This document shows positions 1-12,352 of a stretch of DNA of 12,352 nt, piece after piece. Made by a program: the position numbers and the translations under genes. Positions within the stretch are counted from its first letter, which is position 1, and each line of letters starts with the position of its first letter. This stretch comes from a virus (Duplodnaviria; Heunggongvirae; Uroviricota; Caudoviricetes). Below the pieces are notes generated by a model. It worked only from the letters and a program-made list of their open reading frames with translations, was not told where the DNA came from and made no database searches. The DNA lies in IMG/VR virus record IMGVR_UViG_3300021279_000011; one strand, given 5' to 3'.

Positions 1-165
1 TCTGTGTGCTGTATCTTCTTTCGGGTGGGTACAGGGCAGTGCGCGATTGCTGGCGCAGGCAGATTGATAAAAGGGCCGCAGAGAAAATCAGCGCCAGTCA
101 GTCAGCCGGAAGCAAACCCGAAGAGCCCATTACTCCTTAACAACCCCTTTCAACGAGAAAACCCT

Positions 166-450
166 ATGTCAGAAGTAAAACCCCTGGTCACTGCTGATGC
201 AGTGAAAGACGCGCTGCGCTCAGAAGATGTGCGTGGAGCACTGAAACAGAAAGTCCGCCAGACATTTGAAGCGCAGATAGAAGCAGATGTGGATGCGATT
301 CTGGATACGATACTGGGAGAGCAGCCAGGCGAACAGCCAGAGCCGGAACCGCAACCGGAAGATATCACCTCAGAAAACGGCGATATTCAACCGGAATCAC
401 CGGTGGTTGATGCGACTGAAGCACAACCTGAACCGGGCACCATGCTGTAA
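166..450 (+). CDS. Hypothetical small acidic protein (94 aa) upstream of the lysis cassette
   Basis: ATG at 166 in the frame of track ORF 4..450, stop TAA 448-450. Weak SD-like GAG about 8 nt upstream. The C-terminus is Pro/Glu-rich low complexity (PEPEPQPE). The in-frame sequence upstream of 166 (CCIFFRVG...) does not look protein-like, so 166 is the preferred start. Family not recognised. Confidence 0.4.
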   Translation: MSEVKPLVTADAVKDALRSEDVRGALKQKVRQTFEAQIEADVDAILDTILGEQPGEQPEPEPQPEDITSENGDIQPESPVVDATEAQPEPGTML

Positions 451-461
451 GGGTGAGTCAG

Positions 462-491
462 GGCCATCAGTAAAGTACTGCTGGCCTTTTT
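462..491 (+). terminator. Rho-independent terminator-like hairpin (possible tR' analogue) just upstream of the holin
   Basis: GGCCATCAG (462-470), loop TAAAGTA, CTGCTGGCC (478-486) pairs 8 of 9 positions, followed by TTTTT (487-491). It lies between the stop at 450 and the holin start. Confidence 0.5.
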
Positions 492-525
492 CATGTTGTG
501 AGCTTCCGTGTGCGGGAGACGGGGT

Positions 526-741
526 ATGTACCAGATGGAAAAAATCACAACAGGTGTGTCATACACCACGTCAGCGGTGGGAACGGGCTACTGGTTCCTG
601 CAGTTGCTGGACAAAGTCTCCCCGTCTCAGTGGGCGGCAATAGGCGTGCTGGGGAGTCTGCTGTTTGGGCTGCTGACATATCTGACGAACCTGTATTTCA
701 AAATCAAAGAGGACCGGCGTAAGGCCGCCCGGGGAGAGTGA
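526..741 (+). CDS. S: Class II holin, phage 21 S21-type pinholin (71-aa and 68-aa forms from dual start)
   Basis: The translation [71 protein letters not shown] closely matches the S21/EssD-type pinholin as recalled (two TMDs, C-terminal [13 protein letters not shown]). In-frame ATGs at 526 and 535 reproduce the S21 71/68 dual-start spacing. GGGAG at 514-518 lies 7 nt before ATG 526. Stop TGA 739-741. Confidence 0.85.
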
Positions 742-744
742 ATA

Positions 745-1302
745 ATGAACCATGAAGAAATGAATCAGCGCTTCAGTCGCCTGGAAAATGAAATTGCTGA
801 ACTGAATAAAAAACTGTCGACGCTGATGCCTTCTGAAGATGAAAAAAAACGCCGCGATGAGCAGTTTGCTGCGTTTGACGATTATTGTCGGAAAGTGATG
901 AGCAGAAATCTCGCAGAGTGTTTCAGTATTCATAATGATAATTTCAGTGAGCTGGAATGGGAGTGTAACCGGCCATCCTTTGTTGTATCCGGTGATGGTG
1001 TGAAAATAACCATCTCAGAAAATGGGAAAGTAACACCTCCATCGCACCAGCACAGTGAGGAGCTCATTGAATTTGCCATTGATTACCTGAAGAACAATAA
1101 AAAACAGGGGCTGATGCAGCGCATTGGTCGTTGCATGGGGTATCTGCAGGTAGCCGCTGAGATTGAAGCGCTGGCCAGTGGTGCGGACAAGGATTCAGTT
1201 GTGCGGGAGGCACTTCTTCGTGATTTTGATCATCTGCCCTTTAAAAAAGTGCCGGCTTACTGGCTTCATCCCGGACTGACTTATCTGAAAGTGCGTATTT
1301 AG
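745..1302 (+). CDS. Hypothetical 185-aa protein inserted between holin and endolysin (accessory/moron candidate)
   Basis: ATG 745 follows the holin stop by 3 nt, with GGGAGAG 6-8 nt upstream; stop TAG 1300-1302. Predicted soluble, with an N-terminal coiled-coil-like segment (RLENEIAELNKKLSTL) and no TM segment. Hand count of the first 120 nt gives about 43% GC, against about 52% for the first 120 nt of the portal gene. Family not recognised. Confidence 0.6.
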   Translation: MNHEEMNQRFSRLENEIAELNKKLSTLMPSEDEKKRRDEQFAAFDDYCRKVMSRNLAECFSIHNDNFSELEWECNRPSFVVSGDGVKITISENGKVTPPSHQHSEELIEFAIDYLKNNKKQGLMQRIGRCMGYLQVAAEIEALASGADKDSVVREALLRDFDHLPFKKVPAYWLHPGLTYLKVRI

Positions 1303-1338
1303 TGGGACTGGGACAGCGGCTGAATATTTAATATATCC

Positions 1339-1872
1339 ATGAACACAAAAATCAAATACGGCCTGTCGGCTGCCGTTCTGGCGTTGATTGCCGCAGGGGC
1401 TTCTGCGCCTGAAATCCTCGACCAGTTTCTGGATGAAAAGGAAGGCAACCACACCACGGCATACCGTGATGGTGCGGGTATCTGGACCATCTGCCGAGGT
1501 GCCATCATGGTGGATGGTAAGCCTGTGATTCCTGGCATGAAGCTGTCGAAGGAAAAATGCGACCAGGTTAACGCCATTGAGCGTGATAAGGCGCTGGCAT
1601 GGGTGGAGAAAAACATCAAAGTGCCACTGACTGAACCCCAGAAAGCGGGTATTGCGTCATTCTGTCCTTACAACATTGGCCCCGGTAAGTGTTTCAGCTC
1701 AACGTTTTACCGGAAACTGAACGCCGGAGACCGTAAAGGCGCATGTGCTGAAATTCGTCGCTGGATATATGACGGTGGTCAGGACTGCCGTATTCGTTCA
1801 AACAACTGTTACGGTCAGGTATCCCGTCGTGACCAGGAGAGCGCGCTGGCGTGCTGGGAAATCGACAGATAA
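1339..1872 (+). CDS. R: SAR endolysin (phage 21 R21 / RrrD-RrrQ-type lysozyme, glycoside hydrolase family 24)
   Basis: The translation MNTKIKYGLSAAVLALIAAGASAPEILDQFLDEKEGNHTTAYRDGAGIWTICRG... has the N-terminal signal-anchor-release hydrophobic segment and the E-x8-D-x5-T catalytic arrangement of T4-lysozyme-like SAR endolysins. It is near-identical over most of its length to E. coli cryptic-prophage lysozymes as I recall them. Stop TAA 1870-1872. Confidence 0.9.
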   Translation: MNTKIKYGLSAAVLALIAAGASAPEILDQFLDEKEGNHTTAYRDGAGIWTICRGAIMVDGKPVIPGMKLSKEKCDQVNAIERDKALAWVEKNIKVPLTEPQKAGIASFCPYNIGPGKCFSSTFYRKLNAGDRKGACAEIRRWIYDGGQDCRIRSNNCYGQVSRRDQESALACWEIDR

Positions 1873-1981
1873 GCAGAATATTTTGCTGAAAAATGAGGTT
1901 TGCTCACATGGACGTATAACACGAAATCCTGCAAATTGGCAAAATGTAAGTGAATAAAGTCAAAACAGTTGTTTAACACTC

Positions 1982-2008
1982 AGGCACCGTAATGGTGCCT
2001 TTGTCATT
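1982..2008 (+). terminator. Hairpin with T-rich tail downstream of the endolysin (possible terminator)
   Basis: AGGCACC (1982-1988), loop GTAAT, GGTGCCT (1994-2000) is a perfect 7-bp stem, followed by TTGTCATTT. Confidence 0.35.
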
Positions 2009-2011
2009 TCT

Positions 2012-2033
2012 GCGCATCTCACGCGCATCTCAC
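2012..2033. repeat. Perfect tandem direct repeat, 2 x 11 bp (GCGCATCTCAC)
   Basis: GCGCATCTCAC at 2012-2022 is repeated exactly at 2023-2033, about 110 bp upstream of the ATG at 2143. Confidence 0.6.
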
Positions 2034-2142
2034 AACACAGAACCTTTCAGGATGACCCTTGAGGATACCGGTTTGGCTGTCGGTGCCTTTCTGTGGGCTG
2101 GATTCCTGTGAGACAAGGTTCATCACTAAAAGGAAATAACCG

Positions 2143-2712
2143 ATGAATATGATGACCGTGCCGTTTCACGGCAACTCTCTTTATGTAGTTAACCATAATG
2201 GCGAGCCATACGTTCCCATGAAACCTGTCGTTGCGGGGATGGGGCTGGCCTGGCAATCACAGTTGGCTAAGTTAAGACAGCGTTTTGCGTCAACTATAAC
2301 GGAAATCGTTATGGTTGCTGAGGATGGGAAACAACGCAATATGGTGTCCATGCCACTTCGAAAACTTGCCGGCTGGCTACAAACTATTAATCCCAACAAA
2401 GTAAAACCCGAAATCCGCGATAAGGTCATCCGGTATCAGGAAGAGTGCGACGATGTTCTTTACGAGTACTGGACGAAGGGTTTTGTCGTTAATCCCCGTA
2501 AAATGAGCGTGATGGAAGAACTCAACCAGGCTTGTGCTGACATGAAACGGGATAAAAACATTGCCAGTGTGTTTGCTACCGGGCTGAATGAGTGGAAACA
2601 GGTTAAAGCCGCGCATGTATCAAAAATCCGTACGCTGGTAAATGAAGCGAATATGCTGATTGATTTTGTCCTGGCTGATACAGGCAAAGGGAAAATAACA
2701 AAGGCGGATTGA
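2143..2712 (+). CDS. Antirepressor-like protein (P22-type antirepressor N-terminal-domain-like), 189 aa
   Basis: The N-terminus MNMMTVPFHGNSLYVVNHNGEPYVPMKPVVAGMGLAWQSQLAKL resembles the N-terminal domain of P22-type antirepressor proteins, by recollection only. AAGGA lies about 9 nt upstream of ATG 2143. Stop TGA 2710-2712. Confidence 0.65.
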   Translation: MNMMTVPFHGNSLYVVNHNGEPYVPMKPVVAGMGLAWQSQLAKLRQRFASTITEIVMVAEDGKQRNMVSMPLRKLAGWLQTINPNKVKPEIRDKVIRYQEECDDVLYEYWTKGFVVNPRKMSVMEELNQACADMKRDKNIASVFATGLNEWKQVKAAHVSKIRTLVNEANMLIDFVLADTGKGKITKAD

Positions 2713-2858
2713 TGGGGTGGCTAATGATATCAGATAAACTCATAACGCTGGTGAAGAGCCTCTGTGTACTTGTCGGCATTTCATTTTCACTAATGCTGGT
2801 TGCTCTTTTTCTTTCCATGGCCTGGATGGCGTTGACTTCGGCAGGGCTGGTGGGGTGA
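2712..2858 (+). CDS. Small hydrophobic membrane protein (48 aa), translationally coupled, absent from the ORF track
   Basis: ATG 2712 overlaps the upstream stop (TGATG), with a second in-frame ATG at 2724. The translation MGWLMISDKLITLVKSLCVLVGISFSLMLVALFLSMAWMALTSAGLVG is almost entirely hydrophobic (one or two TM helices). Stop TGA 2856-2858 overlaps the Rz GTG start at 2855 (GTGA). Confidence 0.4.
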   Translation: MGWLMISDKLITLVKSLCVLVGISFSLMLVALFLSMAWMALTSAGLVG

Positions 2859-3328
2859 GCATAAACCGAATGCTTTCCGCGTTTACCGTTATTCTGCTGG
2901 TGGTCTGTGGTGCGCTTAGTCTGGGGCTGAATCATTACCGCGATAACGCCATAACCTACAAAGCGCAGCGCGATAAAAAAGTCAGTGAGCTGGAGCTGGC
3001 AAATGCAACCATTACTGATATGCAGCAGCGCCAGCGTGATGTTGCTGCACTTGATGCCAGATACTCGAGGGAATTAGCCGATGCGAGAGCTGAAAATGAA
3101 ACTCTGCGTGCTGATGTTGCCGCTGGTCGTAAGCGCCTGCGGATCAACGCCACCTGCCCCGGTACCGTGCGTGAAGCCACCGGCACCTCCGGCGTGGGCA
3201 ATGATGCCGCCGTCGAACTCTCTCCGGTTGCTGGACGAAACGTTCTCGGTATCAGAGACGGAATCATCAGCGACCAGGCAGCATTGAGAATGCTTCAGGA
3301 ATATATCCGCACTCAGTGTATTAACTAG
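2855..3328 (+). CDS. Rz: Rz i-spanin (inner-membrane spanin subunit)
   Basis: The translation ...LNHYRDNAITYKAQRDKKVSELELANATITDMQQRQRDVAALDARYSRELADARAENETLRADVAAGRKRL... closely matches lambda Rz as recalled (N-terminal TMD, coiled-coil periplasmic domain). Start is GTG 2855 or the in-frame ATG 2870. Stop TAG 3326-3328. Confidence 0.9.
   Translation: MSINRMLSAFTVILLVVCGALSLGLNHYRDNAITYKAQRDKKVSELELANATITDMQQRQRDVAALDARYSRELADARAENETLRADVAAGRKRLRINATCPGTVREATGTSGVGNDAAVELSPVAGRNVLGIRDGIISDQAALRMLQEYIRTQCIN
3081..3287 (+). CDS. Rz1: Rz1 o-spanin lipoprotein, embedded in the +1 frame of Rz
   Basis: MRELKMKLCVLMLPLVVSAC has the lipobox LVVSAC with Cys at residue 20, the same position as in lambda Rz1, followed by a proline-rich mature region (GSTPPAPVPCVKPPAPPAWAMMPP). 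Fully nested within Rz, as in lambda. Alternative start ATG 3096. Confidence 0.85.
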   Translation: MRELKMKLCVLMLPLVVSACGSTPPAPVPCVKPPAPPAWAMMPPSNSLRLLDETFSVSETESSATRQH

Positions 3329-3351
3329 TATTTTTGTTATTCGGAGAATGC

Positions 3352-3576
3352 ATGAAGAAATTACTGGTAACCGTAAAGCCTTTTCAGGGAACAATTCCGT
3401 TCCGTATTTTGCAGCGTGGTCGTGTTCTTGTTGAAGGTTCGTTCAGTGGTAAATGTACGCAATTACACTCCCGGACCTTTCAGGTGAATGCCACGAATGA
3501 AGAGCTAACCGTTGAGTGTACGATGAATGCCGCTAAATGCCGCATGGTATCTGCTGCATTACAGCCAGTGTGTTGA
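3352..3576 (+). CDS. Hypothetical 74-aa Cys-containing protein downstream of Rz
   Basis: ATG 3352 preceded by GGAGA (3343-3347). The translation is MKKLLVTVKPFQGTIPFRILQRGRVLVEGSFSGKCTQLHSRTFQVNATNEELTVECTMNAAKCRMVSAALQPVC. No signal peptide or lipobox, and not similar to lambda Bor. Coding status uncertain. Confidence 0.35.
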   Translation: MKKLLVTVKPFQGTIPFRILQRGRVLVEGSFSGKCTQLHSRTFQVNATNEELTVECTMNAAKCRMVSAALQPVC

Positions 3577-3778
3577 GCAAGCTTATTATCCATGCGCGGT
3601 ATCGTCGCCGTATTCCCGTATTAACAGAGACCGCAGCCCGACAGGGAGACTCCTCTGCGCGAGTGTGCGGGGATAATCAAAAACGATACACACCGGGGTT
3701 TACCGCGTTAACGGAGCGCGGCGTTGTCCCCTCATGGTCGCTGGTCCGGTGCGATGGTGGAAGAAACCGGACTACATT

Positions 3779-3803
3779 AAAAATGATAACCATTATCATT
3801 TTT
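3779..3803. repeat. Perfect 11-bp inverted repeat with 3-nt spacer (25-bp palindrome) upstream of the cosN-like motif
   Basis: AAAAATGATAA (3779-3789), CCA, TTATCATTTTT (3793-3803); the arms are exact reverse complements. A second inverted repeat, GTCCGGT (3744-3750) / ACCGGAC (3766-3772), lies just upstream. Confidence 0.6.
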
Positions 3804-3832
3804 GCGGGTCCTCCTGGTGGGGTGGGTCTGAA

Positions 3833-3851
3833 CACGGGGCGGGCGGCGCGG
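3833..3851. other. cosN-like cohesive-end motif (terminase cleavage region)
   Basis: ACGGGGCGGGCGGCGCGG resembles the lambda cos junction ACGGGGCGGCGACCT as recalled, at the lambda-equivalent position about 150 bp upstream of the small-terminase start and followed by an AT-rich cosB-like region (3900-3985). The exact nick positions cannot be read from sequence. Confidence 0.45.
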
Positions 3852-3995
3852 AAAAAGGCGCATTTTTTGATTTTTATGGCACCATCACCACCAGTGTAAG
3901 TTATTGATATATAGAAAAATAAAAATTTTTAGTGTCGAATTTGGTTGTTTTTTGTTCATCACTGGCGTGTATTTACATAATTTTCAGGGGGAGTT

Positions 3996-4472
3996 ATGGA
4001 TCGTGAATTAAAAAATCTGCATCTGAATATTTCCCAACTGGCCGCATTATCCGGTGCTCATCGACAGACTGTTGCGGCTCGGGTAAAAAACATAAGCCCA
4101 ACCGGTGGTCATGAGAGCAATCTCAAACTGTACCGACTGACAGATATCCTTGCCGAGCTGATGAAAGCTCCTCTGCCTGTAGATAACGAGGAAATGGATC
4201 CTCATGCGCGTAAAGCATGGTACCAGTCAGAACGTGACCGACTGAAATTTGAGCAGGAAACTGGTCAGCTTGTGCCAGTCAGTGATGTCAGGCGGTCCTT
4301 TTCTGTCGTGGTGAAAGCGATAGTTCAGGTACTGGAAACCTGGCCTGACCGGCTGGAGAGGGACAGGGGGTGGACCGCATCACAACTGAATGAAGTACAG
4401 ATTGTGGTTGATGAGATCCGCGACACACTGGAAAAGGCAGTCATTGACTGCTGTGATGAGGCCGATATGTGA
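3996..4472 (+). CDS. Nu1: Terminase small subunit (lambda Nu1-like)
   Basis: First gene after the cos-like region. N-terminal HTH-like segment (NISQLAALSGAHRQTVAARV) and overall Nu1-like organisation and size (158 aa). AGGGGGAG precedes ATG 3996. The stop overlaps the large-terminase start (ATGTGA). Confidence 0.8.
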   Translation: MDRELKNLHLNISQLAALSGAHRQTVAARVKNISPTGGHESNLKLYRLTDILAELMKAPLPVDNEEMDPHARKAWYQSERDRLKFEQETGQLVPVSDVRRSFSVVVKAIVQVLETWPDRLERDRGWTASQLNEVQIVVDEIRDTLEKAVIDCCDEADM

Positions 4473-6592
4473 ATCAGGTGAACGAGAGCCATAGCCGCGC
4501 ATCCGATATCTGGCGCGAAGTGGCCTCGCTGTTTCGCCCACCTGGCCGGTTACCAGTAGCGGAAGCCATCAGGCGTTATATGCGGGTACCACGGGGAGCC
4601 AATACTTCCGGTCCGTGGGAGTCATCGCTGACGCCCTATATGATTGACCCCATTAATACATTATCAGCCCGTGAATATGACGCGGTGGTGTTTGTGGGAC
4701 CTGCGCGAACCGGGAAAACCGAAGGGCTGATTGATGGCTGGATTGTGTACGGCATCATCTGTGATCCGGCGGATATGCTGGTGGTGCAGATGACTGAGAC
4801 GAAGGCGCGTGAGCATTCCAGAACGCGTCTTTCCAGGACGTTTCGCCACAGTCCGGAGGTCAGCAAGCGCCTCAGTCCTTCCCGTAATGACAACAACGTC
4901 CACGATAAAATGTTTCTTGACGGCTCCTTCCTGAAGATTGGCTGGCCGTCGATCACTGTATTTTCCTCTTCGGATTACCGTCGTGTGGCGCTGACGGATT
5001 ATGACCGTTTCCCTGAAAACGTGGACGGGGAAGGGGATGCCTTCACGCTGGCCTCAAAGCGTACCACCACCTTTATGTCCTCGGGGATGACCCTGGTCGA
5101 GAGTTCACCGGGGCGGGATATCACTGACACCAAATGGCGTTGTGGTGGCGCACATGAGGCACCGCCAACAACGGGGATCCTGTCACTGTATAACCGGGGA
5201 GACCGCCGCCGGTGGTACTGGCCGTGTCCGCACTGCGGGGAATATTTTCAGCCGGTGATGGATAACATGACCGGTTACCGGAATAACCCTGATTTTGTGG
5301 CTGCCGGGCAGGCGGCCCGCCTGATGTGTCCGCACTGCCGCGGCCTGATTGCTCCGGAACAGAAGCGTGAACTGAATAACCAGGGGATCTGGCTGCGGGA
5401 AGGCGAACGGGCAGCGGCGGATGGCAGTATCACCGGAACCCCCCGAAATTCCAGAATAGCAAGTTTTTGGATGGAGGGGCCGGCTGCGGCGTTTCAGACC
5501 TGGGAACAACTGATTTTTAAACTGCTGGCGGCAGAAGAAGAGTATGAGCGAACCGGCAGTGAAGAGACCCTGAAAGCGGTGGTGAACACCGATATCGGAC
5601 GACCCTATCTGCCCCGTTCAGCCACGGAACAGCGTAAAAGTGAACTGCTTGAACAGCGTGCCGAGCCGTTTCCCCGGCGATCTGTGCCGGATGGTGTGCG
5701 TTTTATTGAGGCAACGGTTGACGTACAGGGCGGTAAAAATCGCCGTTTTGTTGTGCAGATCACCGGATACGGAGAGCAGGGGGAACGCTGGATTGTTGAT
5801 CGCTACAACATCCGGCATTCACTGCGCTGCAGTCCCAACGGTGAAAGTCTGCCGGTTGATCCGGCGGCATATCCGGAGGACTGGGATTTGTTGCTGACGG
5901 ATGTGTTCCATAAAACATGGCCGCTGGCTTCTGATCCGGATGTGCGCATGCGTCTGATGGCCATGGCGGTGGATACGGGAGGGGAAGCCGGGGTGACAGA
6001 TAACGCCTATCGTTTCTGGCGTCGTTGCCGGAGTGACGGACTGGGCAACAGGGTGTTTCTGTTCAAGGGGGATGGTCTTCGCCGTGACAGGCTGATTAAC
6101 CGTACCTTCCCGGATAATACCGGCAGAAGTGCCCGCCGTGCCAGAGCCAGTGGCGATGTCGCGCTGTGGCTGGTTCAGACGGATGCGTTTAAGGACCGTG
6201 TAAATAATGCCCTGTGGCGTGACACACCAGGGCCGAACTATATCCACTTTCCCGACTGGCTGGGGCGGTGGTTTTACGATGAGCTGACCTATGAAGAGCG
6301 CGGCAGTGACGGAAAATGGCGAAAACCGGGCAGGGGCGCTAACGAGGCGTTTGACCTGCTGGTTTATGCGGATGCGCTTGCCGTTCTGCATGGTTACGAA
6401 AAGATCCGCTGGCCCTCCGCACCGGACTGGGCACAGCGGGAAACGTGGCTCGTCTTCCCGCAGGAGCGTTCTGGTGAAACGGTATCCCCGGAACTGACGG
6501 CCGGGGCAGAAAAACGCCGTCGCCGGAAGGAAAAACTGCGCACAGAGCGTGCGGAAGATAATCCATGGATAACATCAGGAGGCTGGTTGTGA
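4469..6592 (+). CDS. A: Terminase large subunit (lambda gpA family)
   Basis: 707 aa. Walker A-like VFVGPARTGKTE; the motif WYWPCPHCGEYFQ parallels lambda gpA ACPHCGEEQY. GTG start 4469 overlaps the Nu1 stop. Stop TGA 6590-6592. Confidence 0.92.
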   Translation: MNQVNESHSRASDIWREVASLFRPPGRLPVAEAIRRYMRVPRGANTSGPWESSLTPYMIDPINTLSAREYDAVVFVGPARTGKTEGLIDGWIVYGIICDPADMLVVQMTETKAREHSRTRLSRTFRHSPEVSKRLSPSRNDNNVHDKMFLDGSFLKIGWPSITVFSSSDYRRVALTDYDRFPENVDGEGDAFTLASKRTTTFMSSGMTLVESSPGRDITDTKWRCGGAHEAPPTTGILSLYNRGDRRRWYWPCPHCGEYFQPVMDNMTGYRNNPDFVAAGQAARLMCPHCRGLIAPEQKRELNNQGIWLREGERAAADGSITGTPRNSRIASFWMEGPAAAFQTWEQLIFKLLAAEEEYERTGSEETLKAVVNTDIGRPYLPRSATEQRKSELLEQRAEPFPRRSVPDGVRFIEATVDVQGGKNRRFVVQITGYGEQGERWIVDRYNIRHSLRCSPNGESLPVDPAAYPEDWDLLLTDVFHKTWPLASDPDVRMRLMAMAVDTGGEAGVTDNAYRFWRRCRSDGLGNRVFLFKGDGLRRDRLINRTFPDNTGRSARRARASGDVALWLVQTDAFKDRVNNALWRDTPGPNYIHFPDWLGRWFYDELTYEERGSDGKWRKPGRGANEAFDLLVYADALAVLHGYEKIRWPSAPDWAQRETWLVFPQERSGETVSPELTAGAEKRRRRKEKLRTERAEDNPWITSGGWL

Positions 6593-6801
6593 GCACAGAA
6601 GAAGCCAGAGAAATGATACAGCGGTACCGTGAAGCGGAAATGGCCGTACTGGAGGGGAAGTCTGTCACCTTCAACGGGCAGCAACTGACGCTGGAAAGCC
6701 TTTCCCAGATCCGCGCCGGACGTCAGGAGTGGGAACGCAGGCTTGCCGCGATGGTGAGCCGCAGGCGGGGAAAACCGGGATTTAAACTGGCGAGGTTTTA
6801 A
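6589..6801 (+). CDS. W: Head-tail joining / head completion protein (lambda gpW-like)
   Basis: The C-terminus ...SRRRGKPGFKLARF parallels lambda W ...QRRRGPAGFYV. AGGAGG (6577-6582) lies 6 nt before GTG 6589, which overlaps the terminase stop (GTGA). The track's ATG 6565 is an in-frame alternative without an RBS. Confidence 0.75.
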   Translation: MSTEEAREMIQRYREAEMAVLEGKSVTFNGQQLTLESLSQIRAGRQEWERRLAAMVSRRRGKPGFKLARF

Positions 6802-8303
6802 TGGCAATTATTGATGATGTGATAGGCGTGTTTTCCCCCGGGTGGAAAGCAGCCAGACTGCGTTCAAGGGCGTTAATCATGGCCTATGAGGCGGTGAAAC
6901 CGACCCGGACACATAAAGCCCGGCGGGAAAATCGCTCTGCCGATCAGCTCAGTAAATACGGTGCGGTTTCCCTGCGGGAGCAGGCCCGTTTTCTGGATAT
7001 CAATCATGACCTGGTGATTGGTGTGTTTGACAAGCTGGAAGAGCGGGTGATTGGTGCCAGGGGAATTATTGTGGAGCCTCAGCCATTACGAAAAAACGGG
7101 GAAATGGCGGCTGAGCTGGCTGCGGATATCCGCCGGTTGTGGGCTGAATGGTCCGTGAGTCCGGATGTGACAGGGCAGTATACCCGTCCCGTGCTTGAAC
7201 GTTTACTGCTGCGGACCTGGCTGCGGGATGGTGAAGTGTTTGCGCAGATGGTCAGTGGTGCGGGAAACGGTCTGGAACGGACGGCGGGAGTGCCATTCTG
7301 GCTTGAGGCGATGGAGCCGGATTTTGTTCCCATGCGCACAGATGAATCCGCCGGACTGAATCAGGGGGTTTTTCTTGATGAGTGGGGAAGACCGAAAAAA
7401 TATCTGGTTTATAAAAATTATCCGGTCAGCGGCCGGCAGAGTGATACGAAAGAAATCGCTGCCGGAAAAATGATCCACCTGAAGTTCACTCGTCGTCTGC
7501 ACCAGACGCGAGGCTCATCCATGTTATCGGGGGTGCTGATGCGGATCAGTGCCCTTAAGGAGTATGAGGATGCGGAACTGACAGCGGCGCGTATTGCTGC
7601 GGCGCTGGGACTGTATATCCGTAAAGGTGACGGACAGGACTATGAAGATCCGGGGAGCAAAGAGACCGAGCGGGAAGTCCATATCACCCCGGGTATTATT
7701 TATGACGATTTGCGCAAGGGCGAGGATATCGGCATGGTCAAATCTGACCGTCCCAATCCCAACCTTGAAACTTTCCGCAACGGCCAGTTGCGTGCAGTGG
7801 CAGCAGGCAGTCGTCTGAGTTTTTCCAGTGCGGCGCGTAACTATAACGGCACCTACAGCGCCCAGCGGCAGGAGCTGGTCGAGTCCACGGATGGTTACCT
7901 GATCCTGCAGGACTGTTTTATTGGCGCGGTAACCCGCCCGGTGTACCGGACATGGCTGAATATGGTGGTTGCGGCAGGTCTGCTGAAAATTCCGGCGGAT
8001 GTGGAGATGAAAACGCTATATAACGCGACGTATTCCGGTCCGGTGATGCCGTGGATCGACCCGGTTAAGGAAGCTGAAGCCTGGAGAATTCAGATCCGGG
8101 GTGGTGCAGCGACAGAATCTGACTGGGTGCGTGCCGGTGGGCGCAATCCGGATGAGGTCAAACGTCGCCGCAAGGCTGAAATTGATGAAAACAGCAGACT
8201 GGGGCTGGTCTTTGATACTGACCCCGTCAACGACAAAGGAGGCAACAGTGCCGGAACTGAACGACAGTATCAGCGCGACACCGAAAGCCAGCATGAAGAA
8301 TAA
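6801..8303 (+). CDS. B: Portal protein (lambda gpB family)
   Basis: 500 aa at the gpB position directly after W. ATG 6801 overlaps the W stop (TAATG) and is preceded by GAGG. Size and position fit a lambda-family portal; no motif-level alignment was done. Confidence 0.8.
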   Translation: MAIIDDVIGVFSPGWKAARLRSRALIMAYEAVKPTRTHKARRENRSADQLSKYGAVSLREQARFLDINHDLVIGVFDKLEERVIGARGIIVEPQPLRKNGEMAAELAADIRRLWAEWSVSPDVTGQYTRPVLERLLLRTWLRDGEVFAQMVSGAGNGLERTAGVPFWLEAMEPDFVPMRTDESAGLNQGVFLDEWGRPKKYLVYKNYPVSGRQSDTKEIAAGKMIHLKFTRRLHQTRGSSMLSGVLMRISALKEYEDAELTAARIAAALGLYIRKGDGQDYEDPGSKETEREVHITPGIIYDDLRKGEDIGMVKSDRPNPNLETFRNGQLRAVAAGSRLSFSSAARNYNGTYSAQRQELVESTDGYLILQDCFIGAVTRPVYRTWLNMVVAAGLLKIPADVEMKTLYNATYSGPVMPWIDPVKEAEAWRIQIRGGAATESDWVRAGGRNPDEVKRRRKAEIDENSRLGLVFDTDPVNDKGGNSAGTERQYQRDTESQHEE

Positions 8304-10272
8304 ATCCTGGTTCAGGATGCAGGCTGGGGGGCCGGGTGACGCGGATATTTATATTTATGACGAGATTGGTTTCTGGGGAGTTACCGCGAAGCAGTTTGTC
8401 AGCGAACTGAATGCACTGGGTGATATCACCCACATTAATCTCCATATCAATTCACCGGGTGGCGATGTCTTTGAGGGCATCGCCATTTTTAATGCCCTGA
8501 AAAATCAGGGGGCGACCATTACCGTGTATGTGGATGGCGTTGCCGCCTCGATGGCATCTGTGATTGCGATGGCCGGTGATACGGTCATTATGCCGGAAAA
8601 TGCCTTCATGATGATCCATAAGCCATGGGGATTCAGTGGCGGGGATGCTGAGGATATGCGCAGTTATGCCGATTTGCTGGATAAAGTCGAATCGGTACTG
8701 TTGCCAGCCTATGCGCAGAAAACCGGAAAAACCACCGATGAAATTGCCGCCATGCTGGCGGATGAAACCTGGATGTCCGGTGCCGAATGTCTGGCACACG
8801 GATTTGCTGACCAGGTGACACCCGCTGTTGAGGCAATGGCATGTATTCAGTCAAAACGTACAGAGGAATTTAAAAAGATGCCGGAATCCATCCGAAACAT
8901 GATTACTCCGCCACGCAACAGTGCCCCGCGTGATACCACAGTGATAATCCCTGCACCGGCGGTAACAGAACCATCACCGGTACCGGCAGTGTCTGATGAG
9001 GCGACCATTCGCGCCCGCGTTATGGCAGAACAGAAAGCCCGCATGTCAGGCATTAACGATCTGTTTGCCATGTTCGGCGGTCGCTATCAGACGCTTCAGG
9101 CACAGTGCGTGGCTGATCCTGACTGTTCGCTGGAAATGGCCCGTGAACGTCTGCTGAATGAAATGGGCAAGGAGTCCTCGCCGACCAACAAAAACACACC
9201 GGCCCATATTTATGCCGGAAACGGCAATTTTGTGGGAGACGGGATCCGCCAGGCGATGCTGGCCCGTGCCGGATTTGAAAATGTCGAGAAGGATAACGCC
9301 TATAACGGGATGACCCTGCGTGAATGGGCTCGTATGTCACTGACGGAGCGCGGTATTGGGGTGGCCAGTTATAACCCCATGCAGATGGTCGGGCTGGCGC
9401 TTACGCACAGCACCTCTGATTTTGGCAATATCCTGCTGGATGTGTCGAACAAGGGGCTGATCCAGGGCTGGGAGGAATCAGAAGAAACCTTCCAGAAGTG
9501 GACCCGTAAGGGACGCCTGTCAGACTTCAAAACAGCGTATCGCGTGGGGATGGGCGGTTTTGGTTCTCTGCGCCAGGTTCGTGAGGGGGCGGAGTATAAA
9601 TACATCACCACCTCAGATCGCAAGGAGACCATTGCTCTGGCCACCTACGGGGAGATTTTCTCCATCACCCGCCAGGCCATTATCAATGATGATCTGAATA
9701 TGCTGGTGGACGTGCCGATGAAGATGGGGCGTGCGGCGAAGGCAACGATTGGTGACCTGGTTTACAAGGTGCTGACGGATAACCCGAAACTGTCCGACGG
9801 TAAGGCGCTGTTCCATGCCGATCACAAAAATATTGCCACCGGGGGGATCTCCGTTTCCGGACTGGATGCGGCCCGTCAGATGATGCGCCTGCAGAAAGAA
9901 GGCGATCGCGCCCTGAATATCCGTCCGGCCTTTATGCTGGTACCGGTGGCACTGGAGACGGTGGCGAACCAGACCATCAAATCGGCCAGTGTGAAAGGGG
10001 CGGATGCAAACGCCGGTGTCATTAACCCTATCCAGAACTTTGCTGAGGTGATTGCGGAAGCGCGTCTTGATGCGGCAGATCCGAAAACCTGGTATCTGGC
10101 GGCGGCACAGGGCACTGACACCATTGAAGTGGCCTGGCTGGATGGTGTGGACACGCCATACATTGATCAGCAGGAAGGTTTCACCACTGACGGCATTGCC
10201 ACAAAAATTCGTATTGATGCCGGTGTGGCACCACTTGACTGGCGCGGTCTGGTGCGTTCGTCGGTGGCCTGA
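8248..10272 (+). CDS. Fused prohead protease (ClpP/S14-like) - linker/scaffold - major capsid protein
   Basis: The N-terminal part has ClpP-type protease motifs (INSPGGDVFEGIAIFNAL, active-site-like GVAASMASVIAMAGD, MIHKPWGFSGG). The middle is a Pro-rich linker. The C-terminal roughly 300 aa look like an HK97-fold major capsid protein. AAGGAGG (8236-8242) precedes GTG 8248; alternative start ATG 8293. Overlaps the portal 3' end. Confidence 0.85.
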   Translation: MPELNDSISATPKASMKNKSWFRMQAGGPGDADIYIYDEIGFWGVTAKQFVSELNALGDITHINLHINSPGGDVFEGIAIFNALKNQGATITVYVDGVAASMASVIAMAGDTVIMPENAFMMIHKPWGFSGGDAEDMRSYADLLDKVESVLLPAYAQKTGKTTDEIAAMLADETWMSGAECLAHGFADQVTPAVEAMACIQSKRTEEFKKMPESIRNMITPPRNSAPRDTTVIIPAPAVTEPSPVPAVSDEATIRARVMAEQKARMSGINDLFAMFGGRYQTLQAQCVADPDCSLEMARERLLNEMGKESSPTNKNTPAHIYAGNGNFVGDGIRQAMLARAGFENVEKDNAYNGMTLREWARMSLTERGIGVASYNPMQMVGLALTHSTSDFGNILLDVSNKGLIQGWEESEETFQKWTRKGRLSDFKTAYRVGMGGFGSLRQVREGAEYKYITTSDRKETIALATYGEIFSITRQAIINDDLNMLVDVPMKMGRAAKATIGDLVYKVLTDNPKLSDGKALFHADHKNIATGGISVSGLDAARQMMRLQKEGDRALNIRPAFMLVPVALETVANQTIKSASVKGADANAGVINPIQNFAEVIAEARLDAADPKTWYLAAAQGTDTIEVAWLDGVDTPYIDQQEGFTTDGIATKIRIDAGVAPLDWRGLVRSSVA

Positions 10273-10294
10273 TAACCGCGTTATCACAATCACT

Positions 10295-10313
10295 GCCCGA
10301 AAGGGCTTTTTTT
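10295..10313 (+). terminator. Intrinsic terminator-like hairpin immediately after the capsid gene
   Basis: GCCC-GAAA-GGGC tetraloop hairpin (10295-10306) followed by TTTTTTT (10307-10313). A second 8-bp hairpin, ACAGCCCC-ACA-GGGGCTGT (10325-10343), follows. Confidence 0.5.
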
Positions 10314-10359
10314 ATGCCTGAAAAACAGCCCCACAGGGGCTGTCCGGAGAAACAGCATT

Positions 10360-10686
10360 ATGGCGAAAAATTTTGTACAGGACGGCACCACCATTGAACT
10401 GGTGAATGCCGGAGATCAGACCATCCTGAGCGGTGCTGCGGTGGTGGTCGGCAGTATGGTGGCAGTGGCCATTACCGATATTCCTGCCGGTGATGCCGGT
10501 GACGGTTTTGCCGAAGGCGTGTTCCTGCTGCCCAAACAGTCTGCTGACGATATTCAGTCCGGCGCGGTGGTTTATCTGAAGGACGGGGTTGTGCAGCTGG
10601 CTGCAGACGGTGCGGTGGCTGCGGGGGTAGCCTGGGAAAATGCCCCTGCAAACAGCGCCACTGTGGCGGTAAAAATCAATGTCTGA
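10360..10686 (+). CDS. Head decoration/cement-like protein (DUF2190-like), 108 aa
   Basis: The Gly/Ala/Val-rich translation MAKNFVQDGTTIELVNAGDQ...ITDIPAGDAGDGFAEGVF... is typical of the small DUF2190-type capsid-associated proteins encoded after the major capsid gene. GGAGA lies 9 nt upstream of ATG 10360. Confidence 0.65.
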   Translation: MAKNFVQDGTTIELVNAGDQTILSGAAVVVGSMVAVAITDIPAGDAGDGFAEGVFLLPKQSADDIQSGAVVYLKDGVVQLAADGAVAAGVAWENAPANSATVAVKINV

Positions 10687-10960
10687 TCTGTTTACGCGAA
10701 TGTGTTGCCGGATGGACGGGGCGACCGTTCGTGTGATGGGCAAACAGGCGGAGATTAACGGCGTAGTGTATGACGTGATGCCGGAGGAAGAGTCCGCGGA
10801 TATGGGGGCGCTTTCGGGCAGCCAGTTGTCACTGGTGGTGTTTTCAGCCCGGTACCGTCCGGCCCGTCATGATGTTGTTGTGTTTGCAGGGCGCACACTG
10901 ACGGTGACCCGTTATGACACGTACAACGGTAAACCCCGGATTTTTGTTGAACAGGAATGA
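10679..10960 (+). CDS. Head-tail joining protein (lambda gpFII-like)
   Basis: 93 aa at the FII position before Z. ATG 10679 overlaps the upstream stop (ATGTCTGA). The beta-rich C-terminal pattern is loosely similar to lambda FII. Confidence 0.6.
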   Translation: MSDLFTRMCCRMDGATVRVMGKQAEINGVVYDVMPEEESADMGALSGSQLSLVVFSARYRPARHDVVVFAGRTLTVTRYDTYNGKPRIFVEQE

Positions 10961-11589
10961 GTATGGCAATAAAAGGTCTGGCGCAGGCCATGAAAAATCT
11001 GGATGCAATTGATCGCCGTGCCGTTCCCCGGGCCTCTGCCACGACACTGAACCGCGTGGCGGGGGCCATTATTGCGAAAACGGCCTCTTCAGTTGCCAGG
11101 GAGCTGGCCGTTCCCCGTCGTCTTATCCGTGCCCGCATCCGGTTAAGTCCGGCACGACCGGATAAGGTTTACGCAAAGGTTTACATCAATACCGGCAACC
11201 TGCCCGCCATCAAACTGGGGGAGGCCCGCGTTCGACTTTCCCGCAGAAAACGGAGAAAGAAAGGACAGCGTGCGGCCCTGAAAGGGGGCGGCAGTGTGCT
11301 GATTGTGGGGAAAAGACGGATCCCGGACGCCTTTATCACCCGGCTGGCTAACGGACGCTGGCATGTGATGCAGCGTATGCCGTGGGCATCATCGTCCACC
11401 GGCGCGGACAGCAAAGGGAGGCCGAAACGCCACCGTCTGCCGATCGAAGTGGTGAAGATTCCGACTGCCGGACCGCTGGCAGAAACCTTTGAACGTGAAC
11501 GGGACCGGATGTACCGGGAAAAATTACCGGCGCAGATGATGACGGCCATGACGCATCAGTTACGCCTGGTGCTGAAACGAAAATCGTAA
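10957..11589 (+). CDS. Z: Minor tail protein Z (lambda gpZ family)
   Basis: MSMAIKGLAQAMKNL...KLGEARVRLSRRKRRKKGQRAALKGGGSVLIVGKRRIPDAFITRLANGRWHVMQR... matches lambda gpZ (MAIKGLEQA...SRRRRRKKGQRSSLKGGGSVLVVGNRRIPGAFIQQLKNGRWHVMQR) as recalled. ATG 10957 overlaps the upstream stop (ATGA). Confidence 0.88.
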   Translation: MSMAIKGLAQAMKNLDAIDRRAVPRASATTLNRVAGAIIAKTASSVARELAVPRRLIRARIRLSPARPDKVYAKVYINTGNLPAIKLGEARVRLSRRKRRKKGQRAALKGGGSVLIVGKRRIPDAFITRLANGRWHVMQRMPWASSSTGADSKGRPKRHRLPIEVVKIPTAGPLAETFERERDRMYREKLPAQMMTAMTHQLRLVLKRKS

Positions 11590-11598
11590 GGAGGGAAT

Positions 11599-11997
11599 GT
11601 GAAACACAGAGAAATTCGGGCGGCAATATTGTCTGCCCTGAAGGGAAATATCGCTGACCGGGTGACCTGGTTTGATGGTCGTCCGGTATTTATTGATGAA
11701 CAGGAACTGCCAGCGGTGGCGGTTTATCTGACAGATGCTTCTGCGACGGAGGAGTTTGTTGACGAGGGGACCTGGGAGGCCGTGCTTCATATAGAGGTGT
11801 TTCTCAGGGCGAAAGAGACGGACTCCGTGCTGGATATGTGGATGGAAGAAAAAATACTTCCGGCGCTGGAGGCAGTTCCCGGGCTCAGTGCATTACTGCT
11901 GAAGATGAATCTTCAGGGGTATGACTATCGCCGGGATGACGAATATATGATGTGGGGATCGGCTGATCTCCAGTGGAATATTACTTACCAGATGTGA
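11599..11997 (+). CDS. U: Tail terminator / minor tail protein U (lambda gpU family)
   Basis: [16 protein letters not shown]...[23 protein letters not shown]...LHIEVFL...GYDYRRDDE...[12 protein letters not shown] matches lambda gpU as recalled. AAGGAGGG precedes GTG 11599. Confidence 0.9.
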
Positions 11998-12004
11998 GGA
12001 CGTT

Positions 12005-12352
12005 ATGACGCTCCCTAATCCCCTTGCGCCGGTAAAAGGTTCCGGCACCACGCTCTGGGTTTATACCGGAAATGGCGATGCCTGGGCAAACCCGCTGTCA
12101 GATGATGACTGGACGCGCCTGGCAAAAATAAAGGATCTGACCCCCGGCGAGATGACGGCGGAATCCTACGACGATAACTATCTGGATGATGAGGATGCTG
12201 ACTGGGTATCCACCGGGCAGGGGCAGAAATCCGCCGGTGACACCAGTTTTACGCTGGCCTGGAAGCCCGGCGAGAAAGGGCAGCGTGATTTGATTGCCTG
12301 GTTTGACAGCAGCGAGACCCGGGCCTACAAAATCCGCTTCCCGAACGGCACG
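12005..12352 (+). CDS. V: Major tail protein V (lambda gpV family), 5' partial; continues beyond the window
   Basis: [86 protein letters not shown]...[10 protein letters not shown] is near-identical in pattern to the lambda gpV N-terminus as recalled. GAGGA precedes ATG 12005. No stop within the window. Confidence 0.9.

Follow-up and report, generated by a model that had tools for sequence, protein, structure and literature searches.

In the late region of a lambdoid prophage, a complete open reading frame (ORF) is found between the genes for an S21-type holin (S) and an endolysin (R). The prophage is IMG/VR record IMGVR_UViG_3300021279_000011, and a stretch of 12,352 nucleotides, referred to here as the window, was analyzed. 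An earlier sequence-only reading had taken this ORF, further called the slot gene, as the best candidate in the window for an undescribed function, which raises the question what the gene is and whether its position is exceptional. The slot gene encodes a hypothetical protein that has already been catalogued, and its slot is known to be variable; the gene is no new system and not the anomaly that had been supposed. New are a map of the modules A, B and D of its family, a confident structural model of domain D, and the capture by the insert of a ribosome-binding site embedded in the holin gene, which leaves the endolysin gene on a leader lacking a Shine-Dalgarno sequence. The interest of the locus is modest, and stems from D having neither a Pfam family nor a structural neighbour and from the presence of the gene in lysis cassettes of STEC-type prophages.

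The slot gene and its neighbours in the late operon

The window is the late operon of a lambdoid prophage, as follows from its lysis, terminase, portal, capsid and tail gene content. The gene at 526..741 (plus strand) encodes an S21-type class II (pin)holin, matching PF04971 (E 2.5e-33) and PHROG holin families, with 216-nt holin genes at the equivalent place in RefSeq. It carries the dual-start motif MYQM, with Met at 526 and at 535. The endolysin gene (1339..1872, plus strand) codes for a SAR-type enzyme of the T4-lysozyme family (PF00959, E 3.5e-26; PHROG 7, endolysin). A G/A-rich hydrophobic stretch at the N-terminus and an E-8-D-5-T motif, both read from the sequence, appear to fit a SAR endolysin. 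At its 3' side follow an Ant-like gene (P22_AR_N plus ORF11CD3) and then Rz/Rz1, the spanin function being encoded at 2855-3328 in addition to the holin (526-741) and endolysin (1339-1872) functions. A DUF1441 protein is encoded at the position where the small terminase subunit is expected, and further late genes code for the large terminase, a lambda-type portal, a ClpP-protease/capsid fusion, a cement protein and the tail proteins Z and U. An Rfam scan of the window matched no family, and there is thus no RNA-element explanation for it.

According to the ORF list the slot gene starts with ATG, covers positions 745..1302 of the plus strand and encodes 185 amino acids. Its description as a complete ORF at the holin-endolysin junction, 3 nt after the holin stop, was confirmed: exactly three nucleotides (ATA) separate the holin TGA (739-741) from the ATG at 745. 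The strong ribosome-binding site that had been claimed is also present. It is GGGGAGAG at 731-738 (plus strand), located in the 3' end of the holin gene and recognized by comparison of the junctions of occupied and empty cassettes; its GGAG core is found 8 nt 5' of the ATG, within the final holin codons. The same junction comparison showed that the slot gene is followed by an AT-rich spacer of 36 nt (1303..1338, plus strand) without an obvious Shine-Dalgarno sequence. The GC content of the first 120 nt, counted by hand at about 43% in the sequence-only reading, was computed to be 42.5% (GC3 45.0%), and the lower GC of the gene was borne out over its whole length (GC 45.5%, GC3 45.7%) in comparison with the holin gene (55.1% and 68%), the endolysin gene (52.8% and 57.3%) and the whole window (GC 53.6%). 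The protein (pI 5.9) has a maximal Kyte-Doolittle mean over 19 residues of 0.76 and hence no transmembrane segment, in agreement with its earlier prediction as soluble.

A mosaic family of modules

The slot protein matches PHROG 1085, for which no function is assigned, with an E-value of 1.2e-109 (367 bits), residues 1-185 corresponding to profile positions 117-296 of 296. The first 116 positions of the profile, which form its DUF1327 part, are not covered. The gene had been described as unrecognised and its product as matching no nameable family. The latter holds for Pfam, NCBIfam and PADLOC, where searches with the slot protein gave no significant match, and among the defence-protein models of PADLOC-DB no family matched even at E <= 1. 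It does not hold for PHROG, and unrecognised the gene is not, since RefSeq already contains the protein as a ‘hypothetical protein’ (98% protein identity, 99.8% DNA identity) and it forms the B+D part of proteins annotated as ‘YdfR family’. In a search of 5.8 billion proteins the matches bore E. coli names only. They included 185-aa ‘hypothetical protein’ relatives of 90-98% identity and proteins of 287-296 aa, annotated as ‘YdfR family’ or ‘DUF1327 domain-containing’, of 82-90% identity over 98% of the slot protein. The DUF1327 model itself (PF07041, gathering score 25 bits) did not match the slot protein even at E <= 1, and control proteins from the same slot scored 118-152 bits. By domain model the slot protein therefore falls outside the YdfR/DUF1327 group, with which it shares its location, directly between an S21-type holin and the endolysin of a lambdoid prophage. 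The missing DUF1327 domain is the reason that RefSeq labels it ‘hypothetical protein’ and not YdfR family. It is no core lysis protein either, as judged from the lack of matches to PF04971, PF00959, PF03245 and PHROG lysis families and of a transmembrane segment.

Alignment and Pfam scans resolved the family into four modules. Module A is DUF1327 (about 80-100 aa), as found in K-12 YdfR. Module B (residues 1-64 of the slot protein; 745..936, plus strand) is an antiparallel helical hairpin or coiled coil of about 60 aa in the AlphaFold2 model, shared with the A+B protein of PhiR12_2 and with P0134; this module is promiscuous, and in fusion proteins it also follows DUF1327 or other N-terminal domains. 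Module C is an optional insert of about 30-40 aa. Module D (residues 71-185; 955..1299, plus strand) is an α/β domain of about 115 aa, a three-stranded meander followed by four helices, with the motifs GR(C)MGxLQxAAEIE and DxxPPFKxxPxxWxxPGxxYLK. The modules occur in many combinations: B+D in the slot protein (185 aa), A+B+D in the common long form (287-296 aa), A+C+D in gp05 of Stx2 phage 86 (YP_794052.1, 268 aa), B+C+D in a protein of Stx2_12E129 (213 aa), A+B in the PhiR12_2 protein (169 aa), and A plus part of C in K-12 YdfR (103 aa). In a Pfam scan of 30 diverse family members only DUF1327 was found, in the long forms, together with sub-threshold coiled-coil noise (Relaxase_C, ABC_tran_CTD).

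The slot gene is almost certainly the B+D form of this mosaic PHROG 1085 or ‘long YdfR’ family, lacking DUF1327. The long YdfR-family proteins (287-296 aa, e.g. P0034 and P0008) are encoded in the same slot, belong to the same PHROG 1085 and have the same B and D modules, but the slot protein lacks their N-terminal DUF1327 of about 100 aa with its linker and begins directly with a variant of module B. A simple N-terminal deletion of the long form was ruled out, since the first ~30 residues are unlike the internal B of the long forms, and because of this difference the window form is taken as a separate recombinant with its own start. With gp05 of the Stx2-converting phage 86 the slot protein shares D alone, at 83.5% identity. 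K-12 YdfR (Qin prophage, b1555, 103 aa) is encoded at the same position and uses the same holin-embedded ribosome-binding site, but has no sequence in common with the slot protein, consisting of A and a piece of C instead of B and D.

Selection was assessed on the C-terminal 115 codons of copies from 25 loci (13 distinct sequences). The median pairwise dN/dS of module D was 0.25, all 74 informative pairs (74/74) were below 1, and the window copy compared with individual copies gave values of 0.22-0.38. On account of these ratios the slot gene is a real gene under purifying selection. Intact copies of 185-186 aa were found at several independent loci. Three B+D copies (L025, L044 and L059) are frameshifted at an A6 tract and end at codon 27; these may be real alleles or homopolymer sequencing errors.

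An AlphaFold2 prediction from a shallow alignment of E. coli sequences only reached a pLDDT of 51 overall and was confident for the N-terminal hairpin only; it was left out of the fold search because the C-terminal domain was unusable. With 30 diverse sequences, including the Salmonella and Logan homologues discussed below, the model improved to a pLDDT of 82.4 (pTM 0.59). It shows helices 3-27 and 31-64 as a hairpin (pLDDT ~80-94), which agrees with the N-terminal coiled-coil-like stretch noticed earlier, and a disordered linker at 58-68. Domain D consists of strands 79-83, 88-92 and 95-97 and helices 101-117, 123-144, 151-160 and 178-184, with a pLDDT of 83-96 for residues 71-160 and of 74-78 for the last 25 residues. 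Its invariant proline-rich motif is located in the irregular segment between the final two helices. A Foldseek search of this model against PDB and BFVD gave nothing at E <= 1e-3, in line with the impression of an unfamiliar protein; the query was the whole protein, whose long hairpin may mask weak matches of D. When two alignments were used as profiles against PDB sequences, coiled-coil noise only was obtained (best E 0.006, a COP9 subunit). Domain D thus belongs to no Pfam family, and the libraries searched (PDB, BFVD) contain no relative of it that could be recognised.

Occupancy of the junction and expression of the slot gene

The slot gene had seemed odd because the S21-type holin was believed to be followed directly by the endolysin. 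In K-12 the order at the Qin junction is essQ-ydfR-rrrQ. To survey the junction, 129 loci were fetched with the holin as query and the content between holin stop and endolysin start was classified for the loci that include R, comprising the 70 closest IMG/VR cassettes and 47 GTDB species representatives. Among the former, A alone was the most frequent content (32/70), and the junction was empty in 16/70; B+D was found in 10, A+B+D in 7, A+D in 3, and A+B and B alone in one each. The GTDB representatives were mostly empty (38/47), with A alone in 5, B+D in 3, A+B in one, and A+B+D, A+D or B alone in none. A gene is thus present in the slot in 54 of the 70 close IMG/VR cassettes, and the nine occupied GTDB loci are all Escherichia, Shigella, or E. 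coli-like contigs binned into unrelated MAGs. None of the surveyed cassettes outside Escherichia and Shigella has an insert. The holin abuts or overlaps the endolysin in Enterobacter, Kluyvera, Klebsiella, Raoultella, Buttiauxella, Phytobacter, Kosakonia, Scandinavium, Pseudocitrobacter and Providencia, and in Pectobacterium the two are just ~105 nt apart. The direct order of holin and endolysin therefore stands outside Escherichia but fails within it, where an occupied junction is common and no oddity of this cassette.

In complete E. coli genomes parts of the slot ORF were matched in 885/5426 (16%), with at least 80% coverage in 249, and the holin-ORF-lysozyme stretch was covered for at least 80% in at least 734/5426. 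The best DNA match of the ORF (99.8%) was found in STEC strain 2012EL-2448. Among 50,697 phage records, 427 have this holin, about 100 have DUF1327, and only 20 have any B or D sequence. Since a gene of this kind is missing from about three quarters of the sequenced phages that have this holin, the slot gene is very probably dispensable cargo, a passenger not needed for lysis. VT2-Sakai has this holin as well, in a lysis cassette that we take to be without the slot gene. In some genomes the long form is a pseudogene. The slot gene is a lineage-restricted passenger of Escherichia prophage lysis cassettes, and its earlier description as a late-expressed cargo gene is upheld in the sense that it is a dispensable member of the late operon and not a core lysis gene.

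Crude consensus scans revealed no sigma-70-like promoter in positions 1-4000 and no terminator flanking the slot ORF; the only good terminator-like hairpin (1982-2000) is found 3' of the endolysin gene. In all cassettes compared, the gene after the holin starts 3-5 nt past the holin stop on the holin-embedded GGAG, whether this gene is R or a slot gene of A or B type. In empty cassettes this ribosome-binding site serves the endolysin, and in occupied cassettes like that of the window R is on an AT-rich leader without an obvious Shine-Dalgarno sequence. The ydfR stop of K-12 overlaps the R start. Judged from these junctions, the insert takes over the holin-embedded ribosome-binding site, displacing R. 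The slot gene would be carried on the Q-antiterminated late transcript and translated from the strong site at the holin end, and its cytoplasmic product would be synthesized along with the holin at a late stage of infection; the insert may also alter translation of the endolysin.

The linkage to the lysis cassette extends to distant homologues. When 1.84 billion representatives were searched exhaustively with a profile, only 43 family proteins were retrieved, the most distant being hypothetical proteins of Salmonella enterica and of Logan contigs (P0167, P0171, P0133 and P0145; 254-314 aa). These share only 26-40% identity with the slot protein but have the same D with the same motifs, including the invariant L115, G128, R129, L134, Q135, A137, P165, K167, W173 and P176. 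Unlike the slot protein most of them begin with a domain that is a homologue of DUF1327 (hhalign probability 92%, E 5.6e-7), followed by a short coiled coil and then D. In the late operon their genes always adjoin a holin-lysozyme-Rz cassette of S21 type, but are located 5' of the holin gene, whereas the slot gene is found between S and R; where the contig is long enough, the homologue is downstream of the Q antiterminator, in the Q-to-S interval. Because the Salmonella-type homologues are encoded between Q and the holin, the conserved association is with the start of the late/lysis transcript and not with the S-R junction. A conserved antisense gene of ~104 aa (PHROG 1853), of which the E. 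coli and Salmonella copies share 41% identity, sometimes follows the distant homologue; it is absent from the window. A, coiled coil and D together look like the older architecture. Proteins consisting of D only or of a coiled coil and D also exist (P0143, P0155 and P0135), which indicates that D can act without A.

Possible roles of the slot protein

The only functional data on the family concern YdfR. Two-hybrid and pull-down experiments mapped the binding of YdfR from K-12 to the N-terminal catalytic half of RNase E to YdfR residues 1-72 (DUF1327), and RNA was found to co-purify with YdfR (PMC13232886). Overproduction of YdfR changed few transcripts and had little effect on the transcriptome (PMC13232886). 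Beyond this 2026 paper on RNase E interactors the literature on ydfR contained nothing informative, that on DUF1327 gave a passing mention only, and that on holin-adjoining lambdoid genes had nothing on the slot gene. The RNase E-binding residues 1-72 are absent from the slot protein, and since it lacks DUF1327 the YdfR data are not directly transferable to it.

The reading that we prefer, with moderate confidence, is that the slot protein is a functional but dispensable late accessory factor of the Escherichia lambdoid prophage, with D working in an RNase E or RNA context. The link of D itself to RNase E or RNA is tentative. In most lineages, the most divergent Salmonella-type one among them, D occurs as a fusion with a DUF1327-type domain. 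On this ground D would share the pathway of DUF1327 and affect, late in infection, the turnover of host RNA or the degradosome and not the envelope. Hairpin B would probably serve oligomerisation or partner binding and D might be the effector part, an assignment made with low confidence. Against a link to RNase E, module D is neutral (pI 7.2), and sequence, profile and fold searches gave no homologue of D with an assigned function and no direct tie of D to RNA or RNase E. In a bolder version, which we consider distinctly improbable, D is a new fold and the effector half of a two-part system in which DUF1327 targets RNase E and host RNA decay is reprogrammed at lysis, with hairpin B pairing B+D proteins in trans with A+B proteins of co-resident prophages. 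If true, this two-part DUF1327/D system would define degradosome modulators of a new class, encoded by phages in lysis cassettes of Shiga-toxin-type prophages.

It is unlikely, though worth weighing, that the slot gene has no relation to RNase E and is cargo for host takeover, anti-defence or superinfection exclusion, with D directed at another factor of the host or of a competitor phage. Its GC and GC3 are low compared with its neighbours, as expected of low-GC DNA carried in a late-operon slot that permits recombination, and its mosaicism and presence/absence polymorphism are extreme. The hosts are narrow (Escherichia, Salmonella and a few contigs; 43 representatives in 1.84 billion proteins), a second cargo gene (the Ant-like one) is found in the same cassette, and an antisense PHROG 1853 partner accompanies the family at some loci. 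However, the slot protein has no PADLOC match, and without a promoter or terminator of its own in the crude scans it would probably not be expressed from a repressed prophage as an autonomous moron. Expression at the end of the lytic cycle only is moreover a poor fit for exclusion or early anti-defence, and no positive sign of any target was found. We regard as improbable a role as a cytoplasmic lysis-timing regulator, made stoichiometrically with the pinholin, that binds the charged C-terminal tail of the pinholin or the unreleased SAR endolysin and so advances or delays triggering. The start 3 nt past the holin stop on a ribosome-binding site within the holin gene speaks for it, as does the finding that all family members retrieved (Escherichia, Salmonella and other contigs) are encoded in or beside an S21-type lysis cassette; the shift of R to a leader without a Shine-Dalgarno sequence could also change the holin:endolysin ratio. 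This tight coupling is, however, not conserved, the Salmonella-type homologue being encoded 5' of the holin with an antisense gene between them. The slot is most frequently taken by DUF1327-only proteins (32/70), the one tested member of which binds RNase E; most inducible Stx phages whose holin is nearly identical lack the gene, and its product resembles none of the known antiholins or lysis regulators. RIII of phage T4 is a small cytoplasmic antiholin cofactor, and T4 rIII is not known to be part of a lysis cassette. As a small soluble cytoplasmic phage protein the slot protein could likewise act on the cytoplasmic part of a holin, but the resemblance is one of functional analogy only, since the slot protein has no sequence or fold similarity to anything in PDB or BFVD. 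The tight coupling to the holin in Escherichia fits a role in lysis timing equally well.

A role of the late accessory factor, once found, would explain a gene family of which ORF parts occur in 16% of the complete E. coli genomes, a sizeable share, and DUF1327-type relatives are found in many more. STEC prophages are among the carriers, in which effects on late transcription, RNA stability or lysis timing would also affect the release of Shiga toxin.

That the gene would have no function at all, being a remnant of a long A+B+D gene that arose by deletion and persists in a decaying prophage, is very improbable. Long forms are indeed pseudogenised in some genomes, three B+D copies end at codon 27 at the A6 tract, and the window form corresponds to positions 117-296 of PHROG 1085 only. 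A dN/dS of ~0.25 argues against such decay, as do the first ~30 residues, which do not match the B module inside the long forms. The B+D form moreover recurs in several divergent alleles (185, 209, 213 and 217 aa; 45-98% identity), all of which have a start codon of their own right after the holin, and at least 80% of the ORF DNA is present in 249 complete genomes.

Translation starts in the lysis cassette

The leader of the SAR-type endolysin gene R (window 1303-1338) is AT-rich, and no recognisable Shine-Dalgarno sequence was found in these 36 nucleotides. In cassettes with an empty junction, where the holin gene directly precedes R, the R start lies 4-5 nt past the holin stop and uses a GGAG within the last codons of the holin gene. 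Here, the GGAG at this position serves the slot gene, the 185-aa ORF between holin and endolysin. A different arrangement is seen in the Qin prophage of K-12, where the start of R is overlapped by the stop of ydfR (ATGA).

The holin of the window (526-741) carries an MYQM dual-start motif, with Met codons at 526 and 535, resembling the 71/68 antiholin/holin pair of S21. The GTG at 508, given as holin start in the ORF listing, is probably not used.

Truncated copies and probably mis-binned cassettes

The slot gene contains two homopolymers, an A6 tract (window 808-813) and an A8 tract (842-849). Three IMG/VR loci (L025, L044 and L059) harbour copies with the same modules, the helical hairpin B and the α/β domain D, in which a frameshift where the A6 tract lies ends the reading frame at codon 27. 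These frameshifts may mark genuine pseudogene alleles or stem from sequencing errors in the homopolymer. A long YdfR-family gene, which combines the DUF1327 domain with B and D, is annotated in E. coli FDAARGOS_1279 (L140, 2053-2943) as a pseudogene lacking its C-terminus; D-module DNA can still be recognised downstream, without annotation. A DNA search of complete E. coli genomes revealed the same situation in many other genomes, with a ~95 % match to slot-gene query positions 116-558 in DNA for which no feature is listed.

E. coli-like lysis cassettes were also encountered on contigs of four GTDB 'MAG' records (L089, L093, L098 and L105), labelled Nanosynbacter, Bacillota, Veillonella parvula and Segatella copri. 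These cassettes are almost certainly mis-binned enterobacterial prophage DNA.

Neighbouring genes and the hairpin module

The lysis cassette of the window is broken a second time by an Ant-like cargo gene (2143-2712), which separates the endolysin gene from Rz. Its product matches P22_AR_N (E 1e-45), ORF11CD3 and PHROG 524 ('anti-repressor Ant'), and its GC content of 46 % is low, like that of the slot gene. This gene is preceded by a good terminator-like hairpin (1982-2000; AGGCACCGTAATGGTGCCT with a T-run behind it). The same R-ant-Rz order is annotated in Stx2 phage 86.

Downstream of Rz, a small ORF (3352-3576) encodes 74 amino acids assigned to PHROG 2571, without a Pfam match. Its product shares 48 % identity with the N-terminal 61 residues of P0134, a 181-aa protein carrying module B at its C-terminus; the hairpin module has thus been joined to several unrelated N-terminal domains.

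Further downstream, a single 723-aa ORF (8101-10272) combines a ClpP-type protease (residues 95-240) with a capsid protein (Phage_capsid_4, residues 429-720). Because this ORF and the end of the portal gene share ~200 nt, its listed GTG start is probably too far upstream.

A ~104-aa antisense gene that belongs to PHROG 1853, a family of unknown function, and is not present in the window, was found on the minus strand of comparison loci L001 (2858-3172), L003 (3154-3468), L138 (4785-5102) and L139 (2673-2990). It is conserved, the copies of E. coli and Salmonella being 41 % identical, and in some loci it lies directly downstream of, and convergent with, the D-module gene. It might be a functional partner of D-module genes or an independent moron.

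Follow-up and report, generated by a model that had tools for sequence, protein, structure and literature searches.

An apparently undescribed, intricately folded leader RNA precedes antirepressor-like phage genes and most likely gates their translation

Between the endolysin and Rz genes of a phage genome (IMG/VR record IMGVR_UViG_3300021279_000011, Caudoviricetes; the window, a stretch of 12,352 nt read on one strand) lie a terminator-like hairpin, a tandem repeat, an antirepressor-like (ant-like) gene and a small membrane-protein ORF, and the question is what these elements do inside a lysis operon. Direct reading of the sequence finds every element named in a preliminary description of the locus at the position given there (Table 1), including the overlap of the small-ORF ATG at 2712 with the ant stop (TGATG) and that of the small-ORF stop (TGA, 2856-2858) with GTG 2855, the first codon of the Rz frame. 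The view that this is a self-contained unit inserted between endolysin and Rz is likewise supported. The endolysin-Rz interval is a hot spot for accessory genes, and positions 1875-2825 are 98-99% identical to the ant/d_ant cassettes of Stx phages (933W, VT2-Sakai, BP-4795 ORF49-ORF50, phi24B), with the same order R - ant - small ORF - Rz. Beyond a mosaic breakpoint at 2825 the window departs from those phages: the final 33 nt of its small ORF, together with the Rz junction, derive from a different lineage. The mobile unit comprises the hairpin, a leader and the gene, and the small ORF travels with Rz.

Table 1. Features of the endolysin-Rz interval and its flanks (window coordinates)
Feature	Position	Strand	Remarks
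Endolysin	1339-1872		Pfam Phage_lysozyme
Terminator-like GC-rich hairpin and T-rich tail	1982..2010	+	Hairpin stretch AGGCACCGTAATGGTGCCT at 1982-2000, then TTGTCATTTC
Conserved structured leader RNA, hairpin P0 to base before ATG	2011..2142	+	~135 nt; covariance and conservation
Hairpin P0	2011..2027	+	Stem TGCGC/GCGCA, 7-nt loop ATCTCAC; overlaps the 2 x 11 repeat (2012-2033)
PK-L, 5' strand	2017..2022	+	P0 loop bases UCUCAC; pairs with 2108-2113
Helix A, 5' strand	2036..2042	+	CACAGAA; pairs with 2089-2095
Anti-Shine-Dalgarno (anti-SD) strand	2043..2050	+	CCUUUCAG; invariant in 64 representatives; pairs with CUAAAAGG
Helix C, 5' strand	2051..2061	+	GAUGACCCUUG; pairs with 2114-2124
Internal hairpin B	2062..2088	+	AGG..CCGG / UCGG..CCU; covariation and permutation test
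Helix A, 3' strand	2089..2095	+	UUCUGUG; pairs with 2036-2042
Conserved GGC.G	2096..2100	+	>=97% conserved, 102 distinct leaders
PK-L, 3' strand	2108..2113	+	GUGAGA; pairs with P0 loop
Helix C, 3' strand	2114..2124	+	CAAGGUUCAUC; pairs with 2051-2061
Shine-Dalgarno (SD) region of ant-like gene	2126..2133	+	CUAAAAGG; pairs with 2043-2050
Ant-like gene (ant/d_ant of Stx phages)	2143..2712	+	189 aa; AAAAGG nine bases before ATG
Small membrane-protein ORF	2712..2858	+	48 aa from ATG 2712; conserved core 44 aa from ATG 2724
Rz i-spanin with embedded Rz1	2855..3328	+	Pfam Phage_lysis 2.4e-39; context, outside cassette

The ant-like gene is as common as had been suspected, occurring in 325 GenBank phages and in 693 of 5426 complete E. 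coli genomes, and its homologues form 2581 clusters from many genera with the same ~189-aa architecture. Its product matches Pfam P22_AR_N (PF10547; 1.2e-45, residues 5-113) and ORF11CD3 (5.5e-6), and covers profile positions 7-210 of the 317 of phrog_524, 'anti-repressor Ant'; the gene is annotated Ant in 933W, Sakai and BP-4795. P22 Ant shares the P22_AR_N domain and the phrog_524 match, but is a ~300-aa two-domain protein encoded among mnt, arc and sar (immI), whereas the window protein, encoded between endolysin and Rz, gave no hit to P22_AR_C, carries ORF11CD3 instead and belongs to a stable ~189-aa family. The AlphaFold model (pLDDT 74.6) has an N-terminal alpha/beta domain and two long helices; Foldseek of this model against PDB reached a best E of 0.18, with no fold assignment, and phmmer against PDB returned nothing meaningful. 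Repressor binding and antirepressor activity are proposals for this gene, which was named d_ant by the authors who made them (PMC4426718).

The small ORF matches phrog_4906 (3.9e-28), a family that carries no assigned function, and its homologues make up 88 clusters, all from E. coli. Its frame is open in 11 distinct sequences, with a pN/pS of 0.55 in frame as compared to 0.94-1.01 out of frame, and the Kyte-Doolittle 19-residue window peaks at 2.57, with one predicted transmembrane domain (TMD); set beside holins and antiholins, it has this one TMD and a position upstream of Rz, and no family in Pfam. The conserved protein is 43-44 aa long, because relatives without ant start at the equivalent of ATG 2724 (MISDKL...), behind a strong GGGAGGA site. 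Such relatives also show that ant and the small ORF need not come together: PhiR12_2 and L009 have the small ORF but no ant, PhiR5_1 and Lys8385Vzw have it behind a different leader-driven gene, and the block of small ORF and Rz is common to ant-less phages. On these sequence criteria the small ORF is a real, E. coli-restricted gene for a predicted single-pass membrane protein, probably translated together with Rz. A literature search by keyword and locus tag returned nothing relevant to it.

These data bear directly on the suggestion that a DNA-binding sensor (Ant) works with a membrane effector (the small ORF) as an exclusion or abortive-infection module. Defence systems often use small hydrophobic effectors, the ant stop is overlapped by the small-ORF start, and the location is an accessory-gene hot spot; yet the small ORF is separable from ant and has other partners, the ant homologues far exceed the E. 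coli-only small ORF in number and range, and KilA-N, Rha or other genes can take the place of ant behind this leader. PADLOC-DB 2.0 returned 0 families at E <= 0.1 for either the 189-aa or the 48-aa protein. We therefore consider a two-gene defence module most improbable. A type III toxin-antitoxin system of the ToxIN-like kind (~36-nt repeats, terminator, endoribonuclease) was likewise rejected: the repeat here is 2 x 11 nt and is not conserved in relatives, the hairpin precedes it, and the protein encoded downstream matches neither PADLOC models nor toxins. The ant-like gene and the small membrane gene are common, already annotated parts of Shiga-toxin-type prophages.

What sets the locus apart is the stretch between the terminator-like hairpin and the ant-like gene, a leader that is 73-100% identical before many unrelated genes (KilA-N, Rha, P22_AR_N, ANT, Bro-N, HNH). 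It is found in Enterobacterales phages and prophages, in an Actinobacillus phage and in a Halomonas genome, and stands before different genes in ST64B, a P22-like phage, a Klebsiella phage and the Actinobacillus phage. Its carriers include more than 75 IMG/VR loci, ~36 species genomes, 880 of the 5426 complete E. coli genomes (about 1 in 6; 2973 places, a median of 3 and up to 10 copies per genome, with no annotation under any match) and the reference Stx phages 933W and Sakai. A covariance model (R1) run over the fetched loci gave 111 hits in 99 sources. Among 66 distinct leaders, the genes that follow encode KilA-N (26), Phage_pRha (22), ORF11CD3 (16), P22_AR_N (5), HNH_3 (5), ANT (4), P63C (4), Bro-N (2) and AntA (1) domains. 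Iyer, Koonin and Aravind reportedly described in 2002, in work on proteins, a set of domain-shuffled phage regulators (Bro-N, KilA-N, Rha, P22_AR_N, ANT/KilA-C, T5orf172, P63C, ORF11CD3); the genes behind the leader carry precisely these domains, and the leader adds a common denominator at the RNA level.

No family of Rfam 15 matches the leader (E <= 1 across the window, E <= 10 in 1950-2170, and the gathering threshold at 16 loci), the hits obtained being chance-level or unrelated only, and literature searches with leader sequence strings, keywords and locus tags found no description of it. The leader is widespread, intricately folded and apparently undescribed. A leader peptide was considered and rejected: the conserved stretch contains a 19-aa ORF (MTLEDTGLAVGAFLWAGFL, 2052-2111), but the Stx2-86 type stops after 5 codons and type B has no ATG.

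The tandem repeat of the preliminary description lies at the 5' end of this leader. It is exact in the window, with GCGCATCTCAC at 2012-2022 and again at 2023-2033 (chance would yield ~0.003 repeats of this kind per 12 kb), but is specific to this lineage; relatives keep only the first unit and the GCGC that follows, so that the stretch they conserve is not a repeat but a hairpin (GCGC, 7-nt loop, GCGC), here called P0, with a loop predicted to form a pseudoknot. The P0 stem varies as GCGC/GCGC, GCGU/ACGC and others (alignment pair 19-32 is CG in 94 and UA in 5). The pairing of its loop with a downstream strand (PK-L) occurs in haplotypes that co-vary, namely UCUCAC/GUGAGA, UCACAC/GUGUGA, UCGCAC/GUGCGA, UGCCC/GGGCA and CGCCCG/CGGGCG; 95.6% of cells are paired, the central pair is GC in 39, UA in 39 and AU in 19, and this helix was absent from the model that built the alignment.

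Four further pairings emerge downstream of P0: firstly, the anti-SD strand pairs with the SD region (helices 3-4) in 99.7-100% of cells; secondly, helix C, which has many compensated variants, extends this pairing into a long sequestering helix S and reaches a perfect 19-20 bp in L007; thirdly, hairpin B has a distal stem that is 95.8% paired, with GU/UG/GC exchanges; fourthly, helix A is pseudoknotted relative to the SD-sequestering helix and has at least 10 distinct compensated variants. Anchored column counts failed for helix A, which is 6 bp in type B leaders and 7 bp in type A, and it was assessed by duplex-energy partner-permutation tests instead. Mean duplex energies were -7.64 kcal/mol for helix A (-3.68 with permuted partners) and -15.49 kcal/mol for helix C (-10.40 permuted), with 0 of 5000 permutations as good for either helix and 0 of 5000 for hairpin B, counts that overstate significance because the leader sequences are a limited number of types related by descent. 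The conserved GGC.G is used by no well-supported helix, G2096-G2097 entering only a weakly supported alternative helix, P3.

For the leader as a whole, 82.7% of cells are paired, whereas slid controls reach 33-46%, and 25 of the 36 pairs show changes in both partners. G·U outnumbers A·C by 197 to 49 when the count is restricted to well-aligned helices (over all helices it is uninformative, helix A being in misregister), which fits an RNA read from the + strand. Covariation thus supports the 5' hairpin, the P0-loop pseudoknot, a second pseudoknot helix and the long anti-SD:SD helix; helix A, PK-L and the long helix may coexist or alternate.

It is very unlikely that the 135 bp act as a DNA-level element, or as an RNA site with no role in translation, such as a recombination boundary sequence, an operator or a self-cleaving or processing site. 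High identity between otherwise unrelated phages, together with recombinants broken inside the leader (L110), shows it to be a recombination joint, and GCGC-N7-GCGC could be a palindromic protein site; against this, five helices, including two pseudoknots, contain compensatory changes, A·C is much less tolerated than G·U, and orientation and distance to the downstream SD and ATG are fixed in all instances. As for self-cleavage, no Rfam ribozyme family matches the leader, and no hammerhead core is visible by eye.

The long helix has a predictable consequence for the ribosome-binding site. The minimum free energy and RNAalifold folds both pair the anti-SD with the SD, and with the SD core placed by alignment column, its mean unpaired probability across 102 leaders is 0.061; shuffling the 5' part raises this to 0.43, and in 98 of the 102 the native sequence gives the lower value. 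The window's own variant is less tightly closed, with an SD unpaired probability of 0.36 (nested model) against a family median of 0.006. Forcing the SD open yields a rod-like fold at +4.4 to +7.5 kcal/mol in most leader types. This rod (P1+P2+P3) was our first model, and was kept only as an alternative open fold, its covariation being weak on the model-based alignment: it scores 0.113 as compared to 0.106 in shuffled alignments and is matched by 22 of 500 shuffles. These predictions suggest that the leader most likely gates translation of the downstream gene, and they agree with the earlier remark that lysis function does not account for the regulatory architecture of the ant-like gene.

Taken together, the interval is rather probably a late-operon insertion module, consisting of a terminator-like hairpin, a ~135-nt multi-pseudoknotted leader that gates translation and one 'antirepressor-like regulator' gene, next to a separate small Rz-proximal membrane gene. 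Conservation, base-pair covariation, in-silico SD sequestration, gene families and distribution are what the analysis shows; translation control, switching and expression only from the late transcript are what we infer. The leader would be transcribed within the late mRNA, and in its default fold CCUUUCAG and the adjacent strand would pair with the SD region and block translation of the gene, with P0, the P0 loop:GUGAGA pairing and helix A as three further conserved interactions around the sequestering helix. As the rod-like fold with a free SD is predicted to lie only ~4-7 kcal/mol higher, the leader would most likely be a conformational gate on the timing or amount of the regulator, and its input could be a ligand, a protein, RNase processing or co-transcriptional kinetics. 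The small gene, for a putative single-pass inner-membrane protein, would be part of the Rz-proximal block of E. coli lambdoid prophages.

Transcription from the late operon accords with the signals around the leader. Our scan found no sigma-70-like promoter in positions 1-4500 of the window, and no conserved sigma-70, sigma-E, sigma-32, sigma-54 or LexA boxes are seen by eye. Of 98 distinct contexts, 86 have a hairpin and T-run comparable to those of the window in the 60 nt preceding the leader, the stem sequences differing; in L018 and L039 a TAA stop-like triplet precedes the leader by a few bases, leaving no intervening hairpin. The upstream terminator could point to an undetected promoter of the leader's own. 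The module resembles morons in its insertion-slot behaviour, but a moron in the Hendrix/Juhala sense was rejected on the 0 sigma-70-like sites, the upstream position of the hairpin and the lack of a terminator between ant and Rz.

One specific form of the gate would be a ligand-binding riboswitch, in which a metabolite or second messenger is bound by the pseudoknotted core (P0 loop:L3, helix A, GGC.G and CCUUUCAG) as aptamer, with the anti-SD helix as the expression platform. The leader has the covariation-supported structured core and SD-overlapping platform by which riboswitches are generically recognised, ligand binding being the hypothesis; pseudoknots, near-invariant unpaired nucleotides and an alternative helix overlapping the SD are the usual anatomy of translational riboswitches, and the leader is conserved across genera before functionally related, non-homologous genes. 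It shares with the preQ1-II/III and SAM-II/V riboswitches a compact pseudoknotted fold, near-invariant loop nucleotides and an SD-pairing platform, and differs from them in having no Rfam match and phage regulators downstream. No ligand can be inferred, however; the controlled genes are regulators rather than enzymes or transporters and give no metabolite clue; SD pairing already accounts for the invariance of CCUUUCAG, and the open fold has weak covariation support. We regard a ligand-binding riboswitch as unlikely. The broader idea, that the leader represents a novel class of bistable RNA (orphan riboswitch-like) that senses a ligand or factor and gates antirepressor-type regulators in hundreds of enterobacterial prophages, is tentative and also rather unlikely.

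The variation among leaders could also be read as specificity. In the immI region of P1 the order is c4-icd-ant (see the review PMC12197685). The leader mirrors this order, with RNA, then targets, SD and gene, and holds a pair of distinct complementary boxes (P0 loop:GUGNGA, and 5' flank plus anti-SD:targets) before an antirepressor-class gene, so that its 5' part (P0 loop, helix-A strand and anti-SD), released or made as a separate RNA, might act as a c4-type built-in antisense that represses in trans those ant-like mRNAs with matching target boxes, the discrete sequence types serving as immunity specificities as in P1/P7 immI. The pairing variants do fall into discrete classes, whenever a phage carries two leaders these are of different helix A and/or PK-L types (L006, L007, L008, L030, L039, L127, L136), and the several copies per E. 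coli genome would suit such a system. Like c4 of P1/P7 and IsrK of Gifsy-1, the leader is an upstream structured RNA on the same transcript that pairs with the RBS region of an antirepressor-class operon, with specificity-like covariation classes; it differs from them in sequence and fold, and in holding all partners within one ~135-nt leader with two pseudoknots. The C4, c4-a1b1 and isrK models (RF01695, RF03163, RF01394) miss the leader at the same thresholds (E <= 1 in the window, E <= 10 in 1950-2170), yet recognise authentic copies in L183 with 49-74 bits, at a site 1.8 kb upstream of a leader. Moreover, no helix has its two strands more than 120 nt apart, so pairing within the molecule should prevail, and there is no sign of processing. 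A c4-type mechanism is, on this balance, distinctly unlikely, and a gate acting within its own mRNA is the reading we prefer.

The gene pair between endolysin and Rz is ordinary, being annotated, abundant and uncharacterised. The leader, by contrast, is unannotated in any record examined, absent from Rfam 15 and without a hit in the searchable literature, and it links heterogeneous phage antirepressor, KilA, Rha and Bro genes through one shared control element, which suggests that these genes are expressed under the same condition. One reporter construct would then offer a single handle on when this whole gene class is made. If the leader senses a signal, that signal would bear on prophage induction and on the biology of Shiga-toxin phages; and if the orphan riboswitch-like reading is true, a cellular signal would be coupled to prophage cross-talk or late-stage regulation, in Shiga-toxin phages as well.

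The window corresponds to the late region of a lambdoid prophage resembling Stx phages. Every element that the preliminary description had listed between the endolysin and Rz genes (a hairpin, a 2 x 11-bp tandem repeat, a 189-aa ORF, an overlapping 48-aa ORF and an overlap with Rz) is present in the sequence: the ant stop overlaps the start of the 48-aa hydrophobic ORF (TGATG), whose own stop shares bases with a GTG lying in frame with Rz (GTGA).

Features of the lysis region and of the RNA leader (window positions, + strand)
Feature	Position or 5' strand	3' strand	Remark
P21-type pinholin	508-741
185-aa ORF, pinholin-endolysin gap	745-1302		+ strand; function unknown
Endolysin, lysozyme family	1339-1872
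Interval under study	1873-2858
Hairpin with T-rich tail	1982-2000		range of the hairpin
Exact 11-bp tandem	2012-2033		GCGCATCTCAC
Hairpin P0	2011-2015	2023-2027	alignment support
Pseudoknot PK-L	2017-2022 (P0 loop UCUCAC)	2108-2113 (GUGAGA)	covarying haplotypes
Helix A	2036-2042	2089-2095	partner-permutation test
Helix S, anti-SD:SD part	2043-2050 (CCUUUCAG)	2126-2133 (CUAAAAGG)
Helix S, helix C part	2051-2061	2114-2124
Hairpin B	2062-2071	2080-2088	alignment and permutation support
189-aa ORF (ant)	2143-2712		preceded by AAAAGG
Rz with embedded Rz1	2855-3328
Small terminase, DUF1441 type	3996-4472
Large terminase	4469-6592

The pair of ORFs is already known and ordinary. As had been surmised, the antirepressor-like gene is common: the interval is matched by 325 GenBank phage records, with 933W, VT1/VT2-Sakai, Stx2 II and BP-4795 in the 98–99% identity group, and 693 of the 5426 complete E. 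coli genomes contain it with ≥80% of the query covered. Phages 98–99% identical (933W, Sakai, BP-4795 and others) carry the pair as 'ant' and 'hypothetical protein', and PGAP names the E. coli copies 'phage antirepressor N-terminal domain-containing protein' and 'hypothetical protein'; d_ant has been proposed, without direct test, as an anti-repressor and as a target of the 24B_1 small RNA (PMC4426718). A domain search of the 189-aa protein returned P22_AR_N and ORF11CD3, with P22_AR_C absent by Pfam, and the match to the PHROG Ant profile extends over just two thirds of it. Truncation was ruled out, the ~189-aa form being retained in nearly all of the best 120 by score of 2581 homologue clusters; these 120 come from many Enterobacterales. 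In its AlphaFold model (pLDDT 74.6) an N-terminal alpha/beta domain is followed up by two long helices, and neither sequence nor model comparison gave a significant match to solved structures.

The small ORF, a member of PHROG 4906 with one predicted transmembrane segment, is by its sequence record a real gene: its frame is open in 11 distinct nucleotide versions, with a pN/pS of 0.55 as against 0.94–1.01 in the other frames. It forms 88 clusters at 90% identity (43–48 aa), those with a named source all coming from E. coli or E. coli Stx phages. It does not co-vary with ant: it occurs without ant in PhiR12_2, behind a different 60-aa membrane ORF and with its own GGGAGGA ribosome site, and lies 3' of a different 231-aa leader-driven gene in PhiR5_1 and Lys8385Vzw; it therefore moves together with Rz, not ant. 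The proposed exclusion or abortive-infection module finds no support: no PADLOC defence model matched either protein, and the small ORF is separable from ant. In PhiR12_2 (L009, 2304-2486) a different terminator-like hairpin and the 60-aa ORF, hydrophobic in its C-terminal half, replace hairpin, leader and ant, which makes the gap between R and Rz a general site of small-gene insertion. A mosaic breakpoint lies inside the small ORF at 2825: 5' of it the window is 98–99% identical to 933W/Sakai-type phages, while the last 33 nt of the ORF, together with the Rz junction, agree with a different lineage, that of P13374 and PhiR12_2. The position of the 185-aa ORF is a further accessory slot within the lysis cassette; this ORF has no Pfam family and matches only the C-terminal part of phrog_1085 (unknown function), and relatives at its position are annotated DUF1327. 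Downstream of Rz, a 74-aa ORF (3352-3576, + strand) matches phrog_2571 at positions 100–172 of 291 only and may be a gene fragment; no convincing ORF was found in the ~420 bp at 3577-3995, before the small terminase gene.

Directly 5' of ant, the hairpin and repeat belong to a widespread leader RNA whose multiple pseudoknots are supported by covariation and which appears to be undescribed; no description was found in the literature by sequence or relevant keyword. Window 2012-2148 is 87–93% identical to stretches directly 5' of unrelated genes. Two of these follow Rz, namely sb54 in Salmonella ST64B and a gene of a P22-like phage, and one, labelled 'DNA binding protein', sits with the tail genes of a Klebsiella phage. 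At 73% identity the stretch also precedes a KilA-N gene that comes after the endolysin in an Actinobacillus phage. Pattern scans recovered at least ~75 true instances in IMG/VR, belonging to several sequence types, and ~36 in GTDB species genomes (Raoultella, Pantoea, Erwinia, Edwardsiella, Kluyvera, Tatumella, Serratia, Citrobacter and others, plus Halomonas), and of 5426 complete E. coli genomes 880 carry the leader by blastn, at 2973 sites in all, with no annotation under the matches. With a covariance model built from nested helices only, 99 sources yield 111 copies, some of them divergent second copies in the same phages. A 19-aa leader peptide was excluded because in other leader types its frame stops early or lacks an ATG.

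Several lines of evidence indicate that the leader is a structured RNA. In the alignment 82.7% of cells are paired, as compared to 33–46% with partners slid; 25 of 36 pairs vary on both sides, and none of 500 shuffles attains the alignment's score. PK-L, which is absent from the covariance model and so provides an unbiased test, is paired in 95.6% of cells (central pair GC:39, UA:39, AU:19), and its haplotypes change jointly (UCUCAC/GUGAGA, UCACAC/GUGUGA, UCGCAC/GUGCGA, UGCCC/GGGCA, CGCCCG/CGGGCG). Helix A, with at least 10 compensated variants, has a mean duplex energy of -7.64 kcal/mol versus -3.68 with permuted partners, and helix C -15.49 versus -10.40 (0 of 5000 permutations as good in either case). 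Well-aligned helices contain 197 G·U pairs against 49 A·C, the bias that an RNA transcribed from the + strand should show. Helix A crosses helix S, its 5' strand adjoining the anti-SD; the conserved GGC.G (2096-2100) is used by no well-supported helix. Of the tandem repeat, the exact copies stand, but they are really P0 plus a lineage-specific duplication of the P0 loop in the linker. One compared locus (L110, 2505-2669) has a natural recombinant leader, Stx2-86 type in its 5' part (P0, helix A strand) and 933W type in its 3' part, and thus mismatched in both helix A and PK-L: a ready-made 'mutant' for functional testing.

These folds suggest a translational gate that would be closed by default, with extra tertiary contacts that may either lock or open it. 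Across 102 distinct leaders the SD core is paired nearly throughout, with a mean unpaired probability of 0.061 (median 0.006), rising to 0.43 once the 5' part is shuffled, the native value being lower in 98 of 102; the variant in this window is looser (0.36). Forcing the SD open yields a rod (P1 2040-2046/2115-2121, P2 2048-2052/2104-2108, P3 and B) as the next-best nested fold, at a cost of only +4.4 to +7.5 kcal/mol in most leader types; this rod shows weak covariation. A scan of window 1-4500 detected no sigma-70-like promoter, and of 98 contexts 86 have a terminator-like hairpin 5' of the leader; two loci (L018, L039) have no intervening hairpin, the leader starting a few bases past a TAA stop-like triplet. 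Most simply, the leader would be read within the late, antiterminated transcript, the hairpin excluding other transcription. That the leader is a true signal-sensing switch seems unlikely; it resembles SD-sequestering pseudoknotted riboswitches in anatomy, though no ligand can be proposed.

Precedents for RNA control of antirepressor translation are P22 sar, P1/P7 c4 and Gifsy-1 IsrK (PMC12197685). The leader shares the logic of c4, an upstream RNA with two boxes complementary to downstream targets including the ribosome site, and its variants resemble specificity classes. However, the Rfam models C4, c4-a1b1, isrK and isrJ never match the leader while detecting genuine copies in two compared loci (L183, L013), which places it outside these families. 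We rate it a putative cis-regulatory leader RNA. The Lelliottia wanjuensis prophage L183 (3925-7513) has a complete Gifsy-1-like arrangement: a Q-like gene, isrK/c4-a1b1/C4 RNAs (4701-4901), a Bro-like antirepressor gene, holin, endolysin, the leader (6687-6850) and a Rha-like gene; both RNA systems therefore occur in one phage.

The 66 distinct proteins encoded behind the leader carry KilA-N (26), Phage_pRha (22), ORF11CD3 (16), P22_AR_N (5), HNH_3 (5), ANT (4), P63C (4), Bro-N (2), T5orf172 (2) and AntA (1) domains. In Actinobacillus phage vB_Apl-pPE4 (L008, 576-740) a second, divergent leader copy (65 bits) sits 5' of a gene annotated 'tellurite resistance protein', so the cargo may extend past regulators. 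In phages with two leaders (L006, L007, L008, L030, L034, L039, L127, L136, L149, L158) the copies always differ in helix A and/or P0-loop pseudoknot type, which could reflect orthogonal specificities or mere avoidance of direct repeats. The leader-driven genes form a domain-shuffled 'antirepressor-like regulator' class whose common denominator is the leader, with ant in this window as one of its interchangeable cargoes.

What the first reader, a model, noticed from the sequence alone, without database searches (positions are those of the whole stretch)
2712..2858. Unlisted 48-aa hydrophobic micro-ORF bridging the antirepressor-like gene and Rz
This ORF is below the size cut-off of the supplied track. 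It is bounded by two start/stop overlaps (TGATG upstream, GTGA downstream), a pattern typical of translational coupling, and encodes an almost entirely hydrophobic peptide. Small membrane peptides in lysis cassettes can act as antiholins, lysis inhibitors or toxins. Alternatively, it may simply be the untranslated leader of Rz if Rz starts at ATG 2870.
Basis: seen in the sequence. Interest (0 to 1): 0.5.

Follow-up and report, generated by a model that had tools for sequence, protein, structure and literature searches.

The report
Small membrane-protein gene before Rz
The 48-codon reading frame is a real, conserved gene for a tiny single-helix membrane protein that sits in the lysis cassette of many E. 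coli prophages, including Shiga-toxin phages; databases already list it as a hypothetical protein and nobody knows what it does.

Summary
The ORF exists as described: 2712-2858, 48 aa, TGATG overlap with the ant stop and GTGA overlap with a GTG in the Rz frame. It is a real gene, not an Rz leader.

- All 272 copies collected from 266 loci are intact and gap-free. The 40 distinct sequences give dN/dS 0.28 (CI 0.18-0.42); a Citrobacter-Cronobacter pair gives 0.14.
- The conserved block begins at the second ATG (2724, 44 aa) and ends at the stop. A Shine-Dalgarno-like site precedes that ATG in the three main upstream contexts.
- The next gene always starts within about 11 nt of the stop or overlaps it.
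- AlphaFold2 predicts one helix (residues 2-43).
- The gene is already catalogued: PGAP WP_000539795.1, PHROG phrog_4906 (unknown function), and a paralogue, XECs191, with marginal ribosome-profiling support in strain Sakai.
- It occurs in 1746 of 5426 complete E. coli genomes, up to 11 copies each, and in Citrobacter and Cronobacter prophages.
- It always lies after the endolysin. It occurs with two unrelated holin/endolysin sets, which argues against a holin-specific antiholin or a SAR-endolysin releasin.

My best guess is a non-essential inner-membrane accessory factor of late lysis. The function is untested.

The parts
2712..2858 (+).
   Evidence: Translation. PGAP CDS WP_000539795.1 at the same place in NZ_AP018488. 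Full-length match to phrog_4906, E 3.9e-28.
2724..2858 (+). Evolutionarily conserved core ORF (44 aa, MISDKL...LVG). Predicted single transmembrane helix, with D8/K9/K15 on the N-side (numbering of the 48-aa form).
   Evidence: The conserved block starts at this ATG in all upstream contexts. L015 and L087 lose the upstream ATG frame but keep this one. dN/dS 0.28. AlphaFold2 helix 2-43, pLDDT 89.5. Hydropathy.
2701..2708 (+). Shine-Dalgarno-like AAGGCGGA upstream of ATG 2712
   Evidence: Anti-SD duplex -7.1 kcal/mol. Sequence.
2714..2720 (+). Shine-Dalgarno-like GGGGTGG upstream of ATG 2724 (short spacer)
   Evidence: Anti-SD duplex -7.1 kcal/mol. Contexts without ant have stronger sites, -8.1 to -11.3 kcal/mol.
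2143..2712 (+). Ant-like gene (P22_AR_N + ORF11CD3). A variable insert upstream, not an obligate partner of the micro-ORF.
   Evidence: Pfam PF10547 E 1.2e-45. The micro-ORF occurs without it.
2855..3328 (+). Rz i-spanin. The probable start is GTG 2855, overlapping the micro-ORF stop (GTGA). PGAP instead calls ATG 2870.
   Evidence: PF03245 E 2.4e-39 and phrog_13 aligned from residue 4. L071 and L072 have ATT in place of the 2870 ATG, and L072 Rz reads MVSINRILSAF. The GTG start supplies a basic residue (R5) before the transmembrane domain.
3096..3287 (+). Rz1 o-spanin, embedded in Rz in another frame
   Evidence: PF06085 E 6.9e-21 on the 3081-3287 ORF. The choice of the internal ATG 3096 as start is my reading from the lipoprotein signal sequence in the translation.
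1339..1872 (+). R21-type lysozyme with a hydrophobic N-terminal (SAR-like) segment
   Evidence: PF00959 E 3.5e-26. N-terminal sequence.
526..741 (+). S21-type class II holin with a dual-start motif (MYQMEK)
   Evidence: PF04971 E 3.9e-33. Sequence.
3352..3576 (+). 74-aa ORF after Rz. It is syntenic with a homologous ORF that follows the lipoprotein gene in the second cassette type.
   Evidence: phrog_2571 E 2.8e-28. Homologue in L179 at 3996-4220. Architecture tally.

Best explanation
The micro-ORF is a genuine protein-coding gene of the phage late (lysis) operon. It encodes a 44-48 residue single-pass inner-membrane protein, probably N-in, with almost nothing outside the bilayer.

It would be transcribed with S, R and Rz. 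It is translated from its own Shine-Dalgarno site: ATG 2724 is the conserved start, and ATG 2712 is usable in this ant context. Its stop abuts or overlaps the start of the next gene (here Rz GTG 2855), so ribosomes finishing it can pass directly into the downstream gene.

Its most likely role is a non-essential accessory factor acting in the inner membrane during the last steps of lysis. It could tune timing or membrane state rather than being a holin, endolysin or spanin itself.

Shown: coding constraint, conserved position, start signals, gene juxtaposition, helical hydrophobic nature, wide distribution.
Inferred: membrane insertion and topology, co-transcription, translational coupling.
Guessed from position and precedent only: a role in lysis.

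My probabilities: real gene about 0.9; inner-membrane single-pass protein about 0.8; coupled to the downstream gene about 0.6; lysis-modulating function about 0.4.
For: - Integrity: 272 copies in 266 loci are all intact and gap-free, with 40 distinct sequences.
- Purifying selection: sense-frame dN/dS is 0.28 (CI 0.18-0.42). Other frames give 0.88-1.58, apart from the antisense frame that shares third positions.
- Distant pair: Citrobacter versus Cronobacter has 13 synonymous and 7 non-synonymous differences, dN/dS 0.14, binomial P about 3e-4. The TM + C-terminal part gives 0.04.
- Module boundaries: the mosaic boundaries coincide with the ORF's start and stop. There are three main unrelated upstream contexts and four downstream contexts.
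- Start signals: SD-like sites of -8.1 to -11.3 kcal/mol precede the conserved ATG in contexts without ant. The 5th percentile of background is -8.1.
- Ribosome profiling: a paralogue with 81% amino-acid identity, XECs191, passed the authors' translation thresholds in strain Sakai, though only marginally (RIBO RPKM 12.6, RCV 0.43, coverage 0.55). They predicted it to be an inner-membrane protein (PMC5597208).
- Structure: AlphaFold2 gives one helix, residues 2-43, pLDDT 89.5.
- No RNA explanation: the region folds worse than shuffled sequence (z = +1.83) and has no Rfam match.
- Position: always after the endolysin and directly before Rz/Rz1, a small lipoprotein gene, or another small membrane-protein gene.
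- Precedents: small membrane proteins with unexpected lysis roles exist, namely Lcc6 and the Mu releasin.
Against: - No experiment addresses the function.
- The ribosome-profiling support is weak, comes from an uninduced culture, and concerns a paralogue rather than this copy.
- Lambda, phage 21 and the K-12 Qin prophage lyse or carry Rz without any such gene (lambda and phage 21 from my own knowledge). So it cannot be essential for the canonical pathway.
- Among close E. coli variants, dN/dS approaches 1 (for example L011-L072 0.98). Constraint on exact sequence is therefore loose, as expected for a generic transmembrane helix.
- The gene occurs with two unrelated holin/endolysin sets, which fits poorly with any partner-specific mechanism.
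- Its position next to known moron slots (ant, bor-like genes) also fits a function unrelated to lysis.
Confidence: 0.5

Rival explanations
1. It is a real small membrane protein but a 'moron' unrelated to lysis. For example, it could be a superinfection-exclusion or envelope-modifying peptide that benefits the lysogen or the infected cell, and it merely rides in the variable slot between R and Rz.
For: The R-Rz interval is a hot spot for inserted accessory genes: ant, a KilA-like gene, a Dam-like methyltransferase, and small membrane-protein genes. The gene is dispensable for canonical lysis cassettes. Low-level RNA and ribosome signal was seen in an uninduced lysogen culture.
Against: No promoter-like site was found in 400-4100 on either strand, and no terminator follows the ORF. 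Its stop is fused to the next lysis gene, unlike typical self-contained morons. Unlike the variable inserts, it is the constant element across all architectures, always right before the last-step genes. It has no PADLOC match.
Confidence: 0.2
2. The peptide is a membrane-active toxin-like helix, comparable to type I toxins or holin-like peptides. It leaks protons late in infection and so helps trigger whichever holin is present.
For: It is a very short, very hydrophobic single helix. It occurs with unrelated holins, and a general effect on the proton-motive force would suit all of them (holin triggering by energy poisons is established knowledge). It has a weak sub-threshold resemblance to a holin PHROG, phrog_13249, E 0.029.
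Against: The holin match is not significant and there is no Pfam or NCBIfam hit. No antisense promoter or RNA typical of type I systems was found. Up to 11 copies are tolerated per genome.
Confidence: 0.12
3. The ORF is translated, but only the act of translation matters. It would be a coupling or leader ORF that delivers ribosomes to the next gene and keeps its start region unfolded, with the peptide itself having no function.
For: The stop overlaps or lies 11 nt or less from the next start in every context. The invariant 3' end GGGGTGA doubles as an SD-like sequence or GTG start for the downstream gene. In cassettes without inserts, R and Rz themselves overlap.
Against: The amino-acid sequence is under purifying selection, especially in the transmembrane and C-terminal part: dN/dS 0.04 between Citrobacter and Cronobacter, with 8 synonymous and 1 non-synonymous change. 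Length is constant to within one codon across all 272 copies. A pure coupling ORF would not need a conserved 43-residue hydrophobic helix.
Confidence: 0.1
4. It is not a gene. It would be an untranslated leader of Rz or a chance ORF, or the real gene would be the antisense ORF 2603-2935.
For: The original 933W and VT1-Sakai records do not annotate it. The antisense frame is also open and shows low dN/dS, 0.35.
Against: Coding signal in the sense frame and conserved ATG and SD-like signals argue for the sense ORF. The block persists where Rz is not adjacent or was not found. The antisense frame shares third codon positions with the sense frame, so its low dN/dS is an expected mirror effect. Its start and length are not conserved: 110, 34, 41, 68 and 65 aa in different loci. 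It would also run against the late operon.
Confidence: 0.04

Closest known systems
Lcc6 of Shewanella prophage LambdaSo (bioRxiv 10.1101/2024.01.23.576932)
   Same: A small (65 aa) single-pass membrane protein of a lambda-like phage that uses a pinholin and a SAR endolysin. [quoted passage not shown]
   Different: Lcc6 is encoded far from the lysis cassette, next to xis. It has a 43-residue cytoplasmic tail and is strictly required for lysis. The micro-ORF lies inside the cassette, has almost no extramembrane part, and is clearly dispensable in related cassettes.
Phage Mu releasin gp25 (DUF2730; PMC9239132)
   Same: A membrane-tethered small protein encoded near the endolysin and spanin genes that helps a SAR endolysin leave the membrane.
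   Different: gp25 is 99 aa with a 73-residue cytoplasmic domain and belongs to DUF2730. The micro-ORF has no Pfam hit. It also occurs with a soluble GH108 endolysin that has no SAR domain.
Phage P2 LysA (my own knowledge, not checked here)
   Same: A non-essential membrane-protein gene placed between the endolysin gene and the spanin genes, reported to affect lysis timing.
   Different: LysA is about three times longer with several transmembrane segments. No sequence relationship was tested.
Antiholins (lambda S107, phage 21 S71, T4 RI, P1 LydB)
   Same: Small membrane or periplasmic proteins of lysis cassettes that set the time of lysis.
   Different: Antiholins are specific for their holin and are often alternative-start forms of it. 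The window's holin already has a dual-start motif. The micro-ORF accompanies two unrelated holin sets.
Catalogue entries for this same ORF: PHROG phrog_4906, PGAP WP_000539795.1 and relatives, XECs191 of Hücker et al. 2017 (PMC5597208)
   Same: The same family: a full-length HMM match at E 3.9e-28, an identical CDS, and a paralogue with 81% identity.
   Different: None of these entries assigns a function.

Membership tests
PHROG phrog_4906 (unknown function) | Full-length match to the family profile | tested here: met
   E 3.9e-28, residues 1-48 on profile positions 2-49 of 49.
Protein-coding gene (as opposed to leader or chance ORF) | Frame kept open without indels across diverged homologues, with an excess of synonymous change in that frame | tested here: met
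   272 of 272 copies intact. dN/dS 0.28, CI 0.18-0.42. Citrobacter versus Cronobacter 13 synonymous and 7 non-synonymous, P about 3e-4.
Protein-coding gene (as opposed to leader or chance ORF) | Direct evidence of translation | tested here: inconclusive
   Only a paralogue (XECs191) was measured. It barely passed the published RIBOseq thresholds, in an uninduced culture.
Holin | Match to a holin family, or being the only membrane protein able to gate the endolysin | tested here: not met
   No Pfam holin hit. phrog_13249 reached only E 0.029. Every cassette already has recognised holins.
Holin-specific antiholin | Consistent pairing with one holin family | tested here: not met
   Found with the S21-type class II holin and also with the Phage_holin_8 + Phage_holin_3_7 pair.
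Releasin (Mu gp25, DUF2730) | DUF2730 domain, and pairing with a SAR endolysin | tested here: not met
   No Pfam hit. About 50 copies sit next to a GH108 endolysin with no N-terminal hydrophobic segment.
i-spanin (Rz-like) | N-terminal transmembrane domain plus a periplasmic domain long enough to reach the o-spanin | tested here: not met
   Only about 10 residues follow the hydrophobic core. There is no match to Rz families.
Type I toxin-antitoxin toxin | Small hydrophobic toxin with an overlapping or adjacent antisense RNA gene and its own promoter | tested here: inconclusive
   No promoter-like sites on either strand in 400-4100 and no Rfam match. However, the scan is a simple consensus search, and toxicity was not tested.
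Lcc6-like lysis factor | Sequence similarity to Lcc6, and a requirement for lysis | not tested
The requirement for lysis needs an experiment.
Known anti-phage defence proteins (PADLOC) | Match to a PADLOC model | tested here: not met
   No family at E 0.1 or better.

The most novel reading that the evidence does not exclude
The family could be a new, holin-independent component of Gram-negative phage lysis. It would be a minimal inner-membrane helix that works with whatever gene follows it (Rz/Rz1, or a 60-aa outer-membrane lipoprotein in cassettes where no spanin was recognised) to control or execute the last, outer-membrane step. In that case it would also influence the timing of Shiga-toxin release.
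Probability: 0.15. Interest if true: 0.7.

Novelty: new member of a known kind. Interest (0 to 1): 0.4.

Why it matters
In Stx phages, lysis timing sets both phage yield and the release of Shiga toxin. This gene sits inside that cassette in about a third of complete E. coli genomes, up to 11 copies in EHEC strains, yet it is missing from the classic 933W and VT1-Sakai annotations and has never been tested.

Recent work (Mu releasin, LambdaSo Lcc6) shows that small membrane proteins can be unexpected lysis factors. This family is a cheap and well-defined candidate for the same kind of experiment.

If it turns out to be unrelated to lysis, it is still one of the most widespread uncharacterised small membrane proteins of E. 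coli prophages.

Tried and rejected
- Pfam, NCBIfam and PADLOC scans of the peptide gave nothing significant.
- Rfam and RNA folding of 2690-2890 showed no structured RNA (z = +1.83).
- The promoter scan found no sigma-70-like site in 400-4100.
- The genome-contig scan (one genome per species) found only a 328-bp contig labelled Xanthomonas pisi, which looks like E. coli contamination.
- An exhaustive HMM search of 1.84 billion representative proteins found 30 hits, apparently almost all fragments or variants of the same narrow family, so there are no remote relatives to lean on.
- Literature searches for the accession, the peptide, XECs191 and phrog_4906 in main texts found nothing. The Stx-phage genomics paper PMC8136144 does not mention the ORF.
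- K-12 Qin has no copy.
- I considered and rejected the antisense ORF 2603-2935 as the real gene. Its low dN/dS is the expected mirror of the sense frame, and its start and length are not conserved.
- I considered a split or minimal i-spanin and rejected it for lack of a periplasmic domain.
- I did not run a fold search, because a single helix carries no fold information.

Full report
**Setting.** The window is the late region of an E. coli O157:H7 lambdoid prophage; positions 2600-2960 are 100% identical to several O157:H7 chromosomes. Reading rightwards:
- S21-type class II holin, 508/526-741 (PF04971)
- a 185-aa ORF of unknown function, 745-1302
- R21-type lysozyme with a hydrophobic N-terminus, 1339-1872
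- a 270-nt gap containing a terminator-like hairpin
- an Ant-like gene, 2143-2712 (P22_AR_N + ORF11CD3)
- the micro-ORF, 2712-2858
- Rz (PF03245) with embedded Rz1 (PF06085)
- a 74-aa ORF, 3352-3576
- the terminase genes.

- 2712-2858 translates to a 48-residue peptide, MGWLMISDKLITLVKSLCVLVGISFSLMLVALFLSMAWMALTSAGLVG.
- Its ATG shares one base with the ant stop (TGATG). Its TGA overlaps a GTG that opens the Rz frame (GTGA).
PGAP annotates this exact CDS as WP_000539795.1, hypothetical protein. It matches phrog_4906 (unknown function) over its full length at E 3.9e-28. Some GenBank phage records call it a hypothetical protein, while the classic 933W and VT1-Sakai records omit it.

**It is a gene, not a leader.** I collected 266 loci holding 272 copies from IMG/VR, GenBank phages, RefSeq E. 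coli genomes and other assemblies.
- Every copy is open, has no gaps, and is the same length to within one codon. There are 40 distinct nucleotide sequences.
- Nei-Gojobori dN/dS summed over all pairs is 0.28 in the ORF's frame (bootstrap 95% interval 0.18-0.42; none of 1000 resamples reached 1).
- The other frames give 0.88-1.58. The exception is the antisense frame that shares third codon positions, which mirrors the signal at 0.35.
- The most diverged pair, Citrobacter portucalensis versus Cronobacter, differs by 13 synonymous and 7 non-synonymous changes (dN/dS 0.14, binomial P about 3e-4). Over the transmembrane and C-terminal part it differs by 8 synonymous and 1 non-synonymous change (0.04).
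- Among very close E. coli variants the ratio is near 1. Constraint is mainly on keeping a hydrophobic helix; the replacements are almost all between L/I/V/M/F/A/S/T/G.
- No RNA explanation offers itself. The region folds worse than shuffled sequence (z = +1.83) and the window has no Rfam match.

**Where the gene really starts and ends.**
- The conserved block begins at the second ATG (window 2724, M-I-S-D-K-L) and ends at GGGGTGA.
- Upstream of the block there are three main unrelated contexts (a few loci add a KilA-like gene further upstream): the ant stop (this window), a 60-aa membrane-protein gene, or a roughly 31-aa membrane-protein gene.
- In the two contexts without ant, the ATG is preceded by AAGGGAGGA or AAGGGG at a sensible distance. 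Anti-SD duplex energies are -8.1 to -11.3 kcal/mol, at or beyond the 5th percentile of background.
- In this window both ATGs have moderate sites (-7.1 kcal/mol).
- Two natural variants disable the first ATG but keep the core: L015 has a 1-nt deletion and L087 an in-frame TAG. So the four extra residues MGWL are context-specific, and the family is really 43-44 aa.

**What follows the stop.** Four different genes can follow, always within 11 nt or overlapping:
- Rz of the window's type, at the GTGA overlap or at an ATG 11 nt on
- Rz of the 933W type, at an ATG 7 nt on
- a small membrane-protein gene that opens at the same GTGA
- in a second cassette type, a lipoprotein gene whose ATG lies 4 nt after the stop.

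This constant juxtaposition is what one expects of translational coupling, though coupling itself is inferred.

**The Rz start.** PGAP starts Rz at ATG 2870. In L071 and L072 that codon is ATT. L072 Rz begins ATG-GTG-AGC-ATA-AAC-CGA (MVSINRILSAF), so the SINR segment is translated there. Starting at GTG 2855 gives MSINRMLSAF..., which puts a basic residue before the transmembrane domain, as in lambda Rz (my own knowledge) and 933W-type Rz (MNRV...). The ATG 2870 form has none.

**The product.** AlphaFold2 with the family alignment gives one helix, residues 2-43, at pLDDT 89.5. The hydrophobic core is residues 16-34 (mean Kyte-Doolittle 2.57). D8, K9 and K15 lie on the N-side, and the C-side has no charge, or a single Arg in some subtypes. 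That suggests a single-pass protein, weakly N-in, with about ten residues beyond the membrane core. Hücker et al. predicted 'inner membrane' for the paralogue.

**Experimental evidence.** Hücker et al. 2017 (PMC5597208) list a paralogue as novel gene XECs191 (Sakai 1945984-1946130, MMGWLMISDKLITLVKSLCVLVGISFLVMLVAIFFSTAWRVLTLSGLVG). In LB, RNA RPKM was 30.0, RIBOseq RPKM 12.6, ribosomal coverage value 0.43 and coverage 0.55. This just clears their thresholds (1 RPKM, 50% coverage, RCV 0.25) in LB and fails them in the two BHI conditions. It is weak support and was obtained without prophage induction.

**Distribution and context.**
- The 135-nt core hits 1746 of 5426 complete E. coli genomes at 4652 places, up to 11 per genome. 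Every sampled hit is annotated as a hypothetical protein.
- Protein searches find only Escherichia, Shigella, Citrobacter and Cronobacter.
- An exhaustive profile search of 1.84 billion representatives returns only 30 hits, apparently almost all fragments or variants of this narrow family.

Tally of architectures:

| Architecture | Approximate copies |
|---|---|
| S21 holin - R21 lysozyme - ant - [micro] - Rz | 90 |
| S21 holin - R21 lysozyme - 31-aa TM - [micro] - 60-aa TM - Rz | 75 |
| S21 holin - R21 lysozyme - 60-aa TM - [micro] - Rz | 25 |
| holin_8 - holin_3_7 - GH108 endolysin - 60-aa or 31-aa TM - [micro] - 60-aa lipoprotein | 50 |

Occasional KilA-like or Dam methyltransferase inserts also occur. 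The micro-ORF is the constant element; ant and the other small genes vary. It therefore belongs neither to the ant module nor strictly to Rz.

**What this says about mechanism.**
- The gene is expressed, by inference, from the late transcript. No promoter-like site was found nearby and no terminator separates it from Rz.
- Because it accompanies two unrelated holin sets and both a SAR-type and a soluble endolysin, a holin-specific antiholin and a SAR releasin are both unlikely.
- It has no periplasmic domain, so it cannot be an i-spanin.
- It is absent from lambda, phage 21 (my own knowledge) and K-12 Qin, so it is not essential to the canonical pathway.
- What remains is an accessory inner-membrane factor of the final stage of lysis, or a general membrane-active peptide, or a membrane moron unrelated to lysis, or a coupling ORF. 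The last fits poorly with selection on the peptide.
- Precedents for unexpected small membrane lysis factors are the Mu releasin (PMC9239132) and LambdaSo Lcc6, a 65-aa membrane protein needed at the pinholin step (bioRxiv 10.1101/2024.01.23.576932). P2 LysA occupies the same slot between endolysin and spanin genes (my own knowledge).
- I put about 0.9 on 'real gene', 0.8 on 'inner-membrane single-pass protein', 0.6 on coupling, and 0.4 on a lysis-modulating role.

**Novelty and score.** The object is already catalogued but uncharacterised, and the classic Stx-phage annotations miss it. The analysis adds:
- clear evidence of coding constraint
- the true conserved start
- the independence from ant
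- the link to a second cassette type in which no spanin was recognised
- a corrected Rz start.

A phage-lysis specialist would find it a reasonable candidate for a knockout, not a surprise. Interest 0.4.

Noticed in passing
window 2855-2872: The Rz start is probably GTG 2855 (MSINRMLSAF...), not the ATG 2870 that PGAP calls. Two homologues have ATT at the 2870 position, and one of them begins ATG-GTG-AGC-ATA-AAC-CGA. The GTG form has a basic residue before the transmembrane domain.
   Followed up: partly
L172-L185, L186-L237 (e.g. L179 1368-4220; L178 2435-4322): A second lysis-cassette type occurs in E. coli, E. albertii, Citrobacter and Cronobacter prophages: Phage_holin_8 + Phage_holin_3_7 + a soluble GH108 endolysin, then a 60-aa membrane protein (phrog_1115), the micro-ORF homologue, and a 60-aa predicted outer-membrane lipoprotein (phrog_7528, lipobox LVGC). 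No Rz/Rz1 was recognised. By synteny with the 74-aa ORF that follows, the lipoprotein sits in the Rz/Rz1 slot. What disrupts the outer membrane in these phages is unclear.
   Followed up: partly
L172-L176, about 1241-2359: The Cronobacter prophages carry heat-labile-enterotoxin-like A and B subunit genes (PF01375 and PF06453, LT-IIB) between the Q antiterminator and the holin genes. This is the same slot that stx occupies in Stx phages.
   Followed up: no
L005 2801-2983; L006 3096-3251; L082 2358-2495; L179 3301-3483: Two further small membrane-protein gene families accompany the micro-ORF wherever ant is absent: a 60-aa type (...VTDDISRALAFAIKWVAVGIAVSP...) and a roughly 31-45-aa type (...WKFLLVWLIPFLWVVARLITAIKG). 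The 60-aa type can lie before or after the micro-ORF. Both are PHROG 'unknown function'.
   Followed up: partly
window 1982-2000, in the 1873-2142 gap: A terminator-like hairpin (AGGCACCGTAATGGTGCCT followed by a T-run) lies between the lysozyme gene and ant. In strain PV15-279 an IS1203 element lies between the lysozyme and ant genes (L004 1579-2792).
   Followed up: no
window 2603-2935, minus strand: A 110-aa antisense ORF spans the whole micro-ORF. That frame is open in all homologues and shows low dN/dS (0.35), because it shares third codon positions with the sense frame. Its start and length are not conserved, so I read it as a by-product.
   Followed up: yes
L072-L074, L088 (e.g. L072 2771-3538): A 255-aa Dam-like DNA methyltransferase (DPPY motif), together with a short membrane-protein ORF, is inserted between the micro-ORF and Rz in some prophages.
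   Followed up: no
window 745-1302: A 185-aa ORF (phrog_1085, unknown function) lies between the holin and the lysozyme. Related prophages carry a shorter YdfR-family gene there, and 933W has nothing.
   Followed up: no
L087 (NZ_JPLE01000251.1): A 328-bp contig in a Xanthomonas pisi assembly carries an E. coli-type ant end plus the micro-ORF. It is most likely contamination of that assembly.
   Followed up: no
window 508-741: The holin has the MYQMEK dual-start arrangement typical of S21 (a longer antiholin form and a shorter holin form), so the cassette already has a built-in antiholin.
   Followed up: no
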